From: a virus | Lineage: Duplodnaviria > Caudoviricetes | DNA: 64,000 nt | Strand: one strand, 5' to 3' | IMG/VR virus record: IMGVR_UViG_3300035498_000732 | Location: 1-64,000 of that record | Shown here: one piece after another, positions 1-64,000 of the stretch | How positions within the stretch are numbered: the first letter of the stretch is position 1 | Layout of the letters: each line of letters starts with the position of its first letter | Program-made: the position numbers and the translations under genes | The notes under the pieces: model-generated | The model's database searches: none | Seen by the model: only the letters and a program-made list of their open reading frames with translations | Told to the model about the DNA's origin: nothing

Positions 1-300
1 GCTGTTCCCTACTCTACTCACTTCAGAGATTTCTCTCCTTATTTTACTCAGCAGTATGGTGCTGATTAGCTTTCGATAGCCGTCGATCAATCAAAAATTG
101 TAATTTTTGATTGAAGCTGATCTTACATTGTATCGGTACTTAGGATCTATCAATGATAGACTTTTATCTCACCATATACCATCCCAATACTTGTTTCTGA
201 CTTTCGTCTCCTTTCGGCAATTGGGCATTAGCAAGTTCCAGCAAATTTCGTACAGTAGTTTTAAGCTATGCATTGCTGCATAACCGGCCCTATTATGCTA
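1..300 (-). mobile_element. Group I intron (5' part; continues off window) in the RNAP beta' N gene
   Basis: ORF stops just after NRNPTLGYG. Exon-end GGCU can pair with GGCC (286-289), giving the U.G splice pair. P-like AAUUUGCUGGAA (~236-247) and Q-like AAUCAGCA (~60-67) are present. The region is non-coding and structured. Confidence 0.85.
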
Positions 301-1561
301 AGCCATATCCCAGCGTTGGATTGCGATTTATTAGAATTGGTAGTCCTCTGCCATCACATGAATTATCTATAATGGACTGGATAATTTCCTTTACTCTTGG
401 ATCTATAGAAATACTTGATTTATACCAGATATTATAAGCTTCATCAAATGAAACATTATAACTACGTCTAAGTATATTCACTATACGTTGCTCTAATACT
501 ATTACCAATTCATAATATGGAAGTATTACCTGGTCAATCTCAAGATTTGGATCTTGAATGATAACAGATCTGCCAGTAAAATTATATCTACCGGATACAA
601 GATTTCTAAAGATTCCTTTCTTACCCTCAAGAATGCTTACTACTTCATTATATAACTCCATATATTTCATCTGGAGTTTATAAAGATTCTGATTTTTCTG
701 TTCTTTATCACGATCGAATCTTGTTTTATTCTTATTAATAGAATGCACTATAGAATTCATCATATTATAAATTCCATTAGTACCTTCATATTGCATAGAC
801 TTTCCTGTGACTTGGAATGGTCTAAGATGAGTAGTATATACAGGAATAGAGTGAGTAAATACTTTATCTCTATCTTGTATTATCTGACTATAATACTCAT
901 ACTTAGATGGATTTCTTTTAGCATAGTATTCAAGGATTTCATCAAATCTATTAACAAAATCTATCATACCAATACCATAGAATGGTTCTCCTTTGGGACA
1001 TTCAGAGAGTTGAGTTACATGTCCATCTCTATCTTTCTCTCCCTGGACATTTAGAATATTATCTAATTTACTCTTTTTACCATATCCATTTCCAAATAGA
1101 AATTCTATCTGCATATATAAAATTGGATGAATAATCTGATGCTCATCAAGCACCAGCCAACCGAAATAACTAAAATCATCATCCATATATCTAACTCTAG
1201 TACCACACTTAGGACACATAATCCCATGATTGATTCTAGAATGTAGATAACCGCATTCACATTTATATCTATCTATGAATGGGTTTTGATCTCCCAAAGT
1301 CTGTCCAAACTTTGAAGAGAATATTCCATTAGGATCTTTAAGATCTTTCTTGATCCCCCTTGCCGCGGAACATATAAATCCTCTGCCCTCACGGATATCT
1401 TTCTCCATCTCTAAATCTAGATTGATCTTTTCCAATTGTGTAAAATACATATACATCGGATCATCCGGATATTGCATTGTATGCATAGGTTTATCAGATG
1501 GCGATGATATTCTTTGCATGAAATTAGAATAATCATTCATGTACTTTTCTGTAGTTGCCAT
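301..1561 (-). CDS. Multisubunit RNA polymerase beta' N-terminal subunit, exon 1 (probably non-virion RNAP)
   Basis: Zn-binding CECG..CPKCG, GKKGIFRNLVSGRYNFTGRSVI and LINRNPTL motifs. An early-type promoter lies upstream at ~2006-2016. Confidence 0.93.
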
Positions 1562-1617
1562 TTTTCATCTCTCCTTTCATTCTTTAGTTACTTTTTAAAC
1601 TTTATACTCCTCCTTTC

Positions 1618-1950
1618 TTATGAATTAGGTAATGTGACAGAACCACATAATGGACAAATATAACTCAGTCTTGGGTTAATCACTATGAATTTGCCACATG
1701 AGCATCTAGAATAACTAGTTTTCAATTTGGATTTGTATTCAAAGCTAGTCATATAATCAACTAGAGCATCTATACTCTTATCCAATCCAATTAACTTTTG
1801 ATCCACAGTGAGATCTCCATAAATAGTATTGTAATATTTATCTCCTTTCGTTATTTTATCTACTGTAGTCTTTATAAATTCTGTATCTGTATCATCTACT
1901 TTCATTACTTTATCTACAATAGTTTTTACAAATTCTTCATTGGTGTTCAT
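1618..1950 (-). CDS. Hypothetical protein with C-terminal Zn ribbon
   Basis: CSCG...CPLCG; short internal repeat EFVKTIVDK/EFIKTTVDK; AAGGAG RBS. Confidence 0.7.
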   Translation of the reverse strand: MNTNEEFVKTIVDKVMKVDDTDTEFIKTTVDKITKGDKYYNTIYGDLTVDQKLIGLDKSIDALVDYMTSFEYKSKLKTSYSRCSCGKFIVINPRLSYICPLCGSVTLPNS

Positions 1951-2035
1951 TTATATAGTATTTCTCCTTTGCATAATTCATTTTAAAATATCTCCTTTCT
2001 AAGTATATAATATATGTCCATCTTGCAATTTGCTT

Positions 2036-2137
2036 AAAAAAGAAACAAACTCCCCCGCCCAACCACAGGCAGAGGAGTGAGCAATATGAACGCACAACAA
2101 CATGGGAGGTAAATGAATTCCCGCAACAAATCCATTT
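2036..2137 (-). ncRNA. Candidate late small RNA (hairpin, anti-SD segment, terminator)
   Basis: AACA-N6-TA promoter 2148-2137; 10-bp 5' hairpin; ACCUCCC; GC-rich terminator with U tract. Confidence 0.6.
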
Positions 2138-2164
2138 ACCATATTGTTATCTAATATTTAATTT

Positions 2165-3406
2165 CTAATCATCCATAGAGAATGCTTTCCATGGATCCAT
2201 TTCTACTGTATGTACTACAGAGTCATGAAATGCTTTCATAGAAATATTTTTTAAGGTAGAAGGAATTACATCAGTCATTACACCTACATTTCTCATATTA
2301 GGTCCAAGTCTATACCATATATTTCCAGCGCATTTAGAACAGAATCCACCTTTGCTCTTACACATAGAAGAAAATCTGAACTTCACATTCTTTCCAATGT
2401 ACTTATCCATATTTTGAGAGGTAAGTTCTACTAAACTAGATCCTATTATCATCCAAGAATACATCCAATCATCTACATTCTTTTCAGTAAGATGTACTAT
2501 TACATAATTCTTAGTATGGCAATCAGATCCTTCTGGCAATAACTTAAGATGCTGTGTCATTGAAAGGAATAGCTTCTCCCAATATCCACCCATAGATGTT
2601 TTCTTACCTCTAGAGTATGGGCCAGCAGATAATGAATTGGCAAACATGGAATATTCATCTGCAGATACTCCATCCATATAATTAGAGAATGCAATATTAT
2701 ATGTCTTCTGGGCATTAGGATCAGGATTCTTCATGGCACCCTTCATGATATACATATTCTTGAAGTTGTTATCAATAGATCCACCTGCACCTGAATTGAA
2801 TCCATCCATTCCAGGGTCATTTCCGATATAATCTGTAGCATACTTTAGAAGTTCATTCTCCATATCTTCTACTACTTTTACATCACCTGCATCTATAGCA
2901 GCTTTATTCTTCTTAATAAGCTCAGCCTTTTTCTTATCTACCTTATCTGTTAAGGTAAGCATTTCCTCAGACCAGCTACCTGATAATACAGTAACAAACT
3001 TCATAAACTCTTGAGTTTTTTCTAGAAAATCTTTAAGATCATCTATAGTAATTCTATCTTCCATAAGAGCATATGATAATTTCTTCTGTATCTTTCCATA
3101 AGCTTTTTTAGTAATGGGATAATTTATATATCCTGTTACATGTGATACATGGGGTTCAATAAAATACTTATTGAATATCCATAATCCAGCAGTAGTGGTA
3201 AATGTATTTTTATTTGGTTTTCCACCTACTACGAATTTTCCAGGAGGTATTTCTATTGTGTCATATTGATTACAAGCATTATTACCATCAAATTCACCAA
3301 ATAAATCTAGTACAAATGATTGGCATACACTCTCCTCAGTCATATTGAGAAGAGTATCTATTACCTCCTGGTTTCGTATAGGCTTAGACACTCTGGTTTT
3401 AGCCAT
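2165..3406 (-). CDS. RNA polymerase beta' C-terminal subunit (probably virion RNAP)
   Basis: Bridge-helix-like SRGKKTSMGGYWEK, SDCHT, RFSSMC..CSKCAG, trigger-loop-like LKNISMKAFHD. Lies under a late promoter with a structural gene. Confidence 0.9.
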   Translation of the reverse strand: MAKTRVSKPIRNQEVIDTLLNMTEESVCQSFVLDLFGEFDGNNACNQYDTIEIPPGKFVVGGKPNKNTFTTTAGLWIFNKYFIEPHVSHVTGYINYPITKKAYGKIQKKLSYALMEDRITIDDLKDFLEKTQEFMKFVTVLSGSWSEEMLTLTDKVDKKKAELIKKNKAAIDAGDVKVVEDMENELLKYATDYIGNDPGMDGFNSGAGGSIDNNFKNMYIMKGAMKNPDPNAQKTYNIAFSNYMDGVSADEYSMFANSLSAGPYSRGKKTSMGGYWEKLFLSMTQHLKLLPEGSDCHTKNYVIVHLTEKNVDDWMYSWMIIGSSLVELTSQNMDKYIGKNVKFRFSSMCKSKGGFCSKCAGNIWYRLGPNMRNVGVMTDVIPSTLKNISMKAFHDSVVHTVEMDPWKAFSMDD

Positions 3407-3420
3407 AGTTTCGCCTCTTT

Positions 3421-4257
3421 TTAATAATACGTCTGATATGTAATCTCAATGCCCTTGGTTAAGTCAATAAGAGATTCATTATTCATATTAAACTGTGTAA
3501 CAGGCAAGATGTCCTGATACCATACATATCCATCTGGATCAGTAACCTGCCATGCCTGACATAATGAGAACTGATTTACTAATGCTGTATTAATTCCTGT
3601 AGTGGCAATGAAGTAATCACGGCAATCATTCTTAGTAATAAGAAGTACTGTTTCTACATACAGTTCTGCCTCTGTTCTATTTGCTGAATTAAATACATTA
3701 GCATCAATAGAAGTACCATCAATATATTGAGCATACATCTGAGGATCTGTCTCTGGCTTCTTGAAATAGTATGCATAATAACTATTTCCTACAGTCTTTC
3801 TACCAAAGTATACTTCTCTCATAGATGGAGCTAAATCATTATCAATAGCTTGATATCTAAAAGGAATCATATTTGATGGCTGGATTCTTTTGGTATAATC
3901 TACATCATATACCTGAGACATTTCTACACCACATCCACCTGTGCCACAGCAGAATAAAGAAATCTTTTTCTTTGTATTCTGAGAAGTAATTTCTGCTGGT
4001 GTATCTAATTGCATATCACTATTATACGTAGGAAATGGAATGATATCATCAAGTCCCCACTGCATAGTAGCAGTCCACTGAGCACCAGAGATAAGGGTCT
4101 TATTATGCAACTCTTTAACTTCTCCAGTATCCAGATTCTTTACATAAATTCGTGTACCCTTAGGCCCACCAACAAATCTATCGGCGACACTATTAGTGAC
4201 ATTAACGCCATCTAATTTGATTCCACCTTTATCGAAGACTAGCTTCTTCTTAACCAT
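3421..4257 (-). CDS. Putative virion (tail/baseplate) structural protein
   Basis: Late promoter 4283-4294; beta-rich composition; next to baseplate gene. Confidence 0.55.
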   Translation of the reverse strand: MVKKKLVFDKGGIKLDGVNVTNSVADRFVGGPKGTRIYVKNLDTGEVKELHNKTLISGAQWTATMQWGLDDIIPFPTYNSDMQLDTPAEITSQNTKKKISLFCCGTGGCGVEMSQVYDVDYTKRIQPSNMIPFRYQAIDNDLAPSMREVYFGRKTVGNSYYAYYFKKPETDPQMYAQYIDGTSIDANVFNSANRTEAELYVETVLLITKNDCRDYFIATTGINTALVNQFSLCQAWQVTDPDGYVWYQDILPVTQFNMNNESLIDLTKGIEITYQTYY

Positions 4258-4303
4258 ATTAGAGATCCTCCTTATACAATTTTACTTAAATGTTTCGGTA
4301 GTA

Positions 4304-6832
4304 CTAAACATACCGTATTGATACATTCTCCTTATTTATTCCACCAGATTCAGAAGTATCATAAGTTGCTTTTACTTTAGAAGCAGTATCATAAAATCCT
4401 GTATAATCTGTCTTGTCATATACATATGCTAATTGATCTACCCTATCAGCAATATTACACTGATTTCTTGAAGATTTATTAACGTTCTTATTTATTACTT
4501 CTTTAGCAATACCATCATTACTTCTAAAATCATTATACCATCTGTAAGCTTTATACCAATGATCTTGTATAGATGGTTCTTCTGAGATAGTTATGTCATT
4601 TAATTGATTAGCAATTCTATCTTGATCTGGAAGAATCTGCTCTTTAGATTTAAAGAATATTCTAAATAGAGCATCATCTATAATAAGACAAGTATTGGTA
4701 AGCTTATCATCTGCTACATATACAGTATCTAAATCCAAGATACTTATCTTGAATGATTTAAAGAAGTTGATAATATCCATTACATATACTTTTACTGCTT
4801 CGATGGATACGGCAGGTAATCCAGCAAATAGATAAGGAACAATTCCCATATCTACATACTCTTCAATACAGCATGCTATATTATATACTTGAGTGGCAAT
4901 CTTCTCATTTCTAGACTCTTCACTTACATTGACTAATGCTAAATACTTCTCATAGAGATCACTTCTCTTATATTGAAGAAATTCTGCATAACTGGTGGCT
5001 ATTGTACCTTCATCATCTATAACAAAGTAATCAAGATTTATTCTAGTAAGCATAAGAGAATCATAGATCTTTTTATATAATCTATATATTCTAGCATTAT
5101 TAGCAGTCATCATTTCATGTACTACATGGTCATAGATATTCTTGTTATTTGTATAGACTTCCATAAGTTGAGTAAATGAGAAAATGCCATTAGACGGATC
5201 TTTCCATCCAGATATACCCATATCATCAAATGTCTTTACTCCAGTCTCCCAGAGATATGTAGCCAATTCAGATAAATCAGCTTCAAAATTAAATCCCAAT
5301 ATCTTAAGACTTTCATCTACATCTGTAATTATAACATCTTCTGTTCCATAATATACATGTGCTAAAGCATACATATATATGAATGCATCCATTATTGTAA
5401 CAGATGTATTCAATACTGGAACTTTAACAAGTAATAATGATTTATCGATATCATTATTCAGAAGCAAATTAATGAAGTATGTAATCTGGAATAGATATTC
5501 GGACATAGAGTATACAGATTTGATAGACATATATTTAGTCCTGAGCATATTGAAATTATACTCAAGAATATCCTGTCTAACTTCATCTTCTGTATGATCT
5601 CCAATCCAATATTGATCTGATCTAGTCACCTCTTCATAGTCCAATATGTTAGCTTCAGTTTTTATAGCATCATCAGGTAATTCACTAATTCCAACTCTAA
5701 GAAACTCCAATGAATATGATGAATCCACATCTTCTACTATATCTCCAGCATCATTCTCCATAGTGGCAAAGATATAATTACCATCTGCATCTTTCTTTCT
5801 ACTCTTTAAGAGATAGTATTTGAATATTTCTATATTATCAAAGCCAAATAGAGATACTATATCTATGATGCATCTATCTGTGGATTTATACTTGATTAAT
5901 TTATTGAGATTTCTCACGAGAGATATCTGATATCTTATTGGAATCTCTGGGAAAAATTTAACGCCAGAGGCTTCAAAGAGATATTGAATAGTTCTAATAT
6001 CGAATACATCCTTTCTAATGATATACTCTGGAATCTCGTTGATCATATCACACATAGTCTGAAGTATAATCATTACCATCATAAATTTCTCATAATAATC
6101 AGACTTATAATTGTATGCTTCATCATAATAAAATTTAAGATAAATAATTCGATTCACTTCCAATAGATCTTGGAATCTAGTTCTTAATTCTGTCTCATCA
6201 CATTCTCCCACATATAGTGGAGCGAATTTGCCAGCCTTTCTAGCATCATATATTCCTACTTTTCTTTTGCCAATGAATCTAAGATACTCTGCTTCTGGAT
6301 AGAGTTCTAATAGAGTATCTATTACTCCAGCATTCTCAAATGCTTTGATAATATCAGTATCATATCTATGGATATATGTACCATAATCTATATAATTCTT
6401 AAGACTATCTGGCACTATATCTTCTGGTAACAGAATACCGTCTTGACCCATTGGTGGAAGCCCATTTAATTTACGATAGTACTCATTCTCTTCCTCGTAG
6501 CTGTCAATATATGATTCCCTGATGCTACTAGTAAGCATATCTCTATACTCTTCTGGAATCAGATCATTATTAGCAGACCATTGATAGATCTCTTTGCTAG
6601 TAATACTTGGAATCTTAGATATTTCGTTCTCCCCGAATTTATACATAGCAAAAGTAGCGAATCCATCTACAGATGCAAGATAAAGATCAGATCTAACAAG
6701 AGATGCTTCTGTCTCTTGATTATCTGCTTCTACATCATCTTTTAGAACTACTCTATCTGCAATTATTTGCTTGCAATTATATATAATTTCATCAAGCATA
6801 GGGGTGTCTGTTAATACTTTTTCAATTTCCAT
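4304..6832 (-). CDS. Putative baseplate wedge protein
   Basis: Segment LIKYKSTDRCIIDIVSLFGF resembles P2 gpI-type KGT motif; late promoter 6858-6869. Confidence 0.6.
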   Translation of the reverse strand: MEIEKVLTDTPMLDEIIYNCKQIIADRVVLKDDVEADNQETEASLVRSDLYLASVDGFATFAMYKFGENEISKIPSITSKEIYQWSANNDLIPEEYRDMLTSSIRESYIDSYEEENEYYRKLNGLPPMGQDGILLPEDIVPDSLKNYIDYGTYIHRYDTDIIKAFENAGVIDTLLELYPEAEYLRFIGKRKVGIYDARKAGKFAPLYVGECDETELRTRFQDLLEVNRIIYLKFYYDEAYNYKSDYYEKFMMVMIILQTMCDMINEIPEYIIRKDVFDIRTIQYLFEASGVKFFPEIPIRYQISLVRNLNKLIKYKSTDRCIIDIVSLFGFDNIEIFKYYLLKSRKKDADGNYIFATMENDAGDIVEDVDSSYSLEFLRVGISELPDDAIKTEANILDYEEVTRSDQYWIGDHTEDEVRQDILEYNFNMLRTKYMSIKSVYSMSEYLFQITYFINLLLNNDIDKSLLLVKVPVLNTSVTIMDAFIYMYALAHVYYGTEDVIITDVDESLKILGFNFEADLSELATYLWETGVKTFDDMGISGWKDPSNGIFSFTQLMEVYTNNKNIYDHVVHEMMTANNARIYRLYKKIYDSLMLTRINLDYFVIDDEGTIATSYAEFLQYKRSDLYEKYLALVNVSEESRNEKIATQVYNIACCIEEYVDMGIVPYLFAGLPAVSIEAVKVYVMDIINFFKSFKISILDLDTVYVADDKLTNTCLIIDDALFRIFFKSKEQILPDQDRIANQLNDITISEEPSIQDHWYKAYRWYNDFRSNDGIAKEVINKNVNKSSRNQCNIADRVDQLAYVYDKTDYTGFYDTASKVKATYDTSESGGINKENVSIRYV

Positions 6833-6911
6833 TCAAAACTGTCACCTCCTCATCAATTAATAATATGTGCAAAAATAAGTGGCTGCCCATTACAGCAGCC
6901 ACTGATCATTT

Positions 6912-7097
6912 TTACATCATATCAATAAGCTGCTTAGCCTGATCTTCTGTGAGCTGCTTACCAGTACAAGCATTAATCTTTGTCTTAAGATTCTTGCACT
7001 GTGCCTCATATACTGCATCATTCATTCTGTGGCCATCATGAGCACTCTTATTAGACTCAATTACCTTAATAAAACTTCTGTAAAGATCTACTGCCAT
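6912..7097 (-). CDS. Small XkdX-like protein
   Basis: 61 aa ending QLTEDQAKQLI; follows a tail-associated gene; GGAGG RBS. Confidence 0.5.
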   Translation of the reverse strand: MAVDLYRSFIKVIESNKSAHDGHRMNDAVYEAQCKNLKTKINACTGKQLTEDQAKQLIDMM

Positions 7098-7110
7098 TGT
7101 TCAAACCCTC

Positions 7111-7542
7111 CTAATTAGATTCCTCTTCTGTGTTGCTATTATCATCATCCTGAACAACTGTTCCAACATCTGGAGTTGTCTCTGCTGGCTCATCTGCAAC
7201 ATCATTGATTGCTTTAAGATACTCAATGTCAATAGTATTATTGGCAATATCCAGCTCAAGATTTGTAGCCTTCTCATTGGCCTCAGATGCATCCTCTTCT
7301 GCTGTATTCTTACGCGGTACAGGATCTCCAACTTTATCAGGATCATCCTGATCTCTGTAGTAGAATGTGTTATTCACAAAGTAATCTCCAATACCACATG
7401 GGTACTGAGTACACTCCTGTGCAATAGCTGTGTCACCATAGATAGTTCTTGCTAATTGATTAGCAACTTCATAATTATCGCATACGATGATATTCTGAAT
7501 CTTAGTATCAAGAATATGCGCAAAAACCTGATGTACTACCAT
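7111..7542 (-). CDS. Tail-fibre-associated/chaperone-like protein
   Basis: Late promoter 7580-7591; GIGDYFVNNTFY motif then coiled segment; paired with XkdX-like gene. Confidence 0.45.
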   Translation of the reverse strand: MVVHQVFAHILDTKIQNIIVCDNYEVANQLARTIYGDTAIAQECTQYPCGIGDYFVNNTFYYRDQDDPDKVGDPVPRKNTAEEDASEANEKATNLELDIANNTIDIEYLKAINDVADEPAETTPDVGTVVQDDDNSNTEEESN

Positions 7543-7592
7543 CTTATATATCCTCCTTAATGTGTAAAATTTTACATTATATTATGATGTTT

Positions 7593-8570
7593 TTACTGTA
7601 AATCAATCATCATTCTAAGGCGCACATAATCCTGGTATTCAGGTTTAATCATGTAATATACATAGGCCTCAAGTAAATCAAAAGCATTATATCCTCTACC
7701 AAAGATATAGAATGTATTGATTCCATTTTCTGGATACTTTCCGTACATATCATCTACAGTAATGAAATGCTTTCTATCTCTCTTTACAGTATAAAAATCA
7801 TCTAAGATTGATGAACACTGTGTACATGGTACATTAGCCATACTATCTGGCTGCTTGCCATAATTAAGCTGTAATTGAGACATGTAATCATTTCTCAGAT
7901 TATCATGTGGGCAAGAATACTTATGAGATGAATTTGCTACAAGAATAATTTTCTCTTTATTATCCAATTTAAGAATCTCATCATTTGGATTAAATATAGT
8001 ATTAGCAATCACATAAGAGAACTCATCTCTGTTAAGCTCTTTCTGAAGTTCTTTAATATCCCAAATCTCTTTTGAAGATGAAGAAATAAAATTGAACTTT
8101 GGATATACTTCATGAATATAATCTAATAAAAGATCAGACGCCACATTGATGTAGTTTAATTCACTCTCCATCTTTTGAGTATAGAGATTACATGCATGGT
8201 CATACATATGGAATGGCTGCAATTTTGTATTAGTATACTCAGCAACTAATGATACACCTTTAGAATTAAACCATTCTACTGTAGAATCAGCATTATCATT
8301 AGTAGCTCTACCTGTGCAATATACCTCTCCATTCCAGATTGAAATAGGAAATACTCCGTATACTCCTTTAATTATGCAATCATCTCTAAACCATTCTGGA
8401 TGTGCTACTGGCCAATTTGGGATAATTGTGTCATCATTTTCATCTTTACATTCTGCTGCTTTTTCTTTCTCTAATTCTTCTTTTGTTTTTCCGTACATGA
8501 GTTCTATAAATGCCTGATTCATTCTGGCATTGAAATAGAAATCAGGTAAAAATAAATTTACCATATGCAT
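7593..8570 (-). CDS. Peptidase U32-like protein, paralog B (degenerate)
   Basis: Full-length similarity to 8699-9631; YIFGRG in place of KLEGRG. Start moved to the ATG after AAGGAAGG. Confidence 0.55.
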   Translation of the reverse strand: MHMVNLFLPDFYFNARMNQAFIELMYGKTKEELEKEKAAECKDENDDTIIPNWPVAHPEWFRDDCIIKGVYGVFPISIWNGEVYCTGRATNDNADSTVEWFNSKGVSLVAEYTNTKLQPFHMYDHACNLYTQKMESELNYINVASDLLLDYIHEVYPKFNFISSSSKEIWDIKELQKELNRDEFSYVIANTIFNPNDEILKLDNKEKIILVANSSHKYSCPHDNLRNDYMSQLQLNYGKQPDSMANVPCTQCSSILDDFYTVKRDRKHFITVDDMYGKYPENGINTFYIFGRGYNAFDLLEAYVYYMIKPEYQDYVRLRMMIDLQ

Positions 8571-8698
8571 TTTCCTTCCTTTCATATCTTTATAGAATAT
8601 CTTATTATTAAAATTAACGTTTATTCAATATTTAAATACTAGAAAAACAGTCAAATAATAAAACTATATTTACGGAAGTTCAGAAAGGAGTACTGAAA

Positions 8699-9631
8699 AT
8701 GGCTAAAGTAAAGTTTTTCTTGCCAGGTGTGGGAGAACAGAGATTGAGAATACTAAATGGATCATTGATAGATAAGCTGGAGAAGTATCCTCATATGTTT
8801 AGAGATATTGAGGTAGGAGCATTTTATGGACATTATCCGGGAATCCCATGGTCTGGTGGAAGATTCTCTAATGGATTTGCTACATATCAGGATGTCTATA
8901 CAGATCTTGCATTCTATAATAATACTCTCAATGTTCCTGTAAGATACACATTCACCAATACTCTGGTTACAGAAGAATTATTGAATGATCAATTTGGCAA
9001 TATTGTATTGATGGCTGCAGATAATGGAATGAATGAAGTGCTGGTAAATAATGATATCTTGGAAGCATATATTAGAGAACGTTATCCAAGTTTTAAGATC
9101 TGTGCATCTACTACAAAGAGAATCACTACTAAAGAACAATATGACCAATATAAAGGAAAATATGATTACATTGTATTAGATTATTCCTTCAATAAGAAAC
9201 CAGAACTCTTTGAGTTAGAGGATAAAGAGCATATTGAATTACTTATTATGACATTCTGCTGGGATGATTGCCCCAATAGAATGCATCATCAGTATGTAAC
9301 CAATTACAGTGATTTGAATCTGTTATCTAGTGAGCAACACTATAAAATGTATACTTGCCCATTCTTTAGAGATAAGAATTGGATGTTCTATGATCATATA
9401 GCTGCTCATAAGCATATCATTGATCCTGATGTATTATATGATAAATATGTGCCTGCAGGATTTATTAATATGAAGCTTGAAGGCCGTGGCAATGATATTT
9501 ATGATGTAATGGAATCGTATGTATATTATATGGTACTGCCAGAGTATAGAAATGAGATAAGACTTATGTTTGCTAAGGATATTGCATCTGGTGTGATTCC
9601 TCAGCAGGCTGCACAGCAGCAGGCTAGTTAA
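8699..9631 (+). CDS. Peptidase U32-like (putative Fe-S TIM barrel) protein, paralog A
   Basis: KLEGR motif, CxxxCxxR plus distal Cys, ASTT, DYIVLD; late promoter 8646-8657. Confidence 0.65.
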   Translation: MAKVKFFLPGVGEQRLRILNGSLIDKLEKYPHMFRDIEVGAFYGHYPGIPWSGGRFSNGFATYQDVYTDLAFYNNTLNVPVRYTFTNTLVTEELLNDQFGNIVLMAADNGMNEVLVNNDILEAYIRERYPSFKICASTTKRITTKEQYDQYKGKYDYIVLDYSFNKKPELFELEDKEHIELLIMTFCWDDCPNRMHHQYVTNYSDLNLLSSEQHYKMYTCPFFRDKNWMFYDHIAAHKHIIDPDVLYDKYVPAGFINMKLEGRGNDIYDVMESYVYYMVLPEYRNEIRLMFAKDIASGVIPQQAAQQQAS

Positions 9632-9639
9632 ATATAAAT

Positions 9640-9670
9640 GGGGTGCTGAAATGCACCCCTCATTTATTTT
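9640..9670 (+). terminator. Intrinsic terminator
   Basis: GGGGTGC/GCACCCC stem plus T-rich tail. Confidence 0.7.
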
Positions 9671-9707
9671 GAAATATGGATTTTCCTCAATTACATATTA
9701 TATATTT

Positions 9708-9805
9708 GAATAATGCAATAAGCATTTGGCGGATTCGCCGCCAATCATCTCTTTCACCTTATAAAGGGAAGTCTGTCTGTAATGGGCAGACTTCTTTTTT
9801 TTTTT
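9708..9805 (+). ncRNA. Candidate early small RNA
   Basis: Early promoter ~9688-9704, hairpin 9726-9744, CU-rich linker, terminator 9768-9805; no ORF. Confidence 0.6.
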
Positions 9806-9875
9806 GTAATTAAATGATTGATCGATAATATATTATACCTGTAGAGAGATGATACAATCAAAGGAGGAACAAGAA

Positions 9876-10742
9876 ATGGGTGAAAGAAGTGAGTTAAAGG
9901 AATACGTCACTAAGTTAGTATTCCAAAAGTATGCTGATGTAATAAATCAGTATAGAAAGGAGATAATACTCCTAAGAAAGACTATCCTAGATGATGTGCA
10001 TAGAGATCCTAATTATAAAGAGTCTTTAGACACTATATCCAGACATAAAAAGCTCATAGAAGCAAAAGTAAATTTGGCTAATGCGTATAGAGCTGAACTG
10101 GCTAGGGTAAAAGTAAACTATACAGATCCGACTATTAGAGAAGAAAAGATACGTGAGATATGCAGTATTCTCGTGGACATTCAAATCGATCTGACGCGTA
10201 TGCGTAATGGAGACAAGGTATCAAGCTATAACACCGAAATGGAATACTTTAATAAACATTCAAAGCATGCTCAATTATCTAAAGTAGAAGGTATGCTAGA
10301 TAATGTGATAAAAGTACGTGATGATGAAATTGATCGTACTGTAAAGTATGCATTGACTGTATTTAATATGATTAGATGCAAGCAATTTTACAATTTCGGA
10401 TATTTCATATACAAGGACACTGACTATATAGATGATAGTATAGAGAATAAGCTATCTGATAAATATAGCTGGTGGAGATCTAGAAAAGAATGTGAAGACA
10501 TGTATGAAAAACATGCCAAAGAAACTTATGGGGAGCCAATAAGTTCCATAATAGTGCCACCAATTAAGAATATGGTGAAGAATAAACGAGGAGTTAGCAG
10601 TGCTCATGAAATAAAATCCATAGATGAGATGGATGTATTCACGGGGTATGATTATGACATAGAGCTGCATGAATCTGATATGAAGGTATATCTTAATTAT
10701 GTATATCAGAAGAAGGGGTTCTTTAGTGGTAAATCTGTATAA
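9876..10742 (+). CDS. Hypothetical helical protein (early)
   Basis: AAGGAGG RBS before ATG 9876; early promoter ~9828-9837. Confidence 0.75.
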   Translation: MGERSELKEYVTKLVFQKYADVINQYRKEIILLRKTILDDVHRDPNYKESLDTISRHKKLIEAKVNLANAYRAELARVKVNYTDPTIREEKIREICSILVDIQIDLTRMRNGDKVSSYNTEMEYFNKHSKHAQLSKVEGMLDNVIKVRDDEIDRTVKYALTVFNMIRCKQFYNFGYFIYKDTDYIDDSIENKLSDKYSWWRSRKECEDMYEKHAKETYGEPISSIIVPPIKNMVKNKRGVSSAHEIKSIDEMDVFTGYDYDIELHESDMKVYLNYVYQKKGFFSGKSV

Positions 10743-10790
10743 ATTTTAAAGAGGAAACTTGCTTGTAATGAAAGTGAGTTTTCTTTTTTC

Positions 10791-10935
10791 TAAGTTCCGT
10801 AAAAGTTCAATTTTTCAATTATATAATATCATTATGATAAAGGATAAGTAATAACGCTTATCTAAACTTGTTTGCTAAGGGGATCAGAATGATCTTAAAC
10901 GAATAACGCCCTTGGAGAAAGAGAGGTACATTATG
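10791..10935 (+). repeat. Promoter + structured leader repeat, copy A
   Basis: Near-identical to 11310-11446 and 31447-31588. Confidence 0.9.
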
Positions 10936-11256
10936 AAGAAGAAAGTATTAAACTATACTCCGCATGACATTAACTTGTTTCTGCAGGACGGGTCCACGAT
11001 GACTATTAAGTCATCTGGATCTGCTCGAGTATCAAGTACCGAGACAGTAGTATCTACTGATCTCGGTATCCCGGAGACAATGACGGTATACGGTGATGTG
11101 GTAGATCTGCCAGCCCCGGCAGATGATACTATCATCATCGTATCACGTCTTGTACTGTCACGTTGTCCTGATAGGCCTGATCTTCGGGTTCCTGGCCTGC
11201 AGGTACGTGATAGTGACGGAAAGGTAATCGGTTGCAAGTCTTTGGCTCGCAACTGA
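10933..11256 (+). CDS. Phage hypothetical protein (NYTPHDI family), higher GC than the genome
   Basis: GAGG RBS; terminator 11260-11291. Confidence 0.8.
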   Translation: MKKKVLNYTPHDINLFLQDGSTMTIKSSGSARVSSTETVVSTDLGIPETMTVYGDVVDLPAPADDTIIIVSRLVLSRCPDRPDLRVPGLQVRDSDGKVIGCKSLARN

Positions 11257-11309
11257 TTACAAAAAAGGATAGCTTCGGCTATTCTTTTTTCTATGATCCT
11301 GCTGGAGAA

Positions 11310-11446
11310 TGTAAAAATACTCTTTTTCAATTATATAATATTATAGTGATACAGGATAAGTAATAGGCTTATCTAAATTTGTTTACCAAGGGGACTATAA
11401 TAGTCTTAAATGAATAACGCCCTTGGAGAAAGAGAGGTACAGTATG
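11310..11446 (+). repeat. Promoter + structured leader repeat, copy B
   Basis: Homologous to copy A with compensatory stem changes. Confidence 0.9.
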
Positions 11447-11872
11447 AGTATTATAAGTAAATATGCTGTTGATGGCTTTAAGACAGCATCAGATATGATT
11501 ATTAATAAAAAGCCATGTGATATCACATATGATATCACGAATGGGTCTCCGTTTTATACGGAGCCCGACAAAAGTAGTATATATGCTACTTTCGATGCAT
11601 TAAGGGGTGTTCATTTACTCTTTAACAGCATCGATGGGATGAGTGATTTAGCGCTTCTCGACATTAGTGCTCACTCATTGGTAGTAGAGGCATATGTCTC
11701 TGCTGCAATATCAACGAATGATTGGCCGGATGATCCCTACGAGCTGGGTGATGGGTTACCTTGCGTGCCCATGTCCAAGTTATGTTGGGATTATCTTAAG
11801 AAGATCATCGATGACCTTCTTAAGAAGGGCTACACCATCGATGATGATTGGAGAAAGGCTATCTTCGGATAG
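11444..11872 (+). CDS. Hypothetical protein
   Basis: RBS supplied by leader copy B; terminator ~11884-11920. Confidence 0.75.
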   Translation: MSIISKYAVDGFKTASDMIINKKPCDITYDITNGSPFYTEPDKSSIYATFDALRGVHLLFNSIDGMSDLALLDISAHSLVVEAYVSAAISTNDWPDDPYELGDGLPCVPMSKLCWDYLKKIIDDLLKKGYTIDDDWRKAIFG

Positions 11873-11938
11873 TCCTTCTCCAGAAGGAGTTCACACCAAG
11901 TGAACTTCTTTTTTTTTTTTAATAGAAAGGAGTATGCC

Positions 11939-12793
11939 ATGGAAGAAATGGTAGAATGTGTTAAATTTAAATATGGAGTCCCTATAACAGAATTAGCCCC
12001 TCAGGAACATACAAATTATTCTCCTAATATATACAAAGGAAGGCCTAAGTTGACAATACATCATGAGTTTAATGAATTTCCTGATATAATTCAATATGAT
12101 GATGTAAATCCAACAATATCTTCTCCTAATGAATTATGTGATATTCAATTTTATATGACTAAAGAGTCATTAATGGATGGAGATTTATATAGGCAATTCA
12201 TTGGTAATGCTGTATCCAGATTTAGAAGATCTAGGGCATATAAAGATATTAAATCTGGACTCATGTCTGCTGGCATGGATCACTGCCAGATATTAGGATA
12301 TATTAAAGCAGATGAGATGGCTACTGTAGAAATGCATCACAATATTATAGGAATAAGAGAGATAGCTCTTATGATTACTGAGCATATTGTGAATACCGTA
12401 GGAATCATATCTAGCTTTGATTTAGTTCAATTGCTCATAGAGGAGCATAGACTAAATAATATTCCTATAGTAATGCTATCAGAAACAATGCATGAGAAAT
12501 ACCATAGTGATCCTAATTCATTTATCCCGCCTAATATGACTTTTGGCAGATGGTGGGAATTATTATATAGATACCGGTATGGTATTACAATAGATATAGC
12601 AAATAAGATTATTTGGTATATCAATAAGACGGTAAATTCAGAAGATCCTTATAAAGATTTCTGGGTACAATTAAGAAAAGATGTAAAAGATTGGAGTGGT
12701 TATAATGTATATGGTACTGATCCTGGTGTTGATAATAGTATTGGCCTTATTCCAGATACCGCTATGGATATTAATCTTAAAAATATTGCCTGA
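11939..12793 (+). CDS. Jumbo-phage protein with HNH-like ExHH core; paralog of 22639-23514
   Basis: FRRSRAYK..C..VEMHH..IVMLSETMHEKYH..FIP resembles the 22639 protein. Confidence 0.55.
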   Translation: MEEMVECVKFKYGVPITELAPQEHTNYSPNIYKGRPKLTIHHEFNEFPDIIQYDDVNPTISSPNELCDIQFYMTKESLMDGDLYRQFIGNAVSRFRRSRAYKDIKSGLMSAGMDHCQILGYIKADEMATVEMHHNIIGIREIALMITEHIVNTVGIISSFDLVQLLIEEHRLNNIPIVMLSETMHEKYHSDPNSFIPPNMTFGRWWELLYRYRYGITIDIANKIIWYINKTVNSEDPYKDFWVQLRKDVKDWSGYNVYGTDPGVDNSIGLIPDTAMDINLKNIA

Positions 12794-13163
12794 TTATATG
12801 GTGGTAAAGCAAGAACAGCATGAGCTGGAAGAGGATAAGTTTTATTATGATATTGACTTTAAGGAAAAAGAAGATTTATTAGATAATATTGTAAATGAGG
12901 AGATTCAAAATTATTATATACTAGAATTAGGATATAAGAATCCTGAAGATATATATCTTAATGAAGAAACTCAGAAAGAACTCATAAAGACAATAACCTA
13001 TAGAATATACACTAAGAGAATGACAGCTGCTGTAATGTCTACTTTATCACATTATTATATATTTGGTAATGATACAGAATTGCAAAAGATAATATTAGAT
13101 AAAGTATCTCTTGGAATATTGAATCTTACTTTATCTACAAATACCACAAATATAAAATTGTGA
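12705..13163 (+). CDS. Membrane-anchored hypothetical protein
   Basis: Hydrophobic N-terminus; GGAG RBS at 12693; overlaps upstream gene by 89 nt. Confidence 0.65.
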   Translation: MYMVLILVLIIVLALFQIPLWILILKILPDYMVVKQEQHELEEDKFYYDIDFKEKEDLLDNIVNEEIQNYYILELGYKNPEDIYLNEETQKELIKTITYRIYTKRMTAAVMSTLSHYYIFGNDTELQKIILDKVSLGILNLTLSTNTTNIKL

Positions 13164-13414
13164 GAAAATACGGATGGCACTAAGCCATCCGCTTTTTCTG
13201 TCGTTATTTGTAGAGGAAGAAACGACGAGGTTTTTAATATGGGTCTAATCAACCCAGGGAAGGTTCGGCATACGGTGCGGATGGCAAGCCAAGGTTGTAA
13301 CAAATATAACTCAGAGACATGCATAAGTTAATGAAAGATGAGGCCTACCATCTCTTCGTACACCACGATGACAGATGGCCACGGCTGCAAGGATGAAAGT
13401 TACCGCAACCATCT
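13163..13414 (-). ncRNA. Candidate ~250-nt late multi-hairpin RNA with CU-rich loops
   Basis: TACA-N6-TA promoter 13425-13414; 13-bp 5' stem; further hairpins; bidirectional terminator 13164-13199. Confidence 0.6.
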
Positions 13415-13463
13415 AATAATATGTATGTGTATTAATAAAAAAAAATAAGATACACGTAGTACC

Positions 13464-14273
13464 TTATTTTTTATTTTTCAAATAAATATCTGACAAGATG
13501 CTTAGTAAGTCTTGTAAGAATCTTATATTCGTACTCGTGTCTACTAGTGGAATATCTATAGAATTTATATTTGAAACCACATAGGAATTTACATGTGATC
13601 TAAATACATACCCTGATAATATATTAAAATCACGGTAATATCCTGGGTCAGGTGATGACTTGGTAAGGATTACTTCTAAATATTGCTGAGAGAGTTTTAT
13701 TGCTTCCTCAGCTCCACTACTTAGTAGCTTGTAGAACATGTCACATAAGAATTTCATCATGTAATTCCTGTGCAATTCAAGCATACCATCATTAATTCCT
13801 TTGACATCTATAGTTTCTTCTCCATTCATTCTATCATATCCATAATATATTTCTAGATTTCCTATACGTATATAGGCATCATAGTGATTAGCAATCCTAA
13901 ATTCAATGTTTTCAAACTTAGTACATTGACAGGGATTCCCTATTACAAAGATTGCATCACTCTTAATAGATAATATATCACCATCACTTAGATGGTTTGA
14001 TTGAATAAATCTTTTTCGAAACTCTTCTATCCCTTGGGATTTTAATTCAGATATTCTAGGATCATTTCTTTGCATCATACCAATGTACACTTCTCTATAG
14101 TGCTTATCTGAATTATATAGATTGTCATACAGTTCTCTACTTATTGCTCCCATAAATAAGAGAACGTTGATATTAGCTTTTATTATATCATACTCCGTGA
14201 TATACTGTCCTACGATATATGGAATATTAGATATATAATTGGATCTTTTCCATATCTCATCCATTGTCATCAC
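13464..14273 (-). CDS. Short family B DNA polymerase-like (palm domain) protein
   Basis: Motif A-like EYDIIKAN and motif C-like SIKSDAIF; no exonuclease domain. Confidence 0.55.
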   Translation of the reverse strand: MMTMDEIWKRSNYISNIPYIVGQYITEYDIIKANINVLLFMGAISRELYDNLYNSDKHYREVYIGMMQRNDPRISELKSQGIEEFRKRFIQSNHLSDGDILSIKSDAIFVIGNPCQCTKFENIEFRIANHYDAYIRIGNLEIYYGYDRMNGEETIDVKGINDGMLELHRNYMMKFLCDMFYKLLSSGAEEAIKLSQQYLEVILTKSSPDPGYYRDFNILSGYVFRSHVNSYVVSNINSIDIPLVDTSTNIRFLQDLLSILSDIYLKNKK

Positions 14274-14760
14274 CTAAAACAAATTCATATCCACTCTTTT
14301 GATTGTTTAGTGCTGCAGCTTCTGCTAGCACAGATACTCGTTCTTTATCATAATCAAAATTACTTAGTCCCTCTAATGTAGAGAAACTTGCACCAGAGTC
14401 TATAGCACACATCAAATCATCTTGTGAATTGATTACATAGCAATTTACACCATATCTCTGTTGCACAAACTTCATAAATGACTCAGCAATATTTCCAACA
14501 AGATCCATATTCACTGTAAGATAAATATTCCATCCAGAATAATTATCATACATAACTCTCATAAGATCTCTGAATCCTGCTGAGTCATTCATTAACCAAT
14601 TGGCATAATACATATCAAAATCAAAGTCACTTATACTTTGATCAACTGGTGGAGGTAGAAGGTTTAACTTCTCTAATCCTTCCAGAGTTGACATGTAATT
14701 ATATACCTTGAAACCTTCTGGCAGACACATTATTACATCTGCCGGTCCTAAACAAATCAT
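14257..14760 (-). CDS. Hypothetical protein
   Basis: Overlap-coupled ORF in operon, GGAGG RBS. Confidence 0.75.
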   Translation of the reverse strand: MICLGPADVIMCLPEGFKVYNYMSTLEGLEKLNLLPPPVDQSISDFDFDMYYANWLMNDSAGFRDLMRVMYDNYSGWNIYLTVNMDLVGNIAESFMKFVQQRYGVNCYVINSQDDLMCAIDSGASFSTLEGLSNFDYDKERVSVLAEAAALNNQKSGYEFVLGDDNG

Positions 14761-15401
14761 GCGTGTCTCCTCCTAAATCTAACTGCTAATTCACAGTTAG
14801 GCATACATTTAGATCTAATACAGATCTCCTCATACACCTCATATGGATTAGGTGTAAAATCTTTAAGAGGTAAATCTCGTAATAATTTATCATAGATCCA
14901 TTGCTGCATAGGAAATCCAACTGTCTTGTTCATTAAATACTCTTGTGCTGATATATAACCAGACACATAGATAATATTATTGATTGTGTCTTCATATCGT
15001 ACATTGAATCCTGGTAATACTCCATCAGATCCAATAATTATCCCATAGTAATTCATAAAATGATTACATAATTGAACTACCCATGGTTCATCTATACCAC
15101 AGTCAGTCAGAAATATCATACTGCCACCCATGTGAAGATGAGCTAATATTACTGCAATAAACTCAGTTGGTATTTCTGACAGTAAATACTCGGTATACAA
15201 TTCATAGAACTTTTCTGCATCCCCATCAATCTCTGCTATCTTAGCCATAGTTGGTGGAAGTAAACAAGATCCTGGAACTGCATAAGGAGCATTTTGCAAT
15301 ATTGGTTCTTCTGATAATACTGCTATCTTATATCCATCTGCTTCTGCTGCAGCCACAGCATTTCTTACATCAGACATAATATATAGATTACCATATATCA
15401 T
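14757..15401 (-). CDS. Hypothetical protein
   Basis: AAGGAGG RBS; operon context. Confidence 0.75.
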   Translation of the reverse strand: MIYGNLYIMSDVRNAVAAAEADGYKIAVLSEEPILQNAPYAVPGSCLLPPTMAKIAEIDGDAEKFYELYTEYLLSEIPTEFIAVILAHLHMGGSMIFLTDCGIDEPWVVQLCNHFMNYYGIIIGSDGVLPGFNVRYEDTINNIIYVSGYISAQEYLMNKTVGFPMQQWIYDKLLRDLPLKDFTPNPYEVYEEICIRSKCMPNCELAVRFRRRHA

Positions 15402-15415
15402 AATGGTGCCTCCTT

Positions 15416-17230
15416 CTATACAGTGAATGGATTATAATTTATTGGCTGTTGTACCGGCTCTGCATTGAGTTCAGAATTATTAGATGGAATGAATCCTGTA
15501 TCTGTATTATATTCAACAGATCCAAGTTCATCTTCTGGAACCATTGGTTCTGCATCTTCTTTGACTTCTTCCTTGATATTATGCATTGCATCATCGATGA
15601 TAGTTTCAATTTCATCAGGGTCACTCAATTCCGATGCATCTTCATCATTCTCATCTTTTACTGATTCTTCTTTAACAATCAGCCTTGCTAATGCATCTTT
15701 AAATGCTGCATTGAATGGCTCTTCTTCCTCAACAGCATCTGAATCACTGGATGTATCAGATCCTAATTCATCATCAGGATTGATTTCCTCTTCAGACTCT
15801 TCATCTGTATGATGAACTTCCTCAGTTACTTCTACATCATACTGATCTTCATCATGCTGACCCGGAAATTCAACCTCATCATTAGATTCGGATTCATCAG
15901 TATACTCTTCCTCTGTAGTTTCTGCAAACTGGTCTAAATCATTCTTGCCAGGAAACTCAACTTCATCAGTTGATTCTTCTGTAGTCTCTACCTCTACAGT
16001 ATCTTCTATAGATTCTTCCTGCTCAGTAGTAACTACCTCTTCTACAGTTTCTTCAACTTCTGGCATTTCTGTCTCAATAACTTCTGGAGTTGTCTCTTCA
16101 ACTTCAGGCTCTTCTACTGGAATATGCCTTGGATTAACAACTGATGATTTTCCCTCACGTACATCAGTTACACATGCTGCTGATCTGCGGCTCATAGTAT
16201 TTAATCCTAATCCAGTATTTACTTTCTTCTGATTTACAGAGTTATTTCTCTTAGAAGGAGTATTGTTTGAATGCTTTTTCTTTCTCGGTAAAGCAACGTT
16301 GATAATACTCATCTGATCTGATGAATGCTTCTTCTCCTTCTTTGGTGGTTCAATTGTGTCTGTAGGCATTGTTCTTGAATCCACCTCTTTGATAATAGTA
16401 TCGCCTCTCTTAATTTGTAACTTCATATTCGTTGATATTCCTTTCTTTATTATTTCGTGTTTATCTTCCAATAATTGTAACTCTCTGGCATCATAATGTG
16501 CTCCACATTTTGTACAGATGATATTATTATATCCACCATCATGATCCAATGCTCCTCCACATATCATACCAGTTTTCGGATCTACTTTATTACAGAATAA
16601 TTTATTTCCATCTAATGGATATACTTCTGCATAATCCAGAATTACCGGTCCAAATGCATATGGATTATAACTGGTTGCAATTCTCAATCCATAGTTCATG
16701 AATGAGTCAGTTCCTATATCATCGACAACCAGTCTGCCATCGATCTTATAATAGATCAAATCAAATATATCAGATGCTATTGCCAGAAATTCTTCTCTAG
16801 ATAGAATTGGTTCTACTCTTTCAAATATTCCAATTAATCCTGTAGAATCTGTCTCATAGCATTTACAGCAATATGGTTTAAGATAATGCTGATTGTGAAA
16901 TTCTCTGATATTATCCATCAAAGATGATTTGTTGAGACTCACCTTTGCAATTATATTTGGTACTTCAAGATGTCTATATACGACTCTATGGGTACCAGAT
17001 GCAAATCTTGTGAATCCATAATAGCTCATTACTTTCTTGATTTCTGCTTCTTTATACATTATCTTACTATTGTACTTGATACTTGTAACCAATTTATACA
17101 AATAATCAAGATCCCTCTGCGGAATTAAAGAATATAATGGCGGTGCCATCATTGCATCATAATCAAAATCTGTCCTTGCATGTGTAGCATATAATTTAGA
17201 TAATAAATCTTCCCTAGCCATATCATTCAT
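15416..17230 (-). CDS. Protein-kinase-like domain + Zn ribbon + long acidic tail
   Basis: ASGTHRVVY (G-loop), IIAKV, DNIRE, DDIGTDSFMN (catalytic-loop-like), ILDYA (DFG-like), C..C..CTKC, ~230-aa E/D-rich C-terminus. Confidence 0.7.
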   Translation of the reverse strand: MNDMAREDLLSKLYATHARTDFDYDAMMAPPLYSLIPQRDLDYLYKLVTSIKYNSKIMYKEAEIKKVMSYYGFTRFASGTHRVVYRHLEVPNIIAKVSLNKSSLMDNIREFHNQHYLKPYCCKCYETDSTGLIGIFERVEPILSREEFLAIASDIFDLIYYKIDGRLVVDDIGTDSFMNYGLRIATSYNPYAFGPVILDYAEVYPLDGNKLFCNKVDPKTGMICGGALDHDGGYNNIICTKCGAHYDARELQLLEDKHEIIKKGISTNMKLQIKRGDTIIKEVDSRTMPTDTIEPPKKEKKHSSDQMSIINVALPRKKKHSNNTPSKRNNSVNQKKVNTGLGLNTMSRRSAACVTDVREGKSSVVNPRHIPVEEPEVEETTPEVIETEMPEVEETVEEVVTTEQEESIEDTVEVETTEESTDEVEFPGKNDLDQFAETTEEEYTDESESNDEVEFPGQHDEDQYDVEVTEEVHHTDEESEEEINPDDELGSDTSSDSDAVEEEEPFNAAFKDALARLIVKEESVKDENDEDASELSDPDEIETIIDDAMHNIKEEVKEDAEPMVPEDELGSVEYNTDTGFIPSNNSELNAEPVQQPINYNPFTV

Positions 17231-18476
17231 CCCTCCTCTTCATATTCCGTATCTTCTCTTCAAATATGGCTCGTCGTTCATCATACGTACTTTCTAGCTT
17301 ATTTTTTATAAAGTCTGGTAGATGCACTACATTATCCTCTACATTAGCAAACCTATTGGGGAATTGTTGTTCATTTAGGATACTATTCATAAACGTCCGT
17401 TTATCATACGTGTTTACAACTCCCTTTCTTCTTCTAGATTTCTCTTGCCGCAACAGCATATCTATATATAGATTTCCAGCTTGTTGCAAAAATGTATTAA
17501 GATCTGCATTAGGATCAATAAACTTATCATGATATGCCTTTACATTATTATGGTGTCTGATCTTATTGATCTGCTCCTGATTATCTACTACCTTGCTACA
17601 CTCAACTATATGAGCTACTTTAGCAAATTCTCTCTCTTCTTCAATCTCCTTCGGTGTTTTTCTTGTAAAATCTGGGTTATAAATTGCTTCTAATTCATCG
17701 TCCGTAATCTCCTCTCCTGCAAATGTATGAGCACATTTACTGATCTGCTTCATGTACTCAATATGGCCTCTACGCTGCTGTTCAATTTGTCTCTGAAATT
17801 CTTCCTGCCGTTTCTTTTCTGCAATAGGATTACCATATCCATACTGTGTAGGCTGCCCATAATAATTTCTGTTATTATTATAAGACATCATGGTAGGATT
17901 ACAAGTTGGTGTAGTAGGATTATAGATACTCGTATTCACAGGATCTACAGGTTCACCAGTATATGGCTGCTGGATTGGCTGTGGATAAGGATCATACTGC
18001 ACCTGAGGCTGCTGATATCCATACTGAGGATATGGTGCCTGATACTGCTGTTGATAGTCATATTGTGGATATGGCTGTGGTGCATGCTGTTGCTGATACA
18101 TTTGCTCTTGCTGTATCATCTGTAATGCAGGATTATAAGGATTATAATTAAAACCCTGCTGTGGGTATCCGTTATACTGCTGATACTGTTGTTCATATCC
18201 ATACTGAGGATATGGCTGCGGTGGAACCTCATAAGGATCTACCGGCTGATAATATTGTTGTTGAAAATTTGGGTTATAGTAGGTATTCTGCTGTTGTGGT
18301 TGTACAGTTACCTTTTCTCCATTTACCCATAAATACATGTCTTGTTGTGGTCCGTCATACTGCCCATTGTAACCATTATATCCAATTGCATATTCATTAC
18401 TGGAGGGCATGCCATTAGGCATTCCTCCAGTCTGACTTAAGATATAATTTACAGTGGGAGAACTCATATTCAGCAT
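17223..18476 (-). CDS. Protein with Q/Y/P-rich low-complexity N-half and charged helical C-half
   Basis: Repeated PQPYPQYGYQQ-like units; early promoter ~18508-18522. Confidence 0.8.
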   Translation of the reverse strand: MLNMSSPTVNYILSQTGGMPNGMPSSNEYAIGYNGYNGQYDGPQQDMYLWVNGEKVTVQPQQQNTYYNPNFQQQYYQPVDPYEVPPQPYPQYGYEQQYQQYNGYPQQGFNYNPYNPALQMIQQEQMYQQQHAPQPYPQYDYQQQYQAPYPQYGYQQPQVQYDPYPQPIQQPYTGEPVDPVNTSIYNPTTPTCNPTMMSYNNNRNYYGQPTQYGYGNPIAEKKRQEEFQRQIEQQRRGHIEYMKQISKCAHTFAGEEITDDELEAIYNPDFTRKTPKEIEEEREFAKVAHIVECSKVVDNQEQINKIRHHNNVKAYHDKFIDPNADLNTFLQQAGNLYIDMLLRQEKSRRRKGVVNTYDKRTFMNSILNEQQFPNRFANVEDNVVHLPDFIKNKLESTYDERRAIFEEKIRNMKRRDE

Positions 18477-18545
18477 ATAATATTCTCCTTTCTCTTTATG
18501 CTACATTTATAATATATAACTGAAGAGATAATTCACTTATCAATC

Positions 18546-19364
18546 TCAGATAGTATAGCTACCTGAGTAGTATCCTCTCTGAATAGTCTCGATATTAATT
18601 ATAAATTCATCAATATTACGTCTATCAAGATATGGAATAGTCATCATTCCCAAGTATAAAGCACTAAGAGCTGCCTTTATAATAATATCTTTCATTTTAG
18701 CTTCAGTTGTATTACCAGCCAATATAATATTATATAATGACATAATCAATGTAGACTTAATAGAACTATATTGATTAATCATCATTGCATCGAAATTATA
18801 ATATAATGAATTTCTAAACAATAACTTCTCTTCGCTTGAATTTGTTGCATAATTAAATCCCTCAAGATCTGATCTGGTAATACCATCTGTCATGAGAGTG
18901 TAATAAATATGAGAATCTTTTCCAAAGATCTCATTTGTCAATCTATTTATTATATCATATTTACTTATATATTTATAATCTACAGATTCTCCTATAGAGG
19001 CAATTACGTTATTTAATGCACTGCGTAAGTAAGAGCGATGACTATCGTTAAGCTTATATGCCATAGCACTGATAACCAAATCTTTCTTATTAGCAATCAA
19101 TTCACTAGTATACTCGCTATGTGGATTATTGATAAGAGTATTGTATTCTTCTGTATCACATCCAGATTCATATATTGCTTTTGATAAAATGTCATCTACT
19201 ATGTCATGGGTTGATGCGGAAAATTTATCCTCAAATTTAACACCCTCCATTACTTTATTCAAGCAATTTGATGATGGATTCTTCGGATCCACAAATGTAA
19301 AATCGTATTCTAGTGTTGTAGGTTGATTCATAAATCCTGATTTATCAAATTCTTTTTTTGTCAT
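18546..19364 (-). CDS. Hypothetical protein
   Basis: GAAAGGAG RBS before ATG 19364. Confidence 0.75.
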   Translation of the reverse strand: MTKKEFDKSGFMNQPTTLEYDFTFVDPKNPSSNCLNKVMEGVKFEDKFSASTHDIVDDILSKAIYESGCDTEEYNTLINNPHSEYTSELIANKKDLVISAMAYKLNDSHRSYLRSALNNVIASIGESVDYKYISKYDIINRLTNEIFGKDSHIYYTLMTDGITRSDLEGFNYATNSSEEKLLFRNSLYYNFDAMMINQYSSIKSTLIMSLYNIILAGNTTEAKMKDIIIKAALSALYLGMMTIPYLDRRNIDEFIINIETIQRGYYSGSYTI

Positions 19365-19423
19365 TGTATTTTCTCCTTTCAAGATAAAAAGAGAGAGCTA
19401 CCGTAATAGTAGCTCTCATGTAA

Positions 19424-20422
19424 TTATTTATTATTAACTAATTGCTCTATATTGATTCCAAATAACTTGTCATCCCATTTTGTAATATCTCTTCTGTAGT
19501 AAGAGTCCTGCACATATGGTAAGATCTCATAAATTTTATCCATATTCTCTATGATAAGATTACCATGTACTACATAGATCTCATCTGCATAATCCATCAC
19601 TGTAGAGAATATCTCATCTGCTACGTCAATTGATATATTATTGAATGGCATACAATATACTGCATAGGTTACAGTAGATATGATATTACGATATGCATCA
19701 TTGATACATTGCATAGCAAAATATTCAAGTGTTCCCCTATTAGCAGTGATATTAGCATTTACCATTGCATTTAAAGAATCGTCATCAGGTTGCGGGCCAA
19801 ATTCTTCTGTATAGAATTTATTGGCTGCATCAAACACAGCATATACATCTGCATCAACGTCATTAAATTGCTTAAGATTGATACGATAATATAAATCTGG
19901 ATAGAATTTATACAAAGACTCAATCTGATCATGAGTATAGTCATATCCAGCATCATGCATTACTGATATAAGATCATCTATTACAATCTTATATGCATGA
20001 TATATAATAGTGCAAAAGTTACTATTGACCATTGATTCAATTGTATCAACCATAGTAGCTTTCTTAGCAGCAATGTATCTGTTCCTGGTATCTACATGCG
20101 CTATCTCTAATTCATTAGCCTCTACCTGATCTTCCAATACATTCATTCCAGTATATAAAGTATTCTGGAATGGTGTTGTGCCTGCAGGATATGACCTTTC
20201 CACATTATAATTGTCCTTATCGTCTTCAATAATTTCGCACCTAGGAACACACAAAGCAGTTGAATTAATAAGAGATTCAGTCAATCCTTTCTCAAGAATT
20301 AACATAGGTTTCTTGAATGTGACACATGGTACTGGTTCTGTAAGATATGTGTCAACAGATTTAGAAGGTTTTACCTCCTGTAATTGATTTGTTGTTTCAT
20401 TTTTGTGTTTCTTCTTCAACAT
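19424..20422 (-). CDS. Hypothetical protein
   Basis: 332-aa ORF, RBS, downstream hairpin. Confidence 0.75.
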   Translation of the reverse strand: MLKKKHKNETTNQLQEVKPSKSVDTYLTEPVPCVTFKKPMLILEKGLTESLINSTALCVPRCEIIEDDKDNYNVERSYPAGTTPFQNTLYTGMNVLEDQVEANELEIAHVDTRNRYIAAKKATMVDTIESMVNSNFCTIIYHAYKIVIDDLISVMHDAGYDYTHDQIESLYKFYPDLYYRINLKQFNDVDADVYAVFDAANKFYTEEFGPQPDDDSLNAMVNANITANRGTLEYFAMQCINDAYRNIISTVTYAVYCMPFNNISIDVADEIFSTVMDYADEIYVVHGNLIIENMDKIYEILPYVQDSYYRRDITKWDDKLFGINIEQLVNNK

Positions 20423-20454
20423 TTTTCTCTCCTTTTTTGTATTTTTAGTATATA

Positions 20455-21159
20455 CTAATGAATTAATTTATAATAATTCCTAGTATCAAAGTTAGGCATA
20501 TACCTGAAAGTATATGCATCTTGCTTAATGCTGTAACCATAATCTTCTGCAGCATTTATATGATCAACGTAGTCTTGCAATACTCTACGAGTATTCTGAT
20601 CTACCATATTATTGAAATAAGATATAGTATTGATTAATTCATCATCTACATCTTCGTTCAAACGATTAAATTTTATAAAACTCTGTTTAGCTTTATAAGT
20701 ATCTTTAGGATTAGTAATTGCTATGTGTCCTAATTGGTGATATAGTTCTATATGAAGATTATTCTTCACTATCTGATTTGCTATATCTATAAATACATCT
20801 TGATTTAATATGGGCTTCCCATTAGACCCAATAAGATTTCCATCATATGATCTTTCTGCCCATTGTGTGTATCTATCCCTTAATCCAAATATACATAATT
20901 GACTATCTGAAAATAATCGTATATTTTGATAAAATTCTTTATATCTTATAGCAGCTTCTATTCCCATTCTTACTGCTTTAATTTCAGAATTATTACTTGT
21001 AGTATTTTGTATTATCAATGCATCTTGTTCTAATACTCTGTCTCCTCTTACAACTACATATCCAGCACATCCATAATAAGAATTATCTTTGTTCTTATGT
21101 ATAGATGCATCTGTAAATATTGCAAGAGAATTATAATTAAATATATTTTCGTATTTCAT
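20455..21159 (-). CDS. rnhA: Ribonuclease HI
   Basis: IFTDAS, TSNNSEIKAV, FSDSQ, GH and NNMVD catalytic motifs. Confidence 0.9.
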   Translation of the reverse strand: MKYENIFNYNSLAIFTDASIHKNKDNSYYGCAGYVVVRGDRVLEQDALIIQNTTSNNSEIKAVRMGIEAAIRYKEFYQNIRLFSDSQLCIFGLRDRYTQWAERSYDGNLIGSNGKPILNQDVFIDIANQIVKNNLHIELYHQLGHIAITNPKDTYKAKQSFIKFNRLNEDVDDELINTISYFNNMVDQNTRRVLQDYVDHINAAEDYGYSIKQDAYTFRYMPNFDTRNYYKLIH

Positions 21160-21318
21160 AAATTCTCCTTTCTATTGTCTCATGTGTATAATATATACCC
21201 ATATTGATTTTTAGTGAATATAAATCCAGTGAGCATATTAAGCCCACTGGATATAAAGTATGTAGTATGCTCAATATACAGAAAATAAATTAAATATTTT
21301 ATAAGTTATAGCCTCTTA

Positions 21319-21684
21319 TTAAACATTATTGAATCTGATGTTGAAAATGAGTTGCATAGGATTTCTAGATTGTTTTTCTTGAACCACAATACCATTGTCT
21401 TCTATAACCCCTATAGCTCTATAGACAGATGATGTCTTTGTATACCTAAGGTCTATCAGAATATCTATGTCGCATAATCCATTTTTACTCCCCTGGCCAA
21501 CATAGTATCCTATTCTATCGATAATATATTCAGAATCTTGAATGATAATAGAGTGCCCCTCTGGAGCAGAAATAGTATAGCATGGTTTATCCGAGGCAAC
21601 TGGTTTTACATAAAGTAAATACTTCAATAATTGGATAGCTGTGTATAAAGATATACAGATCATAAAAGCAAATTCAATATGCAT
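21319..21684 (-). CDS. Hypothetical membrane-anchored protein
   Basis: N-terminal hydrophobic helix; AAGGAGG RBS. Confidence 0.7.
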   Translation of the reverse strand: MHIEFAFMICISLYTAIQLLKYLLYVKPVASDKPCYTISAPEGHSIIIQDSEYIIDRIGYYVGQGSKNGLCDIDILIDLRYTKTSSVYRAIGVIEDNGIVVQEKQSRNPMQLIFNIRFNNV

Positions 21685-21774
21685 ATTCAGTCCTCCTTTA
21701 CAAAATATTTATCTCATATTAGAGACATTCCATGTATACTGAGTAGCTACGTCCAATTAAAGTATTGTTTGGGG

Positions 21775-22075
21775 CAATTAGCCATGGGCTATTTCTTTAC
21801 CCATGGCCATTGCGCAGTTAAGTTTTACGAAAGGAGCAAATACATTACGAGAATGTACATTTGCCAATGAAAAATGATATTGCAATGGACCATGCTGCTG
21901 TATAGTAAAAATAAAATCCACCGGCCAACGGGATTTTGATTGTTTTGGATTGACCGGTAAGAAGGTTTTAGGGTTTTTATACTTATAGGAGAAGCATAAT
22001 TTGAAGTAACCGTTTCTAGTCTAGGGAAAACTATCACAAACGAGCACTTAGAATATACAATAACATGATCCATTA
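21775..22075 (-). ncRNA. Candidate ~300-nt structured RNA with anti-SD loops
   Basis: Series of stems with CUCCU/CUCCUUUC/UUCCC segments; no credible ORF; only an imperfect late promoter. Confidence 0.5.
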
Positions 22076-22111
22076 CTTTTATAGTTTATAGTATAATAAA
22101 AAAAGAATATT

Positions 22112-22600
22112 TTATTTCTTCTTCTTTTTAGTGGATTTCTTCTTTGCTACTTTGATGCCTGCTTTCTTCATATTCTTAATAGTATCTGTAGCTTTCTTAA
22201 GAATACCTTTAGCTTTATCTCCTAAAGCTCCTCCACATTTTGCTTCTTCGATTAATTCATCGAAGTAATCTGCAGACTCAACCGTTAAGATGAGATTCTT
22301 TGGAGTAAGTGTATTCTCTCCATCACTATTGACATCCATGATCTGATTCATAATAGCACCAATGTCTGCTCCCATGTCATTTGCTGCTGCATATACAGAT
22401 GAAAAATCTACATAATATTTATCACCCTTCTGGATGACCGGAATCATTTCTGGTGTCATCGGAATGGTTTCATCTACATCCATTGTGGATGTAAGAACTT
22501 CATTTGCTTCTGCAATAATAGAAGATGTATCCATGCTATTTGACATAGAGAAATCTGTTCTACATGCTTCTGCTAATAATTCAACTCCTGATCTAAGCAT
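22112..22600 (-). CDS. Putative head-internal protein with basic tail
   Basis: Late promoter 22640-22651; LAE/IAE/VES/IEE candidate protease sites; K-rich C-terminus. Confidence 0.55.
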   Translation of the reverse strand: MLRSGVELLAEACRTDFSMSNSMDTSSIIAEANEVLTSTMDVDETIPMTPEMIPVIQKGDKYYVDFSSVYAAANDMGADIGAIMNQIMDVNSDGENTLTPKNLILTVESADYFDELIEEAKCGGALGDKAKGILKKATDTIKNMKKAGIKVAKKKSTKKKKK

Positions 22601-22638
22601 TACTAGGATCCTCCTTATAATAAAAATAAATATCGATA

Positions 22639-23514
22639 TTATATGTATGTTGCACTATTCTGAGGTTTCTTAATCCACTCTGGATGGAATGTAACACAAT
22701 TAGATGCTTCATTGACATTATTGTATACTTGTCTCTGTAGAGATTTATCTCTCAATTCTTGATCTGATAGTGATAATAATTGATATCCATTGTTTTGAAT
22801 CTCTTGTACTTTAGATTCCATAAGTGATTTTACTTCATCGAATTTAGGAAGTTCATATGCATTAGATGTATCTAGTGTAATAAGATTATTCTGTAGTATT
22901 ACTTCATTTTGAGATTCATTGTAAGTTTGTGAATATTGTTCTATTCGATCTATGAGTTCTAATTGTTCTGGTGTCATGAATTTATGATAATAGTCTATGA
23001 ATTTACCATAATTACCCATTACTTTATTGCATGGTACAAATAGATAAGACTTGTGCACTAATTCATGTTCTGTCTTGGATAATGATACTAATCCTACTAC
23101 CAGATAATAATGTAACTTTGTTACCTCTTTGGCTACTGCCTCTAATTCTAATGATTCATTGTAATATAATCTCTTATTGAATACAATGAGAGATATATCA
23201 AATAATGTAAATGGAGTGTGATGTAATTCCATTGATATTCGATTTCCATCTCTCGATGTAATATTCTCTTGGAAAGGGGATTCGTTGAGTCCCATATTGT
23301 CTTTGAGAAATTTGATTAATCTCTTATACTCTATGGATCCTCTCACTTCTCTCTCTACATCAAATATGAATCTCTTGAAATCTTTATCTGAATAGATGTC
23401 ATATGTATCTGTATCATATTGGGGTATTGAATCAAATTTCAATACTTGAAATTGATTTGCTTTTGTTTTTACTTCTGCATCTTCTATATGCATAATACTA
23501 TTTGGATCTATCAT
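22639..23514 (-). CDS. Jumbo-phage protein with HNH-like ELHH core; paralog of 11939-12793
   Basis: VRGSIEYK..MELHHTPFTL..LVSLSKTEHELVH..LFVP. Confidence 0.55.
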   Translation of the reverse strand: MIDPNSIMHIEDAEVKTKANQFQVLKFDSIPQYDTDTYDIYSDKDFKRFIFDVEREVRGSIEYKRLIKFLKDNMGLNESPFQENITSRDGNRISMELHHTPFTLFDISLIVFNKRLYYNESLELEAVAKEVTKLHYYLVVGLVSLSKTEHELVHKSYLFVPCNKVMGNYGKFIDYYHKFMTPEQLELIDRIEQYSQTYNESQNEVILQNNLITLDTSNAYELPKFDEVKSLMESKVQEIQNNGYQLLSLSDQELRDKSLQRQVYNNVNEASNCVTFHPEWIKKPQNSATYI

Positions 23515-23760
23515 AAAATTATTCTCCTGAATTGTTTTTCTCCATTGTAAATTTTTTAATATTTCTTAACTCTTTCTTTGTAGATATTTTATTGTTTTTT
23601 ATACCTAAAAAATATATAAAATGAAATATTAAATTTTTAAATCTTTAATAACTCTAAAGGTAGAGCCTGGGGGCTAGGGGAAGGAGGAGGGAACTACTAG
23701 TACCCTTTATATAATATAAAAAAAAATACTATGGAATTGGCCCATAGTATCTTTTCATTT

Positions 23761-24246
23761 TTATAAAGTTACCCTACCTCTCAATGCATCTCGCTCACTT
23801 GCTACAGGTATTCCAATTCTTTTACAGAAATCTTGTCTATTTATAGCTACCTTATAATCATTAGAAAATGATGTACCTAATGCTTCACGAACCATCTCAT
23901 CAAGTATTTTTTGTTCCCTACAGAATTCTTCCGAATCAATATCTGCAGGTTTAAGTCCCAATTTGGCATATTCTTCATATATTATATTACTTCTTTCCTT
24001 ATGCAATCTAACTAAAGCTCTATTTTCTGCTACTGTAACTCTAGCTGTATATTCTTTATTAGATCCCGGCATACCAATATTATGACCGTTTTCTATATAT
24101 AAGCATTCAGCATATTCTCTCTCCAAATTAGTTGGAGTCTTTCTTAATACTCCTCCTCTTGGGTATTTTTCAACAGCTACGAAAGCTTTCTCCAATGATT
24201 TTCTCTTTTCTGATCCATCTAAACTACTTTTAAATTTCATTTTCAT
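23761..24246 (-). CDS. Hypothetical protein (early)
   Basis: ORF, early promoter ~24347-24362, terminator ~23725-23757. Confidence 0.7.
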   Translation of the reverse strand: MKMKFKSSLDGSEKRKSLEKAFVAVEKYPRGGVLRKTPTNLEREYAECLYIENGHNIGMPGSNKEYTARVTVAENRALVRLHKERSNIIYEEYAKLGLKPADIDSEEFCREQKILDEMVREALGTSFSNDYKVAINRQDFCKRIGIPVASERDALRGRVTL

Positions 24247-24400
24247 TTCTTTACTTTTCCTTTCTTTTATTTTTAGTAATTCTTCAGTAGTACATATTTC
24301 TTATATTTAGCCTCCTTATTTATTTATACTACCGTATTTACACTATTATAATATACAACTGACTTATATTTTAATATAAATAGAAAGAGAGGAATCATAT

Positions 24401-24874
24401 ATGGCTAATAAAGTTGGTATTAAATGTATAGATGATATGTACGTTGTTAGTAAGGGAAAGAAGTTTAATATATACGTAGTGGTAGAAACATCAGACAATA
24501 GAAAAATAGGATCATCTATGTATGCTAAACCAAAGGATGTAGAAATTCTATTTCATGAATTACTTATGTCTAACAGGGAAGCCCAATATTTCTGTACATT
24601 GTCATCTGGAGATATATCAATTACATTAGAAAGAGTGCCATTAGACATTGGTGTAGTGGATATTTATAATGTCTCTATGTGTAATGGAAATTTTGTTAGC
24701 AAATGTTCTACTAGAGTATTAGATGAATTTAAAGATTCTATTAAAGAATGCTATAGACAGATAGCATACAATGCACCTGAATATAATAAATATCATATAA
24801 AAGAATCTAAAGATGATAAGTCTAATTTTCTTTCTAAATTATTTAATAAAAACAAGAAAGGAATATTTGAATAG
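24401..24874 (+). CDS. Hypothetical protein
   Basis: ORF with GAGG RBS. Confidence 0.75.
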   Translation: MANKVGIKCIDDMYVVSKGKKFNIYVVVETSDNRKIGSSMYAKPKDVEILFHELLMSNREAQYFCTLSSGDISITLERVPLDIGVVDIYNVSMCNGNFVSKCSTRVLDEFKDSIKECYRQIAYNAPEYNKYHIKESKDDKSNFLSKLFNKNKKGIFE

Positions 24875-24886
24875 AGGAGGTATGTA

Positions 24887-25780
24887 ATGACTACTAATGG
24901 AATGACTGTATATGACAAGGCTATAGAAGTATATAGAGAAGAATATTATGGATATGAATTTACTGCTAGAGCTATTCCATCAATAAATTCTCAATCATAT
25001 ATGTCTAATATATTATTATGCGAAGCCAATACATTGACATGTAAAAATGGAGAACCATCAGAAGATTCTATTATATTATCATCTGATGATTGTATGGAGT
25101 TCTGTGATCATCTTATGCATGTGGCAAAAGATAGTAGTAAGCGTAATTGTTATGTAGATAATGTGTCTACAACATTAGCTACTGGTGTAAAGGTGGAGTA
25201 TATTATTCTATCTTCTCAAGGAGAGGTAACTTATTTTGGGCATGACTTCACTGAAACAGTAGATAGTGCAATATTAAGTATATCTGATAAGATAAATGGT
25301 GAAGAAAGTCAATATAATATGTATATTCCTGTAAGCCATATCAAAGCAGTATGTGATTGTATTATGTCTGCTGTATCTCAAGCATTAGATATGCTAGAAT
25401 GCAATAGAAACTTAGAGAAACAGATGACTACTCTAAAGAATGATATGAAGTTAGAGAAGGTTCATGAATTATATTTTGAATTATATGATGCTGAACCTAA
25501 GATGTATTCTACTTCTATACTTGATGATAAGAAGTTCTGGTCTAAGACATATAAGATTACTGCAAGAGATGAGAACTCTAATCCATTATATGCATTCTTA
25601 AGAAACATGCATCTTACATGTGTACCTATGGTAGATTATAGAGACTATGGCAAAGAGTTTCTCTGCTGTCCATTTATATATTCAGATGAGATGATAGAGA
25701 TCGGAAAGCAATTTGTGGCTGAAAGAGAGAAAGATGCACATAATACAGTGAATAGTAAAATTGAAAATACAACTAACTAG
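24887..25780 (+). CDS. Hypothetical protein
   Basis: GGAGG RBS. Confidence 0.75.
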   Translation: MTTNGMTVYDKAIEVYREEYYGYEFTARAIPSINSQSYMSNILLCEANTLTCKNGEPSEDSIILSSDDCMEFCDHLMHVAKDSSKRNCYVDNVSTTLATGVKVEYIILSSQGEVTYFGHDFTETVDSAILSISDKINGEESQYNMYIPVSHIKAVCDCIMSAVSQALDMLECNRNLEKQMTTLKNDMKLEKVHELYFELYDAEPKMYSTSILDDKKFWSKTYKITARDENSNPLYAFLRNMHLTCVPMVDYRDYGKEFLCCPFIYSDEMIEIGKQFVAEREKDAHNTVNSKIENTTN

Positions 25781-25865
25781 AGTTTGGCAATAAATCTATT
25801 TTTAAGTATATATTATAATCTTGAAGTAAGTTAAAATATATATACTAAAGAAAGGAGATTACGAA

Positions 25866-26213
25866 ATGGACTTACAGAACAACTTCACTGAAACTCTATG
25901 TAAAAAATGGGATGAGGTGAAAGCAGAGTTCAATCAGCTAGGCTATGAGCAGGCTGATACTACAGTATCTGAAATTTCAGATACTAGAGTGTGTAACAAA
26001 TTTTACTTTGATAATGCTCTTTCTGGAGTTATTAAAGAGAAATATGGTAAGTCAATATCTTATGATGAGTATTGCAAGAATATTGACTTAGTAAGTATCA
26101 TGGGAAAATTTGTTTATGTACTATTTGCATCACAGTTCTTAGACTCTGTAGATGCAAATCCAGGTTACAATGAAAAACAGTATATTACAGCTTTTAAGAC
26201 TGTAGTAAAATAG
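25866..26213 (+). CDS. Hypothetical protein (early)
   Basis: Early promoter ~25806-25817, RBS, terminator 26213-26245. Confidence 0.75.
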   Translation: MDLQNNFTETLCKKWDEVKAEFNQLGYEQADTTVSEISDTRVCNKFYFDNALSGVIKEKYGKSISYDEYCKNIDLVSIMGKFVYVLFASQFLDSVDANPGYNEKQYITAFKTVVK

Positions 26214-26265
26214 GAGTAGGCTTAGCCTACTCCTTCTTTTTATTTTATGAAAGGATGGTAAGAAA

Positions 26266-27207
26266 GTGGAAGAGATATTTGAAAAGTATAAAGTTTTAAA
26301 AGATGACTATTTAGTTCTTAAAGATGGTAGACAGGTCTTTAGAATTAAAGCATTACGAGACATTCATAATCATGAGATTGATGTTAAAGCAGGAGATCTT
26401 GGTGGTTATGTAGCATCTGAGGGTAATCTTTCCCAAATGGGAAATTCATGGATTGGGCCTGGTTCTATAGTATGCGGTAGAGCATTTGTGAGTTCCGAAG
26501 ATGTTGCTGTATTAGGGAATTCATATGTATACGATTCTTATAAGCATACATGCAGTTCAATTGGCGGCAAAACAGTATCTATTATAGATTCATATATAAA
26601 GGACTGTGAATTTGATATTATTACAGAAGATGAGATATTAATTCATAATAGTAAGCTTACCAGATGTACATTTGAGCATTCCGCATTAGCAAAGATCGAT
26701 TGCAGTGTATTGACAGACTGCAAAATGTCTTATGCAACTATATTTGATTCAAATATAGAGAATGCTGTAATTCCGTATGGGGCTGATATTAATCATGATG
26801 ATTATGTATTGGTAGACTCGGTTCCAGAATCTCTGATAGTTAAATTTATAAGTGGAAAGCCAACACCTCTACCAACCAGAGATAAAATATTTTTATGCAT
26901 GGGATCTTTAGATCATCAATTTGTGATGACATCGCAAGTATATAAACATGATGGATCTGTAGATGATCTGATTTTCAAGATTCAGAATGGGACTAGTGTG
27001 GAATGCACTAAGCAAGAACAGAAAAGACGTTGTATCAAAGCTAATATTTATAGTGGCATGATTAATTCATTGTCTAATATGATCCTTCTCAATACATCTG
27101 ATATCGAATCTCCTGTAAATACCAAAAAGTTCCCATTATATGAATACACATCTATCATAAATATTCCATTATGTGAATATCAATCTACAAATAAAGAAAT
27201 GGAGTGA
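26266..27207 (+). CDS. YdcK-like beta-helix repeat protein
   Basis: FRIKALRD..VKAGDLGGYVASEGNLSQ.GNSWI N-terminus followed by short beta repeats. Confidence 0.75.
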   Translation: MEEIFEKYKVLKDDYLVLKDGRQVFRIKALRDIHNHEIDVKAGDLGGYVASEGNLSQMGNSWIGPGSIVCGRAFVSSEDVAVLGNSYVYDSYKHTCSSIGGKTVSIIDSYIKDCEFDIITEDEILIHNSKLTRCTFEHSALAKIDCSVLTDCKMSYATIFDSNIENAVIPYGADINHDDYVLVDSVPESLIVKFISGKPTPLPTRDKIFLCMGSLDHQFVMTSQVYKHDGSVDDLIFKIQNGTSVECTKQEQKRRCIKANIYSGMINSLSNMILLNTSDIESPVNTKKFPLYEYTSIINIPLCEYQSTNKEME

Positions 27208-27212
27208 GAAAT

Positions 27213-27740
27213 ATGAAAGTAGAAGATAATATTATTATTTTGAGTAGTGATGACATTCAAACATCTGAAAGTTCTGATATAATTATCAGTACTATAGGCA
27301 ATAATGAAAACTCTCACTACCATAGCAGAATTGGACTTGATATCCAGGCTGCTAGTAAATTAGCAGAGTGCTTAAATGATGCGGTATATAATATTGTAGC
27401 AAAAGCAAACTCTGTACCAGTAGTACCGCAAGTACTTAAGGCTCTTATCGATCTGAATAAAGTATCTCAACTGAGGTATTCCAGGCAGTGTAGAAATGAA
27501 GATACCAAAATGGTATTGTATAAAATCATTGCCAAGTTTACTGATAACACTACTAGGGATTATTACTTTGAGTGCAGATTTTTTCAAGATGATATTCTTC
27601 GTAAGCAGCAGCTTAATTATGTAAACAATATTCCTATAATATTTAATAATCCAGTAGATGAGCCCAAGACAGAACGTGCTACCGGAGAAATTGGATACAA
27701 TATTAATGGAATAAAATTAGAGGATTTAGGATTTATATGA
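27213..27740 (+). CDS. Hypothetical protein
   Basis: GGAG RBS; operon. Confidence 0.7.
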   Translation: MKVEDNIIILSSDDIQTSESSDIIISTIGNNENSHYHSRIGLDIQAASKLAECLNDAVYNIVAKANSVPVVPQVLKALIDLNKVSQLRYSRQCRNEDTKMVLYKIIAKFTDNTTRDYYFECRFFQDDILRKQQLNYVNNIPIIFNNPVDEPKTERATGEIGYNINGIKLEDLGFI

Positions 27741-28234
27741 GAGCTGATAATATATTTCAATATCCAAATAGATATGGCACTGCTATATTTGAAGTAGTGC
27801 CATCATCTCAATACTCTTCTGTATTTGGGTATAAAACTCTATTGCTGGAAGTTCTCGATAAAATGGGATTGCCAATAATGGAAGTAAATATACCAGACAG
27901 AAAAGCATATGAGATATACAATATTCTTGATACTGCATATAAGCCATTAGAAGAATCTGATACTCCATCTGCAGTATTAAGAACTATTGAGCTACCACCA
28001 TGCCAGCTCATAAGATATTCTGCTATAATGAATATAATGCCAGAGTATACTGAAATGAATATACTAGGAACTTCAATCCCATATGGTCAAACCAAGAGCG
28101 CAATGATTGCATTTGACCCTAAAGATCCTAATTTCATGGGATTCATGGGATTCATGTATATTAATTTCGAAATGCCCGCATTAAAGAATGACATTGCAGC
28201 AAATTATTATTATGAGCATATTAAAGAATATTAA
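27737..28234 (+). CDS. Hypothetical protein
   Basis: ATGA overlap with upstream gene. Confidence 0.7.
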   Translation: MRADNIFQYPNRYGTAIFEVVPSSQYSSVFGYKTLLLEVLDKMGLPIMEVNIPDRKAYEIYNILDTAYKPLEESDTPSAVLRTIELPPCQLIRYSAIMNIMPEYTEMNILGTSIPYGQTKSAMIAFDPKDPNFMGFMGFMYINFEMPALKNDIAANYYYEHIKEY

Positions 28235-28247
28235 GGAGGAAGAAATA

Positions 28248-29261
28248 ATGGGTATTAAGGATGCAATTAAAATGTTTGGAAATAAGAAAGTTGATCCCGT
28301 TTCCAAACCAGAAGACTTCAGGGATTATGTAATTAAGTCTAATAAGATTGGATCTTATATAGACTTTGACTCTATCTATGATATGGATGCCAAAGATAGA
28401 CGTAATGCTAGAAAACTGCAGACATTAGTAAAGTCATCCATAAATGATCTTATAGATAGAAAGATCAATGTGGATGAATTAGAACGTGTTATGGAAGCAT
28501 TGGATCAGGCATTTCTGTATTCTGATATCACAGACTTTGATGGGGAGAAATCCATTCACACAATTGATGTAAACCTTGGTGATGACAAGATTACTATCAA
28601 GTCTGTTCCAATGGAAGGCCCTGATATCAAGTACAAGGTTACCATTATGTGCAACTACAGATCTATCATTATCCCTACAGGTATCATGTGCTTATCAGAT
28701 AGATATCAGATTGCATATGATATTTATCGTGGATGCTCTAATCACACAGACACTTATGTAGATGATATGAAGAGAGATGTAGGCAATGCTCTTTATGCAG
28801 TTTCTAATGCAAGAATCAATTATCGTCTTTCAACTAGAGATTATCTGGAGTTCCAGAATATCATATTTGTTCCATTTGATATTGTGAATATTGGAATAGA
28901 CAGAAACAAGAAGAAGACTGTATTGCCGTATGTAGTAGGGGCAGCAATCGATATCAGCACAAATTATATCAGAGGATTTGCTGTTAAGGCTACAGAGGGA
29001 TCATTGATTCCTACATTTTTAGAGAGAAGATATGATTTGTCTCTCTTTAATAATGAGGAACTGTTCTTAGAGTTGCTTAAGAAATATGACTCTGACGATA
29101 TTGAATCTATTTTGATGAATGCAGTCCGGACATATGCAGATGCTAGATTGTATCTGGCTGGGGATTCAGCAATGAGCATCCTTAAAGATGCATATCTGAA
29201 GTTTGAGTTCAATGATGATTATAAATATGATCATGCATGGGATTTAATAAAATTAGCTTAA
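28248..29261 (+). CDS. Hypothetical protein
   Basis: AAGGAGG RBS before ATG 28248; terminator ~29274-29310. Confidence 0.75.
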   Translation: MGIKDAIKMFGNKKVDPVSKPEDFRDYVIKSNKIGSYIDFDSIYDMDAKDRRNARKLQTLVKSSINDLIDRKINVDELERVMEALDQAFLYSDITDFDGEKSIHTIDVNLGDDKITIKSVPMEGPDIKYKVTIMCNYRSIIIPTGIMCLSDRYQIAYDIYRGCSNHTDTYVDDMKRDVGNALYAVSNARINYRLSTRDYLEFQNIIFVPFDIVNIGIDRNKKKTVLPYVVGAAIDISTNYIRGFAVKATEGSLIPTFLERRYDLSLFNNEELFLELLKKYDSDDIESILMNAVRTYADARLYLAGDSAMSILKDAYLKFEFNDDYKYDHAWDLIKLA

Positions 29262-29326
29262 TAAAAATAAAAATGAAGTACTCTTATTTATAGGAGTACT
29301 TCTTTTTTTGTATTGGAGGATAAAAA

Positions 29327-30115
29327 ATGTCATTTTTTTATAAATTTAAGAAAAAAGACCCTGAGAAGAAATATCACAGCAATATAGCAATAACTGCTTA
29401 TGAACCTGTACATATTTCATCATACAATATTGATGACCTTGTAAAAGCTGCACCTCTGGGTATCTCAGGAACCTATAGATTAATTCAGAGGGTAATAAAT
29501 GTAGTATTTATGGTATCCAAGAAACAAGATGATATTTGTTGGGAAATAGCAAGTGCTTTAGGATTTAGGAAATTAAAGACAGCATCCAAAAATATAGATG
29601 ATGTATATTTTGTATGCACTAATGTAAATGCCATGTATTTATATGCATATCATTATTATGTCACTCAAATTCCAAATAAAGCAGCTGCAACTTTTTCATC
29701 ATGGATTGAAAGTATGGATGACTCCATCTTTACATATGAGCAATATATAGCAATGGGATGGGTAGGTGAATATGGGCATGGAGGAGATTTATTCACCCAG
29801 CTTATTACTAGAGGAGAAGAGCTCATTGCGTATATCGATGATGATGTAATGGATGATAATGAATTAATAATGATAAATATCGATCAAGATGCTAATATAG
29901 GATATAAGACTAACTTAATGGCTGCTGCTGAATATTCAGTATGCTCTACAAATCATGTAATAGTATTTATTAATCCTTATAAATATGGACTAATACGAGA
30001 AATGCATCATGATATTCAGAATTATAATGATTCAGCACAATCTTCATTAGATGATGACATGATAGCATGTGAAATACTAAATGATGAGTATAATCTAAAA
30101 GATAATCAGCAATGA
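29327..30115 (+). CDS. Hypothetical protein
   Basis: GGAGG RBS. Confidence 0.75.
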   Translation: MSFFYKFKKKDPEKKYHSNIAITAYEPVHISSYNIDDLVKAAPLGISGTYRLIQRVINVVFMVSKKQDDICWEIASALGFRKLKTASKNIDDVYFVCTNVNAMYLYAYHYYVTQIPNKAAATFSSWIESMDDSIFTYEQYIAMGWVGEYGHGGDLFTQLITRGEELIAYIDDDVMDDNELIMINIDQDANIGYKTNLMAAAEYSVCSTNHVIVFINPYKYGLIREMHHDIQNYNDSAQSSLDDDMIACEILNDEYNLKDNQQ

Positions 30116-30184
30116 GCCATTTAAGAATTTACACATGCCGGAACTAGGGAATAATGAGATATTTAGGCGTATGAGGTTATTATA

Positions 30185-30364
30185 ATGAAGAAAAGTGAGT
30201 TTATTAATATTCTAATGACTGCAACACCAGAAGAAATCAACCGCTATATTGAAGACAAAGGGAAGAAAGGAAAACCATTTTGTCCTGTAGTATTTCATAA
30301 TAGCACAACACACAAAAATTTGGAGGTAGAGGATAATGGAAAGATGCAAAGAAGTAATATCTGA
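30185..30364 (+). CDS. Small 59-aa protein (MKKSEFINILMTATPEEINRYIEDKGKK...), absent from ORF track
   Basis: Manual translation; GAGG RBS at ~30173. Confidence 0.65.
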   Translation: MKKSEFINILMTATPEEINRYIEDKGKKGKPFCPVVFHNSTTHKNLEVEDNGKMQRSNI

Positions 30365-30851
30365 GATTAGAGAAGGATTATCTCAGAGATCTTCATCTCA
30401 AAAAGATGAAGTTAGGGTTATGAGAGCTATGCTCAATGATCCTACATATAGTGTAGGAGTTTATGACCGTAGTGGCAAGATAGGAGACTATTGCCCTTTT
30501 GAAGATTCTAGAACAATGCTTGGCAATATTATTAATGAAGCTACAGGTATTCAACCTAAAGAAGCACAGGCACTAGCAAATACATTTGAGTTTACTAATA
30601 AAGAATCTGCTATTATGGTAAATATCTCAAAAGAGTATGTGAATACTTATCTTCATACAAATAGAAAGCTTCCATTAGGAGCTAGGGATAAGAGTAATGT
30701 ATCATTACTGTTGAAGGAAATTGATGAATCCCAGAAGAAGTTTCCTAATACTATTGGAGATTCCTCTGACAAGAGCTCTGGAGTTACAGTGGTGCCAGCT
30801 CACGAGGGGATTAAAGTATCTGCACCATGCCCTAGTTATCTTAAGAAGTAG
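30336..30851 (+). CDS. Jumbo-phage protein, possibly DNA-binding
   Basis: Helices followed by beta-arm-like C-terminus, loosely HU-like. Function call is weak. Confidence 0.45.
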   Translation: MERCKEVISEIREGLSQRSSSQKDEVRVMRAMLNDPTYSVGVYDRSGKIGDYCPFEDSRTMLGNIINEATGIQPKEAQALANTFEFTNKESAIMVNISKEYVNTYLHTNRKLPLGARDKSNVSLLLKEIDESQKKFPNTIGDSSDKSSGVTVVPAHEGIKVSAPCPSYLKK

Positions 30852-30859
30852 GTGATTAT

Positions 30860-31090
30860 ATGGATAATGTACAAACTAGTAGTATGGTATTAGATAAAGT
30901 ACTTGTTACCATTTATCGTCATCCAGATATTATTATGTATCATGCTAGTGCTGAATGTCATGTTGATACAATTCATGAAATAGCTATTAGTGGACCATAT
31001 ATTTCAAAAAATGATGCTGCCAAAGATGCAGTATCTAAATTAATAGTAAAATGTATACCAATAATAAAACAAAATAAGGAGGAAATATAA
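30860..31090 (+). CDS. Hypothetical protein
   Basis: AGGTG RBS; operon. Confidence 0.65.
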   Translation: MDNVQTSSMVLDKVLVTIYRHPDIIMYHASAECHVDTIHEIAISGPYISKNDAAKDAVSKLIVKCIPIIKQNKEEI

Positions 31091-31405
31091 ATGATTCCAG
31101 AGAAAAGATTATTTATTTCACTACCAATGGCAGACAAGACAGATGAGGAGATTCTTGAAAAAAGAAATCAGATTATTCTTGAAGTAAGAGATAAATTTGG
31201 CACATCTGCATATATTGAAGTTATTGATAACTTCTTCCAGAATTGTCCACATGAGGCAAGACCATTATGGTTTTTAGCGAAAAGCTTAGAGTTTCTCTCT
31301 ACTGCAGATATTGTATATTTTGCAGATGGATGGGATCAGTATAGAGGCTGCAAGATTGAGCATGAATGTGCTGTTCAGTATGGTATTGAGATTATTCATG
31401 ACTAA
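31091..31405 (+). CDS. DUF4406 / nucleoside 2-deoxyribosyltransferase-like protein
   Basis: LFISLPM..D; ADIVYFADGW..RGCKIEH..A..YG. Confidence 0.8.
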   Translation: MIPEKRLFISLPMADKTDEEILEKRNQIILEVRDKFGTSAYIEVIDNFFQNCPHEARPLWFLAKSLEFLSTADIVYFADGWDQYRGCKIEHECAVQYGIEIIHD

Positions 31406-31446
31406 TAATAGTTTGGGTAGGCACTTTAGCCTACCCACTTTTTTTC

Positions 31447-31588
31447 TAAGTTCCGTAAAAGTTCAATTTTTCAATTATATAATATCATGGTAATACAGGA
31501 TAAGTAAGTGCTTATCTAAATTTGTTTACCAAGGGGATCATAATGATCTTAAACGAATAACGCCCTTGGAGAAATGGAGGAAACCATG
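31447..31588 (+). repeat. Promoter + structured leader repeat, copy C
   Basis: Near-identical to copy A, 20 kb away. Confidence 0.9.
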
Positions 31589-31747
31589 AGTGAAACAATG
31601 CATATTATTGATCAAATGGCCAATGCAAAGACTTCTAAAGAGAGGTTAGAGCTTAGCATAAAACTTGCCAAGGCTAATGATGTACCAGATGATAGAATTA
31701 TGAAGTCATCTGATGATTTAAAGGCATGGTTAGGAGGTGCAAAATAA
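31586..31747 (+). CDS. Small 53-aa early protein (not in ORF track)
   Basis: GGAGG RBS from leader; MSETMHIIDQMANAK... Confidence 0.7.
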   Translation: MSETMHIIDQMANAKTSKERLELSIKLAKANDVPDDRIMKSSDDLKAWLGGAK

Positions 31748-31926
31748 TGTCCGACTTTGAGGAAGAACTTCGTAAGGTTCACGAGCAGCGGATGGAGAAG
31801 ATTAATGAAGTCTGCTCCATAGCACTGCAGGACAAAATTACAGAGCAGGATTTCGAGCACATGAAAAGTGTGCTCGATTCCTTAAACACAAATCAATTAG
31901 GAGGTGTTGATTATGACAGATTTTGA
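31747..31926 (+). CDS. Small 59-aa early protein
   Basis: TAATG overlap; AGGAGGT RBS. Confidence 0.7.
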   Translation: MSDFEEELRKVHEQRMEKINEVCSIALQDKITEQDFEHMKSVLDSLNTNQLGGVDYDRF

Positions 31927-32077
31927 TAAAAAATATAATACACATGAGTTCGAAAAGCTCATGAAGGATCACGATGAAGGGCATCGTGATCCTGAGGCAT
32001 TGAAGAATTATTTCAATGCATGCCTTAATACCTATAATGGTACTGAGGGTAAAGAGATGAAAGACTACTTTAAGTAG
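31913..32077 (+). CDS. Small 54-aa early protein (not in ORF track)
   Basis: AGGAGGT RBS; MTDFDKKYNTHEFEKLM...; terminator ~32086-32118. Confidence 0.7.
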   Translation: MTDFDKKYNTHEFEKLMKDHDEGHRDPEALKNYFNACLNTYNGTEGKEMKDYFK

Positions 32078-32175
32078 AAGTCTATTGGAGCTCGCTGATT
32101 ATGGCGAGCTTCTTTTTTATCAGGGATTTTTTTTTTACATTTATATAATTATTAATAATTTGGAGGATAATAGTT

Positions 32176-33579
32176 ATGGGATATTTTGCTGATAACTTCG
32201 ATTATGTACTTGAAAGTATTCAAGTAGTGCATGAAGTATATTTTGGTAAAACCAAAGAAGTTCTTGCAATAGAAAAAGCTATTCATAATCTTAGAGAACC
32301 ATATTTAAGTGGAAAGAATAAGAATAATAGTCCTTTAGCAAACTCTCTTCGCCTTGACCCAAATAAGAGAAAACTAGAGGATGCTATATGTAATGCATTT
32401 GGATTTTCAGATACATTTATATCTATACAAAATTCTTATACCCAAAATGCATATACTCAGCCCACATCGTATTCTATCGATCTAGGATCTGGTAAATTAA
32501 ATAGATCAGCTAGAAGGGCTAGTTCAAAAGTAAAAGGATATAGATTTGATCCTAAAGATAACATTGTATTTACATTAACCATGTTTTCTGGAGTGATTCT
32601 TAATCCAGAATATACTGATGCAGAATTGACAGCAATTATACTTCATGAGATTGGGCATAACTTTACAGCTACTAGTGAGAGAGGAACGAGAATTCTTACA
32701 GCTATTCCTGTATTAGCTTCTTTTATTAGATGCATGGCAGATATAGTTGCTCAAATATTGCAATATACAGCTCAAGGAATAGTAGCTATAGGTGCAGTTC
32801 CAGCACTCATACAAGAATTTATTGAAGATATTGTATTCGGAGCAAATGCCACTAGAACTATTGGAGGAAGATTTAGTAGACTCTTTGATAATTGGCTAAA
32901 AGATTTGCAGGAGAAAAATCCAGGAATACTTATGATAATTGGATCTTATTCATATATCATGAATATATATACGGATATTATTGCAACCATGCAATATTTC
33001 TGCAGCCTATTTCCAAATTATTTTCTTCTTCCAGTTGATATGATTGGAAGATTTGTTAGAGGCCTAGGTAGTCCAACTGGATATGCTGATGAGAAATTTG
33101 CAGATTCATTTCCTAGAATGTATGGATATGGCCCAGAGCTTGTATCAGCATTAGATAAAATGGCACTGCAACCAAATAGTTCATTTGAAAAAGCAGCTCA
33201 AGAATTAATTCTTCCACTGCAAGCAGTAGCCTCAATATATTGCACACCATATTGGATGATGGTTTATTTATTTGATGAGCATCCATATACATCTGACAGA
33301 GCTAAATTTATGGTGCAAGACCTTAAGGCCGAATTAAATGATAAATCATGTACTCTTAGTCCAGCTACTAAAAAGCAAATGATTCAAGATGCAGAGAAAA
33401 TTCAGGAAGAATTAGATGCATATTTGGATAGTGCATCTACTATTAAAGCATCTAAAGAATTAGGAATTAGATCTTGGCAAAATGCTATGCAAGCAGTATT
33501 TGGAGGATCTATTAAAGGTAAAATTAAAGCAAGAAATGTAAATAAAGATATTAATAGATTCTTTGATGACTTGGATTAA
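32176..33579 (+). CDS. Zn metalloprotease, M48-like, membrane-associated, late
   Basis: ILHEIGH, DEKFAD, HPYTSDR, hydrophobic helices; late promoter 32136-32147. Confidence 0.8.
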   Translation: MGYFADNFDYVLESIQVVHEVYFGKTKEVLAIEKAIHNLREPYLSGKNKNNSPLANSLRLDPNKRKLEDAICNAFGFSDTFISIQNSYTQNAYTQPTSYSIDLGSGKLNRSARRASSKVKGYRFDPKDNIVFTLTMFSGVILNPEYTDAELTAIILHEIGHNFTATSERGTRILTAIPVLASFIRCMADIVAQILQYTAQGIVAIGAVPALIQEFIEDIVFGANATRTIGGRFSRLFDNWLKDLQEKNPGILMIIGSYSYIMNIYTDIIATMQYFCSLFPNYFLLPVDMIGRFVRGLGSPTGYADEKFADSFPRMYGYGPELVSALDKMALQPNSSFEKAAQELILPLQAVASIYCTPYWMMVYLFDEHPYTSDRAKFMVQDLKAELNDKSCTLSPATKKQMIQDAEKIQEELDAYLDSASTIKASKELGIRSWQNAMQAVFGGSIKGKIKARNVNKDINRFFDDLD

Positions 33580-33607
33580 AATAAGGAGTGCTATAATAGC
33601 ACTCCTT
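33576..33607. terminator. Terminator duplicated at 34191-34222
   Basis: AAGGAGTGCTA/TAGCACTCCTT hairpin; 31 of 32 nt identical between copies. Confidence 0.85.
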
Positions 33608-33711
33608 CTTTATTTCTTTAAATAGTCAATATTTGATACAAAATCGTTTTTTTTTTTTGAACGTATTTTTAATATTATATATAATACTTGTAAGGAGGTA
33701 CTACTTTAATT

Positions 33712-34194
33712 ATGATAGATATGAATGGCAGCATTGATGAGATTATGAATGAATGTGATATTATTGTAGAATCGAAGAAATCTAGTATAGGAGCAGAAAA
33801 AATAAATTTTCAGAATATTGTTAATCAGCTGCAAGCGATTATGCCTAATGGCTGGAAAAAAGGAATATTTATGGCTGAATATACATCTGGAAGTTATAGC
33901 ATGAAATGCTATGCAGATACTGGAAAAGGCTATAAAATTTGTAATTCCAGAGATATATCTAATGCATTTAAAAATATTAATAAAGAGCTTAATAGTTCTA
34001 GGGATAGTTTGGATACAGATCCATGGTATTCAATTACTATTCATTTTGATAAATCTGGCAAGTTTAAATCAGAATTTGATTATACAAGTCATGATGGAGA
34101 TGTATTGGCATACAAAAAGAAATGGGAAAATAAATATATTGGAAAGAAATCTACTAATGAATCTGTTTTTGAGTCATTATTTAGTCAGATTTAA
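33712..34194 (+). CDS. Leader-fused YezG/EsaG-like (DUF600) immunity-domain protein
   Basis: IVNQLQAIMPNGWKKGIFMAEY...PWYSITIHFDKSGKFKSEFDY...WENKY resembles DUF600. N-leader and C-tail are shared with 34227-34907. Confidence 0.8.
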   Translation: MIDMNGSIDEIMNECDIIVESKKSSIGAEKINFQNIVNQLQAIMPNGWKKGIFMAEYTSGSYSMKCYADTGKGYKICNSRDISNAFKNINKELNSSRDSLDTDPWYSITIHFDKSGKFKSEFDYTSHDGDVLAYKKKWENKYIGKKSTNESVFESLFSQI

Positions 34195-34226
34195 AATAAG
34201 GAGTGCTATTATAGCACTCCTTTTTC

Positions 34227-34907
34227 TTATACTAAATTAAGTAAGTCATCAAAAATAGATGATTCATTAGCTGCTTTCTTTTTATCACGCTTTCTATCAT
34301 ATCGTGCTTCTCGTTTATCTTGCATCATTTTTTCATGCGCAGCTAATGATGATCTATACGCATAATCATCTTTATTTTTCATAGGGCCATTCCCATTTCT
34401 GCCATCCATAATACTACTTCTTGCAGTTTTTGAATAGTATTTTCCATAATCATGGTCATGCGTACCTTTTTCAGCTCCTCTAGCATTGGAATATGCAAGT
34501 TCTGCTTCACCTTTTACTTCAGCAATATAATCGCATTCACTCATTATATTCACAATACTCATGTTCATATCAATCATTGACTCATTTGCTGTTTTTCTAG
34601 TGGCCCTATCAACAGATTTATGGAAATTTCCTTTACCTTTTGTATTATATTGATTATCAACTCTATTTCTTCTTCTTTCATAATCCAAAGATGTTTTCAT
34701 TGGTCTACGGGTGCCAGGTTCATCTGATCCTTTGCTTCTTGCCATTTTTTCCATTGCACCGGCATCTTTTCCATAACCATGATCATGAGTTAATTTAGCA
34801 TAATGCCTTCCAGTTTCATAGCCAGCTTCTGCCTCACCCTTTAACTCAGCAATGTAATCGCATTCATTCATGATATTCTCAATACTCATATTCATATCAA
34901 TCATCAT
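34227..34907 (-). CDS. Tandem leader-cargo protein (two basic units), putative head-internal protein
   Basis: MIDMNMSIxNIMxECDYIAE occurs twice (starts 34904 and 34577); K/R-rich cargo; late promoter 34968-34979. Confidence 0.75.
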   Translation of the reverse strand: MMIDMNMSIENIMNECDYIAELKGEAEAGYETGRHYAKLTHDHGYGKDAGAMEKMARSKGSDEPGTRRPMKTSLDYERRRNRVDNQYNTKGKGNFHKSVDRATRKTANESMIDMNMSIVNIMSECDYIAEVKGEAELAYSNARGAEKGTHDHDYGKYYSKTARSSIMDGRNGNGPMKNKDDYAYRSSLAAHEKMMQDKREARYDRKRDKKKAANESSIFDDLLNLV

Positions 34908-35015
34908 CAGTATCCTCCATATAATATATTATATTTGTAATTTATGGTAATACATATCAAGTCATATTAATATTATGTAAAAAAAAAAATATTTTCTCGC
35001 CCCTCTAATTACCTG

Positions 35016-35027
35016 AACATTGAGATA
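35016..35027 (+). promoter_or_regulatory. Late promoter AACA-N6-TA (representative of ~15 copies)
   Basis: Same spacing at 2137, 4283, 6858, 7580, 13414, 22640, 34968, 49757, 54293 (minus) and 8646, 32136, 33660, 45658, 47624, 55235, 58034 (plus). Confidence 0.8.
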
Positions 35028-35053
35028 ATTATGCATGAAAGGAGACTTTTCAT

Positions 35054-38000
35054 ATGGCTATGTTTAATGGTATTAAATACGTGAAAAATCTTACTAAATC
35101 ATTTGGATATGCTATGGTAGATGTAGTTGGAGATATGAATCCAACTTTAAAATCTTTTACTGAGACAAATCAGGAACTTGGCAAAGAATTATATGCTACT
35201 GTTACTGATTGGAAAGGTACAGTAAAGAAAGCTAAAACTGCTATAGTAGAGAGTGATGTATATGAATTTGCTAAGACCTATAAAGAGAATCTATTCGAAG
35301 ATTTAAAAAATGGCACTTTCTATAATAAAGCTCGTAAAGATGAATATGAAGTAAGATTATCTGGATGGTCTGATGAACAGCTCAAAGAAGACTTTGGCGA
35401 TATGTTTGACGATGATGATGACATCAATTTTGATGATTGGGATGAAGATGATCTTAGATCTGATTTATTTATCGCAGAAAGCATGGATGATGTAGGAGAA
35501 AAGATTTCTGCTGCAAATGCAGAAGTTACTACAAAGAGTGCAGAATATATTGTACGTGGCCAGAAAGAGTCTACAAAAATATTATATCAGCAGAATAATG
35601 CATTGATGGGCCAAGCATTAAAAGGAATGGCTGCTATTAATTCAAACCTTGGACAATTAGCAGGTATGCCAGAGATGATGCAGGTTCAAGTAAATAATGC
35701 ATCTAAATTCTTTGAAGATACCACAGGACGTTTAGATCATATTACTGAATTATTAGAGAATATTTCCAATAATACAAATCTATCTAATGAATTCAATCAA
35801 TCTAATGAAAAGAGTGATGATTTTACTTTTAGTGATATCATTGACTCTAAGGGAATGCCTAATCTCAAGAAGTATTTTTCTGTAATTAAGAAAAATATAG
35901 CTAATAGTTCTTCTGAGTTTGATATGCTTGGAAACCTATTTGGTGGTGGTAATGTGGCACTCACATTTGCTGCATCTCCATTAGAAGAACTAATGAAAGC
36001 TGCGGTTAAACAAGTTATTCCTAAAGTACTATCATCATCTATGGATAGATTTAATAGTACACTACAAGGATTCTTTGGATCATTAATATCTAAGATTAAT
36101 GGAGGCTATGGATCAGATAATCCAATTATAAATTGGGTGTCAAAGATATTTGGTATCGATTCATCTCTAAATACAGATATTGATCCATCCAGATATGAGA
36201 AAGGGAAAGTTGCATGGGATGGAGTATCTAGAAAAGCATTAGTAGAAGTTATCCCAGGGCAATTATCTAAGATTGTATCGGCATTAACAGGAGAGTCTCC
36301 ATTAGTATTTGATCCAGAATCTGGAACAATGAAGTCCATAACCGATATATATGATAATGCTAAAAATAGAGTTAAGAACTCTGCTAATTATGCTGGTAGC
36401 GATGTAAGAGCACAGATATATGATGTGCTTGATAAGTCAAAGTATTCATTTAGAAGCTATAATGAGAAGAAAAGATTTGAAGATGATCTTAATAGATTTT
36501 TTATGTATGCTTTTAATGCTGGTGGTATAGATGGCAGAGCTATTAAGAGAAGAGGAGAAGGTGGACTTTCAGATATTGGTATAGACAATAGCAAATTACT
36601 TGAGGGAATATTTGAGAAGATATCTGAAACAGAAGAAGGACGTAATTCATTATTAAATCTTAATAGAAGAATCCTTAGAGAAAGAGACAGCTTATCCAAC
36701 CATACTAAATATATGGAGAGAAAGGGCTCCATTGAATCTTACTTGTCAAATGGCATGTTTGATGATTATTTATATGAATTTGAATCAGATGATAATAAGA
36801 AATTAAGAGCTGCTGGCTATAGTACAATGGATTCATTATCTGGGGTTCAGACATTTGCTAAACAAATTGATGATTATGGCCATAATATATTCTATTATCT
36901 GCAAGAGCAATTAATGCGCTTAGATAAGATATATGAGTTCACAGACTATATGGTTGAGAATGGAGTCAATGGTGATTGGATTCCTAGAAGTGATTTAGAT
37001 CAGGATAGACATCTTATTCTTACTGGCGGAAGTACTATTGATAATAATAGATTGATAAGAGCCAGAATAATTACTCCTAGTGGCCATTACGTTAGACGTC
37101 CTCCAAGTAAGCTTAATGAAATTGAACCTGATGAATATCTTGAAAAGACCACTGCAAAATATATTCTTGATGACTATAATAGAAGACAGTCAGAAAATTA
37201 TATAAATGAAAGAAACAGCTATAGACAAGATAATCCAGATTTCATGGAGACTTATAATGATGATACATCTGGAGAATTTAGTTTTAAGGTAGATGTAGAA
37301 AGGGATATTGAAAATAGAGAAGAGAAGAACAGAGATAAAAATTGGATAGACAGATTATTATCAGAGAAGACACTTGAAGGTAAATTAGGTGTCTTTCAAG
37401 AAAAGACTCAAGATTTTCTCAATAAGCCACTCTTATGGGTTAGCAATATGCTTGATAGTGCAAATGAGAAAGTATATAAGTTAATATATGGGACTGATAT
37501 TGAGAAAGACCTTGAAGAGAAAGGACTTATAGGAATTCTTTCTGATAGTATTCATAATACATTTGATAATGTAAATCTCTGGATTGATGATAATATTCTT
37601 GCTCCATTAAAAGCAAAACTTGGCTTAAGAGGTGAAGAAGGTGGCTTATTAACCAAGGTTGCTGATGTAATGGGCTGGGATATTGAAAAATTCAAAAGAG
37701 ATAAAGCAAGAGGAATCTTTGGCACATATGATGAAGATACCAAGACTAGATCTGGTGGATTACTTGGTGACTATATGCAAAGTGTCAAAGATGCTGCTAA
37801 AGATGTGGCTAAATGGGGCACAGGTAGTGTCAGAGATGTACGAGATACAGTATCTAATGGACTTGGATTAAATGAAATAGTAAATCCATATGCTGATACC
37901 GAGACCGAAGCAGGATCATCATATGACCATAGTAATGCTATTATATCTGCATTGAATAATGCTAGTATCAAAGCTGATTATGATCCAGTACAAGCCGGAT

Positions 38001-41000
38001 ATGATATGTATGATCAGATATTTGGAAATTCTGAGCCAGAAGCTCCAAAACCAAAAAATAAATACATCAATGAGGAAAATGAAAATAGAGTAGCCGAAAT
38101 GCTTAATAGCATTAATGGTTATGCTGTAGGTGGACAGGTTAAGAAGACAGGTATTGCTGCTGTATCTGAGGGTGAACTTATTATACCATCTGAGCTTAAT
38201 CCATATTATAAAGGCACTACAAATAAAGCTCAACAGATGAAGGATGAAGATAATGCCGTAAAGAAATTCTTTGGTAAATATGCTTCAGGAACTACTGATG
38301 TTGGAGATGGCAATAATGGTTATATCATCAATATAGCTATCAATAAGGTTGCTGATAAGCTCAAGAAAGCAAATACTACTAGAGAAGAAATTGCTCAATA
38401 TCTTCAGGACAATCCTCCGGATAAAGAGTTGGATGCAGATGGCGAGATTTCTTATTATGTAAATCTGGCTAAGAAATACTTAAATAAGAAGATTTCTGAA
38501 TATGCTATCAATAAGCTTACAGGCGCTAAGAAGAAGATTGTAAAGTACGATAATAGTGCTGGAAATTATACTCTTTCTGATGGCACTGTAATGACTATGA
38601 AAGCCGGTGAGTATGTAAAGAAAGTTGGTGGAGAAGCTAAATTATTTGCCAGCAATTCCAAAAGCTTCCTTGGAGATTCATTTGGTCAACTTGGTAGTGC
38701 ATTTAAGAGTGTAGCTGAAGTATATCATAGATCTACAGATAATAGAAAGGGAAGCGATACTCCAGAAAGCCAAGCATTTGATGAAATGATTGATGATGTG
38801 AAAGAAAACTTCACTAAAGACTATGCTGGAGCTACTACCGTAGGAGCTGGAATTGGTGGGCTTGCATCATTAATTACTGGAGCTGTAGGTGGTCCTCTTC
38901 TTGGAGCTGCTGTTGGTGGAGCTGTTGGACTTACATTGAAGTCTAATAAGGTTCAGGATTGGTTATTTGGTAAAGAAGTAGACACTGATGAAGGAAAGAA
39001 ATTAGAAGGAGGAGTTTTATCAGAGCAAGCATCTAAATTTATAAAAGAGAAATTACCAGATCTTGCTAAGTTTGGTTTAGTAGGTGGTGCTGCTGGTACT
39101 ATAACTGGTCATCCACTTCTTGGTACATTTATAGGATCAGGTATTGGATTTGCAAAGAATTCTGAGAAATTCCAGAGCTTATTATTCAATACTACCAATA
39201 AACAAGGTCATACTACTAAAGGTCTCTTTAATATGACATCTGAGCAATTCAATGATATGATAGCAAAGAGACTTCCTAAGATGGGAGCTGGAGCTATTGC
39301 TGGATTAGCACTCGGGCCATTTGGTTTAGTGCCTAACCTTGTTATTGGATCTGCTATTGGATTTGCATCAGATACAAATACATTTAAGGATACATTGCTT
39401 GGTAAGGTAAATGAGAAAACCAATAAACGTGAAGGTGGACTCATAGAAGAACTTACTAAGACTATCTTCAAACCATTTGTGAATTTTGGTAAGAATACAG
39501 TTGATAGACTTACAAAATGGCTTGATGATGAAATCATGGGTCGTATTTCTAAATCTATTGAGCCAATTGCCCATTACTTTGAAACTCAAGGTTTAAGATT
39601 TGCTAGATGGATTGGCAGAGGATTCAAGGGTGTTGGAAATGCAATTGGCGGTTCTACTACTGGTAGACGTATATATAGAAGAATCATTGAACCAGTTAGA
39701 AATGCTGCTGGAAATTTAGCTAATACAGCTATTGATATTGCTAAAGCGCCTATTACATTTGGAGCTAAAGCTCTTGAAAATAGAGCTATGGCTGGCCAAG
39801 CTCACGATATAAGACTAGGATATACTGATAATCTTACTATTGATGAAGTAATGGATCAGTATAAGAATAATCCATTCCTTACCAATTATGCAGATGGAAA
39901 TGTGCCTTTAGAGATAGAAAATACTAAAGATGCTAATATGTACAGAATGCAGGCAGGAGTATATGATCTTAAAAAGGCTGGTGATCTTAAGAGATTAAAA
40001 GATCTTCAAGGTGCTGTTGATGCTATGGGCAACATCAGCACTACTTATAAGCAAAAGCAGAAAAATATTATAGCAGAAATGAGAGATAAAACTCTCAATG
40101 ATTATAATATAAGACAGTCTAATAAAGATAGACTTGTTGGACTTGTAAAAGCTGGAAAGCTTAATGAAGATAATATTGATGAGTATCTGTCAGATATAAA
40201 AGCAGTTAATGGTGAATCATTCTCTTATGATGATAGAAATAAACTCAGAGAAGCATTACTTACCGGTGCAGGAAAGCTTGCTGATCTTAAGAGCGACTAT
40301 ACTACTCTTGATGAAAATGGTAAATCTGTATTTGAGAAAAACCAAAAGAAGATTATTGAACAGCAAATGAAAGATTTTGGTATTGCAGATGATAAGTTTG
40401 CTAAATTCATCTTTGGTAATCAAGTTCAAAGAGAAAGATTTGCAGAATTGCTTGGCAATACAATCAATAAGATGGAAGAAGAGAATATCCATGATGAAGA
40501 TAAATCTCCAGAAGAAAAGATTGGTGAATCTGTAGAAGATAATGTAAATAATCTTAATAATCATATGCAAGATCGCCATGATGAACTTATTGATCTTATC
40601 AAGCAAGCCATTAATACTATAGCTGCTAGAACTGGTGGTGAAAGACAGTTTGCTGAGAATGGTGATTATATCGGAGAAAATTCTCCTGTAAATTCTAAAG
40701 GCGCCACTAATAAAGCCAAAGATATAGTAGAAGATGCTGAGAAAAAAGCAAATGAAAGCTTAACCGATAATCCATCTGATAAATTTAAATTTGACCAGGA
40801 TTTGGCAAATGAAGACTATTTGAATGCTGCTGATGAAGCTAAGAAAAGACAAGATGATGCTACAGCAGATATAGAGAACTTCGCAACAGCTGCTACTGGT
40901 GGTAAAGTAAATAAGTCCGGTTTAGCTGCTGTATCAAAAGGCGAACTTATTCTTCCAGAATTTTATGGTAAATTTGCTGATGGTGGTATAATTGGTGCTT

Positions 41001-44000
41001 TGAAGGGTGATGGACTTAATATTCCTGGATATGGGAATATAAGGCTGAGACCTGAATTTGGTGGTACACCTAGAAATAAAACTATTACTAGTCTTGATGG
41101 TACTTATGTATATGATGAGGAAAGCCATGAATATGAAGCTGCTGATGCAGAGACAAGAGCTGCTGATGCAAAGAAAGAAAAGTTAAAAGATTCTCTTATT
41201 TCTATTCCTGATAAGCTCAATAATGTTATTGATGCCCTTGGTGGAACAGAAGATGCTGATGACAAAGAGAAAGAGAGTAATGGATTCTTATCCAGTATTC
41301 TTTCTATGCTTGGATTAACAGGAGCATCTGGTATTGGAGCTACTATTCTTAAATTTGCTAGTAAAGGCATTGGATTTGCTATGACTTTACTTGGTCCAAT
41401 TGCTGCAGCTGCTTTGATGGGAACATTCTTCTCTGGTAAACTTGATGGAATAATTAATACTTTTAGCAGTACTATAGGATCATACATAATGAAATTGCTT
41501 GGAGCTGATGAAGATGTAGATACTATTAAGAGTAATATCAGTCAAAGTGGAGAGAATGGTGAAGATGGAGCATCAGATATAGTTAAGTATTCATTGACTA
41601 AGGATTTCCTGAAAGGTGGTAAACACTTTAAAGCATTTTTTAGAAAAGCAAATGAAAAGCTTGCAAATAATAAGTTATTTAGAAATGCAACAGTTCTTAC
41701 CAAAGGAACTAATTTTGTATCTAATGCTTATAATACTATAGCTAATAAATTATTTGGCGGGGCTAAGGATGCTGCAGAAACAGTTGTAGAAGATAGTTCA
41801 GAAAGTCTTTGGGGCAGTTTCTTAGAGCATAATGGCGATAATGCAGCTAGTGCAATAATGAATGAAGGGGATGATTTAGCTAGAGCTGCAGCAAGTGGAA
41901 ATAAAGAAGGTTTATTGAAGAAATTCACAGGATTATTTAAGAATAAGAATGTTGAAACAGCTGCAGAGAGTGGAGTTGAGAAAGCCGCAGAATCTTCAAT
42001 ATTGCAGAGTGCATTAAAGTCTTCTAAAGAGGCTGTGTCTAAGGTTCTTGCTGCTATTGCTGGACATCTTCCAGAAGGATTAAAGAATAATATAAGCAAA
42101 ATTAAAGATGCTATTGATAATCTTATAGAGACTCAGGCAAAGAAAAAGGCTGAGAAAGATGGAGTTGAAAATGCAGCAAAACTCATTCCTCTCGTAGGAA
42201 AAGTTGTTACTGTAGCATTCTTTGTAGCTGATTATCTTACAGGATACAATAAAGCATCTAGTATACTTGGAGTAGAGAATCCTACAGCATGTGAAAAGGT
42301 TATATCTGGACTCGTAAATGGTTTTCTTGGAATTGGCTTCTTTACATCATTAATTCCTTCAAAGTTATTCATTACGACTATGATTGATGTAATTGGCCCA
42401 TTACTTGGAATTGATAGTACTGAATTAAAGCAGAGACGTCAAGAATATGCCGACAAAGTGGAATCATATAATGAAGAGAATGGTACAAATTACTCTATAG
42501 AGCAATACAATTCTAGTGTAAATGGTGAGAAGGGATTCTTTGAAAAGACTATTAGCAATGTCAAGTCATTATTTAGTAGCAAAGCTAGAACTACTAGAGA
42601 TAGTATGCTGGATAGTGATGGCAATGTAGTAGCTGGAGCACTTGATAAGACTACTAAGAGATGGAAGAAATTCTGGCAGAAGAAGGTTGATAATGGAATG
42701 GATCAATCTTATGCAGAAGCTCTCTATAGAAATGAGATCTTACATGATTCTAGTATGTCATTGACAGATGATTATATTGCTGATCTTCAAGAAAAGATTC
42801 AGAAATATCAGCAGACTAGTGGATCTCAGCAGATTCCTGATATTACTGTGGATCTTAATGGACTTATTAGGCATAATAAAGCCAATGGCCAAAAAGGTGC
42901 TAATGTAAGTTATGGTGATACAACTACAGCAGATTATGTAGGTAATTATGCTTTAGGCGGTATCATAAAGAAAACTGGATTAGCAGCACTCTCTAAGGGA
43001 GAGATGGTAGTTGATAATGCTAAAGATGCTATAAGTGCTATTACTAGTAAATTATTTGGTGGACTTGGAAATGTAGATATCAGTGGATATGAGTCAGTTA
43101 CAGATCTTGGTACATTTATTTCTGATCTGATGAATCTTGATGTAAAGACAAATGGATGGGAAGAGTTCTGGAAAAAGGCAGATGCTGATGATGAAGATTC
43201 AGGTGCTTTAGCTCCAATCAAGAAACTGATTAAGAGATTAATTGCATCTATGGTAGCTCCTGTATTTGCCATGAATATGTCTATGAATAGTGTTGCTGGT
43301 ACATTTAGTAATACACTTGGTACATCTAATACCACAGATACTAGTGATCAAACTACCACTACAACAAGTAGTAGCAGTGGATCAAAGTCATTATTATCTA
43401 TGGCGGCTAGTGCTGCAAAAGGAGTATTATCTAAAGTATCTGGCGGCATTAAGAAATTCTTTGGTGGCGGAACTGGCAAAGAAGATTATGATTCAGAAGA
43501 TGGTACATTTATTTCACAGATAAGTGATAAGTATGCCAATCTTAGCTATGGCAATAGTACATTTGCTGATGAAGGATGTGCACCTGCTACAGCTGCAATG
43601 TTTTTGAATAATACCATGGGTAATCAATATGGAGCAAGCATTGAAGATGCTGCTAAATATGCTGTATCTGGTGGATACAAAGTAGACAATGATGGTACTA
43701 AGGATCAATTCTTTAAGGACTACTTTACTACTAAGGGTATTGATACTGAATCTATTCAAAATTCTAAAGGAATTTATGATAGTATTGCTGCTGGTAAGCC
43801 TACTGTATTACTTGGGCAAGATGCAAAGAATACATCAAAGAAGAAATCTCCATTTGGGAAAGATCCTCATTATGTACTTGCTACTGGAGTAGATGAGAAT
43901 GGTAATATTATTGTAAATGATCCTGAAGCTAAGAAAGGCGGTAAAGCTTATAATAAGAGTATATTAAATGGAGTTAAGAATGCTATAGCTCCAAAGAAAA

Positions 44001-45628
44001 ATGGCGGTAGATCTGGATTAATGAAATCTAGATTGCTTAGTAAGCATTATGGCGGAGGAACTGCTCTTTCTGATATGCATATGGGTGAGAATGGTCTTAA
44101 TCTTCTCAAGAGTTTTGAGACATGCAAACTTACAGCATATAAAGGAGCTGGTGAATCAAATTGGACAATAGGCTGGGGCCACTGTGCATCTGATGTTAAA
44201 CAAGGCCAGACAATAACTCAATCTCAGGCTGATAATTACTTGAAGAAAGATGTTGTTGGCTCAGAAGATGCTGTAAAGAAGTATATGGCCAATGCATCAT
44301 TTACTCCAAATCAAAATCAGTTCGATGCATTAGTTGATTATGTATATAATAGAGGGTCTGGAGCAGCAAAAGAATTATTCAATAATTGTAAAACAGTTGA
44401 AGAGTTCTCCAATGGTATTTTGAAATATTGGGGGAGTAATACTGCATCTTACAAAGGAATAATGAATAGGCGTAAAGCCGAGTATAATTTGTTCAATTCC
44501 TCAAAAGATAATGTAGTTACAGATACTTCAGATTCATCTACTAGCACAGATTCAAGCAGTAGTTCATCCTCTGATGGTATTTCAGGACTGTTTACCAATG
44601 GAGTAAAGAAGATCCTCACATCCATGTATGGCAGTGATGTTGTTAATTTCGTATATGGAGATGATAGTGATGATGATGATAGTAGTAGTTCAGATGATAC
44701 ATCATCAACTGATACAACATCTTCTACCAGTGCTGCAACTATAACTGACAATGGTGCAACTGTAAGTTCATCTACAACTATAGGTGAAGCCGTAGCCAAA
44801 GATGCATATAATTACATAGGTAATAAGTATGTACTTGGTGGCAATGATCTTAATAATGGTATTGATTGCTCTGGATTTGCACAGCAATTGTACAAGAAGC
44901 AGGGATTTACAATACCAGAACGTCATTCATCTAATCAGTATACTGATAGTACTACTGGTAAAACAATTAGTGGAGGATCATTCAAAGATCTTAAACCTGG
45001 TGATGTAATGTTCTTCTCTAATAATGGAAAAGCTAGTGGAATACATCATGTTGGTATATATGTCGGCAATGATACAATGGTTCATGCCTCCAATAGTTCT
45101 CCATATCCAAAGGGCGGTGTCAAAGAAACTAAGAATCTTTCAACCAACTCATATTATGTGAAAGAATATGTAGGTGCTAAGAGGTATGGATCTGGTTCTG
45201 GACTCATTGATCAGAGTAAGGTTGTTGATGCAAACAGATTATTTGGCGGAGCTGCATCATCTACAGAAGGATCGATTTCTTCTACTAATGCTGTAAAAGC
45301 TCGTAAAGCTAAAGAGAATAGTACTGCTTATCAGATGTCTGATGGTATTAAGTCTATTGCCAGTAGTATTTCAAATACTGATTTATCATCTATTACAGAT
45401 TCTATTAGCAGCTTGCTTGAAGTACTTAATAAGATTGCAGACAATACATCAGTTATTGCTACTATATGTGATCTTATTAAGAAGATTATACCTGACAATG
45501 GTGATAATGAATCATCATCTACTACTAAAGCAGATACTACTTTAAGTTCTTCTGGCAATAAGGCTACTACAGACGATGAGAAAGTTACTCAAGTTGTAGA
45601 CATTCTTATGAAATTAGCTCAAGCTTAA
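35054..45628 (+). CDS. Tape-measure protein with C-terminal C39-like peptidase, GH24 lysozyme and NlpC/P60 domains
   Basis: 3524 aa; Gly/Ala hydrophobic stretches; GCAP..HYV..NDP; FE..LTAY..WTIGWGH; DCSGF..HVGIY..HAS; late promoter 35016-35027. Confidence 0.9.
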   Translation: MAMFNGIKYVKNLTKSFGYAMVDVVGDMNPTLKSFTETNQELGKELYATVTDWKGTVKKAKTAIVESDVYEFAKTYKENLFEDLKNGTFYNKARKDEYEVRLSGWSDEQLKEDFGDMFDDDDDINFDDWDEDDLRSDLFIAESMDDVGEKISAANAEVTTKSAEYIVRGQKESTKILYQQNNALMGQALKGMAAINSNLGQLAGMPEMMQVQVNNASKFFEDTTGRLDHITELLENISNNTNLSNEFNQSNEKSDDFTFSDIIDSKGMPNLKKYFSVIKKNIANSSSEFDMLGNLFGGGNVALTFAASPLEELMKAAVKQVIPKVLSSSMDRFNSTLQGFFGSLISKINGGYGSDNPIINWVSKIFGIDSSLNTDIDPSRYEKGKVAWDGVSRKALVEVIPGQLSKIVSALTGESPLVFDPESGTMKSITDIYDNAKNRVKNSANYAGSDVRAQIYDVLDKSKYSFRSYNEKKRFEDDLNRFFMYAFNAGGIDGRAIKRRGEGGLSDIGIDNSKLLEGIFEKISETEEGRNSLLNLNRRILRERDSLSNHTKYMERKGSIESYLSNGMFDDYLYEFESDDNKKLRAAGYSTMDSLSGVQTFAKQIDDYGHNIFYYLQEQLMRLDKIYEFTDYMVENGVNGDWIPRSDLDQDRHLILTGGSTIDNNRLIRARIITPSGHYVRRPPSKLNEIEPDEYLEKTTAKYILDDYNRRQSENYINERNSYRQDNPDFMETYNDDTSGEFSFKVDVERDIENREEKNRDKNWIDRLLSEKTLEGKLGVFQEKTQDFLNKPLLWVSNMLDSANEKVYKLIYGTDIEKDLEEKGLIGILSDSIHNTFDNVNLWIDDNILAPLKAKLGLRGEEGGLLTKVADVMGWDIEKFKRDKARGIFGTYDEDTKTRSGGLLGDYMQSVKDAAKDVAKWGTGSVRDVRDTVSNGLGLNEIVNPYADTETEAGSSYDHSNAIISALNNASIKADYDPVQAGYDMYDQIFGNSEPEAPKPKNKYINEENENRVAEMLNSINGYAVGGQVKKTGIAAVSEGELIIPSELNPYYKGTTNKAQQMKDEDNAVKKFFGKYASGTTDVGDGNNGYIINIAINKVADKLKKANTTREEIAQYLQDNPPDKELDADGEISYYVNLAKKYLNKKISEYAINKLTGAKKKIVKYDNSAGNYTLSDGTVMTMKAGEYVKKVGGEAKLFASNSKSFLGDSFGQLGSAFKSVAEVYHRSTDNRKGSDTPESQAFDEMIDDVKENFTKDYAGATTVGAGIGGLASLITGAVGGPLLGAAVGGAVGLTLKSNKVQDWLFGKEVDTDEGKKLEGGVLSEQASKFIKEKLPDLAKFGLVGGAAGTITGHPLLGTFIGSGIGFAKNSEKFQSLLFNTTNKQGHTTKGLFNMTSEQFNDMIAKRLPKMGAGAIAGLALGPFGLVPNLVIGSAIGFASDTNTFKDTLLGKVNEKTNKREGGLIEELTKTIFKPFVNFGKNTVDRLTKWLDDEIMGRISKSIEPIAHYFETQGLRFARWIGRGFKGVGNAIGGSTTGRRIYRRIIEPVRNAAGNLANTAIDIAKAPITFGAKALENRAMAGQAHDIRLGYTDNLTIDEVMDQYKNNPFLTNYADGNVPLEIENTKDANMYRMQAGVYDLKKAGDLKRLKDLQGAVDAMGNISTTYKQKQKNIIAEMRDKTLNDYNIRQSNKDRLVGLVKAGKLNEDNIDEYLSDIKAVNGESFSYDDRNKLREALLTGAGKLADLKSDYTTLDENGKSVFEKNQKKIIEQQMKDFGIADDKFAKFIFGNQVQRERFAELLGNTINKMEEENIHDEDKSPEEKIGESVEDNVNNLNNHMQDRHDELIDLIKQAINTIAARTGGERQFAENGDYIGENSPVNSKGATNKAKDIVEDAEKKANESLTDNPSDKFKFDQDLANEDYLNAADEAKKRQDDATADIENFATAATGGKVNKSGLAAVSKGELILPEFYGKFADGGIIGALKGDGLNIPGYGNIRLRPEFGGTPRNKTITSLDGTYVYDEESHEYEAADAETRAADAKKEKLKDSLISIPDKLNNVIDALGGTEDADDKEKESNGFLSSILSMLGLTGASGIGATILKFASKGIGFAMTLLGPIAAAALMGTFFSGKLDGIINTFSSTIGSYIMKLLGADEDVDTIKSNISQSGENGEDGASDIVKYSLTKDFLKGGKHFKAFFRKANEKLANNKLFRNATVLTKGTNFVSNAYNTIANKLFGGAKDAAETVVEDSSESLWGSFLEHNGDNAASAIMNEGDDLARAAASGNKEGLLKKFTGLFKNKNVETAAESGVEKAAESSILQSALKSSKEAVSKVLAAIAGHLPEGLKNNISKIKDAIDNLIETQAKKKAEKDGVENAAKLIPLVGKVVTVAFFVADYLTGYNKASSILGVENPTACEKVISGLVNGFLGIGFFTSLIPSKLFITTMIDVIGPLLGIDSTELKQRRQEYADKVESYNEENGTNYSIEQYNSSVNGEKGFFEKTISNVKSLFSSKARTTRDSMLDSDGNVVAGALDKTTKRWKKFWQKKVDNGMDQSYAEALYRNEILHDSSMSLTDDYIADLQEKIQKYQQTSGSQQIPDITVDLNGLIRHNKANGQKGANVSYGDTTTADYVGNYALGGIIKKTGLAALSKGEMVVDNAKDAISAITSKLFGGLGNVDISGYESVTDLGTFISDLMNLDVKTNGWEEFWKKADADDEDSGALAPIKKLIKRLIASMVAPVFAMNMSMNSVAGTFSNTLGTSNTTDTSDQTTTTTSSSSGSKSLLSMAASAAKGVLSKVSGGIKKFFGGGTGKEDYDSEDGTFISQISDKYANLSYGNSTFADEGCAPATAAMFLNNTMGNQYGASIEDAAKYAVSGGYKVDNDGTKDQFFKDYFTTKGIDTESIQNSKGIYDSIAAGKPTVLLGQDAKNTSKKKSPFGKDPHYVLATGVDENGNIIVNDPEAKKGGKAYNKSILNGVKNAIAPKKNGGRSGLMKSRLLSKHYGGGTALSDMHMGENGLNLLKSFETCKLTAYKGAGESNWTIGWGHCASDVKQGQTITQSQADNYLKKDVVGSEDAVKKYMANASFTPNQNQFDALVDYVYNRGSGAAKELFNNCKTVEEFSNGILKYWGSNTASYKGIMNRRKAEYNLFNSSKDNVVTDTSDSSTSTDSSSSSSSDGISGLFTNGVKKILTSMYGSDVVNFVYGDDSDDDDSSSSDDTSSTDTTSSTSAATITDNGATVSSSTTIGEAVAKDAYNYIGNKYVLGGNDLNNGIDCSGFAQQLYKKQGFTIPERHSSNQYTDSTTGKTISGGSFKDLKPGDVMFFSNNGKASGIHHVGIYVGNDTMVHASNSSPYPKGGVKETKNLSTNSYYVKEYVGAKRYGSGSGLIDQSKVVDANRLFGGAASSTEGSISSTNAVKARKAKENSTAYQMSDGIKSIASSISNTDLSSITDSISSLLEVLNKIADNTSVIATICDLIKKIIPDNGDNESSSTTKADTTLSSSGNKATTDDEKVTQVVDILMKLAQA

Positions 45629-45692
45629 ATAAATGCAGAGGGTAGATAGCCCTCTGCAACTTTTATGTAATTTAAGAAAGGGGGAATTAAGT

Positions 45693-47606
45693 ATGGCACT
45701 CCCATCGGGTTATTCTAGCACATCTCTAAAGGGTACTGTATCTGTAACAAGTGATACTATAGTAGCTTATCCAGTAAGCTCTGATGGATCTCCTACATTA
45801 TCAGGAACTATCACTGTTAAGCAGATATCTAATGGAGGTAATAAAAAAGAAGTAAAAACAACAAAGACATTTAATGGAACTAGTTGTATTCAATATGATG
45901 ATGATACTACTTTTACTCATCTTATATATGTAAAAGCCAGTACGGTATATGGAACTAATTCTAAGCTATTAGATAAAAAAGGCAAAAGCTATGCAGCTAC
46001 AAAGTATTATATATCTAATCTAACTGCAGGAGTATCAATAACAAATCTAGCAAATAAAACTACAGCACAAGCAACTAAAGCGAGTACCAAGACTAGTTCT
46101 ACCACTAGTAGCAGTAGTGATGCAACCACAACAGATACTACAGAAGATACTGGAGTAGAAGCTGATGTAAGTGCTGGTGCTACCACTACTAAGATTACTA
46201 GTGATGTGGTTATGACTGGAGATTTTCTATCTAATTCTATGGATGGAATATTTGGATTACCATACCAATGGCTTCCAGATACAGACACTAGATTAGATGA
46301 TTCAGAATTTGGCAGAATGTATGCCACTAAGATAGCAGCAAGAATGCCATTATTATTTCTCACCCCAGGAACTCCAGCATTTATGCCAGGTGCAAGCGAT
46401 GATACTAAGGCTAATGTAAAGAGTACTATTGTAGAATCATTATTGGATAACGGTAGTGCTTTATCCAGTAAAGTAGAGACAGCAGTAGAAGCATTACTCG
46501 GAAGTGCAGAAGATGAAGGATGCGCTAAATATTATTCTATGAATTTTGCATACGATGATTACTATTCATATGTCAATCCAATGTGCCAGATTACCGCAAA
46601 ACTACTTGGATTAGATAAAAAAAGTATCACAATAAATAAAAAGACAAAATCTCTTACAGCATTTACATGGCAAGATGCTCTCAGTGGAGATTTTTCTGAT
46701 TATTTTTCTGCGGTTAATGCTATCCCATTCTATATTGATGCTGCTACATCAGTAAGTGAATCTTTCAATAATGATACTACTGCATCTGCATTAGCTAGTG
46801 CAGCTAAGTCTGCCTCTAGTGGTGCTAAAGAATTGAATTTCTTAATGGGTACTGCTAGTTCTATTGGAAAAGAAGGTGGATTATTTGATACAGTAAACAG
46901 TGCACTTGATGAAATTAAATCCGGAATAACTGGTGTAAGTAGTGCATCTAGATTTCTTAATAATGTAACGAATGGATTGACGTCTATAGCTCAAGGTGGC
47001 GCTATGCTATTCCCAGAGATATGGGATAGTAGCTCATTTGGCCGTAGCTATAGTATTAATATTAAATTAAGATCTCCAGATTGTGATGATTTATCAATAT
47101 ATTTGAATGAATTAGTTCCATTATATCACTTATTAGGAATGGTTGCTCCTCATACCTTGAATAAGAACTATAATACCTATTCATCTCCATTCTTGGTAAG
47201 AGCATATTGCAAGGGAATGTTTAATATTGATATGGGAATCATTACATCAATGGATGTATCAAAAGGTAAAGAAGGATCTTGGAATGCAAATGGTCTTCCT
47301 ACAGAGATAGATGTATCTCTTACCATTAAAGATCTATATGAGTTATTTAGTATCACTGCAGCCGATACATCCCTTACCAAAGTATTATCTAGTCCTCTAG
47401 ATATTATTAAGAATACATCTATGATGGATTACTTATGTAATACAGCTGGTGTTAATATCAATAAAGCAGAGATTCAGAGAAATGTACAAATATATTTAAT
47501 GCTTGTGACAAATAATGTCAAGAATTGGCCTAGCAATAAATGGCTTCAATTCCAGACAGCTGTTGATAATAAGCTTCACACCATGTTCAGTCGGCGAAGT
47601 AAGTAA
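45693..47606 (+). CDS. Putative baseplate hub / tail-tube-related protein
   Basis: FPEIW.SSSF.RSYS.NIKLRSP and GLPTEIDVSLTIKDL; follows tape measure; own late promoter. Confidence 0.6.
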   Translation: MALPSGYSSTSLKGTVSVTSDTIVAYPVSSDGSPTLSGTITVKQISNGGNKKEVKTTKTFNGTSCIQYDDDTTFTHLIYVKASTVYGTNSKLLDKKGKSYAATKYYISNLTAGVSITNLANKTTAQATKASTKTSSTTSSSSDATTTDTTEDTGVEADVSAGATTTKITSDVVMTGDFLSNSMDGIFGLPYQWLPDTDTRLDDSEFGRMYATKIAARMPLLFLTPGTPAFMPGASDDTKANVKSTIVESLLDNGSALSSKVETAVEALLGSAEDEGCAKYYSMNFAYDDYYSYVNPMCQITAKLLGLDKKSITINKKTKSLTAFTWQDALSGDFSDYFSAVNAIPFYIDAATSVSESFNNDTTASALASAAKSASSGAKELNFLMGTASSIGKEGGLFDTVNSALDEIKSGITGVSSASRFLNNVTNGLTSIAQGGAMLFPEIWDSSSFGRSYSINIKLRSPDCDDLSIYLNELVPLYHLLGMVAPHTLNKNYNTYSSPFLVRAYCKGMFNIDMGIITSMDVSKGKEGSWNANGLPTEIDVSLTIKDLYELFSITAADTSLTKVLSSPLDIIKNTSMMDYLCNTAGVNINKAEIQRNVQIYLMLVTNNVKNWPSNKWLQFQTAVDNKLHTMFSRRSK

Positions 47607-47661
47607 AAAATAATTGCCCCTTCCACTTCAATATAAGTTTTATAGTGGGAGGGGATTTATT

Positions 47662-48405
47662 ATTAAAAATCGTAAACAGAAATCGCAAGATTATGAAAAG
47701 AAGTACTCTCAGATACCTAGAGATAGAGAAGAGAGATTAAGTTGGATGGTAGATCATTATAATCTATCTCCTAATAAGATGGATGAAATCATTGAAAAGA
47801 AAAGGAATATGGAATTTTATCTTCAATATTACAATTATAAGATTGTATTATATGAGATACCAGAAGGAATGCCTAGACCTAGATTTAGGTTCATAAATAA
47901 GAATAATTATATGATGGCTGCTATGTCTAATCCTAACTTTGTTCAAGTATATTCTCCTACTGCTGGAGATGATTTTAGATTCATGAGAAAATTACAAGAA
48001 GATGAGTTGATACAATTACAACAATTTGTACAAACTCCTTGTGAAGTATACATAGAATCTTATTTTCAGACACCATCATATTTCAATATAACAGATGTAT
48101 TTATAGCAGAGATTGGACTACATCCACAAGTATTAAAACCAGATTGGGATAATATTGGAAAGAAATATTCTGATATGTATAATCACAATATCTGGTTAGA
48201 TGATTCACTAGTAATAGATGGACGAGTAAGAAAGTTTTATTCTATTCTTCCAAGAGTAGAGATATATTTACGCTATCTTAATTATGCCACCAATATTCAT
48301 CAATATAAAAATATCACAGGACGTAAGGAATATAAACCTGAATATCCTATAAACTATTTAGATCAGAAAGGAGAACCATATGGCAAAAGTTGGATCGACA
48401 CTTAG
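47662..48405 (+). CDS. rusA: RusA-like Holliday junction resolvase (probable ATT start)
   Basis: PRPRF, KPDWDNIGK..D, IWLDDSLV, PRVEI. Confidence 0.85.
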   Translation: MKNRKQKSQDYEKKYSQIPRDREERLSWMVDHYNLSPNKMDEIIEKKRNMEFYLQYYNYKIVLYEIPEGMPRPRFRFINKNNYMMAAMSNPNFVQVYSPTAGDDFRFMRKLQEDELIQLQQFVQTPCEVYIESYFQTPSYFNITDVFIAEIGLHPQVLKPDWDNIGKKYSDMYNHNIWLDDSLVIDGRVRKFYSILPRVEIYLRYLNYATNIHQYKNITGRKEYKPEYPINYLDQKGEPYGKSWIDT

Positions 48406-48748
48406 ACAAGAGCTACTTCAGAATTTTTATGATGAAAGTATGATGAACACAATAGCAAAATCTATAGTAGATAATTTAAATTGCAAAGCTACTATTAAAT
48501 ATATTGACCCCGCATCTAAGCAGATTGCAATTACTGTAAAATCGAAAGATAAAACATCTTTCGCTATGTATGATGTGATATCTAATTCAATCATTAAAGC
48601 CATATATCCAATAAGATCTGATTTATCCATGGTTGCTCAATTGGATTATAGCAAAGCTATGACTAATGCATGTAACTTCAATACTATGTATAATGCTACA
48701 ATTACCCCAATTAATGGAACATCATCTATACTTACAGTATATCTTTGA
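48380..48748 (+). CDS. Hypothetical protein
   Basis: AAGGAG RBS; bidirectional terminator 48756-48780. Confidence 0.75.
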   Translation: MAKVGSTLRQELLQNFYDESMMNTIAKSIVDNLNCKATIKYIDPASKQIAITVKSKDKTSFAMYDVISNSIIKAIYPIRSDLSMVAQLDYSKAMTNACNFNTMYNATITPINGTSSILTVYL

Positions 48749-48790
48749 TAAAAATCCCGGTAGGATTATTTCCTACCGGGTTTATTTTTC

Positions 48791-49732
48791 TTAAGATACA
48801 ATTGCCTTAATAGAATCAGAACTATAATCTTCAAGTTGAATTGTATTCAGCATCTCCATAAGGGTATAGATAGCTGTATTGGCTTCAATCAACTTATCAT
48901 AATTGATCTTGCCATCCTCAGCATATACCTTAGCAAGCTCTGGATTTCTCATAACTTCCTTAGAAGTACTCCTTACCATCTGCTCAAGTACAGATCTAGA
49001 TCTTCCAGTAGTAACAGAGTTCATTCTTGCTTTAGACATCATAACAGCTTCTTGCTGCTGAATATCAGCAGAATCATCTGTAGTCTCACCTTCTTCATTA
49101 CTCTGCTTAACAGCCTTGATTCTTTCAGCTGCTCCACGCATAATATCATCCATATCTAATTTATCTTGGATATTATCTGTAGCCATCTTCTCTTCTGCAT
49201 CTACTACACGCATTCTAATAGCATTAGTAATATCCTCAATCTCATCAGACTGAGATAAATTATCATAGAACTCCTGCTCATCATCTGGATCAATTGCATA
49301 TGTATCTGGATTATTTACATCAGCATCTTCAATAGCTTCTGTAATGTAATCATTAAGCATATTAGCAGCTTCAGATAAGAATAAAGTCTTACCATTCATT
49401 CTTCTAATAAGATTATCAGCACCATTTTCAGTTACATATTTATGCAATGCTGAAATGCCGATTCCTTTAGCAAAATCAGATACACTATTCATATCTAATA
49501 CTGTCTCATAAATACTCTGAAGCATTCCAGTTACATAAGTTTCAGATACACTCTTTTTGAAATCTGCATATGCTCTAACCTTATTTGCTCTCTTCATATC
49601 TGCAGATTCTTTTAATGAATTTACTTTTCTATATTCAGAATCTAAAGCTACTTGTTCAGCATAGGCAGTTTTTCTCTGAATCTCTTCTTTAGCCTTTTGG
49701 CTTTCATAGATATCTAAATAACTAAATCCCAT
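48791..49732 (-). CDS. Putative virion (head) structural protein
   Basis: Late promoter 49757-49768; several xxE|S/A-type candidate sites. Confidence 0.6.
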   Translation of the reverse strand: MGFSYLDIYESQKAKEEIQRKTAYAEQVALDSEYRKVNSLKESADMKRANKVRAYADFKKSVSETYVTGMLQSIYETVLDMNSVSDFAKGIGISALHKYVTENGADNLIRRMNGKTLFLSEAANMLNDYITEAIEDADVNNPDTYAIDPDDEQEFYDNLSQSDEIEDITNAIRMRVVDAEEKMATDNIQDKLDMDDIMRGAAERIKAVKQSNEEGETTDDSADIQQQEAVMMSKARMNSVTTGRSRSVLEQMVRSTSKEVMRNPELAKVYAEDGKINYDKLIEANTAIYTLMEMLNTIQLEDYSSDSIKAIVS

Positions 49733-49771
49733 TTTAGTTCGACCTCCTTATTAAATTATATTGATGTTTTC

Positions 49772-52700
49772 CTATACCACATTGACATTAATATCAGCAG
49801 TCTTAGTTCCATCTTCATTATAAATCATATTAATATTGATAAACTCAGGTACAAGATCTACATAATCTTCATCTGAATGATAAAGATGTTGTACACCAGG
49901 TCCATAATTATCAATACTTAAGAACTCAAAGTATTCAATAGATTCTCTGAATTTATTTGTTACATCAGTAATCAAATTCGGAATATGAAGACTAGGTTCA
50001 CCATTAAGATCCTCAATGATAACTTTCTTTACATATGCCTTAATGTAATCTACAGTATTTACATCATGAGATGTCTTTAATTTAAGATCAAAATTAAGCT
50101 GTATATTTACTCTATCTATCAGAGTATATCCATCCAATGTAAATAATTTAGATGGGCCATATGTATTGAAGAACTTAAAGTCTAATCCAAATGGATTCCA
50201 AATCTTACTATTAGCATTATCAATGTATGCTTTCTTATAATTTAACTGATTTACAAAGTAATCCATTCTATCTTCATTCAATGCATACTGATATCCTACT
50301 ACTGGAAGACTTATTAATTCATATGCCTGATCCATTGTTTCATCACCATCTACTACACTTAGCTTAGATGACATAATACCAGAATAATTTACAAAGAAAT
50401 CCAATCCATCATTAACTTCAAACATATTTGTCACAGAATAATTTTCAAGTCCAGGAATATATGCATCAAGATCATATCTTCCTGCAGCACCACCATCTTC
50501 TACCAACACATATATTTTAGCAGGAGTATTACCAGCAAAGTAACCATAATCAGATCCTTCTTGACCGCAAATACCAAGATTCTCTATTCTGATATTATTT
50601 TCAGAATCTAAGATAATATTCTTTGTCTCCATTACAAATTGGAAATTGAATGAATAAGTAGATGCATCAAATGATACAAAATTACCCTCAGAGTATCTAT
50701 ATGCAGATCCATTTCTGTATAAGACAGTGAATACTTTAACTTTCATTGCTGTTACCACTGTGACTAATTCATCATCTAACTCTACTTGTTCTTCTTCATA
50801 TAATCCCATATCCTCCTGGATATTTTGAGATACAGTAATATCCATCTTATAACAATTATTATCAGTAATAAACTTACGATACCAATCTATATAATTGCAG
50901 ATAAACTGAATATCAGAATCCTGATTGATATACTTATAATTCATATACTTACTTTCATCAATAACGCAGAGATAGTATGATGCATATTGCTGATCTCCAG
51001 CATTAATGATAATAGTATATGGATTTGTATAGTAGAATACTGTATTATCACTAGTATCTACTTCAAAATCTTTTTCATCTGTAACCAAATACATGAAGTC
51101 TAATACAGATGCATCATATACTGGCTGTACTTGTGAGATATTATCTACTACTTTATAAGTAGGATTATTTACTACTTCATCATTTTCTGTAAATTCAGAC
51201 TCAGTCCCTTCTCCACCAGTACCCTCCACTCCATCTGTAAGTACAATTGTATCGTAATCTTCACCAGATGATTCTTGAGTAGGTGGATTCTCAGTATCTA
51301 CATTAGTAGTGTCTACTTCATAATCTGTTACTCCAGACTCTAATCTGGTTTCTGCATCTGGATCTTCTGCATCACTTTCTTCCATTGCAGATAATGCTTC
51401 TGTAGCAGCTGTATTAATAGCTACTAATTCAGGTTCAATATCTGGATCATCTAATGCTGATACTGTTGATGGTTCCCCTTCATCTGTATTACTTGATTCT
51501 TCTCCAGTATTATCTATCTCCCCCTCTGATTGTTCCTCATTCGAGTCGCTCCCTTCTTTTTCTGACCCATCTGCTGTTTCCCCATTTTCATCTGTTTCAT
51601 TGTTGTCTGATTCACTGTTTTCTTCACTGGTTCCTTCTCCTCCGCTGTTCTCTCCATTATCACCTGTCGATAAATCTTCTGGAGTTTGATTGCTCTCAGT
51701 TTCTTTATTATCGTCTTTATCATCTCCATTACCCTCCTCAGGTTGATCTGTAGTATCTATAATTTCATTATCCTCTTTAGTAGCAAGATCTCCTAATCCC
51801 TCTTCAGATATATCATTATGAATAAGAACTCCATATCCATCTGCGCTACTATATTTAATAATAGCACCAGCAGGAATTACGTACCTTTCATTAGTATTAA
51901 TTGGAAGATCACATTTTCTAGTGAAGAGCTTAATGGTATTCGTTGGAATTATATTAGACTCTTCATCTTTAATAAGAAGATGTGCATAATATGTATGCTC
52001 AACTTGGTTATCTACTTTACGATCCATTCTAATCATATTATCATCAGTATTCAACTGATTAAAATAATTATCAAGGTCTGTATCTGTAGTAATAGCTCCT
52101 CTAGCTAATGCTTCTTTAGGTATAATGGTCTTTAATTCATCAGCACTTTTAGCGTCTTGGCCATTCTCTGAATCTGTTTGAATCCAAACCATTGAAGTTA
52201 TATTGGAATAATTATAAGTATCAGACTCAAGTGTAGCAAATACTGCATCTTGAAGATACTTAAAGTTACCCTCATATGCTTTTGTAGTCTGCATTCTTAC
52301 ATTAATTTCTGTATTGATCTTTGGAGTATATGATGTACGTTCAAATTTAACACGTACTCTTGTATCATCAAGTAAGATATAATAGCAGAACTTACTATCT
52401 GTAGGTGTTACTCCTCCCTCATATATAGGAGTCAATGTTGTGGTTATTCCATTATCTACTACATCCACTACAAAGTCAGCTAATTGATCCTCATGAGTAA
52501 ATATAAAAGTCTTATTGTCAATAAGATTACTGGTAATCAATTTATTCTGTACTGTGGTAAGGGTAACCTGATATAATTGAACTTGCACTCCTAAATATTT
52601 CTCTCCTCCATATACCATTGTAACAGGAGCATTAAGGTAAGGATTAGTAATATTAGAAAGATTATTCGGTTCTGAATTATCATATCTAGCAGTATATACA

Positions 52701-53173
52701 GTTTCATTCTGATTAATAGTAACCTTAGTAAGGACTATATTGTAGTATGGATGAAACTCATATGTTTCTGTATCATCATTATCCTCTTCACCACTATCTA
52801 TATAAATAGAGCAGTGCTTATCAATAACAAACATATCATTTACTGAGTACTTCTCTATATCACTATATTTAATACAGATAATAGCAGTCAATGATGCAGG
52901 AGTAGCATAGATATCATCTATGCCATATAATATAGCATGGGTAATGATATTTCTATCATATTTTGCTCTATTAGGAAATACTTCATTGGATAACTCAGAT
53001 GCCATTTGTACATTCATTTGCATCTTAGCAGTTTCCAATGATCCAATATATCCATATATGCCCATTGATAATGTCTGCTCATCTTCATCTACATACTGTT
53101 GCTTTACTTCTTTTACTGCATCAGCAATAGCATATACATCTGAGCTAAGTAAATTATCAAATACTGTAGCCAT
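49772..53173 (-). CDS. Baseplate wedge protein (T4 gp6/P2 J-like) with acidic insertion
   Basis: NEVFPNRAK..NI..HA and NGQDAKSADELK..PK..ARGAITT.TD baseplate-J-like motifs. Confidence 0.7.
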   Translation of the reverse strand: MATVFDNLLSSDVYAIADAVKEVKQQYVDEDEQTLSMGIYGYIGSLETAKMQMNVQMASELSNEVFPNRAKYDRNIITHAILYGIDDIYATPASLTAIICIKYSDIEKYSVNDMFVIDKHCSIYIDSGEEDNDDTETYEFHPYYNIVLTKVTINQNETVYTARYDNSEPNNLSNITNPYLNAPVTMVYGGEKYLGVQVQLYQVTLTTVQNKLITSNLIDNKTFIFTHEDQLADFVVDVVDNGITTTLTPIYEGGVTPTDSKFCYYILLDDTRVRVKFERTSYTPKINTEINVRMQTTKAYEGNFKYLQDAVFATLESDTYNYSNITSMVWIQTDSENGQDAKSADELKTIIPKEALARGAITTDTDLDNYFNQLNTDDNMIRMDRKVDNQVEHTYYAHLLIKDEESNIIPTNTIKLFTRKCDLPINTNERYVIPAGAIIKYSSADGYGVLIHNDISEEGLGDLATKEDNEIIDTTDQPEEGNGDDKDDNKETESNQTPEDLSTGDNGENSGGEGTSEENSESDNNETDENGETADGSEKEGSDSNEEQSEGEIDNTGEESSNTDEGEPSTVSALDDPDIEPELVAINTAATEALSAMEESDAEDPDAETRLESGVTDYEVDTTNVDTENPPTQESSGEDYDTIVLTDGVEGTGGEGTESEFTENDEVVNNPTYKVVDNISQVQPVYDASVLDFMYLVTDEKDFEVDTSDNTVFYYTNPYTIIINAGDQQYASYYLCVIDESKYMNYKYINQDSDIQFICNYIDWYRKFITDNNCYKMDITVSQNIQEDMGLYEEEQVELDDELVTVVTAMKVKVFTVLYRNGSAYRYSEGNFVSFDASTYSFNFQFVMETKNIILDSENNIRIENLGICGQEGSDYGYFAGNTPAKIYVLVEDGGAAGRYDLDAYIPGLENYSVTNMFEVNDGLDFFVNYSGIMSSKLSVVDGDETMDQAYELISLPVVGYQYALNEDRMDYFVNQLNYKKAYIDNANSKIWNPFGLDFKFFNTYGPSKLFTLDGYTLIDRVNIQLNFDLKLKTSHDVNTVDYIKAYVKKVIIEDLNGEPSLHIPNLITDVTNKFRESIEYFEFLSIDNYGPGVQHLYHSDEDYVDLVPEFININMIYNEDGTKTADINVNVV

Positions 53174-53187
53174 TGTTGTTCTCCTCC

Positions 53188-54264
53188 TTATTTAATCCAT
53201 CTTAGCCTTGGCACATACGTAGTAGATGTCTTTGTAGGCTTCTCCATTTTAATATATGCACCACTAGCCCAAGTTCTATCAATACGCCCAGAATCATGAT
53301 TAAATGTAGACATAGTTTCACTGTTTGCATATTTTTCCATAAGCGTATTAAATTCATATATAATCAATGGATTCATATCTTCTATAAAAGCAGATTTCCA
53401 TTGTATAGATAAAGATAATCCAGCACTAGAAAAGTCTCCATTGCCAAATACACTTCTTGGAACTGATGTAGGATAGCACCCCCACAATTTGGCATAGTGA
53501 GCTATTGTCATCATGTCATCTAGGAGAGTAAATTTATATATAGCAATCTGGTCATGGAGTACTTTATTCTGTATATATCTAATATCAGGAGTTATTCTTC
53601 CTAATCTCTTTAGTCTCTCATATTCATCATATGCTTTAAAAAACATGTATATGTCAAGATGCCTAGTATCTTCAAACTCCAAAGAAAATGAAAATCCATC
53701 ATCTGATGCCTCTGAACTTCCTCTATATTCATAATTATTTCCATGCATATTTGAGGCAATATCAATATCTACCGAATTTATATCCGGTAGATCTAATGTA
53801 TCTTTTACTCTATTATGAAGAAGAGCTATAGTACCACCTTTATGAGATGACTGTAATGAATCTATTACCTCTGGATAATAATCCTTCAAGTTTACAAAGA
53901 ACTCTACATTCTCTAATTCACTTTGAAGATTATTATTGGTGCCATCCATTATATGAAGATCTGGTTTAGTGAAAAATAAAACCTCTTTCGTATTAGGCAT
54001 TCTATTATATGGATCATTATAACCAAACTTACTATATTTGGTATACATACCACTTTTAATAGTAGATGGTTTTAATAGTCCATGGGTTTCAAGCATAGAT
54101 GAATCTGAATTAGATATTTGATTAAAATTAGCTCCGGTAATTTGTCTATATAGAGTATTCTTAGATCTATTTAATCCATACTCTAGACTATTAGCTCCTA
54201 ATTTATCATGTTCATTATCAGAGCTTATATTAGTAATCTTACTTACTTTGCCTTTACTAGCCAT
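53188..54264 (-). CDS. Tail-tube-fold baseplate protein
   Basis: KLWGCYPTSVP; late promoter 54293-54304; AGGAGG RBS before ATG 54264. Confidence 0.6.
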   Translation of the reverse strand: MASKGKVSKITNISSDNEHDKLGANSLEYGLNRSKNTLYRQITGANFNQISNSDSSMLETHGLLKPSTIKSGMYTKYSKFGYNDPYNRMPNTKEVLFFTKPDLHIMDGTNNNLQSELENVEFFVNLKDYYPEVIDSLQSSHKGGTIALLHNRVKDTLDLPDINSVDIDIASNMHGNNYEYRGSSEASDDGFSFSLEFEDTRHLDIYMFFKAYDEYERLKRLGRITPDIRYIQNKVLHDQIAIYKFTLLDDMMTIAHYAKLWGCYPTSVPRSVFGNGDFSSAGLSLSIQWKSAFIEDMNPLIIYEFNTLMEKYANSETMSTFNHDSGRIDRTWASGAYIKMEKPTKTSTTYVPRLRWIK

Positions 54265-54347
54265 GCCAGACTTCCTCCTTTCACGTAACAATTATTGATA
54301 AGTTCTGCTATTTAATAAGTCCTCGATTGCATATTATATCAGTAATA

Positions 54348-54739
54348 AATAAAGCCAATAATTGTGATTGAATCTATTAATTACCATTATTCAATAAAGC
54401 TAAATGAAGATTTAAAGAAAGGATGGAAATACAATTATGATGAAGAATAGAACCAATAGAATTAATGGAGTACCAATGGCAGGATGTGCATCTGTCTTTG
54501 ATGATAGATTCATGAGAGAGAATTTTCCAAATTCTGTATCTAAAGAGGAACCAATGTGGGTTCCTTTTGAAGAGCATAGAAGACATATAGATTATTCTAG
54601 AATGGATATATATGATGGGTATATTGCAGATGTATTCCTTAATGGTAATTTCATTGGATCAATAGATAGTAAATCAGTATTAGAAGTTAAATGCAGAAGA
54701 AAAGTATAAAAATATTTTTCAATTACTATTGGCTTTATT
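54348..54739 (+). repeat. Inverted-repeat-bounded gene unit 1
   Basis: 54348-54371 is complementary to 54719-54739. Confidence 0.8.
54437..54709 (+). CDS. Early hypothetical protein, paralog of 54877
   Basis: INGVPMAGC..DD.FM..NF shared N-terminus. Confidence 0.8.
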   Translation: MMKNRTNRINGVPMAGCASVFDDRFMRENFPNSVSKEEPMWVPFEEHRRHIDYSRMDIYDGYIADVFLNGNFIGSIDSKSVLEVKCRRKV

Positions 54740-54760
54740 TTTTTCTTATCAAAATATATT

Positions 54761-54776
54761 TCAATTGCATATTATA
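54761..54776 (+). promoter_or_regulatory. Early promoter TCAATTRYATA(T/A)TATA (representative of ~13 copies)
   Basis: Similar at ~9688, 9828, 10815, 11327, 25806, 31471, 54325 (plus) and ~2006, 18508, 21187, 23709, 24347 (minus), upstream of non-structural genes. Confidence 0.75.
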
Positions 54777-54783
54777 ATAATAG

Positions 54784-55193
54784 AATAAAGCCAGTAATTG
54801 TGATTGACCATCCCGCAATTAGTCGTCGCTCGTAAGAGCTAAACAAAGATTTTAAGAAAAGGATGGAAATGCAATTATGATGAAAAAAGCACCGACAATT
54901 AATGGGGTACCAATGGCATGTTGTAGCCAAATTTGTGATGATGAATTTATGGAGATTAATTTTGGTAGTAAACCAAGGCGATCTAATACTAACTATAATT
55001 ATACTGAAGAAGTAATAACAAGTGTAGAAGACCTTGGAAGATCAGATGAATATCAATTAAAAGTACCATCAGGAGCTAAAGCTATGATATATGTAAATGG
55101 GTGTCCTGTGTTTGGGCCAATAATAGGAGAAGCACAGATATCTGTTATAGAAATTGAATATTATTAATATTCAATCCCATTATTGGCTTTATT
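54784..55193 (+). repeat. Inverted-repeat-bounded gene unit 2
   Basis: 54784-54807 is complementary to 55171-55193. Confidence 0.8.
54877..55167 (+). CDS. Early hypothetical protein, paralog of 54437
   Basis: INGVPMACC..DD.FM..NF. Confidence 0.8.
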   Translation: MMKKAPTINGVPMACCSQICDDEFMEINFGSKPRRSNTNYNYTEEVITSVEDLGRSDEYQLKVPSGAKAMIYVNGCPVFGPIIGEAQISVIEIEYY

Positions 55194-55282
55194 TTTTCTT
55201 ATAAATCTCTGAGAGCTTCACATATCAGTGCCACAACATTAAATTAATTTAATATGATTAAAATAAGGAGGATATAAATGCT

Positions 55283-56911
55283 ATGATTAATAGTGTAATT
55301 CACGAAACTATTCTTAGAGATATAGTAGATTTAGTTAGTGATGTGAAGGATGACTATGAAGCCGCAAGCGGGATACTGAAAGCATCAGGTGGAAATGCAT
55401 ATAGTTCTATCATGAAGGCTACATCAGATTTAGTATTAGTTTTTCCATTTCTATGTGACAGTACTGTAAGCATGGAAACAGCTAATATGACATCTAAAGC
55501 TATTGAACGCCAATGTGTAACAATGCTTAGGCTTCTTTTTTCTGCATGCCAGATTTCTGATTATAGTAATGGCAGGGAGTTTTTAGCTCAATTTCATAAT
55601 AATATTAAACCAGATACTCCTGGAGAAATGGATCTTGATGATTTTCTTACTATAATGGATAAATACACAGAGTCAGGGGATCTTATTATTAGAGATCGCA
55701 AGGCATATAATACCATTATGGAGCAGCTTCACAATATGTGTAATCAGGAACCACTTGCTGAAACTATAAATGAACAATCATTGTCTGATTTTAGTATATT
55801 AGAGAGAAATGGTAGTCTCAGTGTTCTTGGAGAAGCCAAGAATAATAATGACAGACGTAACAATAGAAATAGTGGTGGCAGCAGAAATAACGGTGGCAGA
55901 GGAACTAGATCTGATAAACCTAGATCTGGCCGAGGCAATGCTACATCTACTTTTGAATATGATGACGATGCATTTGAAAAAGCAATAGCATATGCATATG
56001 GAGATGAAGAAGATAGAGCTGCTCAGGATCTTGAAGATGCTATGAAATGGCGTAATAGCAAGGCCGGAAAGGCCAGTGTTACTAAAGATAAGAAATCTTC
56101 TATGGATAAGTATATACAAGGCCAAAAAATATCTAAAGTTCTGCAAGGTAAAGCTAAGGCTAATGTAAAAGTAAATGACAAAGATCTTATGGATCCGAAA
56201 GACCTTGCTCAGTTTTATAAAAATATGGCGGATGCTCAGAATAATATGATTCTTGATACAGATGCCAAGAAAGCTAATGAACTTCAGCCTTCATTGATGC
56301 TGATCAATTATACATATAAAAATGATCAGGGATATTATTGCCCTGCTCAATTTGTATGTGGAGTTAAATGCCGTCTTATTCCTGTTGATCCTGTAGATAT
56401 TGCTAATAGGATTTTAGTTAAGCATCAGGATAGAAATGTATTATTTAATTTTATTAGAGCTACTACAGGCGAGACTGCATTTGTAAAAGATTTCTTATTC
56501 GCTATTGATAGAGCAAAGATTGATGCTATGTCTAATTCCAGAACTGGATCTTCAAACAAGATGTGGAAGGTTCTTGAGCGTAGAGCAAATCTTTCTAAAT
56601 ACCGTCAGTATTTTACTAAGAGTAATGATTGTGCTATGATTACTACTCTTGGTATTTCTAAAGAATTAGCTGAATACATTAAGAAAGAAAATGGCATTGA
56701 TATGGAGAATCCTAAAGTTGCTGCCCAGATTATGGAAGGCTATAATCTTATGGGATTTATAGTTATTGATGAAGCTGTAGAAGTAAATAAGTTCTTATGG
56801 GATAATGGTGAAAGGTATTTTGAAACCATTACATTTAATAACTTGGAAAGGGAAAATTCTGGCGGTGAGTATAAGAAAGCTCTTAATCTCATGCAGAAGA
56901 TGTACAGGTAG
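55283..56911 (+). CDS. Virion head-associated structural protein
   Basis: Late promoter 55235-55246; candidate E-cleavage sites; N/R/G-rich insertion. Confidence 0.6.
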   Translation: MINSVIHETILRDIVDLVSDVKDDYEAASGILKASGGNAYSSIMKATSDLVLVFPFLCDSTVSMETANMTSKAIERQCVTMLRLLFSACQISDYSNGREFLAQFHNNIKPDTPGEMDLDDFLTIMDKYTESGDLIIRDRKAYNTIMEQLHNMCNQEPLAETINEQSLSDFSILERNGSLSVLGEAKNNNDRRNNRNSGGSRNNGGRGTRSDKPRSGRGNATSTFEYDDDAFEKAIAYAYGDEEDRAAQDLEDAMKWRNSKAGKASVTKDKKSSMDKYIQGQKISKVLQGKAKANVKVNDKDLMDPKDLAQFYKNMADAQNNMILDTDAKKANELQPSLMLINYTYKNDQGYYCPAQFVCGVKCRLIPVDPVDIANRILVKHQDRNVLFNFIRATTGETAFVKDFLFAIDRAKIDAMSNSRTGSSNKMWKVLERRANLSKYRQYFTKSNDCAMITTLGISKELAEYIKKENGIDMENPKVAAQIMEGYNLMGFIVIDEAVEVNKFLWDNGERYFETITFNNLERENSGGEYKKALNLMQKMYR

Positions 56912-56932
56912 ATAGGAGGTAAATGATCGAAA

Positions 56933-58009
56933 ATGAGTAGTTTATTATATGAACATGGAAAACGATTGGATAACTCCGTATTTGCAGATACAATTATCAA
57001 TAAGAAAGATTATGAAAGCATCATCTCTGAGAATATGGATCTCACAGATATGCAGACATTAGCTACTGTAAATGCTATTAATGAAGCAGATAGAGCAGCC
57101 GTACTTACTTCTCTTACATCTAGACTCTATGATAATATTGTAGATAAAGTAGATGATATTGATTTTGGTACTATTGCTACTTCTAAGGGTGATATTACTA
57201 AAATTGAGAATTATGAGAGATTATTGGATTGTATCGAGGTATTGAGATCAATTGTTAAGGAATATCATCAGTCTACTGAACCTATTGATGTAGTATCTGA
57301 TGCTATTACTAATATTAGAAATCGTACTAAGCTATGGACTAAGTGTTATGCTATGAATTTGGAGTTACCTATAATCTTATATCAAACAATGACTATGGCT
57401 TGTGTATCTTCAATTTCATTATTGATTGCTACTAGTATTGAATTTATTAAAAATTCAGAAGATGGCACATATACAGCTGCCTTAGATAAAGTGGCTTATA
57501 ATAAAACAAGTGTTAATCTTCTCTATAGTAATCTTAAGAAGTTTAATAATGCTTGTAAGTCTGGAGAGATTGATGAAGTTGTTAATCATATCATCTCTAC
57601 AAATTCTAAGCAATTTGTTGGTGCTGTATGTAATATTCTGGTATCTGGTGCTGCAGTGGTAGCAATTATTAAATTCATTGTACCTATGCTGAGAGAATTG
57701 GTATACTTCTTCTATTCTGCTAAACAGTCTGTATCTGACTATTTTGCTATTCAGGCAGATTTATTAGAGGTAAATGCTAATAACGTTCAGTATAAGTCCG
57801 ATATTCCAGATGAGAAACGTACTATCATCTATAATAGACAGAAAGGCATTGCTGATAAATTTAGGAATATTAGTAATACTTTTGCTATTAAGATGAATAA
57901 AGCACAACATGATGCTGATAAGAGTATCACTAGTGAGAAAAAGAAATATAAGATTTCTGATATTACCTATGAGAAGCTTGATTCAGACGATTCATATGGC
58001 TTATTTTAG
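56933..58009 (+). CDS. Virion head-associated structural protein
   Basis: Co-transcribed with 55283; ISE/INE sites; hydrophobic helices. Confidence 0.6.
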   Translation: MSSLLYEHGKRLDNSVFADTIINKKDYESIISENMDLTDMQTLATVNAINEADRAAVLTSLTSRLYDNIVDKVDDIDFGTIATSKGDITKIENYERLLDCIEVLRSIVKEYHQSTEPIDVVSDAITNIRNRTKLWTKCYAMNLELPIILYQTMTMACVSSISLLIATSIEFIKNSEDGTYTAALDKVAYNKTSVNLLYSNLKKFNNACKSGEIDEVVNHIISTNSKQFVGAVCNILVSGAAVVAIIKFIVPMLRELVYFFYSAKQSVSDYFAIQADLLEVNANNVQYKSDIPDEKRTIIYNRQKGIADKFRNISNTFAIKMNKAQHDADKSITSEKKKYKISDITYEKLDSDDSYGLF

Positions 58010-58127
58010 CTATCATGTATTCTTTTAAAAATAAACATAATAATAATTGGCAGCCTAGCATGGTTATAAGCCATGCTTGGCTACTAAATCCTAAAGTAAA
58101 ATATATTTTATAAGGAGGATATACATA

Positions 58128-59255
58128 ATGGTATATGGAAGTATTTATGGTGCTTCTAGATATGGCGTAAGTGAGGCTCAGTTCAATCCTGACTATGCTA
58201 TGCCTGATGGACCATCATTGGTGGTCGAAGAGTCTATTAAATTCGACCAGAATATGTTTGATGTTATTATTGAACGTGATTTTGTAGAGTGTGCTGCTAT
58301 GCAGGGCGCTATTAGCGAATCCACTCTTTATGCTATTGATGAAAGCTTTGTTTCTGACGTTTGGGGAAGAGTTAAAGAGTTTATTGCTAAGGTAAAAGAA
58401 AAGATCGTATCTATTGCTAAGGCTGCTGCATTGAGAGTAAATGCATTCTTTACAAAAGATGGATCTGCTCTTGTTGAGAAGTATGGCCGTCAGTTTGATG
58501 CTGCTGATGTATCTAAGCTTGAAATCAAGGGATGGAGAGAGAAGAAAGAAAGCGGAAGTGGCATTCTTGCTTCATTAGGAAATACAAGTGAACTTTCTGT
58601 AGTTAAATCATATGAAGGTGCTATTACTGTCAGCACACAGAAGGAAAAAGATAAATTTGAAAAGGAGCATGGTGTAGATAAGGTATTATCTACATATCTT
58701 GGTGGCAAGAAGACTACGTATGCTACATTCACAAAAGATGCAGAGTCTAAAGTATTTAAGGATCCAGCTACTGTAAAAGCAAGCAAGATTAGAAATACAA
58801 TCAAAGATATCGTTTCTGGTAATGGAAAGAGCATTAATGAAATTACTGAAATCAAAGATACAACTGAAAAAGCATATTCCACAGCAGAAGAAGATGCTCA
58901 GAAACAGATAGATAAAGCTAGAAGTGATACATATGAAGATGATGCAGATGCTGGCAATGGCGGCAAAGGCAAGACATCTCAGGAAAAACATGATGCAGCT
59001 GTATTCCAGGCAGAGTGTGCTAAGTTTGTCATTAGTGAAAACTCGAAGGCTGTTAGTAAAGTATTTTCCACATATCTTGATATCTTAAAACTTGATCTGA
59101 AGCAAGCAAGGAAGGCATTTATTACTATTGCTTCTAAGGGAGCAGGCAAGGTTACCGAGTCTACATTGCTTGAGGCTGTACTTGATGCTGATGAGTATGA
59201 AGTAGATTCATTCTTTGATCAGTACAGCTATGACTTTGAAGAACTTATTTCATAA
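58128..59255 (+). CDS. Head-internal protein, paralog of 59279
   Basis: MVYGS(I/V)Y start; acidic propeptide then ES..W.RVKEFI.K; late promoter 58034-58045. Confidence 0.65.
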   Translation: MVYGSIYGASRYGVSEAQFNPDYAMPDGPSLVVEESIKFDQNMFDVIIERDFVECAAMQGAISESTLYAIDESFVSDVWGRVKEFIAKVKEKIVSIAKAAALRVNAFFTKDGSALVEKYGRQFDAADVSKLEIKGWREKKESGSGILASLGNTSELSVVKSYEGAITVSTQKEKDKFEKEHGVDKVLSTYLGGKKTTYATFTKDAESKVFKDPATVKASKIRNTIKDIVSGNGKSINEITEIKDTTEKAYSTAEEDAQKQIDKARSDTYEDDADAGNGGKGKTSQEKHDAAVFQAECAKFVISENSKAVSKVFSTYLDILKLDLKQARKAFITIASKGAGKVTESTLLEAVLDADEYEVDSFFDQYSYDFEELIS

Positions 59256-59278
59256 TCTATAAAGGAGGAAAACAAATT

Positions 59279-60412
59279 ATGGTATACGGAAGTGTATATA
59301 GTTTAAGGGAATCTGCATTGAACTATGTAGAGCCTTATGAATTTGATGATTCCATCTCCTTTACAGAGATGGGTGCTATTGCAGTTGCTGAATCTACAGA
59401 AGATTGGAACAGAATGATGAGAGCTATTGCTCTTACAGAGTTATCATATGTTGCAGAGGCAGGCCAGGAATTGATTTATGAGTCTGTAGATATCGAGGCA
59501 ATTAAAAATAAAGTAGTTAAGTGGTTTCAGAATCTTTGGGCTAAAATCCAGGGTATCGCAAAGACAGCTCTTGCTAAGTTTGCAAGCTTTGGCAAGAATG
59601 ATGAATCATTCATTGATAAATATTCTAAAGATATTTATACCGGTGAAGATAATATTCCAGATGGATTTTCATTTAAAGGATATAAATTCCATGAAAACCT
59701 CAAGAGTTTATCTGATGATGTAAAGTCCGAATATGAAAAAATTACTAACAGAGTTCCAAATAAAATAAAAGTAGTAAGTGGATACAAGAAATCAGCTGAT
59801 TCTAGTACAACAGGTAGCAGTGTTATTAATAAATTTTTATCAGAGTCTGATACTACATTTAGTGATCTTGAATCTAGTTTTAGAGCTTCAATTTGTGGAC
59901 ATGGATCTGGGAAAGTATCTGCTTCTGATTTTGGAAAGGAATTAGATAAATATTTTAGAGGAAGTTCAGCTAAAGTGTTTATTAATAAAAATGGTATCGA
60001 TGCTAAGAACTTAATATCTATTGTTAGTGGAGCTAAAGATGCTATTGATGCTGCTGAGGATGCCCGTGATACTGCAAAGGATACGATTGATGAATCAATC
60101 GATAAAGTGGATGAGGCTGCAGACAGCTTTAATGATACGCCTGAAGATTCTACAGATGCTGAAGCTGTAAAGCTTCAGTCTGCAAAGTCTAGATACTTTA
60201 CAAAATATTCTGGTTATTTAAAGAATATTGAGTCTGCTGTATCTATTTGGTTCTCGCATTATATTTCAGCACTCAAGGATCAGAATCGTCAGGCAAAGGC
60301 TATCTGTGTTAAGCTCGTAGGTTTTGCAAATGGTGTTGGCGGTAAGAAAGATCTTACAAAGAATGAAGCTGCTTCTATCTTAGAAGACCGTTTTGCAACT
60401 ATCTTTGATTAA
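59279..60412 (+). CDS. Head-internal protein, paralog of 58128
   Basis: Same architecture (YES..IK.KVVKWF.NLW.KI). Confidence 0.65.
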   Translation: MVYGSVYSLRESALNYVEPYEFDDSISFTEMGAIAVAESTEDWNRMMRAIALTELSYVAEAGQELIYESVDIEAIKNKVVKWFQNLWAKIQGIAKTALAKFASFGKNDESFIDKYSKDIYTGEDNIPDGFSFKGYKFHENLKSLSDDVKSEYEKITNRVPNKIKVVSGYKKSADSSTTGSSVINKFLSESDTTFSDLESSFRASICGHGSGKVSASDFGKELDKYFRGSSAKVFINKNGIDAKNLISIVSGAKDAIDAAEDARDTAKDTIDESIDKVDEAADSFNDTPEDSTDAEAVKLQSAKSRYFTKYSGYLKNIESAVSIWFSHYISALKDQNRQAKAICVKLVGFANGVGGKKDLTKNEAASILEDRFATIFD

Positions 60413-60482
60413 AAGATAAAATCTAGCCAGAGGGGGTTTGAAAGCCCTCTCTGGTATTTTTCATAAAAAAGGAGAGTAGAAT

Positions 60483-62972
60483 ATGTTTAATTTTACGCCT
60501 GATATGCTCTTAGAAAGTGAAATTACTATTCCTTCTATATCTCATTCTAAGCTTACTAATGAAAGTTATTTTTTGACAGCATTAGAGACTGTTCAAAGAA
60601 TCCAGGATGAGTATACCTCTGTTAAAAAGGAATTGTATGAGGGATTGATGAATGAATCATCTACTGATGATTTTAAACGTATATATTCTAAAGCATACGA
60701 AACATCGTTTCCTAGAAAGCAGGATATTACTGTGAAAGAATCTGAAGATTCTACTGAGTCTTTTATCAAGTATTTTTCAGATTCTATTAAAATCCTTAAT
60801 ACTGCTATAGGAAATATTTCTGGGGCTACTACTAGAATGGAGAATCAGATTCCTATTATTAATAAAGAATCTGCTCATATTATTGAAGCATGTGAAAAAG
60901 ATGCCAAGGATTGCCATTGCCCAATCTGCGGTAATTCTCCATGCACATGCAAAAATACTTCTGAAAAGCTTTTTAAATATGATACCAGTAGAGGTCTTCC
61001 AATTACTAGAATTGACTTTTCTTCAATGGAGAAAGTATGCTCTGGTATTGAATATGAAGATGTATACAAGAATATTACAGAAGAAGTCAATCTTGAATAT
61101 TCATTAAATAAATCTACTATGTGTGGATTAAATGAATCTGTTGAAGTATCTAGATCAAATTATGGCAGGGACATTTTAAATAGTTTTGGTTCATCTAAAA
61201 GATATAGTGTAAAAATTAATAAGAACTATATGGATTATTGCAATGAATCTGTATTAGGACTTAAAGAGCATGTATTATCTATAAAAGCTGAAGGTAAGAG
61301 AATTGCTAAATCTTTATCAGAAGCTGTAGATAGAATTGAAGCTGCAAAGAATGCCACTATCACAAATAGATACATCAGAGAAGATGGTACTGACTGCGAT
61401 TTAGATAATGATCAGGTGCAGAATCTTGATTTAGCTTGTAAGGCTAAAACTGATGAATGCATTAGCAAATGTAATGATGCTATCATGGCATTAGGTGCTA
61501 AGCTCGATATGCTGAATAGTGAGTTTAATCAATGCAAAGCAGTGATTGCTCAGTACTCATGTGGTCAGGATCAGCCTGTTGCATTACCTGAGCCAGAGGT
61601 TATTGATATTAGTCCTACTCCAACAGAGCCAACAGATAATGGTATTCCTGGAGCTATTCAAGAAGATCCAGATAGTGATGAGTTACCTCCAGAAGGAGAG
61701 TACGGGGATACAAGTGGAGAAGAGGATGATTTTGACTATGATGTAGATGATGATCGTCCATATTCAGAAGCATTAGAATTATTTGCTCTTGATACTATTA
61801 TTGGGGAGACCCAATTTGATGCATACATTAGAGACATTCTTAATGAATCATCTGATCTTTATATCACTGAAGGACTTATCTCTAGTGCTAAAGATGTTCT
61901 GAATAGAATCATGCAATTCTTGAAGAAGATCTGGGGTAAATTTACTAATTCCATGAATGCACTATTCGAAAATGATGTAAAGTATCTTGAAGAGAATAAG
62001 AATATTATTATTGGTAATACTCCTAAACGAGTAAAGATTGAGAATTGGTATGACTATAAGCTGGATAAGATCAACAATGCAGAGCTTAAAAATATCAACA
62101 ATAACTTTGTGGTTCTCCAATCAGCAAATGCAGCTGCGGTAGAATCCATGGCTACCAATAGTGTAGTTAAGAAATGTGGAGATCCGAAGAATGGAAAGAA
62201 TGATACATTTGCTACATATTTTAATGAGTATGAGAATACAAACTTTGCAAATACAGTAGATAAATTCAAATTCTACTTTAGAGAATCTCCAAAGACTCTT
62301 AATGCAAATACTCTTACACAGAAGCAAATGACTGCTATGTTTGATTATTGCTATTCATTTAAGGATAAAACTCTTAAGGTGTTAAAAGAAGAGATTAATT
62401 CAGTGAATGATATGCATGACAAAGCAAAGAACTCTCTTAATTTACTTGATGATCTTGTACCTGCAGAGGAAGAGAAGAAAGAAGGACAAAATGTAGAACA
62501 GAATAGTGCGAGAGTTGATTTTAGTAGCATTTATAATGACTATTTTGCTGAGGATATCGATATTACCAACAAAACAGCACCAGATAAAAATGTTACTACT
62601 AATGATTCTCCTACTAAAAATGCAGTCAATACTCAAGGCACAGATGATCAGGCTAAAGAAGTAGAAAAACGTAATAATGATGCTACACAAGATAATGTAA
62701 AAGCTAAAGGAATATCCAAGGATACCATCTCTATTATTAAGAATTACTATGATAATGTATTTGGTATGACTAAGGATTTTGTGTCTACTCGTCTTACTGT
62801 AGCAGAATCTGCTTACCGTGACTATATGAAATTATTCAGATGGCATGTTGGTGAGTATAAGGGTACCAAGGATAAGCAAGATTCCTCTGGTGATGTTGTT
62901 CAGCCTACCAATAATGGTGGTAAAAACAAAAACGAAGAGGATAATACAATTCCAGTTGAAGATGAGACGTAA
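60483..62972 (+). CDS. Large head-internal protein with many ES sites
   Basis: C-terminal module (TEG..LNRIMQFLKKIWGKF) resembles 58128/59279; Cys cluster. Confidence 0.6.
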   Translation: MFNFTPDMLLESEITIPSISHSKLTNESYFLTALETVQRIQDEYTSVKKELYEGLMNESSTDDFKRIYSKAYETSFPRKQDITVKESEDSTESFIKYFSDSIKILNTAIGNISGATTRMENQIPIINKESAHIIEACEKDAKDCHCPICGNSPCTCKNTSEKLFKYDTSRGLPITRIDFSSMEKVCSGIEYEDVYKNITEEVNLEYSLNKSTMCGLNESVEVSRSNYGRDILNSFGSSKRYSVKINKNYMDYCNESVLGLKEHVLSIKAEGKRIAKSLSEAVDRIEAAKNATITNRYIREDGTDCDLDNDQVQNLDLACKAKTDECISKCNDAIMALGAKLDMLNSEFNQCKAVIAQYSCGQDQPVALPEPEVIDISPTPTEPTDNGIPGAIQEDPDSDELPPEGEYGDTSGEEDDFDYDVDDDRPYSEALELFALDTIIGETQFDAYIRDILNESSDLYITEGLISSAKDVLNRIMQFLKKIWGKFTNSMNALFENDVKYLEENKNIIIGNTPKRVKIENWYDYKLDKINNAELKNINNNFVVLQSANAAAVESMATNSVVKKCGDPKNGKNDTFATYFNEYENTNFANTVDKFKFYFRESPKTLNANTLTQKQMTAMFDYCYSFKDKTLKVLKEEINSVNDMHDKAKNSLNLLDDLVPAEEEKKEGQNVEQNSARVDFSSIYNDYFAEDIDITNKTAPDKNVTTNDSPTKNAVNTQGTDDQAKEVEKRNNDATQDNVKAKGISKDTISIIKNYYDNVFGMTKDFVSTRLTVAESAYRDYMKLFRWHVGEYKGTKDKQDSSGDVVQPTNNGGKNKNEEDNTIPVEDET

Positions 62973-62976
62973 TATT

Positions 62977-63010
62977 AAGTCCTAGGGGTGATCCCTAGGA
63001 CTTTTTTCTT
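62977..63010. terminator. Terminator between convergent genes
   Basis: AAGTCCTAGGG/CCCTAGGACTT stem. Confidence 0.85.
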
Positions 63011-63011
63011 T

Positions 63012-64000
63012 TTATAGATTCTTGAAATCCACCATTAATCTTAGATATAAAGAAACTGTTGGTACAAAGTCTCCATCTTGTACTTGATATACTACTTGTT
63101 TTCTACTTAATACATATCTTCCGTCATATGCACTATTAGCCTTATAATTGCTAATCATGTATATCTTATTTGGAGTAAAATATCTTCCATTTACCAGATT
63201 TTTGGTTACAGATACAGTAGTATTATACTTCATCATTTTGAATTTAATTCTACTTGTCGAATCTTTAGTACGTACATATGATGTTCTTCCCGTATCACTA
63301 CTCAAAGTTACATCTACAGTATTACCTTTCTTATCTACTCCAACTACATCAGAGGTTTGCTTTGTCAATTTCTTATCTTTATCAAATGTACTATAATCTG
63401 CATCGCAATGCATAATATACATTCCACTACTACCATCAATATATAGTCCAGGAGTTGCAGTATCTGCATCAGTAGTATTATCTATATTAATCTTTACAGT
63501 AGAATAATCTCCACTACCATCAGGAACGTACACATCTTTCTCATTCAAAAAATAAGTGCAATTGAAATCATTAAAGAATCTATATCCATATAGATATATT
63601 GGATATAATTCATCTACATATTTTAAGTATTGAGATACTGTAGTAAGCGGAGGCATTATTGTGACTGGTAATTTTCTGGCAGCTATCTTATTTATACATA
63701 ACTTGCTAAAGTGTTTTAATCCCAAATATACAAGAGTACTCTTATTTATTTCAGAGTATATATTGTCTTTGAAATTCTTTCTATTCTTATTCAATATACC
63801 ATCATATACTAATCCTATTGTAACCCTGTTATATGCAGATTCACTACCATTACTTTCTGAGGCATCAGCAATCAAATCTTCATCAAAATCTACAGAGTTA
63901 GGCATAAAGTAAGTAAACTGTTGCTTTATATCTACTACACCACTAGGATTACTTTCATTCATATTATAATTCTTTATCTCAAGATATAATTTAGAATTAC
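63012..64000 (-). CDS. Putative baseplate hub protein, 5'-truncated by window
   Basis: Frame stays open to the window edge; C-terminal FTPNK.Y...YDGRYVL hub-like end. Confidence 0.55.
   Translation of the reverse strand, partial: NSKLYLEIKNYNMNESNPSGVVDIKQQFTYFMPNSVDFDEDLIADASESNGSESAYNRVTIGLVYDGILNKNRKNFKDNIYSEINKSTLVYLGLKHFSKLCINKIAARKLPVTIMPPLTTVSQYLKYVDELYPIYLYGYRFFNDFNCTYFLNEKDVYVPDGSGDYSTVKINIDNTTDADTATPGLYIDGSSGMYIMHCDADYSTFDKDKKLTKQTSDVVGVDKKGNTVDVTLSSDTGRTSYVRTKDSTSRIKFKMMKYNTTVSVTKNLVNGRYFTPNKIYMISNYKANSAYDGRYVLSRKQVVYQVQDGDFVPTVSLYLRLMVDFKNL

Follow-up and report, generated by a model that had tools for sequence, protein, structure and literature searches.

A candidate late small RNA gene between two RNA polymerase genes of an uncultivated AR9-like jumbo phage

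In an uncultivated jumbo phage, the intergenic region downstream of the gene for a C-terminal piece of the RNA polymerase (RNAP) beta subunit (beta-C) probably contains, judging from its sequence, a small regulatory RNA gene that is late, lineage-restricted and a new sequence family of a known kind. We consider it a credible candidate. In the reading that we favor, to which we assign a probability of roughly 0.45, the product is a late, terminator-ended sRNA of ~100-120 nt whose ACCUCCC and GUUCAUAU motifs pair with translation-initiation regions. We rate it as more probable than this joint reading that the unit is a discrete functional RNA element, and as less probable that it is a translational repressor. 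The conserved blocks, the fixed AACA and TA, the hairpins, the accessibility of the exposed motifs and the rarity of such units together speak for a functional RNA element that has a promoter of its own, and against a chance assembly of motifs.

Genomic context

The stretch of DNA that was analyzed (64 kb, called the window below) is the start of a 126,688-bp virus contig with a G+C content of 33.7%. Its source is an uncultivated AR9/PBS1-like jumbo phage, seen in metagenomes alone. Because a 48-kb relative was rated 20% complete, we take the contig to be probably about half of a genome of ~240 kb.

The genes that flank the RNA unit are all encoded on the minus strand (Table 1). The product of the upstream gene is 33% identical to its AR9/PBS1 counterparts and is a homologue of AR9 g264, a virion RNAP (vRNAP) subunit by annotation. 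A preliminary description of this DNA had placed the unit between two RNAP genes. This is borne out, with beta-C upstream and an N-terminal piece of beta' downstream, beyond a gene for 110 amino acids.

IMG/VR contains three contigs (L001-L003) with a beta-C protein that is 89-91% identical to the one in the window. In all three, the unit is found at the same place, directly after the beta-C stop codon. As L002 and L003 agree in this region, there are three distinct unit sequences (window, L001, and L002 = L003).

The start of the downstream gene deserves a separate comment. At 1937-1996 (minus strand), a strong Shine-Dalgarno (SD) sequence, AGAAAGGAGAU, is followed by an AUG at 1981. This stretch is near-identical to the region where the downstream gene starts in L002/L003, but in the window the AUG opens an ORF of 14 codons only, and the 110-aa ORF starts at 1950 in a different frame, with an SD 14 nt away. 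The arrangement could be due to a frameshift or an assembly error, or it could represent an upstream leader ORF.

Table 1. Features of the RNA unit and its surroundings (coordinates refer to the window)
Feature	Coordinates	Strand	Basis or remark
Virion structural protein	4304-6832	-	
DUF7208 protein	3421-4257	-	
RNAP beta C-terminal piece (upstream gene)	2165-3406	-	phrog_2962, E = 2.7e-63
Intergenic region containing the RNA unit	1951-2164	-	
AR9-type late (non-virion RNAP) promoter, AACA ATATGG TA	2137-2148	-	matches AR9 consensus
5' stem-loop SL1, 10 bp, 7-nt loop	2111-2137	-	MFE and centroid folds
Unpaired ACCUCCC within invariant block TACCTCCC (2104-2111)	2104-2110	-	anti-Shine-Dalgarno-like candidate seed
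Invariant block UGUUGUUG in variable middle region	2095-2102	-	three-way alignment
Invariant GUUCAUAU, complement of AUAUGAAC (start codon and flanks)	2084-2091	-	alignment
Intrinsic terminator, stem-loop 2078-2049 and U-run 2048-2036	2036-2078	-	terminator scan
AR9-type early-promoter motif ATATATTATA (2015-2006)	2003-2015	-	20 nt beyond the U-run; bounds the RNA, not part of it
110-aa ORF	1618-1950	-	between RNA unit and beta' piece
RNAP beta' N-terminal piece	293-1561	-	

Architecture and predicted folding

Read along the minus strand, the region consists of the RNAP stop codon (2167-2165), a 16-nt spacer, the late-promoter motif AACA-ATATGG-TA, a hairpin, ACCUCCC, AUGUUGUUGUGC, GUUCAUAUU (2091-2083), GCUC and the terminator. 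Two parts of the preliminary description, a hairpin at the 5' end and a terminator at the other, were confirmed. The hairpin consists of 10 bp and begins at the predicted +1. The terminator stem has 13 pairs (7 of them G-C), its 5' arm, ACUCCUCUGCC, contains CUCCUC, and it is followed by the U-run UUUGUUUCUUUUUU; it is the strongest terminator match within the first 8 kb. Since the terminator only starts 87 nt past the RNAP stop codon, the element is more than a terminator.

Folding was more stable than that of shuffled sequences, both with flanks (z = -4.35) and for the 104-nt RNA by itself (z = -2.1). ACCUCCC had unpaired probabilities of 0.86, 0.75 and 0.77 in the three homologous RNAs, and GUUCAUAU, for which weak pairing to the 5' AUGGAU is an alternative, had values of 0.55-0.74. 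The corresponding range for CUCCUC was 0-0.17 (0.00 for ACUCCUC of the window).

The earlier account had emphasized two segments complementary to ribosome-binding sites. Both are present (UCAUUUACCUCCC at 2116-2104 and GUUCAUAUUGCUCACUCCUC at 2091-2072), but each lies partly inside a stem. In the first segment, UCAUUU (2116-2111) makes up the 3' arm of the hairpin at the 5' end; the ACC that follows it would join the pairing only in a transcript that began a few bases further upstream. In the second, the 7 bases ACUCCUC belong to the 5' arm of the terminator, so that the anti-SD half is locked in a stem. Only the stretch from ACCUCCC to GUUCAUAUUGCUC (2110-2079) is predicted to be free.

Units of this type are rare in the genome. 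A systematic scan for late-promoter-to-terminator units with less than 25% coding sequence returned 3 in 126.7 kb, including the one at 2148-2036. We also noted G000:C1 76656-76721 (plus strand), on the same contig but outside the window, where a late promoter is followed by a terminator after ~54 nt, directly upstream of the SD of gene 76742; this unit resembles the sRNAs that arise by premature termination in 5'-UTRs of 201phi2-1. A further intergenic unit, at 9632-9848 (plus strand), begins with a hairpin of G and C, continues with the pyrimidine-rich AAUCAUCUCUUUCACCUUAU and ends in a strong terminator whose U-run is 11 long; an early-promoter motif follows directly.

Conservation in relatives

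The flanking genes share 77-85% DNA identity with their counterparts in the relatives. At third codon positions, identity is 55-69% in pairwise comparisons and 41-53% in the three-way comparison. Using the latter rate (0.41-0.53) in a Bernoulli model, we found six invariant runs of at least 8 nt (TAAATGGAT, TACCTCCC, TGTTGTTG, GTTCATAT, CTGTGGTTGG and the early promoter) with P at most 1e-4. In the same alignment, two spacers look near-neutral: the 16 nt that follow the stop codon, with 44% identity, and the stretch from the terminator to the early promoter, with 52%.

Structural parts are retained despite sequence change. The 5' hairpins of L001 and L002 have the same invariant 5' arm, combined with other 3' arms and loops, and pairing is held by one-sided changes (G-U to G-C, U-A to U-G). 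Among the three distinct sequences, covariation in this hairpin is limited to such one-sided changes. The terminator stem of the relatives has one compensatory double change (C-G to G-C) and an inserted pair, and its loop, UGUGGUUG, is invariant; the U-tract of L002 is weak. The relatives carry an insertion of 20-25 nt in the middle of the RNA, which folds as an extra hairpin and brings the RNA to ~120 nt, compared with ~100 nt in the window. The relatives retain the RNA unit, while the 110-aa gene that follows it has been replaced or has diverged.

The proposal of a separate gene for a non-coding RNA, transcribed from a late promoter, thus has comparative support, from three relatives and from a block pattern that fits the parts of the unit, although the mechanism and target proposed with it do not.

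The conserved blocks could also be read in terms of protein binding. If the GU-rich blocks (UGUUGUUG and the loop UGUGGUUG) and ACCUCCC bound a phage or host protein, the RNA might serve as a decoy, for example by mimicking the 3'-UUGU-5' promoter core in the template strand. UUGU is the promoter core read by the AR9 non-virion RNAP. According to studies of the AR9 polymerase (PMC5449584, PMC9209446), this enzyme recognizes its promoter in the template strand of uracil-containing DNA. This reading is favored by four copies of UGUU in every homologue (counted by eye) and by the place of the unit between RNAP genes. However, the full mirror of the promoter (YA-N6-UGUU) is absent from the RNA on visual inspection, and the enrichment of UGUU is marginal given the U/G-rich composition (p about 0.08 by estimate). 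We regard a protein-binding or decoy function as very improbable.

No paralogues were found in the 126.7-kb genome (blastn-short), pattern scans of IMG/VR for more homologues returned the same three contigs or chance matches only, and no homologues turned up when 185,579 genomes of bacteria and archaea were scanned. A protein search yielded 18 beta-C relatives with 61-89% identity. In a metagenome scan and a profile-based IMG/VR RNAP scan, the only relatives beyond L001-L003 were at most 56% identical, and synteny was lost.

At ~45 further jumbo-phage loci (beta-C 41-56% identical), the region downstream of beta-C is highly variable: some loci have a plain terminator there, others apparent tRNA genes, and others genes that are preceded by a separate late promoter. 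Two distant lineages have a non-homologous unit of the same plan, with AACA-N6-TA at the stop codon of vRNAP beta-C. In L004:5225-5325 (plus strand; = L009, L143), an AACA-N6-TA that overlaps the stop codon is followed by two small hairpins, AUUCCUCCG and a strong terminator, ~85 nt in total. L027:1443-1555 (plus strand) contains a non-homologous unit of the same plan, ~105 nt long, with UCUACCCCU. The two regions fold with z = -6.5 and -7.8, respectively, and have a CCUCC or CCCC motif. They are suggestive of a recurrent arrangement, but could be a coincidence. As a separate observation, the distant relatives L010, L012 and L025 appear by eye to have tRNA-like genes after vRNAP beta-C, with early-type promoter motifs before them.

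Promoters

The AR9 transcription study (PMC5312081) gives AACA-(6N)-T[A/G] as the late consensus, in which transcription starts at the last base, and AAATATATATTAT-(6N)-G as the early one. In the window, the late motif is laid out as AACA at 2148-2145, a 6-nt spacer, T at 2138 and a predicted +1 A at 2137. Throughout the 126.7 kb, AACA-N6-T[AG] has 20 matches in 9.6 kb of intergenic sequence versus 77 in 117 kb of coding sequence, a roughly 3-fold intergenic enrichment, and the majority of the intergenic copies are found 25-83 nt upstream of a start codon.

For a quantitative comparison, a weight matrix was derived from 16 intergenic candidates of the same genome (leave-one-out range 3.2-17.3 bits). 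The promoter at 2148-2137 scored 7.3 bits, rank 66 among 253,326 positions. This is in the lower-middle part of the leave-one-out range, i.e., mid to low for this phage, and sites that score at least as well are expected in ~5% of 200-nt stretches. The promoter had been called perfect; it matches the minimal AR9 motif exactly, but not the preferences of the genome to the same degree. In L001-L003, AACA and TAAATGGAT are invariant, and the spacer varies (ATATGG, TGTAGA, TGATTT). A bona fide late promoter at this locus, the one that precedes 3421-4257, shows a similar combination of fixed core and variable spacer in the relatives.

A cis-acting function has to be weighed against these data. The unit could be a 3'-UTR and terminator module of the late operon for virion proteins and vRNAP beta-C, with hairpins and blocks that protect the 3' end of the mRNA or guide its processing and that shield the early operon downstream; AACA-N6-TA would then be incidental, or conserved through pairing with a downstream UGUUG. 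The position of the unit, directly after the late operon and before the early promoter, is compatible with this explanation, and so are the mid to low promoter score and the plain terminators that other relatives have at the same place. In read-through transcripts of all three versions, UGUUGU or CAU segments are possible pairing partners of the promoter region, but the helix between promoter region and RNA body is not significant compared with shuffles (p = 0.09, 0.17, 0.26). Conservation starts exactly at AACA, past a neutral 16-nt spacer, and affects AACA and TA but not N6, and the unpaired ACCUCCC and GUUCAUAU are conserved even though a stabilizer hairpin would not need them. On balance, we take a cis-acting module to be a serious possibility, albeit an unlikely one.

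The early-promoter motif ATATATTATA occurs in 8 copies in the window, versus 3.3 expected by chance, and at least 6 of the 8 are intergenic and upstream of a co-oriented gene. The copy at 2003-2015, which serves the 110-aa gene and the beta' gene, is part of a 14-nt run that is invariant in the relatives. The AR9-type promoter grammar (early ATATATTAT, late AACA-N6-TA) thus reaches distant uncultivated relatives and can be used for their annotation. When start regions of the whole contig were compared by eye, genes with the early motif ATATATTATA mostly had SDs of the GAAAGGAGA type, and genes with AACA-N6-TA mostly had AAGGAGGA/U-type SDs. It is possible that the flavor of the ribosome-binding site is specific to the promoter class.

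In another reading, the late promoter serves the 110-aa gene and the beta' piece, with a regulated or leaky terminator and the short RNA as a by-product of a leader or attenuator. The downstream genes would then be continuously expressed from an early and a late promoter; in AR9, continuously expressed genes have both promoter types upstream (PMC5312081). Premature termination in 5'-UTRs is also common in 201phi2-1 (PMC11512511), a second late promoter-terminator-gene unit exists at G000 76667-76721, and the U-tract of L002 is weak. Yet there is no evident alternative antiterminator structure, the terminator of the window is strong, and the unit is kept where the downstream gene is replaced or diverged. 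ACCUCCC has no consistent pairing with the downstream SD in read-through folds, and cis sequestration of that SD by ACCUCCC was rejected as it was not seen in these folds. In our judgment, a leader function is quite unlikely.

Known RNA families and coding potential

Rfam 15 contains no family that matches the unit region, the whole window or the L002 homologue at the gathering threshold, and only sub-threshold chance matches were obtained around the unit and its L002 homologue. A tRNA scan found nothing at the RNA unit. Elsewhere in the window, ARAGORN reported a 91-nt tRNA-Ile (anticodon tat) at 58114-58204 (plus strand), which overlaps the start of ORF 58128 and is probably spurious.

On the minus strand, ORFs of 33 aa (from an AUG near the 5' end) and 47 aa were rejected as genes, as they are not conserved. 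In L001 and L002 they are stopped after 1-12 codons or frame-shifted, and they have no SD. By eye, no ORF on either strand of the unit is conserved in frame or length between the window and L001-L003.

The plus strand also has to be considered, since tiny ORFs for MNAQQHGR (from 2087) and MNSRNKSIYHIVI (from 2112) might be located behind real ribosome-binding sites. The first has a GAGGAG 8 nt from ATGAAC, a canonical SD spacing with counterparts of 8 nt in L001 and 11 nt in L002, and a sigma-70-like -35/-10 pair is found upstream. However, the peptides have 8, 5 and 10 aa, and a shared Met-Asn alone is common. The first SD is buried in a strong hairpin, and the second ORF, with an SD spacing of 3-4 nt, is absent from L002. 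Promoter, hairpin and U-run all point in the minus direction, without any plus-oriented terminator or phage promoter. We therefore give hardly any credence to a functional plus strand.

Search for targets

The tests for phage targets covered the 126.7-kb contig, probably about half of the phage genome. The unit had been proposed to encode a trans-acting repressor of translation, and a 12 of 12 match to the ribosome-binding region of the structural gene at 56933 had been noted. The match exists, at 56915-56926, and it does lie on the SD, but its BLAST E-value in the 126.7-kb genome is 0.86, which is chance level. It covers the SD of the gene and an out-of-frame AUG at 56923, not the start codon at 56933. 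The non-SD half of the 12 nt sits in a hairpin arm, where UCAUUU is changed to CCAUGG or CCGUUU in the relatives. Neither the available fragments of the relatives nor close IMG/VR contigs yielded a homologue of gene 56933. We rejected 56915 as a target on the grounds of the chance-level match and of the lack of a homologue in these fragments.

A 16 of 17 match at 27201, in the start region of gene 27213, was also rejected, because it is lost in G001: the homologue there, the only one among the relatives, differs in its start region.

Global pairing did not single out phage targets either. When the 42 exposed nt were compared with 129 phage start regions, duplex energies were not better than those of dinucleotide shuffles (p values: mean, 0.12; minimum, 0.17), and the expectation that the RNA would pair with phage start regions better than shuffled RNAs was not upheld. 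None of the gene starts of the 126.7-kb contig carries AUAUGAAC. When genomes of bacteria and archaea (596 Gb) were scanned for the mirror of the second segment, there were 22 matches, scattered over unrelated taxa and genes. A rough chance estimate is ~35, so that the observed number is not above expectation.

With a match at chance level, a variable half in the hairpin arm and pairing that does not beat shuffles, trans-acting translational repression as originally proposed is not supported. Several phage genes have GGAGGUA-type SDs that can pair with ACCUCC, and a multi-target role is therefore possible.

Proposed mode of action

From the observed sequence features, the conservation pattern and the predicted accessibility, we infer an active promoter, the accumulation of a discrete RNA, and an effect of this RNA in trans on the initiation of translation. 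The non-virion RNAP of the phage would start at the late promoter, 16 nt past the vRNAP beta-C stop codon, with 2137 as +1, and transcription would end at the intrinsic terminator at ~2036-2040, giving an RNA of ~100 nt. This RNA would consist of the 5' hairpin, an exposed stretch of ~30 nt (with ACCUCCC, UGUUGUUG and GUUCAUAU) and the terminator hairpin. Its exposed C-rich and anti-AUG motifs may pair with the SD and start region of at least one mRNA, and the most likely action of such pairing would be a block of translation during the late phase of infection. A host mRNA is one possible target; another is a gene in the missing half of the phage genome.

A more ambitious version, in which an AR9-like lineage uses its own non-canonical late RNAP to make a riboregulator that mirrors an initiation region almost completely (GUUCAUAU, ACCUCCC and CUCCUC) and, late in infection, silences one particular mRNA of the host or of the early phage genes, appears unlikely to us. 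If true, this RNA would do what T4 RegA and other translational repressors do as proteins, and the non-homologous analogues at the same position in L004 and L027 would point to a recurrent strategy. To our knowledge, the cataloguing of regulatory RNAs in giant phages with their own multisubunit RNAPs has just begun, and none of these RNAs has a known function. A conserved, clean-edged candidate with a late promoter and an exposed anti-SD motif would offer a good entry point to the question whether RNA contributes to the timing of translation in giant phages.

Comparison with known systems

The closest parallels in giant phages come from the phiKZ-like Pseudomonas phages 201phi2-1 and phiKZ, where intergenic and 5'-UTR-derived sRNAs were detected by ONT-cappable-seq (PMC11512511). 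In 201phi2-1, start sites closely followed by a terminator, with no coding sequence in between, were experimentally identified as sRNAs, one of them conserved across genera, and some of the sRNAs of the two phages are conserved by position among related phages (PMC11512511). The present unit is similar in that it is shorter than 250 nt, has a phage promoter followed by a terminator, and belongs to a giant phage with its own multisubunit RNAPs. It differs in that it was predicted from sequence, whereas the Pseudomonas phage RNAs were seen as transcripts. The promoter motifs also differ, and no sequence similarity with the unit was detected (no Rfam match).

AR9 itself has the same late motif, AACA-(6N)-T[A/G] (PMC5312081), and the same order of a virion-RNAP beta-C gene (g264) and an early promoter. 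In AR9, however, the early promoter follows the stop codon of g264 after only ~50 nt, too short a distance for an RNA of this kind, and none was noted in the passages of the transcription study that were consulted (PMC5312081).

Small RNAs of phages and prophages that block ribosome-binding sites are exemplified by the c4 RNA of P1/P7, which acts on ant mRNA, and by DicF of prophage Qin, which acts on ftsZ (PMC12197685). Both are small, terminator-ended RNAs with exposed segments that pair around the ribosome-binding site of the target and stop its translation (PMC12197685). The 2148-2036 unit is likewise predicted to give a small terminator-ended RNA with exposed segments. The targets of c4 and DicF are known and the pairing was tested, whereas no target of the present unit beats chance; host group and polymerase are also different. 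DicF arises by termination as well as by processing of a longer transcript (PMC12197685), and by analogy, the 2148-2036 RNA might possibly originate by processing, too.

The exposed C-rich motif finds a parallel outside phages, and the differences may be stated first: the present unit is phage-borne, and it has no sequence homology to the RNAs in question. RsaE/RoxS of Firmicutes are chromosomal, host-regulated RNAs with several C-rich repeats, in which an unpaired C-rich seed (UCCC/CCCC) between hairpins pairs with G-rich Shine-Dalgarno sites. The ACCUCCC of the phage unit is similarly unpaired by prediction, and it is invariant among the relatives.

What the first reader, a model, noticed from the sequence alone, without database searches (positions are those of the whole stretch)
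9688..9805. Early ~100-nt sRNA candidate with the same hairpin / anti-RBS / terminator plan
Seen: it sits between a terminator and the next gene's own promoter and has its own early promoter. A GC hairpin is followed by AAUCAUCUCUUUCACCUU (complement of AAGGUGAAAGAGAUGAUU, an SD plus AUG) and a strong terminator. I found no exact target in the window. Inference: early silencing of a host mRNA, possibly a defence gene.
Basis: partly seen in the sequence, partly recalled or inferred. Interest (0 to 1): 0.7.

Follow-up and report, generated by a model that had tools for sequence, protein, structure and literature searches.

The report
Conserved early phage small RNA candidate
An uncultured AR9-like giant phage carries a conserved ~95-base non-coding RNA gene whose exposed, ribosome-RNA-like stretch matches the start of the fast-evolving gene next door, so it probably tunes that neighbour rather than a host defence gene, but no RNA data exist yet.

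Summary
Between the terminator of a U32-like gene (9640-9659) and the promoter of the next gene lies a unit with a promoter motif, a GC hairpin (9726-9744), an unpaired pyrimidine stretch (9744-9756) and a strong terminator (9763-9805).

Two related IMG/VR phages carry it at the same place. The hairpin core GGAUUCGCC and the 13-nt stretch AUCAUCUCUUUCA are invariant. Four of seven hairpin pairs show compensatory changes, and each terminator has a different sequence. No ORF is conserved and no Rfam family matches.

The promoter fits the AR9 early consensus (ATATATTAT-6N-G), and the phage has split RNA polymerase beta genes.

The invariant stretch looks like the 16S anti-SD with two C-to-U changes.

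In the window and in one relative, the stretch is complementary to the predicted 5' end of the neighbouring, fast-evolving orphan gene (9876-10742), with lineage-specific extensions: 14 perfect pairs in the relative, two sites in the window. The third phage lacks this, so another target must exist. A host-defence target has no support.

No transcript data could be obtained. The scan noted anti-RBS RNAs in other giant phages before, but of a different build.

The parts
9640..9659 (+). Intrinsic terminator hairpin of the upstream U32-like gene (8699-9631), followed by a T-rich tail. It separates that gene from the small RNA unit.
   Evidence: conserved in both relatives at 86-90%.
9690..9707 (+). 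Promoter motif ATTACATATTAT (9690-9701) plus a 6-nt spacer; the predicted +1 is G9708.
   Evidence: The same motif, 6-nt spacing and G occur in all three phages. It matches the AR9 early consensus AAATATATATTAT-(6N)-G (PMC5312081). The motif recurs before other genes.
9708..9805 (+). Predicted small RNA, about 93-98 nt, non-coding.
   Evidence: Fold. No conserved ORF on either strand (plus reading of the relatives' sequence). No Rfam family.
9726..9744 (+). Hairpin H1: 7-bp stem and loop AUUCG. The core GGAUUCGCC (9731-9739) is invariant.
   Evidence: 20 of 21 cells are paired and 4 of 7 pairs show changes on both sides among 3 sequences; the core is 100% identical.
9744..9756 (+). Exposed seed AUCAUCUCUUUCA, invariant in all three phages. 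Its first 11 nt equal the 16S anti-SD with two C-to-U changes.
   Evidence: The 16S 3' end sequence is from textbook knowledge.
9763..9805 (+). Intrinsic terminator: 16-17 bp stem, loop, then U11.
   Evidence: Both relatives have a terminator of different sequence at the same place.
9825..9842 (+). Promoter motif of gene X (ATAATATATTAT plus 6 nt); the predicted +1 is A9843 (or G9844).
   Evidence: AR9 consensus.
9843..9853 (+). Site 1: AGAGAGAUGAU at the predicted 5' end of the X mRNA. It pairs with seed bases 9744-9754 (11 bp, one G.U).
   Evidence: The equivalent site in relative L002 (5150-5163) is a 14-nt perfect complement starting at the predicted +1.
9860..9867 (+). Shine-Dalgarno AAAGGAGG of gene X, 6 nt downstream of site 1.
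   Evidence: phage SD consensus.
9878..9892 (+). Site 2: GGGUGAAAGAAGUGA over the start codon and codons 2-6 of X. It has 9 perfect pairs with 9750-9758 and 14 of 15 positions pair in total.
   Evidence: The cofold minimum-energy structure uses this site.
9876..10742 (+). Gene X: a 288-aa orphan that evolves fast and is the proposed target.
   Evidence: 24-30% aa identity among the three phages, in the C-terminal half only, while the upstream U32-like protein is 86-89% identical; almost no relatives anywhere.

Best explanation
This is a self-contained early gene for a ~95-nt non-coding RNA of an AR9-like giant phage. It is transcribed from a virion-RNA-polymerase-type early promoter (+1 about G9708) and ends at a strong intrinsic terminator. 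The RNA consists of a conserved hairpin, a 13-nt single-stranded seed (AUCAUCUCUUUCA) that resembles the 16S anti-SD with two C-to-U changes, and the terminator hairpin. The seed base-pairs with the 5' end of the mRNA of the adjacent early gene X, directly upstream of its Shine-Dalgarno sequence. In the window phage it also pairs over the start codon. The most likely effect is to limit translation of X as the stable RNA accumulates. Shown: the anatomy, the conservation, the covariation and the complementarity statistics. Inferred: transcription, promoter class, actual pairing in vivo and the direction of the effect. The seed stays invariant in a relative that lacks the X site, so at least one more target must exist. 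That could be an extended SD such as GAAGGAGGUGA on another phage early mRNA, or a host mRNA.
For: - Conservation: the unit sits at the same place in two relatives whose flanking DNA is about 80% identical. The H1 core (9 nt) and the seed (13 nt) are 100% identical, while all other segments are 58-90%.
- Structure: 4 of 7 H1 pairs show compensatory changes, and only 3 of 500 shuffles reach the observed pairing. Each phage has a different terminator sequence and the seed is unpaired in all three folds (z = -4.1 to -6.2).
- Promoter: the motif, the 6-nt spacing and the G are conserved and match the AR9 early consensus. The phage has split RNAP beta-like genes.
- Target in L002: 14 nt of perfect complement between the RNA's unpaired region and the predicted first 14 nt of the X mRNA. 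This includes a linker found only in that phage. It is the only such 14-mer among 2838 windows apart from the RNA's own antisense; the next best match is 11 nt. Cofold ddG is reached by 2 of 200 shuffled leaders. X ranks 1 of 71 translation-initiation regions (TIRs, the region around each start codon).
- Target in the window: the X 5' region is the only window of 7450, apart from the self-antisense, with two separate sites of at least 9 nt perfect complement. X ranks 7 of 145.
- X is one of only two ortholog pairs with high ranks in both phages. The other pair is driven by its SD.
Against: - There are only three closely related genomes.
- The third phage (L003) has no complementary site in the X leader or TIR, although its seed is identical.
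- In the window the cofold gain is modest: 14 of 200 shuffled leaders do as well.
- GAGAUGAU in the two leaders could be shared ancestry rather than selection; only the flanking extensions are lineage-specific.
- The promoter class is inferred by analogy to AR9, and the X promoter has A, not G, at the 6-nt spacing.
- The direction of regulation is not determined.
Confidence: 0.5

Rival explanations
1. The RNA is real and pairs with the extreme 5' end of the X mRNA, but it activates X. The duplex would shield the 5' end from 5'-to-3' exonuclease (RNase J1 type), as RoxS does for yflS and FasX for ska. It would act as a private, RNA-borne version of the STAB-SD/30S protection known in Firmicutes.
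For: In both phages that have the site, complementarity starts at the predicted +1 of the X mRNA. The X leader is purine-rich and unstructured. The 5' tag looks like an SD with G-to-A changes. The likely host clade is Clostridia, which use RNase J-type decay (general knowledge). Precedents: PMC5419742 and PMC4113751.
Against: The leaders are only 33 nt long, so any site upstream of the SD is close to the 5' end by necessity. Window site 2 covers the start codon, and the L002 site ends 3 nt before the SD; both favour a translational block. A cis hairpin would give the same protection more simply.
Confidence: 0.17
2. The RNA is a trans-acting regulator whose main targets lie elsewhere: host mRNAs or phage mRNAs with extended SDs. 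On this reading the match to X is secondary or incidental.
For: The seed is invariant even in L003, which has no X site. The seed pairs by G.U with the extended SD GAAGGAGGUGA. A small early gene 'Y' whose mRNA starts with that SD ranks 1 of 27 and 2 of 71 in the two relatives. Half of the phage genome and the host are unseen (52% complete).
Against: No specific host target was found. Six 13-mer hits in five Lachnospiraceae/Ruminococcus genomes were scattered, five of them plainly inside coding frames and one at a possible start codon with only a weak SD. High ranks of extended-SD genes follow trivially from an anti-SD-like seed. The lineage-specific extensions of pairing with X are not explained.
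Confidence: 0.2
3. It acts in cis. The unit is the first of two tandem promoters for X, and its terminator works as an attenuator. In read-through transcripts the seed pairs with the downstream 5' tag to form a long-range helix around the terminator, which affects processing or translation.
For: The inverted complementary arms flank the terminator and the X promoter at about 95 nt in two phages. Many 201phi2-1 small RNAs arise by premature termination in 5'UTRs (PMC11512511).
Against: The terminator is very strong (16 bp plus U11), so read-through should be rare. No conserved antiterminator alternative was found on reading the three sequences. The X gene has its own promoter motif in all three phages.
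Confidence: 0.06
4. There is no RNA function. The region is just spacer DNA with a second terminator and a DNA-level protein-binding inverted repeat, or it is conserved by chance.
For: There are only three related genomes and no expression data.
Against: Compensatory stem changes occur alongside an invariant loop and an invariant single-stranded stretch. The promoter-to-terminator geometry is conserved. The fold z-scores are strong.
Confidence: 0.05

Closest known systems
Intergenic and 5'UTR-derived small RNAs of giant phages 201phi2-1 and phiKZ (ONT-cappable-seq; PMC11512511)
   Same: Short promoter-to-terminator units in phiKZ/AR9-type giant phages, conserved by position next to a gene, with function unknown.
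   Different: No sequence relation. Those RNAs have transcript evidence but no proposed target. This one has no transcript evidence but has a conserved seed and a statistically distinctive neighbouring target.
c4 antisense RNA of phages P1/P7 and CI RNA of P4 (recalled from the literature; the c4 comparison also appears in scan note e1-5353729)
   Same: A phage small RNA encoded just upstream of, and in the same orientation as, the gene region it pairs with, using short complementary blocks rather than full antisense overlap.
   Different: c4 and CI are processed out of the target operon's own leader transcript and act in immunity of temperate elements. Here the RNA has its own promoter and terminator, in a giant phage of a virulent-type lineage.
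RoxS-yflS (B. subtilis) and FasX-ska (S. pyogenes) 5'-end pairing (PMC5419742)
   Same: A Firmicute-type small RNA (hairpins, single-stranded pyrimidine seed, intrinsic terminator) pairing with the extreme 5' end of an mRNA.
   Different: Those seeds are C-runs pairing with G-runs and they are host-encoded. The effect here (block or protect) is unknown.
STAB-SD element of cry3A mRNA (PMC4113751)
   Same: An SD-like sequence at the 5' end of an mRNA, upstream of the real SD, that is bound by an anti-SD sequence.
   Different: STAB-SD binds the 16S rRNA of a 30S subunit. The X tag carries G-to-A changes that weaken 16S pairing and make it a perfect match to the phage RNA instead.
Anti-RBS hairpin RNAs noted by this scan in other giant phages (e1-5319951, e1-5903480, e1-5878176; compared there with Cuckoo/CcsR RNAs)
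   Same: A phage non-coding RNA whose exposed bases are complementary to ribosome-site regions of its own early genes.
   Different: Those present the complement in hairpin loops in 3'UTRs and match a private tag shared by many early genes. Here there is a single-stranded linker seed in a stand-alone gene and one neighbouring target. No sequence relation was found.

Membership tests
Trans-acting base-pairing small RNA (stand-alone gene, Firmicute type) | Own promoter and intrinsic terminator, separate from the flanking genes | tested here: met
   Terminators lie before and after the unit. The promoter motif with 6-nt spacing to G is conserved in 3 phages. Promoter activity is inferred, not measured.
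Trans-acting base-pairing small RNA (stand-alone gene, Firmicute type) | No conserved protein-coding potential | tested here: met
   Only 2-4 codon or unconserved frames without an RBS on the plus strand. The minus-strand frames are 16, 3 and 20 codons and unrelated (sequences).
Trans-acting base-pairing small RNA (stand-alone gene, Firmicute type) | Conserved secondary structure with covariation and a conserved unpaired seed | tested here: met
Trans-acting base-pairing small RNA (stand-alone gene, Firmicute type) | Complementarity to a target initiation region above chance and conserved across relatives | tested here: inconclusive
   Met in L002 (unique 14-mer) and in the window (unique two-site window). 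Absent in L003.
Trans-acting base-pairing small RNA (stand-alone gene, Firmicute type) | A discrete transcript is detected | not testable with these tools
Any Rfam family | Score at or above the family's gathering threshold | tested here: not met
   No hit in the whole window. The best sub-threshold hit was MicC at 23.8 bits against 90 required.
AR9-type early (virion RNAP) promoter | AAATATATATTAT-(6N)-G(+1) | tested here: met
   11-12 of 13 motif positions plus the 6N-G are met before the RNA in all three phages. The gene X promoter in the window has A at +1. Split RNAP beta-like genes are present.
P1 c4 / P4 CI type immunity RNA | RNA processed from the leader of the same operon that it represses | tested here: not met
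   A strong terminator and a second promoter separate the RNA from gene X.
RoxS/FasX-type 5'-end protector | Pairing with the first nucleotides of the target mRNA | tested here: inconclusive
   Pairing starts at the predicted +1 in the window and in L002, but the transcription start sites are predicted only.
RoxS/FasX-type 5'-end protector | Stabilisation dependent on RNase J1 | not testable with these tools
   Needs an experiment.

The most novel reading that the evidence does not exclude
The RNA is a deliberate mimic of the 16S rRNA 3' end: a hairpin followed by an anti-SD-like tail, as helix 45 plus the anti-SD in the ribosome. It carries two C-to-U changes that create a private, 'orthogonal' anti-SD. 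This pairs perfectly with a matching private SD-like tag (GAGAUGAU, an SD with G-to-A changes) at the 5' end of a fast-evolving early phage mRNA. It keeps only wobble pairing to ordinary SDs. That would give the phage an RNA-borne, ribosome-independent version of STAB-SD protection or masking for a gene under arms-race selection.
Probability: 0.12. Interest if true: 0.8.

Novelty: new member of a known kind. Interest (0 to 1): 0.5.

Why it matters
Small RNAs of giant phages are being found by transcriptomics, but almost none has a target. This candidate comes with a concrete, testable partner: the neighbouring early gene, with lineage-specific matching bases. It also has a seed that is a two-base variant of the ribosomal anti-SD. 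If confirmed, it would show RNA-level control of an early, rapidly evolving gene in an AR9-like phage of gut or rumen Clostridia. It would also give a simple reporter system for studying phage riboregulation in Firmicute-type hosts.

Tried and rejected
- Exact or near target in the 126.7-kb phage record: no match closer than 4 mismatches to the 18-mer except the RNA's own antisense. A genome-wide duplex scan is dominated by G-rich repeats and SDs.
- More family members: a pattern scan of viral contigs found only the two relatives. A protein-guided metagenome scan found nothing. The metagenome pattern scan gave 120 stretches; the low-GC ones I read in context were all unrelated, and the rest lie on high-GC contigs unlike this 34% GC phage. 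Relatives at 30-40% identity in the U32-like protein have neither the RNA nor gene X. A scan with gene X found the same two relatives.
- Phage database BLAST: no match.
- Host target: searching TGAAAGAGATGAT in five genomes of the likely host clade gave six scattered hits and no recurring gene start.
- Direct check of the 16S 3' end in those genomes found nothing, probably because the draft assemblies lack rRNA ends. The anti-SD likeness therefore rests on the textbook sequence and on the phage SD consensus.
- Small ORFs on either strand were rejected as unconserved.
- An antiterminator alternative (seed against the terminator's 5' arm) exists weakly in two phages but is sterically impossible in the third, so it was rejected.
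- The sigma-70-like promoter on the minus strand (9861-9832) is a by-product of the near-palindromic motif (ATATTATA / TATAATAT).
- Function of gene X: no Pfam or PHROG hit, no Atlas hit, and only 3 hits in 1.8 billion representatives.
- MAFFT misaligned the full RNA, so no covariance model was built. The hairpin alone was aligned without gaps.

Full report
**What is there**

The window is the first 64 kb of a 126,688-nt IMG/VR virus record (34% GC, estimated 52% complete). It encodes split RNA polymerase beta-like subunits (293-1561 and 2165-3406, minus strand) and virion proteins typical of phiKZ/AR9-type giant phages.

The finding lies in the 244-nt gap between a U32-like gene (8699-9631) and an orphan gene that I call X (9876-10742).
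- the upstream terminator at 9640-9659;
- a GC hairpin at 9726-9744;
- the stretch AAUCAUCUCUUUCACCUU;
- a 16-17 bp terminator hairpin at 9763-9799, followed by eleven T.

Terminator-like sites are about 9 times over the shuffle expectation in this 2.5-kb stretch (6 against 0.7). The ~99-nt RNA folds with z = -4.9 and leaves the pyrimidine stretch single-stranded.

**Conservation**

A protein-guided scan with the U32-like protein found two related phage contigs, L002 and L003 (86-89% aa identity). They are syntenic with the window at 70-83% DNA identity. Both carry the same unit at the same place.

The 9-nt hairpin core GGAUUCGCC and the 13-nt stretch AUCAUCUCUUUCA are identical in all three. 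Every other segment of the intergenic region is 58-90% identical, and the U32-like coding DNA is about 81%.

In the hairpin, 20 of 21 cells are paired, and 4 of the 7 pairs show changes on both sides among only three sequences. Only 3 of 500 shuffles reach the observed pairing, and slid registers collapse. Each phage has a strong terminator of different sequence. In all three folds the 13-nt stretch stays open (z = -4.1 to -6.2).

No frame is conserved on either strand. No Rfam family reaches even a third of its threshold. This pattern is what selection on an RNA with an exposed functional stretch would produce, so I treat the RNA gene as probably real (about 0.8). The set has only three close relatives.

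**Promoter and timing**

In all three phages the unit is preceded by ATTAyATATTAT, six bases, then G. The experimentally defined early promoter of the Bacillus giant phage AR9, read by the injected virion RNA polymerase, is AAATATATATTAT-(6N)-G(+1) (PMC5312081). The match is 11-12 of 13 positions plus the spacing.

The same motif precedes gene X and several other genes. An AR9-late-like AACA-6N-TA motif precedes the other small-RNA candidate at 2148-2036.

The 'early' label is therefore reasonable, by analogy. The predicted +1 is G9708, and the RNA is about 93-98 nt long.

**The seed**

The AAGG part of that reading comes from window-specific bases (CCUU) and is not conserved: the relatives have CAAG and CAGG.

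The invariant part is AUCAUCUCUUU(CA). Laid without gaps on the textbook 3' end of Firmicute 16S rRNA (GAUCACCUCCUUUCU, from my own knowledge), AUCAUCUCUUU equals AUCACCUCCUU with two C-to-U changes. The phage's own ribosome sites have the consensus AAAGGAGG.

The seed can therefore pair with an extended SD (GAAGGAGGUGA) only through two G.U wobbles. It pairs perfectly with the variant AAAGAGAUGAU. I could not confirm the 16S end in candidate host genomes.

**A target next door**

Using the 6-nt rule, the X mRNA starts at A9843.
- Its first 11 nt, AGAGAGAUGAU, pair with seed bases 9744-9754 (10 Watson-Crick pairs plus one G.U).
- The real SD (9860-9867) follows 6 nt later.
- A second site, GGGUGAAAGAAGUGA (9878-9892), covers the start codon's last base and the next codons. 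It has 9 perfect pairs and 14 of 15 positions paired, using the window-specific bases ACC of the RNA.
- This 68-nt stretch is the only one of 7450 genome windows, apart from the RNA's own antisense, that holds two separate perfect complements of at least 9 nt.

In L002:
- The predicted first 14 nt of the X mRNA (GAGAUGAUAAAAUA, L002 5150-5163) are a perfect complement of the RNA (5057-5070). This includes a UAUUUU linker found only in that phage.
- It is the only 14-mer complement in the 48-kb contig apart from the RNA's own antisense; the next best match is 11 nt.
- Only 2 of 200 shuffled leaders give as much cofold gain.
- X ranks first of 71 initiation regions there and 7th of 145 in the window.
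- It is one of only two ortholog pairs that rank high in both phages.

The two phages share only the 8-nt core GAGAUGAU and extend the pairing in opposite directions with lineage-specific bases. That argues for selection on pairing rather than mere shared ancestry.

The third phage, L003, has no such site, because its X leader differs in the first ~20 nt. Its seed is unchanged, so X cannot be the only reason the seed is conserved.

A second candidate is a small early gene, Y, present in both relatives. Its mRNA is predicted to begin directly with GAAGGAGGUGA or GAGGAGGUGA. It ranks 1 of 27 and 2 of 71. This could simply reflect its strong SD, and the gene lies beyond the left end of the window's contig.

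**Gene X**

Gene X is an orphan. The three versions share only 24-30% identity, in the C-terminal half, while the upstream U32-like protein is 86-89% identical. A profile search of 1.8 billion representatives found three proteins. There is no Pfam, PHROG or Atlas match. It is a fast-evolving early gene of the kind expected in phage-host conflict, but its function is unknown.

**Mechanism**

I commit to the following: an early small RNA that pairs with the 5' region of the X mRNA and, as it accumulates, limits X translation. The arguments for a block are:
- the window's site 2 over the start codon;
- the L002 site ending 3 nt before the SD;
- the regulatory logic of a trans-acting repressor made from the same promoter class.

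The main alternative with the same partners is protection of the 5' end from 5'-to-3' exonuclease. RoxS-yflS and FasX-ska are precedents (PMC5419742), and STAB-SD/30S binding is a conceptual parallel (PMC4113751). Pairing from +1 and the SD-like nature of the tag fit that reading. The U32-like gene's cellular relatives are almost all from Lachnospiraceae, Butyrivibrio and Ruminococcus, so a Clostridia host is plausible.

A host target cannot be excluded, but nothing supports it.

**Limits**

- No RNA data could be obtained.
- Closer relatives could not be fetched.
- There are only three genomes.
- The start sites are predicted, not mapped.
- Half of the phage and the whole host are unseen.

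**Verdict**

The small-RNA reading is supported by comparative evidence. The host-defence target is unsupported and is replaced by a neighbouring phage target found in two of three phages. I class this as a new sRNA family of a known kind, of moderate interest.

Noticed in passing
window 9876-10742; L002 5183-5998; L003 5179-6087: Gene X is a hypervariable orphan. The three phages share 24-30% aa identity, in the C-terminal half only, although the upstream U32-like protein is 86-89% identical. It has almost no relatives in 1.8 billion protein representatives.
   Followed up: partly
L144 13005-13305 (+) and L142 14787-15080 (+); left of the window's contig start: A small early gene 'Y' (86-89 aa, MKYRIRRIKR...) has a predicted mRNA that begins directly with an extended SD (GAAGGAGGUGA). 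It is the best or second-best predicted partner of the small RNA in both relatives.
   Followed up: partly
window 2148-2036 (-): The other small-RNA candidate of 'the same plan' is preceded by AACAATATGGTA. This fits the AR9 late promoter consensus AACA-(6N)-TA/G. It carries UUACCUCCCAUG, a true anti-SD plus anti-AUG.
   Followed up: partly
window 9832-9861 (-) and generally: The early motif ATATTATA reads TATAATAT on the other strand. Sigma-70-type scans therefore report spurious minus-strand promoters at every early promoter.
   Followed up: yes
G000 about 104470-104620 (-), beyond the window: This is a fourth copy of the promoter-plus-structured-leader element seen at 10784-10936, 11296-11447 and 31440-31590.
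   Followed up: no
window 8699-9631 and 7593-8585: Cellular relatives of the U32-like (PrtC-type) gene, at 35-43% identity, are almost all in Lachnospiraceae, Butyrivibrio, Acetatifactor and Ruminococcus genomes from gut and rumen. This hints at the host clade.
   Followed up: partly
G000 94372 (-), beyond the window: The initiation region AGGGAGGAAAGAGAGAUGG of an 84-aa gene gives the best duplex energy with the seed in this genome (-24.1 kcal/mol). No ortholog was available for comparison.
   Followed up: no

Follow-up and report, generated by a model that had tools for sequence, protein, structure and literature searches.

An uncultivated AR9-like giant phage carries, in at least four copies, a promoter-leader element of ~140-150 nt placed in front of small genes that have no relation to each other. 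The explanation that we favor, with a probability of about 0.6, is that this element is a reusable immediate-early expression module with which an AR9/PBS1-like jumbo phage expresses acquired accessory or anti-defence genes. That explanation builds on established observations: the four copies, their match to AR9 promoters, the conserved fold, the architecture of the units and the identity of the first cargo gene. The window analyzed here is the whole stretch of 64,000 nucleotides at positions 1 to 64,000 of IMG/VR record IMGVR_UViG_3300035498_000732; the record itself is 126.7 kb long, and ~48% of the genome is missing from it.

The first-pass annotation had described three copies of ~140 bp at 10791, 11310 and 31447. 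All three were found at those places (Table 1), and a search of the whole record, with E-values of 1e-40 to 1e-77, added a fourth, copy D, outside the window. Identity among the four copies is 86-100%, and their flanks are unrelated. Copies A and C have in common the T-tract before copy A plus the next bases, TTTTTTCTAAGTTCC, and the homology between these two begins at 10784; on the other side, homology stops at or just 3' of the start codons (10933 in A, 11444 in B and 31586 in C), bearing out the earlier remark that it ends at the ribosome-binding site and start codon.

Table 1. Element copies, cargo genes and terminators. Positions are those of the window, except for copy D.
Feature	Position	Strand	Basis or details
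Weak terminator-like hairpin and T-tract, 3' of upstream gene	10753..10796	+	read from sequence
Copy A, extent	10784..10936		ends to within ~2 nt
Copy A promoter	10797..10835	+	match to AR9 early consensus; distal GTA at -37 to -35, inside CCGTAAAAG
Copy A promoter core, AATTATATAATAT	10817..10829		-19 to -7
Copy A variable 6-nt spacer	10830..10835
Copy A transcribed leader, 97 nt	10836..10932	+	predicted +1 = G at 10836, AR9 homology
Copy A stem-loop 1	10842..10863
Copy A linker	10864..10874
Copy A bipartite helix	10875..10915		includes inner hairpin 10882-10894 and 14-nt bulge 10895-10908
Copy A Shine-Dalgarno, GAGAGG	10921..10926
Cargo A, 107-aa Crn4b-family ring nuclease (predicted), GC 0.472	10933..11256	+	profile and structure match
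Intrinsic terminator ending unit A	11261..11296	+	GGATAGC-TTCG-GCTATTC then T-tract; read from sequence
Copy B, extent	11311..11447		ends to within ~2 nt
Copy B promoter and leader	11311..11443	+	core 11329-11341; predicted +1 G at 11348; stem 1 at 11354-11374; CCCUUGG at 11420-11426
Cargo B, 142-aa orphan protein, GC 0.408	11444..11872	+	database searches empty
Intrinsic terminator ending unit B	11882..11912	+
Terminator of upstream nucleoside 2-deoxyribosyltransferase-like gene, directly before copy C	31414..31437	+
Copy C, extent	31440..31590		ends to within ~2 nt
Copy C promoter and leader	31440..31585	+	core 31473-31485; predicted +1 A at 31492; stem 1 at 31498-31517; CCCUUGG at 31563-31569
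Cargo C, three coupled small ORFs	31586..32077	+	C1 31586-31747 (53 aa); C2 31747-31926 (59 aa); C3 31913-32077 (54 aa)
Intrinsic terminator ending unit C	32087..32112	+
Copy D	~104491..104627 of the 126.7-kb record	-	whole-record search

On sequence evidence the phage is an AR9/PBS1-like jumbo phage, with AR9 as its nearest cultured relative. The RNA polymerase beta-like gene at 2168-3406(-) of the window has AR9, PBS1 and Internexus as its best matches, with E of 2e-60 to 4e-60 to their RNAP beta subunits and 33% amino acid identity, and the gene at 296-1561(-) has a weak match to the Rpb1 domain; the RNA polymerase subunits that the phage encodes are split and AR9-like, giving it a multisubunit polymerase of the AR9/phiKZ type. 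We infer the host phylum from the Bacillus-infecting nearest cultured relatives, the low GC content and the strong Shine-Dalgarno sites.

The upstream third of the element matches, in sequence and register alike, the early promoters of AR9, which belong to its virion RNA polymerase. These were defined experimentally, with the consensus AAATATATATTAT-(6N)-G+1 (Lavysh et al., 2017, mBio, PMC5312081; Table S2). Of its 13 positions, the core AATTATATAATAT has 11 in common with the consensus AAATATATATTAT and 12 with the 13-mer core of AR9 promoter P001, and ~9 AR9 early promoters have a cgta in the same register as the element's distal GTA; the likeness extends over the AT-rich 13-mer, the 6-nt free spacer, the purine start and the cgta near -37. 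Comparison of the four copies gives 100% identity for the core as against 69% for the 6-nt spacer, the positions that vary being those left free in the AR9 consensus, and the predicted +1 is a purine in every copy (G, G, A and A for A to D). A scan with the sigma-70 consensus gave no site ending at 10829, 11341 or 31485; TATAAT does occur in the element, but with no -35 hexamer at 16-18 nt. The upstream part is most likely a promoter for the injected (virion) multisubunit RNA polymerase of the phage, and the early promoter named in the first-pass annotation is recognizable here both in the match to AR9 and in the AR9-like nature of the phage.

By the same homology, transcription would start 6 nt 5' of the first stem, and would be early. 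Because the predicted +1 precedes stem 1, all stems would be transcribed; the start site predicted from AR9 is upstream of the stems and not downstream of them, which agrees with their earlier placement in the RNA. The phage from which start site and timing are read across has a polymerase gene just 33% identical to the one found here. Most of the other early-type promoter candidates in the genome have leaders of 22-45 nt, several of them with 5' hairpins. AR9 also has some early leaders of 99-124 nt, and a shared early 5' UTR motif was predicted by its authors (PMC5312081); the long AR9 leaders of g087 and g104, however, are unrelated in sequence to the leader of the element.

This leader, 94-97 nt long, comprises six unpaired nucleotides, an 8-bp hairpin, a U-rich linker and a 12-bp helix with a conserved 14-nt bulge on its 3' side; counted from the predicted start, the conserved stems begin at +7 and +40. 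All the stems listed in the first reading were found: GGAUAAGU/GCUUAUCU, C(C/U)AAGGG/CCCUUGG and the inner GAUCA/UGAUC, which reads GACUA/UAGUC in copy B through two compensatory pair changes. RNAalifold, unprompted, gives the same 20 pairs as were specified by hand, and all 20 are kept in 4/4 copies (100% of cells paired, against 27-47% with slid partners). Two pairs are altered on both sides in copy B, two further changes produce G.U pairs, and every substitution at a paired position keeps the pairing; when the 27 observed substitutions were placed at random, all pairs were kept in no more than 3 of 10,000 simulations. Folding z-scores of the leaders are -2.1 to -3.3. The stems are 93% identical, as against 58-72%, with indels, for loop 1, the promoter spacer and the Shine-Dalgarno-to-AUG spacer; loop 1, at 58%, lies between invariant arms, and the bulge is 93% identical among the four copies. 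Since G.U pairs occur in the stems, the fold works on the sense strand only, and with the pairing preserved by all paired-site substitutions the structured leader proposed at first stands as a strand-specific one.

Two details of that proposal came out differently. Covariation is present as the compensatory change in copy B, but as one event only (two adjacent pairs in one paralog), which a shuffle control attains in 46 of 500 trials; as no homolog was found outside this genome, it rests on four paralogs. The last stem had been said to abut the Shine-Dalgarno sequence, but 5 nt, AGAAA, separate them, and the Shine-Dalgarno is unpaired in the consensus fold.

Several other structures were considered and rejected. 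A closing helix between CAUGGU and the start-codon region appeared in the MFE folds of longer segments, but the CAUGGU arm lies upstream of the predicted +1 and would thus be absent from the RNA. Pairing of the linker as an anti-Shine-Dalgarno is weak and unlike between copies, and the upstream small ORFs in the leader are unconserved and have no Shine-Dalgarno sequence. A trans-acting antisense partner is not indicated either: away from the copies, complementarity reaches 12 nt at most, to a repeat at ~122.8-126.5 kb, and from the sequence lengths we estimate that ~1.5 matches of this kind would arise by chance. The palindromes were also rejected as a DNA operator: both stem 1 and stem 2 contain G.U pairs and copy B has changed symmetrically, which favors RNA.

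Each unit, a copy with its cargo, is bounded by terminators and carries orphan genes, and the cargo proteins are, as had been noted, unrelated to each other. The high GC content reported for the first cargo gene was also seen: at 0.472, against a mean of 0.339, it is the highest of the 128 ORFs of the record, and among these D1 is 3rd, the gene after C1 9th and cargo B 10th. Cargo B and D1 have no match in Pfam, PHROGs, PDB or Atlas, a search of 5.8 billion proteins likewise returned nothing for D1, and scans of C1 and C2 gave no family match. For cargo A the situation is different. Its family profile matches the PDB entry of Crn4b, 9r7b (E 7e-18), and its AF2 model (pLDDT 95.9) superimposes on 9r7b in Foldseek with TM 0.82/0.78 and rmsd 2.8 A, Crn4 entries being the only significant PDB matches of the model. 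Residues T9, H11 and R92 are invariant across 16 aligned family members; the TPHD of cargo A aligns with the TPHD of Crn4b, and its VRD with the Crn4b arginine. The conserved residues of Crn4a are T13, H15 and R112, with residue roles taken from PMC12830947. By profile and structural model, the assignment of cargo A as a Crn4b-type ring nuclease with its catalytic residues intact can be regarded as established; by analogy, this predicted ring nuclease would be expected to break down the cA3/cA4 signals used in type III CRISPR or CBASS, and is likely an anti-CRISPR enzyme. Crn4 genes have been reported in 11 of ~28,000 phage genomes (PMC12830947). An identical cargo A protein is encoded on four other contigs. 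The Crn4b cargo recurs at 74% identity in phages with a core RNA polymerase of 43% identity; its context there is another one, and it is preceded by a plain early-type promoter and a leader of ~45 nt; the leader of the element is therefore not needed for that gene as such.

Homologs of the element itself were sought widely. Rfam gave no match in the whole window at gathering thresholds, and at E up to 10 the one match in 10780-11460 was to sraA, on the opposite strand, with 20.7 bits. Exact-pattern scans of IMG/VR gave chance matches only, as judged by eye and by covariance model, a metagenome scan gave one chance match, and a scan of bacterial and archaeal genomes gave zero; blastn against GenBank phages found no homolog, the covariance model of the leader found nothing in AR9 or four related jumbo phages, and IMG/VR contains no close relative of the flanking protein. 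For now, the RNA motif cannot be generalized past one genome.

The morons of lambdoid phages are autonomous promoter-gene-terminator insertions. The units described here resemble them as self-contained, terminator-bounded units with compositionally atypical accessory genes, but several units have one common promoter-leader, and their expression is predicted to be lytic and early, not lysogenic. The first-pass annotation had drawn its analogy with the PeSLs of T4-type phages, and the likeness is evident: a repeated intergenic regulatory cassette, ending at the Shine-Dalgarno and start codon, is found before orphan early genes and after terminators, and direct repeats flank a small gene. By the definition of a PeSL, however, the element is not one, having neither a sigma-70 promoter nor a promoter-integrated terminator stem. 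The PeSL stem-loop is a terminator or attenuator of upstream transcription, situated in or around the promoter, at most just past the -10 box and before the transcription start (Arbiol et al., 2010, PMC2839356; Comeau et al., 2014, PMC4122927). In the element the conserved stems are instead in a transcribed leader of ~95 nt, and the upstream terminators differ between copies and are outside the repeat; PeSLs use host sigma-70 promoters, whereas the element uses a phage-polymerase promoter.

A related reading would place the function in the DNA, the repeats serving as portable homology, PeSL-like, through which recombination moves, deletes or swaps the genes between them, with the RNA fold secondary. 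Cargo A is flanked by copies A and B as direct repeats at a distance of 511-512 bp, an arrangement from which PeSL mini-circles arise (PMC2839356); the cargo is orphan and GC-atypical, the context of cargo A differs in related phages, and variants are shared incompatibly (A=B and C=D at +1 and in the Shine-Dalgarno region, A=C=D at the inner stem). We nonetheless consider this doubtful as the main role, given four known copies against ~50 PeSLs per genome, and substitutions that preserve structure together with strand-specific G.U pairs, which indicate selection on RNA. The portable cassette of the first reading has indirect support only, from the terminator-bounded units, their orphan, GC-atypical cargo and the occurrence of Crn4b elsewhere in another context. 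Nor would a recent segmental duplication of one promoter region, its leader without RNA function except to carry the ribosome-binding site, easily account for the pattern: high identity, confinement to one genome with no homolog elsewhere, and the short leader with which related phages manage would all fit, but divergence is strongly uneven (58-72% in loop 1 and the spacers against 93% in the stems) and the stem changes are all compatible with pairing, which is not expected from neutral drift after duplication. We regard such a duplication as improbable.

As a reusable early module, the element would work as follows. The virion RNA polymerase promoter would drive transcription from the purine +1 through the folded leader of 94-97 nt, which would leave a strong Shine-Dalgarno single-stranded, 5 nt past the 12-bp helix. 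The module heads terminator-bounded units of unrelated, compositionally foreign small genes, having probably spread by duplication or recombination onto acquired genes. The leader probably acts in cis on the mRNA, its 5' hairpin and strong ribosome-binding site protecting and loading the message, and the conserved bulge and linker may also dock a regulator; we infer that the RNA is a stabilizer or an operator for a regulator. [quoted passage not shown] Like the Bacillus stabilizers (the aprE leader and the polypurine sequence of phage SP82), the element has a near-5' hairpin and a strong exposed Shine-Dalgarno; it differs from them in its six unpaired 5' nucleotides before the hairpin and in a second, larger structured domain without a counterpart. 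Six unpaired 5' nucleotides are more than is usual for classic 5' stabilizers, and this counts against the stabilizer role.

It is possible, and would refine the module explanation without excluding it, that the leader is an RNA operator, whose hairpins or bulge are bound by a phage-encoded or virion-delivered protein that shuts off or times translation of a small anti-defence regulon after the initial burst. The precedent comes from acr-aca operons, strongly expressed early, in which Aca2/Aca1 bind structured 5' UTR RNA at motifs sometimes found before several neighboring operons (PMC13551039). As there, conserved hairpins come just after the start site of an early anti-defence gene: stem 1, at +7, directly follows the predicted start upstream of the Crn4b cargo A. 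One leader on four separate units fits coordinate control, one cargo is an anti-defence enzyme, and conservation of the bulge (93% identical) and of much of the linker goes beyond the needs of the fold. On the other hand, there is no Aca-like gene in or beside the units and no inverted repeat over the promoter, the two hairpins have no common sequence, unlike paired Aca2 sites, the Shine-Dalgarno is outside the structured part and the polymerase is that of the phage itself; no HTH or RHH family came up when cargo A, B, C1, C2, D1 and D2 were scanned with Pfam, and HTH_3 is absent from the 127 kb searched, which is about half of the genome. A ligand-sensing riboswitch or self-cleaving ribozyme, built on an H-type pseudoknot between linker UUUGUUU and bulge AAAYGAA, is very improbable. 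The underlying pairing of UUGUUU with AAAYGA, suggested in the first reading, is possible: a pseudoknot of 7 bp is plausible on steric grounds, pairs form in 26 of 28 cells, copy B has a C-to-U change that leaves a G.U pair in place and the unpaired segments are conserved; but none of the changes is compensatory, and in copy D the pairing is interrupted by an internal mismatch that nothing compensates. No Rfam ribozyme or riboswitch model matches at E up to 10, the free Shine-Dalgarno and the lack of a following terminator leave no expression platform, the cargo genes have no common function that one ligand could explain, and the element is confined to one genome.

Before this, repeated regulatory cassettes were known from T4-type phages, which use the host polymerase, and structured 5' UTR operators from the acr-aca operons of temperate phages; the element joins traits of the two, and does so in a phage equipped with an RNA polymerase of its own. 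A bolder and, in our estimate, unlikely reading is that the leader represents a novel class of cis-regulatory RNA in phages, an operator with a pseudoknot that a phage factor or, with lower likelihood, a small molecule would read, and which would impose burst-then-shutoff on an anti-defence regulon in jumbo phages with their own polymerases; if so, the motif would mark cargo B, C1-C3, D1 and D2 as new anti-defence proteins. The work on Aca motifs similarly proposes uncharacterized downstream genes as anti-defence candidates (PMC13551039). Taken as a module, the element tags, by its sequence, the immediate-early accessory genes of an uncultivated jumbo phage; since one tagged gene encodes a predicted Crn4b ring nuclease, rare in phages, the other tagged orphans are reasonable anti-defence candidates.

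An AR9-type early promoter joined to a constrained RNA leader occurs four times in the source genome, each time heading a terminator-bounded unit of foreign-looking genes, and one of these cargo genes encodes a predicted anti-defence enzyme. The IMG/VR record, whose first 64 kb form the window, is 126,688 bp long (~52% complete according to CheckV), with a GC content of 34% and strong Shine-Dalgarno sites. Its split RNA polymerase beta-like gene (2168-3406, minus strand) has as top matches Internexus, AR9 and PBS1, all Bacillus phages (33% amino acid identity, E 2e-60 to 4e-60), and the phage is accordingly AR9-like. The first-pass annotation had reported three ~140-bp repeats with homology ending at the start codon, and both observations are borne out; the repeat family is, however, larger than noted, as a search of the whole record recovered copy D in addition to the three window copies (E 2e-40 to 8e-77). 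Since the sequences flanking the copies are unrelated, this is a true repeat and chance is excluded.

Coordinates of the copies and their units, and layout of the leader with mean pairwise identity among the copies
Feature	Position	Description	Identity
Copy A	10784-10936	window; predicted start site 10836; start codon 10933	
Copy B	11311-11447	window; predicted start site 11348; start codon 11444	
Copy C	31440-31590	window; predicted start site 31492; start codon 31586	
Copy D	104491-104627 (-)	whole-record search, outside window; predicted start site 104590 (-); start codon 104494 (-)	
Cargo A	10933-11256	window; Crn4b-family ring nuclease (predicted)	
Terminator, unit A	~11261-11296	follows cargo A	
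Terminator, unit B	11882-11912	follows cargo B	
Terminator, unit C	32087-32112	follows three coupled small ORFs	
Unit D		two genes	
D2	103403-103891 (-)	second gene of unit D; L003 413-901	
Leader 5' end		6 unpaired nt	
Stem 1		GGAUAAGU/GCUUAUCU; 8 bp, G.U pairs at both ends	
Loop 1		4-6 nt; no two copies alike	58%
Linker		11-12 nt; U-rich	78%
Helix 2		continuous 12 bp; C(C/U)A(A/G)GGG + GAUCA, 3-nt loop, UGAUC	
Bulge		14 nt, 3' strand; UUAAAYGAAUAAC(G/A)	93%
Closing arm, helix 2		CCCUUGG	
Spacer after closing arm		AGAAA	
Shine-Dalgarno region		GAGAGG or UGGAGG	88%
Shine-Dalgarno-AUG spacer		5-6 nt	72%
Paired positions			93%

In the Bacillus jumbo phage AR9, mapping of transcript 5' ends defined 41 early promoters which are read by the virion RNA polymerase and share AAATATATATTAT-(6N)-G+1 (PMC5312081). 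All four copies carry AATTATATAATAT, six variable bases and then G, G, A and A (A to D), and their core is one base apart from the 13-mer core of AR9 promoter P001 (within tttttcaattatatattat); cgta with G at -37 is found in about nine AR9 early promoters, and GTAAAA with G at -37 in 4/4 copies. Identity among the copies is 100% in the core, 83% from -39 to -20, 69% in the 6-nt spacer and 34% upstream of -40, the element being variable at positions left free by the AR9 consensus. The earlier claim of an early promoter is thereby upheld in sequence and in register, and the start sites could be placed by homology; the predicted leaders are 94-97 nt long with stem 1 beginning at +7, and no sigma-70-type sites were called at the promoter positions of the copies. 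Roughly twenty other early-type candidates are present in the record, most with leaders of 22-45 nt and several with a hairpin first. The predicted transcripts of two of these (66798 and 68208 of the whole record, both minus strand) open with 11-bp hairpins that are strong (-9.8 and -15.8 kcal/mol) and start at +1 or +2, and the early mRNAs of this phage may generally have hairpins at their 5' ends. At 9640-9850 of the window, a dense intergenic stretch combines three terminator-like hairpins with early-type promoter motifs on either strand (9688-, 9708+, 9843+).

The leader fold is under constraint. RNAalifold found, unprompted, the same 20 pairs as the fold that we had specified, and 80/80 pair cells are canonical, against only 27-47% when partners are slid by 1-3 columns. 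Six paired columns vary, all of them compatibly with pairing: copy B has two adjacent pairs altered on both sides (U-A to C-G and C-G to U-A), and single-side changes occur in copies A (C-G to U.G) and D (A-U to G.U). When the observed 27 substitutions were placed at random, no more than 0.03% of 20,000 simulations left every pair intact, under the assumption of independent copies and uniform rates; a shuffle control for covariation was much weaker (46/500), because the double change is confined to one paralogue. Folding z-scores range from -2.1 to -3.3. As the G.U pairs correspond to C.A mismatches on the opposite strand, the constraint is on the sense-strand RNA and not on a DNA palindrome. 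Of the covarying leader proposed previously, the structured fold therefore stands, whereas the covariation is thin, drawn from four paralogues of one genome. The consensus fold leaves the Shine-Dalgarno single-stranded, and those alternative pairings that involve it are weak and vary from one copy to another. The suggested UUGUUU/AAAYGA pseudoknot is possible but unsupported: 26/28 cells of UUUGUUU x AAAYGAA pair, with one G.U-compatible change, a terminal mismatch in A, an internal mismatch in D and zero compensation. The 12-nt string CCAAGGGCGTTA, which lies within a four-copy repeat near the record end (122770, 124424, 124878 and 126479), could pair with UAACGCCCUUGG of the leader by complementarity, with ~1.5 matches expected by chance by our estimate.

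A covariance model of the leader, the check proposed for finding further homologues, returned the four copies and nothing else in the record, and had no significant hit in AR9, in the four related jumbo-phage contigs searched or in 30 loci with the stem-1 sequence. Exact-pattern scans of IMG/VR, JGI metagenomes and species-representative genomes gave chance matches or none, and blastn of GenBank phages found no match to the element. Rfam gave no match at gathering thresholds and one weak match, on the opposite strand, at E up to 10. The motif is thus confined to one genome among the collections searched, in which close neighbours of this genome may be masked, and it matches none of the RNA families described so far.

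An intrinsic terminator closes the unit headed by each copy. The cargo proteins are mutually unrelated and cargo A is GC-richer than the genome, as had been noted: among 128 ORFs (mean 0.339, sd 0.041), cargo A ranks 1st in GC (0.472), D1 3rd, D2 5th, C2 9th and B 10th. We could not detect relatives of known function for cargo B and D1, nor any family match for C1 and C2. D2 has a signal peptide and a Big_2 Ig-like domain, and the early cassette is thus predicted to drive a protein that is secreted or displayed at the surface. Immediately upstream of copy D lies a weak D1 paralogue (104729-105196, minus strand; 22% identity, E 6e-6); it has its own early-type promoter (105265, minus strand), and its 69-nt leader contains a hairpin from +7.

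Profile and predicted structure assign cargo A to the Crn4b ring nucleases, as a predicted anti-defence enzyme. A profile of 16 homologues matched PDB 9r7b (Crn4b, E 7e-18) and Crn4a (1e-15), the AlphaFold model (pLDDT 95.9) aligns to 9r7b with TM 0.82/0.78, other folds being not significant, and the catalytic residues are intact, with the conserved T, H and R of the family invariant. Crn4b cleaves cA3 and cA4, and its rare phage copies have been proposed as anti-CRISPR, possibly anti-CBASS, enzymes (PMC12830947). An identical protein is encoded on four other contigs. Two distantly related jumbo-phage contigs (L037/L038) carry a homologue of 74% identity, whereas identity is only 43% for their core polymerase subunit and 30-36% for other matching genes; there the gene is also GC-rich, has unrelated neighbours on both sides and is preceded by an early-type promoter whose leader is plain and ~45 nt long. 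This suggests that the gene moves between phages and that the structured leader is specific to the source-phage lineage. A 125-aa antisense ORF overlapping cargo A (10953-11330, minus strand) looks conserved in L037, for which the simplest explanation is that the Crn4b gene on the sense strand is itself conserved.

We infer that duplication placed the module in front of acquired genes, that an injected polymerase would transcribe the units immediately after infection, and that the leader would act in cis. Its simplest role would be that of a 5' hairpin and a strong, exposed ribosome-binding site giving message protection and efficient loading, a likeness shared with Bacillus aprE-type leaders (PMC3997798). 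The near-invariance of the bulge (93%) and of part of the linker suggests something more specific, and these could be, for example, a docking site for a regulator, for which the Aca1/Aca2 5' UTR motifs upstream of anti-defence operons are a precedent (PMC13551039), although a search for HTH_3 proteins in the ~52% complete record revealed no candidate regulator.

The tandem arrangement of A and B would be compatible with repeats that possibly serve as portable homology at the DNA level, as in the promoter-early stem-loop (PeSL) cassettes of T4-type phages (PMC2839356). The element itself falls outside the PeSL family, to which it had been likened. A riboswitch or ribozyme is unlikely given the absence of an expression platform, of Rfam similarity and of a common function among the cargo. 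The earlier observation was correct, then, and its interpretation is supported in part: the promoter-leader module varies on kinds of regulatory cassette already known from phages, and its link to Crn4b makes it a useful marker when anti-defence candidates are sought in jumbo phages of the AR9 type.

Follow-up and report, generated by a model that had tools for sequence, protein, structure and literature searches.

A candidate structured non-coding RNA with a late-type promoter-like site in a variable intergenic slot of an AR9-like giant phage

The analyzed window, a stretch of 64,000 nt (positions 1 to 64,000 of the IMG/VR record IMGVR_UViG_3300035498_000732; coordinates refer to the window unless stated otherwise), contains on its minus strand an element that very probably specifies a structured RNA. 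From the predicted start the RNA comprises 252 nt (13414-13163, minus) and consists of four stem-loops followed by an intrinsic terminator. The element probably constitutes a late-type transcription unit of its own. Our preferred, still tentative, description is that of an independent gene, transcribed as such a unit and carried as lineage cargo, whose product is a structured non-coding RNA of about 250 nt, stable and acting in trans via its loops; that the RNA is a base-pairing regulator is possible, and more doubtful as a claim. A role in cis or as an antisense transcript, a non-functional insert and small peptides are all less likely than either base-pairing or protein-binding. An earlier first-pass annotation of the region had described a late RNA of about 250 nt, whose pyrimidine-rich hairpin loops could shut off early genes. 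The discrete structured non-coding unit of this size is supported here by the strand-specific fold, the promoter-like site and the intrinsic terminator.

The record is a giant-phage fragment of 126.7 kb representing about half of the genome (CheckV 52%), and its source is an uncultivated AR9-like giant (jumbo) phage. The element is located between gene A (13464..14273, minus) and the convergent gene B (plus, ending at 13163). Gene A belongs to PHROG 21037 and has homologues in the Bacillus phages AR9 and PBS1, as well as in jumbo phages of Staphylococcus, including S6, PALS_2 and MarsHill. The AR9 counterparts of genes A and B, g239 and g240, are the last genes of two early operons that converge, with 41 nt between them; the homologous gap is 54 nt in S6 and 10-50 nt in most of 80 IMG/VR relatives. 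Since the gap is short in AR9, S6 and most of the IMG/VR relatives, the element of about 250 nt is considered an insertion in the lineage of the source phage. The gene A family is also conserved in Listeria LPJP1 and in approximately 100 IMG/VR giant-phage contigs, with 22 invariant residues including several Asp, one His and a Lys-Gly-Ile-x-Asp stretch, and its product is probably an enzyme.

The folding potential of the region depends on the strand. The minus strand of 13160-13430 folds with -85.3 kcal/mol (z -5.1, none of 200 shuffles being as good), while the plus strand of the same region has a z of -1.84. This asymmetry arises because G.U pairs, four of which are found in the first 13-bp stem, turn into C-A mismatches on the plus strand. 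The GC content of the element is 0.39-0.455, compared to approximately 0.26-0.30 in the flanks. In the structure, taken from the minimum-free-energy and centroid folds, pair probability is at least 0.9 at nearly all predicted helix positions, and only a few pairs at helix ends have lower values.

Two bidirectional terminators bound the unit. The first, T1 (13436..13476, identified in the sequence by its inverted repeats), lies at the end of gene A, overlapping its stop codon, and has a 9-bp AT-rich stem (arms 13445-13453 and 13459-13467) with A and T runs on either side. It is followed on the minus strand by the late-type promoter-like site TACA-TATTAT-TA (13414..13425), with the predicted start at A13414. 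Hairpin 1 (13373..13414, minus; RNA 1-42) begins at this very base, as the first-pass annotation had stated: its 13-bp stem (RNA 1-13 / 30-42) closes a 16-nt loop, AACUUUCAUCCUUGCA, that contains CUUUCAU and CCUUG. Domain 2 (13266..13365, minus; RNA 50-149) is predicted to form a long irregular hairpin, whose inner helix begins with AGAUGGU and ends with GCCAUC, as in hairpin 1, and whose large AU-rich apical region again carries CUUUCAU and CCUUG. A single-stranded linker with AACCUUCCCU (13257..13265, minus; unpaired probability at least 0.9) leads to hairpin 3 (13240..13256, minus; RNA 159-175), predicted with a 6-bp stem and the loop UGAUU. Then follow the single-stranded linker AUAUUAAAAACCUC (13227..13239, minus) and hairpin 4 (13200..13226, minus; RNA 189-215), with a 6-bp stem and a 15-nt loop containing UCUUCCUCUAC. 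The second terminator, T2 (13163..13199; RNA 216-252), has a 9-bp GC-rich stem with six G-C pairs, the loop UUAGU and a subsequent U tract. It was found on both strands by the terminator scan (shuffles gave 0.2 +/- 0.4) and, while ending the RNA, it also serves gene B (stop codon 13161-13163, plus). T2 is bracketed by an 18-nt inverted repeat (13126-13143 / 13205-13222, 83% complementary), and therefore the loop of hairpin 4 nearly repeats the last codons of gene B in inverted orientation; the repeat may be a footprint of the insertion event.

With this architecture, the element could act mainly in cis: the late promoter would face the 3' end of an early operon that runs towards it, and the fold together with T2 would set the level of antisense transcription into gene B or insulate the operons, the RNA having no function in trans. 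The convergent early operons closed by g239 and g240 in AR9 are in line with such a role, as is the fact that AR9 late promoters drive non-coding antisense RNAs (Lavysh et al. 2017, PMC5312081). Moreover, the 3' arm of domain 2 has a perfect alternative pairing of 9 nt with the 5' arm of T2 that could compete with the folding of this terminator. However, the partners of this pairing are separated by 84 nt that include two stable hairpins, T2 with its GC-rich stem is strong, and a strand-specific, GC-enriched fold of 250 nt exceeds the needs of an insulator. We regard a mainly cis-acting element as quite unlikely.

It is even harder to reconcile the region with a gene for a small protein, and we give this option very little credence. 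Two candidates were considered, a leaderless hydrophobic peptide of 33 aa (minus, 13412..13311), with a hydrophobic start followed by basic residues, and a basic peptide of 30 aa (plus, 13239..13331), whose GAGG eight nt upstream makes a good ribosome-binding site. Neither matches any family, and neither has a counterpart in the nearest relative described below. Moreover, the minus-strand AUG at +3 is embedded in the 13-bp stem, and the ORF on the plus strand is preceded by a terminator and not by any promoter-like site.

Transcription of the unit can be compared with that of AR9, where the late promoter is AACA-N6-TA/G with the start at its last base, early promoters form a long AT-rich motif, and the virion polymerase is reported to be sensitive to single deviations in the promoter (PMC5312081). 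The site at 13425-13414 is one mismatch away from the late consensus, and its predicted start, A13414, is also the first base of the first stem. As in AR9 late transcripts, there is a site resembling AACA-N6-TA/G with the predicted start at the final A, while the differences from AR9 are TACA in place of AACA and the absence of any such unit from the 41-nt gap between g239 and g240. The source phage itself has 24 AACA-N6-TA/G sites located 18-105 nt upstream of called gene starts, all but one ending in TA (23/24). In most of them TA is followed by AT(T), which is absent at 13425-13414. TACA variants are also found upstream of the genes at 24339, 32136 and 34979, and the version of the site in the nearest relative is TACA-TATTAG-TA. 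The label "late" assigned by the first-pass annotation is based on TACA-N6-TA, which is near the AR9 late consensus but has one mismatch and is not followed by the usual AT(T). Given this promoter-like sequence, late transcription of the element is plausible. The early motif of the source phage is ATT[AG][CT]ATA[AT]TAT, followed by 6 nt and the start, with ten copies in the record; the site at 13425-13414 fits it poorly (CATA instead of ATT[AG]) and was rejected as an early promoter. No sigma-70-like promoter stands out at the element.

The bases predicted to be unpaired are poor in G (8 G among 114). The sequences quoted by the earlier annotation are all present on the minus strand, and the CU-rich segments it named are all predicted to be unpaired, including AACCUUCCCU, AUAUUAAAAACCUC and UCUUCCUCUAC. 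Unpaired CCU/UCC triplets are somewhat enriched, numbering 8 against 3.7 +/- 1.9 in dinucleotide shuffles (p ~0.04), while the canonical anti-Shine-Dalgarno 5-mers are not (2 unpaired against 0.7 expected, p 0.2), and only one CCC occurs in the unpaired segments. Pyrimidine-rich loops thus exist, though their composition departs only modestly from expectation.

Such loops had been proposed to act on particular phage genes, loop 1 blocking the ribosome-binding sites of the early genes 54437 and 54877 late in infection. The pairing itself exists, comprising 10 bp (one of them G.U) and covering the AAGGAUGGAA site upstream of both genes; both are preceded by early-type promoters, and against the 54326 leader alone loop 1 performs 1.8 sd better than shuffles. 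However, when each unpaired segment was paired with the start regions (-30 to +15) of the 133 called genes in the record, loop 1 with 54437/54877 (-13.6 kcal/mol) ranked only 3rd-4th of 133, and a better best partner was found for 87 of 100 loops shuffled with composition preserved. As paralogues, moreover, the two genes represent a single event. The shut-off of 54437 and 54877 thus rests on a pairing no better than chance and is very unlikely. The three other segments are not above chance either, 62%, 18% and 33% of shuffles doing as well. Among ten early-promoter leaders compared with the unpaired segments none stands out and nothing consistent appears, and no perfect complementarity of at least 11 nt was found on any start region of the whole record. 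The 48-kb fragment of the nearest relative yielded no homologue of the proposed target, which is uninformative.

The element shows traces of internal duplication. Out of five copies of the 9-mer GCCAUC[CU]G[UC] in the 127-kb record, four are inside the element, where it provides the 3' arm in hairpin 1, the inner helix of domain 2 and the terminator. The first two of these share the order AGAUGGU...CUUUCAU...CCUUG...GCCAUC, and at four stem positions the two differ on both sides with pairing kept (U.G to A-U, C-G to G-C, and G-C to C-G twice). These compensating changes were read from the sequence by hand and depend on the two units being related, since the score of their alignment is only marginal (equalled by 22 of 500 shuffles); a MAFFT alignment of the two units did not put the arms in register. 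At the sequence level, the pattern is compatible with duplication of a unit whose loops were conserved while its stems covaried, as would be expected under selection on the RNA. GATGG/CCATC is denser at the element than anywhere else in the 127-kb record. A single further local peak, at genome positions 97,600-98,100, outside the window, falls in a gene with a long acidic repeat region rich in Asp, Gly and Glu. A link to a restriction site (GGATG) was considered and discarded, since the genome shows no avoidance of this sequence. A perfect 15-mer, ACAAATATAACTCAG, is shared by 13300-13314 and 1654-1668 (plus), the latter inside the minus-strand gene 1618..1950; the copy at 1654 has the same sense as the mRNA of that gene and is therefore not an antisense target.

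Searches for relatives of the RNA returned the element itself at most. The whole window has no match in Rfam 15 at gathering thresholds, and with E-values up to 10 only chance-level hits were obtained for 13050-13550 (12.8-22.6 bits against cut-offs of 38-100). The families covered included RsaE, RNAIII, 6S, pRNA, ROOL, GOLLD, ribozymes and riboswitches, so that this check, suggested by the first-pass annotation, revealed no match to any known RNA class. Nothing credible was found by Rfam on 20 related loci (gathering thresholds) or on the nearest relative (E-value mode). BLAST against GenBank phages gave no match for the element in the distant mode or for the 12 kb around it in the near mode. 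Exact and gapped pattern scans of IMG/VR yielded only chance matches in GC-rich or coding DNA, and two 20-21-mers of the element were absent from 185,000 prokaryote genomes. A synteny survey via gene A homologues provided 80 IMG/VR and 80 metagenome loci, against which blastn (first 80 and later loci) and nhmmer (first 80 only) found nothing resembling the RNA; the covariance model R1, run on 98 loci and on the complete records of five phages, AR9 and S6 among them, retrieved the element itself only. No tRNA or tmRNA was detected in the element by scanning, no CRISPR-repeat-like or tRNA-like module was seen, there are no tandem repeats, and comparison of its small ORFs (both strands) with Pfam and PHROGs gave no family. 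Judged by these searches, the RNA belongs to no described family.

Only one of the 80 IMG/VR and 80 metagenome loci, L023, is close to the source phage, with gene A 63% identical. Its flanks are approximately 82% identical in DNA sequence to window 13508-13411 and to gene B at 13165-12700. The former segment covers the end of gene A, the upstream terminator T1 and the promoter up to +4, all of which are thus kept in L023, whereas the body of the element (13410-13166) shows no similarity. Behind the same promoter, L023 has an unrelated RNA of 640 nt (L023:3840-4478, plus) without credible ORFs and with its own terminator, which folds with -210.6 kcal/mol and z -8.4 on the promoter strand, compared to z -3.3 on the other one. 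In this RNA, too, the first stem begins at +2, with UUUCCAUCUUCC in its loop. This RNA has no match in Rfam or GenBank phages (distant-mode BLAST in the latter case) and no significant enrichment of CU-rich loops. Since the flanks match and the body is unrelated, the promoter appears to have been kept and the RNA exchanged, which speaks against a role as a conserved core regulator of early genes. Together with the gaps of 41-54 nt in AR9 and S6, the different body in L023 identifies the element as lineage-specific, swappable non-coding cargo.

More distant relatives have other inserts in the same slot. In L050 it is occupied by a tandem array (L050:3825-4135; 125-nt unit, 2.5 copies, 86% matches), each unit of which contains a palindrome CTCCCATC-CGAA-GATGGGAG, and both strands fold strongly (z -9.8 and -12.3). 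In L038 the slot holds 524 AT-rich bases (L038:3802-4325) with no ORF or folding signal and with many short GATTCA/AATCA-like motifs spaced by roughly 20-40 nt; the insert looks like an array of binding sites.

The element might alternatively be a non-functional insert or an element acting at the DNA level, such as a foreign scar at a recombination hot spot or a protein-binding palindrome array. Consistent with this, it is an orphan with no relatives in any search, the slot varies across relatives and contains repeat arrays in L050 and L038, and duplicated fragments occur nearby (the 15-mer shared with 1654 and the inverted repeat around T2). However, the strand asymmetry based on G.U pairs is not expected of a DNA palindrome or random foreign DNA, and the unit is bounded by terminators and has a promoter-like site exactly at the first stem. 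This explanation therefore seems unlikely.

An RNA that binds protein, acting as a decoy or scaffold (for example, in anti-defence or host takeover), is a more serious competitor, although we do not consider it probable. In that case, the GAUGG/CCAUC helix and the conserved loops would serve protein recognition instead of being antisense seeds. The helix core occurs three times with a spacing of approximately 100 nt, in the region of the top GATGG/CCATC density; no RNA target was found in the record; the exchange of cargo behind a kept promoter is the turnover expected of arms-race functions; and the slot holds other repeat-rich inserts without ORFs in distant relatives. On the other hand, no protein could be identified as the partner, Rfam returned nothing and no known class of decoy fits, and GGA motifs are missing from the loops on the RNA strand. 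In view of the helix occurring three times, the absence of targets and the fast turnover of cargo, protein binding is nearly as likely as base-pairing.

In the preferred scenario, that of a trans-acting RNA working through its loops, the element would have been inserted as lineage-specific cargo between two operons that are convergent, and early in AR9. The non-virion RNA polymerase of the phage would start at A13414 from the late-type TACA-N6-TA site, terminal structures, the 13-bp stem placed at +1 and the terminator hairpin at the 3' end, would protect the RNA ends and make the molecule stable, and the two bidirectional terminators would insulate the unit. The RNA would then act in trans via its G-poor single-stranded loops, where CUUUCAU and CCUUG appear to be kept in two duplicated hairpin units with compensating stem changes. 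These loops could pair with purine-rich RNA, for example, with ribosome-binding or start-codon regions, and the target may be a host RNA rather than a phage one.

Among known systems, RsaE/RoxS, RNAIII of S. aureus and the streptococcal csRNAs are multi-hairpin RNAs whose G-poor, C/U-rich unpaired segments pair with Shine-Dalgarno and start-codon regions in several mRNAs. The RNA described here is likewise multi-hairpin, with G-poor C/U-rich unpaired segments, and by analogy it would work most like these Firmicutes regulatory RNAs with C/U-rich loops. Unlike them, it has CCU/UCC rather than UCCC/CCCC, no Rfam match and no target above chance, and it is phage-encoded, with a putative promoter for a phage polymerase. 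Phages are also known to encode stable, highly folded RNAs that are not mRNAs, such as RNAs C and D of T4 and the pRNA of phi29, whose family is included in Rfam; the element resembles none of them in sequence or structure, and its genomic context is different.

The closest precedents in giant phages with their own RNA polymerases are the intergenic small RNAs of 201phi2-1 and phiKZ, short non-coding units revealed by ONT-cappable-seq with the start site and terminator within approximately 250 nt (PMC11512511). Those were mapped as transcripts in Pseudomonas phages, and one is conserved across genera, whereas the element is predicted from sequence only, in an AR9-like phage with Firmicutes-type relatives, and has no RNA relative. 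The search for regulatory RNAs in giant phages with their own RNA polymerases is only beginning, and the element, with its promoter-like site, start-proximal stem, four hairpins and terminator, is an unusually clean candidate.

The arrangement of the locus also resembles the PeSL cassettes of T4-type phages, which are present as many repeats per genome and flank protein-coding ORFs (PMC2839356, PMC4122927). As with PeSL, a conserved block of terminator plus promoter borders a segment replaced between close relatives. Unlike PeSL, the block has only one matching place in the 127-kb record, with no dispersed copies, and the cargo is a non-coding RNA. Given that an unrelated large folded RNA lies behind the same promoter in L023, phages may exchange non-coding RNAs in the way they exchange accessory genes, and their counter-defence and host-takeover factors would then have to be sought among such RNAs as well. 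A broader version of this idea, which we consider speculative and rather doubtful, is that the conserved module of terminator and late promoter drives interchangeable, unrelated structured RNAs, so that the slot would be a site of non-coding cargo exchange, with 250 nt of cargo here, 640 nt in L023 and repeat arrays in more distant relatives. If true, such a slot would parallel, on the non-coding side, the accessory ("moron") genes of phages, and its RNAs could possibly counter host defences or match the phage to a particular host. The heptamer CUUAGUG (loop and closing bases) is identical in T2 of the window (13178-13184) and T1 of L023 (L023:3796-3802), while the stems of these two terminators are completely different.

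Follow-up and report, generated by a model that had tools for sequence, protein, structure and literature searches.

A leader and tail shared by a DUF600/YezG/EsaG-type protein and a basic protein family in a putative AR9-like jumbo phage

Why would a phage place an immunity domain of the EsaG/YezG type between a short N-terminal leader and a C-terminal tail that otherwise bracket small basic proteins of its own? The question is raised by two convergent genes in the window, which comprises the first 64 kb of a 126,688-bp IMG/VR record (G000) with an estimated completeness of 52% and a GC content of about 33%. The record encodes RNA-polymerase subunits, several proteins matching 'virion structural protein' PHROGs and a phiKZ-type major head protein. 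Its zincin is common to AR9 and phiR1-37, and the AR9 late-promoter consensus AACA-N6-TA is found 36-53 nt upstream of many of its genes. Judged by this gene content, the source appears to be an uncultivated AR9-like jumbo phage. The sole IMG/VR relative that carries leader genes is a 48-kb contig (G001). The original prediction held that the leader is a capsid-targeting signal that has captured an immunity domain for injection with the phage DNA. The features on which the following account draws are collected in Table 1.

Table 1. Features of the leader gene cassettes and of associated genes (window positions unless marked 'genome').
Feature	Position	Strand	Description
Promoter-like element of zincin gene	32127..32149	+	poly-T (10) + ACAT..TA, upstream of zincin gene
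Zincin-like metallopeptidase	32176..33579	+	467 aa, HEIGH motif; weak Peptidase_M48 (E 0.011), phrog_2767
Terminator hairpin, left copy of 35-nt direct repeat	33576..33610	.	GGAGTGCTA-loop-TAGCACTCC
Promoter candidate of DUF600 cassette	33647..33675	+	poly-T (12) + AACG-N6-TA core, ~52 nt before ATG
DUF600 cassette protein (ORF)	33712-34194	+	160 aa; converges on 34227-34907 at one hairpin
Leader of DUF600 cassette protein	33712..33771	+	aa 1-20, ending I-V-E; independent leader HMM
DUF600/YezG/EsaG-like domain	33802..34146	+	aa 31-145, basic (pI 9.0); Pfam, PDB profile, AF2, Foldseek
Tail of DUF600 cassette protein	34156..34191	+	aa 149-160, NES + VFESLFSQI; predicted helix aa 150-158
Terminator hairpin, right copy of 35-nt repeat	34191..34225	.	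bidirectional terminator hairpin of convergent pair
Double-unit basic cargo gene	34227..34907	-	226 aa, pI 9.4; leader 1, unit 1, A-N-E-S, leader 2, unit 2, tail
Tail of 226-aa protein	34230-34268	-	
Leader 2 of 226-aa protein	34518-34577	-	
Leader 1 of 226-aa protein	34845-34904	-	
Promoter-like element of 226-aa gene	34966..34989	-	poly-T (11) + TACA-N6-TA
T4 gp21-type serine prohead protease	genome 101005-101943		Peptidase_S77, 38-39 bits vs cut-off 27
Second convergent pair with leader, first gene	genome 121771	+	132 aa; outside window
Second convergent pair with leader, second gene	genome 122647	-	143 aa; outside window

The DUF600 protein, its leader and its tail

Residues 31-145 of the 160-aa protein constitute a true DUF600/YezG/EsaG domain. 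The Pfam family PF04634 (YezG-like) matches aa 33-151 with 41.5 bits against a cut-off of 21.7, and a profile of 92 homologues retrieves BH3703 (E 3e-12) and EsaG (8GUO, E 5e-10) from the PDB. In the AF2 model of the whole protein the core of aa 31-145 reaches a pLDDT of about 95, while the leader is of low confidence and the tail is helical. A Foldseek search with this model returns exclusively BH3703 and EsaG as its top six matches, with a probability of 1.0 and a TM-score of about 0.6 over the full 160 aa. The DUF600-like fold that the original prediction had proposed is thus clear by Pfam, PDB profile and Foldseek. EsaG disables the nuclease EsaD by splitting the EsaD fold, and DUF600 immunity proteins as a rule work in the cytoplasm of the cell that makes them (PMC9616950).

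As the same prediction implied for cellular YezG homologues, the leader is absent from the best 150 DUF600 homologues, and so is the tail (0/150 representatives, from a profile-free search of 1.8 billion). Nearly all of these homologues are about 125 aa long and cover query residues 30-145 alone. The protein is modular, in that a complete DUF600 domain carries a leader and a tail that its 150 nearest relatives lack. Compared with these sequences, the leader, a 10-aa linker and a 15-aa C-terminal extension are additions unique to the phage protein. The phage domain also stands apart in its charge, with a pI of 9.0 and a net charge of +4 against a median pI of 5.2 and a net charge of -3 among 91 homologues, which could reflect residence beside DNA in the capsid or an altered function. 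Neither the record (126.7 kb, about half of the genome) nor G001 contains a match to PF13930 that would represent a cognate EsaD/YeeF-type nuclease. Orphan immunity genes are common in bacteria. At tblastn sensitivity the DUF600 protein has no homologue in AR9 or among 50,697 deposited phages, a scan of genome contigs found no close relatives, and scans of viral contigs for two other N-extended DUF600 proteins gave no matches.

The leader, MIDMNxSIxxIMxECDxIxE, is an acidic, amphipathic stretch of 20 aa, with three copies in the window out of five in the 126.7-kb record. In the 226-aa protein it occupies aa 2-21 and aa 111-130. Its presence on both convergent genes in a total of three copies, as first described, is confirmed by the ORFs and by an HMM trained solely on family members from other genomes. 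This HMM matches the N-terminus of the DUF600 protein with 31.9 bits (iE 6e-10), the next non-family match in the genome scoring 2.3 bits. The leader codons of the DUF600 gene differ from those of the other leader genes by 2-5 synonymous changes, and the leader is therefore conserved as a peptide and not as DNA.

The tail is likewise acidic and follows the consensus (N/K)-E-S-S-I-F-D-D-L-L-x-L-V in the basic proteins. The tail of the DUF600 protein, NESVFESLFSQI (N-E-S-V-F-E-S-L-F-S-Q-I), is a gapped variant of it. The claim that the two genes share a tail holds in pairwise local alignment, where the last 16 aa of the DUF600 protein score 49, far above chance (the best of 120 other C-termini reaches 34, and 8000 random 16-mers all stay below 38), but the tail HMM misses the DUF600 copy, giving it merely 2.7 bits. 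The matches of this HMM are confined to the leader family.

Pairwise comparison also picks out three mildly tail-like C-termini, those of genome 118515-119255 (score 34), window 59279-60412 (score 32) and the zincin (score 29). Their number exceeds the chance expectation for 120 C-termini, but none of them is convincing as a tail. A stretch of the prohead protease C-terminal extension that resembles the tail gained no support from the HMM.

The basic cargo family and the anatomy of the cassettes

The convergent partner of the DUF600 gene encodes a basic protein with an internal 87-nt repeat that is 85% identical at a spacing of 327. The middles of the two convergent genes had been described as unrelated. 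This is correct for the DUF600 domain versus the basic family, but the two basic units of about 90 aa share homology with one another as well as with the second-pair proteins. The family comprises both units of the 226-aa protein, the second-pair proteins, two G001 proteins and about 23 metagenomic proteins. Leader and tail are retained in about 29 metagenomic relatives, in which the cargo is hypervariable and basic (pI 9.3-10.1). Invariant in the leader are I2, M4, N5, S7, I11, E14, C15, D16, I18, A19 and E20, one His at position 42 is likewise invariant, and the tail is nearly so, with 90-130 hypervariable residues between the two ends.

A 27-row alignment shows E20 to be invariant and P3 to be I, F, V, M or L. 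One subgroup has leaders ending in I-A-E and the other has leaders ending in I-A-(F/V/M)-N-E or I-A-L-D-E, and both fit a pattern in which the P1 Glu is kept and P3 is always hydrophobic. The tripeptides at this site are I-A-E, I-V-E, F-N-E, V-N-E, M-N-E and L-D-E, with P3 hydrophobic throughout. At the other end, all parsable members have a Glu ahead of the tail, and the residue after this Glu is Ser or, rarely, Gly or Ala.

Three members are double-unit proteins, each with its own junction design. In the G000 protein A-N-E-S leads directly into a complete second leader, and unit 1 is devoid of most of its tail. In P0180 and P0189 the tail of unit 1 runs through ..L-D-E or ..L-Y-E into the start of the unit 2 cargo, and unit 2 has no leader. 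A Glu stands immediately before unit 2 in all three fusions (3/3), exactly at the position that would be expected of a polyprotein with excisable linkers.

The structure of the basic unit is poorly predicted (AF2 pLDDT 60, all helices, no fold), and its comparison with the ESM Atlas gave no match above chance. The basic leader proteins have no Pfam or PHROG matches (the 226-aa and 143-aa proteins also lack PF12699), and the family has no homologue in AR9 or among 50,697 deposited phage genomes. Identity of the basic proteins as type VII substrates (WXG/LXG-like) was considered and rejected in view of their basic character, low-confidence structure and lack of a Pfam match.

Scanning the genome and its relatives with a leader profile, as the original prediction had advised, led to the second pair and to G001 but to no new kinds of cargo. 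Profile and DNA-pattern scans of IMG/VR for other cargos behind the leader returned contig G001 alone, two metagenome scans were empty, and a protein search with the region 1-40 returned only the query itself.

At the DNA level a cassette consists of a poly-T tract with a late-like promoter core, followed by the leader, the cargo, the tail and a specific hairpin terminator. All four leader genes have a run of 10-12 T and then xACA/AACG-N6-TA about 52 nt before the ATG. The pattern of at least eight T, 0-3 nt and AC[AG]T occurs at five sites in 126.7 kb, namely at the four leader genes and the zincin gene, and no poly-T was seen on other structural genes, the capsid gene included. The late consensus of AR9 is AACA-N6-TA/G (PMC5312081). 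The cores of the cassettes differ from AACA by one mismatch in every case and are located at the usual distance of the late-consensus promoters of this genome. In the DUF600 cassette the AACG-N6-TA core is overlapped by a sigma-70-like match of 10/12. The position of the cores would suit promoters of the late type, as first described; the mismatch to the AR9 late consensus and the sigma-70-like match qualify that description.

The two copies of the 35-nt repeat are 94% identical and, at a spacing of 615, bracket the 615-bp DUF600 cassette. The genome has three copies of the hairpin they contain, one following the zincin gene and one within each convergent pair. The hairpin is also present 3' of both G001 leader genes, in one case with compensatory changes. 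In G001 there is no DUF600 gene in the corresponding interval, and the zincin gene directly faces a basic leader gene in convergent orientation. Comparison of the two contigs therefore makes the DUF600 cassette look like the product of border recombination, either by insertion or by a cargo swap.

The two genes of the window sit between the zincin gene and the gene of a 3524-aa protein with C39-like, lysozyme and NlpC/P60 domains, the second leader pair adjoins tail-fibre cassettes, and a G001 leader gene follows the terminase. The zincin adjoins a leader gene in both G000 and G001. By tblastn it corresponds to phiR1-37 g204, a 'phage structural protein', and to AR9 g051, a 'zincin protease'. 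Group-1 jumbo phages conserve this zincin, for which a role in cleaving proteins during maturation has been suggested (PMC7824862). The record furthermore encodes a prohead protease of the T4 gp21 type, which has an additional weaker match to S80 (phiKZ gp175) and whose gene is within a few kb of the major capsid gene. The tripeptide N-E-S occurs 22 times against 12.4 expected, two of these as N-E-S-G in the C-terminal extension of the protease, and M-N-E occurs twice within the first 101 aa of the capsid protein. The N-E-S enrichment is only a hint, because it becomes weak once the copies of the leader family itself are removed.

Proposed head loading and the competing readings

The reading that we favour, although in our judgement it is evenly poised between right and wrong, takes the leader and tail as cleavable tags that load ejection proteins into the head, with an anti-nuclease candidate among these proteins. 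The steps that we infer, namely docking, cleavage, packaging, ejection and the engagement of a DUF600 target, would run as follows. The leader, the tail or both would dock the precursor onto the assembling prohead core, where the gp21-type serine protease would cut after the Glu at the leader end (hydrophobic-X-Glu) and probably also after the Glu preceding the tail. Cleavage would free the cargo within the head and, in double-unit proteins, separate the units. The usual cargo would be a hypervariable, unstructured basic protein that lies and leaves with the packed DNA, like T4 IPII and IPIII. In one cassette, recombination at the borders would have swapped this cargo for a DUF600/EsaG-type immunity domain. 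Delivered into the cell along with the DNA, this domain would bind a His-Me-finger nuclease, whether a type VII toxin or one that serves in defence, much as T4 IPI* acts against GmrSD.

The capsid-tag reading of the leader is circumstantial. It is supported by the gp21-type protease, the boundary Glu in the parsed members and the Glu-keeping fusion junctions, by cargo that is basic like the T4 internal proteins and genes that lie among virion genes, and by a promoter held in common with a zincin that has a structural homologue in phiR1-37. Also in its favour are the modular build of the DUF600 protein, the conservation of leader and tail around hypervariable cargo, the hydrophobic P3 of the leader site, which follows the T4 gp21 pattern, the precedent of the SPN3US ejection paralogues, and a promoter core placed like other late-consensus promoters of the genome. 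Other observations speak against head loading. The leader is longer than the T4 CTS, a C-terminal tag is not known from T4 internal proteins, AF2 models leader and tail with low confidence, and no PF13930 nuclease is found in the available sequence. The invariant Cys of E-C-D would be odd in a peptide that is to be discarded, and the P3 residue of the tail site (A/K/T/S/Y/H/V/N) fits neither the T4 motif nor the phiKZ/SPN3US motif (A/S/G-X-E) consistently. The reading is also weakened by the off-consensus promoter core and the absence of poly-T from the capsid gene, as well as by the lack of any family member in AR9 or the 50,697 deposited phages. Moreover, the zincin is a possible alternative processing enzyme on account of the shared promoter and its adjacency.

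The same invariant Cys, together with a leader that is more conserved than the cargo, would suit permanent functional ends of small late proteins that are neither cleaved nor packaged and whose helices serve oligomerisation or docking outside the capsid. The partner could be the replication or transcription machinery or a membrane, the basic members would be phage nucleoid-associated proteins, and the DUF600 chimera would dock by borrowed copies of these ends. Both ends are indeed predicted to be helical and the P3 residue of the tail is not protease-like. We nevertheless regard permanent ends as unlikely, since the fusion units that have lost a tail or a leader still keep the boundary Glu, which is better accommodated by excisable linkers, and since a gp21-type protease is present and the leader terminates exactly in a gp21-type motif. 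A role for the invariant Cys is also offered by a system centred on the zincin instead of the serine prohead protease, in which the leader/tail proteins are substrates or regulators of the zincin and the Cys could be a cysteine-switch-type ligand of the catalytic zinc. The promoter type with poly-T and ACAT that is limited to the zincin gene and the four leader genes, the adjacent leader gene in both G000 and G001, and the conservation of the zincin in group-1 jumbo phages with its proposed maturation cleavage (PMC7824862) all point this way. Against it, the second leader loci of both G000 and G001 are not beside the zincin, AR9 possesses the zincin but no leader family, and the C-terminus of the zincin itself is only marginally tail-like (score 29, null frequency 0.6%). 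A complex prediction of the zincin with a basic leader protein and Zn scored 0.02 against a mark of 0.32 and is evidence neither way. A Glu at P1 is a hallmark of gp21-type proteases and not of M48/SprT-like zincins, and this too counts against a zincin-centred system, which we rate as distinctly unlikely.

Given that the cytoplasm of the cell that makes them is the usual site of action of DUF600 immunity proteins (PMC9616950), the leader proteins might instead be unpackaged cytoplasmic anti-defence or host-takeover proteins. Their acidic ends would then serve the basic middle as regulators, degrons or masks, and the DUF600 copy would simply shield the infected cell, over the long cycle of a jumbo phage, from type VII nuclease toxins of neighbouring cells. 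This arrangement, which appears very improbable to us, leaves unexplained why an immunity domain needs both ends of an unrelated basic family, why the phage DUF600 copy is basic and why the boundary Glu is found across the parsed family.

Returning to cleavable head-loading tags, their fullest form would be that the phage has recruited a T7SS immunity domain (EsaG/YezG) into a bipartite, protease-trimmed head cassette and injects it with the DNA as an anti-nuclease, a proposal that we hold to be unlikely as a whole. The injected DUF600 domain would act from the start of infection, and its target would be the T7SS toxin of a neighbour or a toxin-derived abortive-infection or defence nuclease.

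Comparison with known systems and significance

The closest parallel is found in phage T4, whose capsid-targeting sequence (CTS) ends in I-A-E and sits on 'highly basic' internal proteins (PMC8442874). The CTS of IPI, IPII, IPIII and Alt is removed by the prohead protease gp21, and IPI* inhibits the GmrSD nuclease (PMC3012670, PMC8442874, PMC7411985). Proteases of the gp21 family cut after Glu, the T4 motif being hydrophobic-X-Glu (PMC8442874), and the internal proteins stay with the DNA (PMC8442874, PMC3012670). Like the T4 proteins, the G000 family combines a short N-terminal leader with unrelated bodies and has mostly basic cargo that is highly polymorphic between relatives. The leader likewise ends in hydrophobic-X-Glu, with I-A-E common to the T4 CTS and G000 leaders, a protease of the gp21 family (S77) is encoded, and one cargo is plausibly a nuclease inhibitor that would parallel IPI* if packaged. 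Unlike in T4, the G000 leader is twice as long (20 aa) and contains an invariant E-C-D, there is no sequence homology to the CTS or the internal proteins past the I-A-E tripeptide, and no Pfam or PHROG match connects them. The G000 family further differs in its conserved C-terminal tail after a conserved Glu and in its tandem double-unit precursors, and it belongs to the AR9/phiKZ-group lineage. We know of no precedent for a C-terminal tag among the T4 internal proteins.

Within the same broad group, the SPN3US ejection paralogues gp53 and gp54 have identical N-terminal 15 aa with cleavage motifs, and the C-terminal propeptide of the SPN3US protease has been proposed as a prohead(-core) targeting signal (PMC5694885, PMC7411985). 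SPN3US gp53/gp54 and phiKZ gp93-95 (PF12699) are cut by gp245 and gp175, respectively (PMC5694885, PMC7411985). SPN3US and phiKZ resemble the present phage in having two multisubunit RNA polymerases and a gp21-like protease, as well as paralogues that share N-terminal Glu cleavage motifs and vary in copy number between relatives. The G000 family differs from theirs in having no PF12699 or PHROG match, and their propeptides are 111-130 aa long with the motif A/S/G-X-E and no foreign-domain cargo known.

EsaG of S. aureus and YezG of B. subtilis confer immunity to EsaD and YeeF, nuclease toxins secreted by type VII systems (PMC9616950), and the phage domain is of the same family by Pfam, PDB profile and fold. 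In contrast to them, the phage copy is an orphan in 126.7 kb, is basic (pI 9.0 versus a median of 5.2), represents a short form of about 115 aa and is fused to the leader and tail. The promoter/stem-loop (PeSL) cassettes of T4-type phages, mobile regulatory elements attributed to Arbiol et al. (2010), reportedly consist of a conserved promoter and stem-loop that bracket a cargo ORF. As in PeSL cassettes, border repeats could mediate swapping, but the conserved borders of G000 reach into the coding sequence as leader and tail, and the promoter is AR9 late-like. In encapsulins a short C-terminal peptide directs unrelated cargo into an HK97-fold shell. The likeness of such cargo-loading peptides to the G000 tail is by analogy only.

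Leaving function aside, the cassette, with its 35-nt flanking repeat, gives a clear illustration of modular gene shuffling in a lineage of uncultivated phages. If the head-loading reading is true, the T4 principle of a CTS with variable internal proteins would extend to the AR9/phiKZ group in a two-ended form, and the N-terminal leader and C-terminal tail would represent a new two-ended address for capsid cargo. The same pair of tags, being compact and portable, could then be used to load foreign proteins into the heads of jumbo phages. The DUF600 protein would, moreover, be the first case of a polymorphic-toxin immunity domain as injected phage cargo, linking type VII warfare to phage counter-defence, and the DUF600 cargo may then serve as a handle for finding the nuclease that the phage fears.

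Possible maturation sites and the surroundings of the DUF600 cassette

The prohead protease, a T4 gp21-type Peptidase_S77, carries a C-terminal extension of about 120 aa that contains N-I-E-S, M-N-E-S-G and L-N-E-S-G, and M-N-E occurs twice inside the first 101 aa of the capsid protein. These motifs of the protease extension and of the capsid protein may be maturation sites. Across the proteome, N-E-S turns up 1.8 times as often as expected, an excess that is weak once the leader family's own copies are removed. The promoter region of the DUF600 cassette overlaps a sigma-70-like sequence, TTGAAC-17-TATAAT, matching at 10 of 12 positions; such matches occur at background frequency in the AT-rich DNA of this phage. 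The gene of the 3524-aa protein is preceded, at 38 nt, by a consensus late promoter of its own (AACA-N6-TA). The Peptidase_C39-like, phage lysozyme and NlpC/P60 domains of this giant lie close to the C-terminus, and it is probably carried in the virion as a wall-degrading or tape-measure-like protein. The zincin has a second, shorter paralogue that retains the H-E-x-G-H motif.

Features of the phage genome and of another viral contig, L015
Feature	Coordinates	Strand	Details
Sigma-70-like match	window 33657-33685	+	
3524-aa protein	window 35054-45628	+	Peptidase_C39-like, phage lysozyme, NlpC/P60 domains
M-(V/I)-Y-G protein	window 58128-59255		N-terminal motif
M-(V/I)-Y-G protein	window 59279-60412	+	N-terminal motif
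Capsid protein	genome 94997-96727	-	
M-(V/I)-Y-G protein	genome 96964-98190	-	N-terminal motif
Prohead protease	genome 101005-101943	+	
Zincin paralogue	genome 106021-107253	-	410 aa; phrog_2767, E 2e-11
M-(V/I)-Y-G protein	genome 110200-110625	-	N-terminal motif
Protein with tail-like C-terminus	genome 118515-119255	-	
YezG-like protein	L015:5977-6462		Pfam E 9e-8

Candidate tags on other proteins

Two further C-termini mildly resemble the acidic family tails and may be diverged tail tags, that of genome 118515-119255 (score 34; null frequency 0.025% per 16-mer) and that of window 59279-60412 (score 32; 0.1%). The start M-(V/I)-Y-G-x-(I/V)-(Y/V) is common to four proteins otherwise unlike each other, and may represent a second N-terminal tag shared by proteins of this phage. 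One of the four, a 408-aa protein adjoining the capsid gene, is extremely acidic and D/G-rich with repeated N-P-D-Y-T, a composition that makes it look like a scaffold.

Extended DUF600 proteins elsewhere

The YezG-like protein of L015 (viral contig IMGVR_UViG_3300001487_000187) has an N-terminal extension of about 35 aa that differs from the leader; the weakly SHOCT-like motif of this extension, hydrophobic-x-x-K-x-x-x-G-x-I...L-L-x-x-A, recurs at the N-termini of several unrelated proteins encoded nearby. The DUF600 family has a median pI of 5.2 and few basic members, whereas the N-terminally extended homologues (P0011, P0031, P0072, P0073, P0075 and P0016) are nearly all basic (pI 8.6-9.3). 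That the extensions fall almost entirely on these few members hints at an extended, basic DUF600 subgroup carried by phages.
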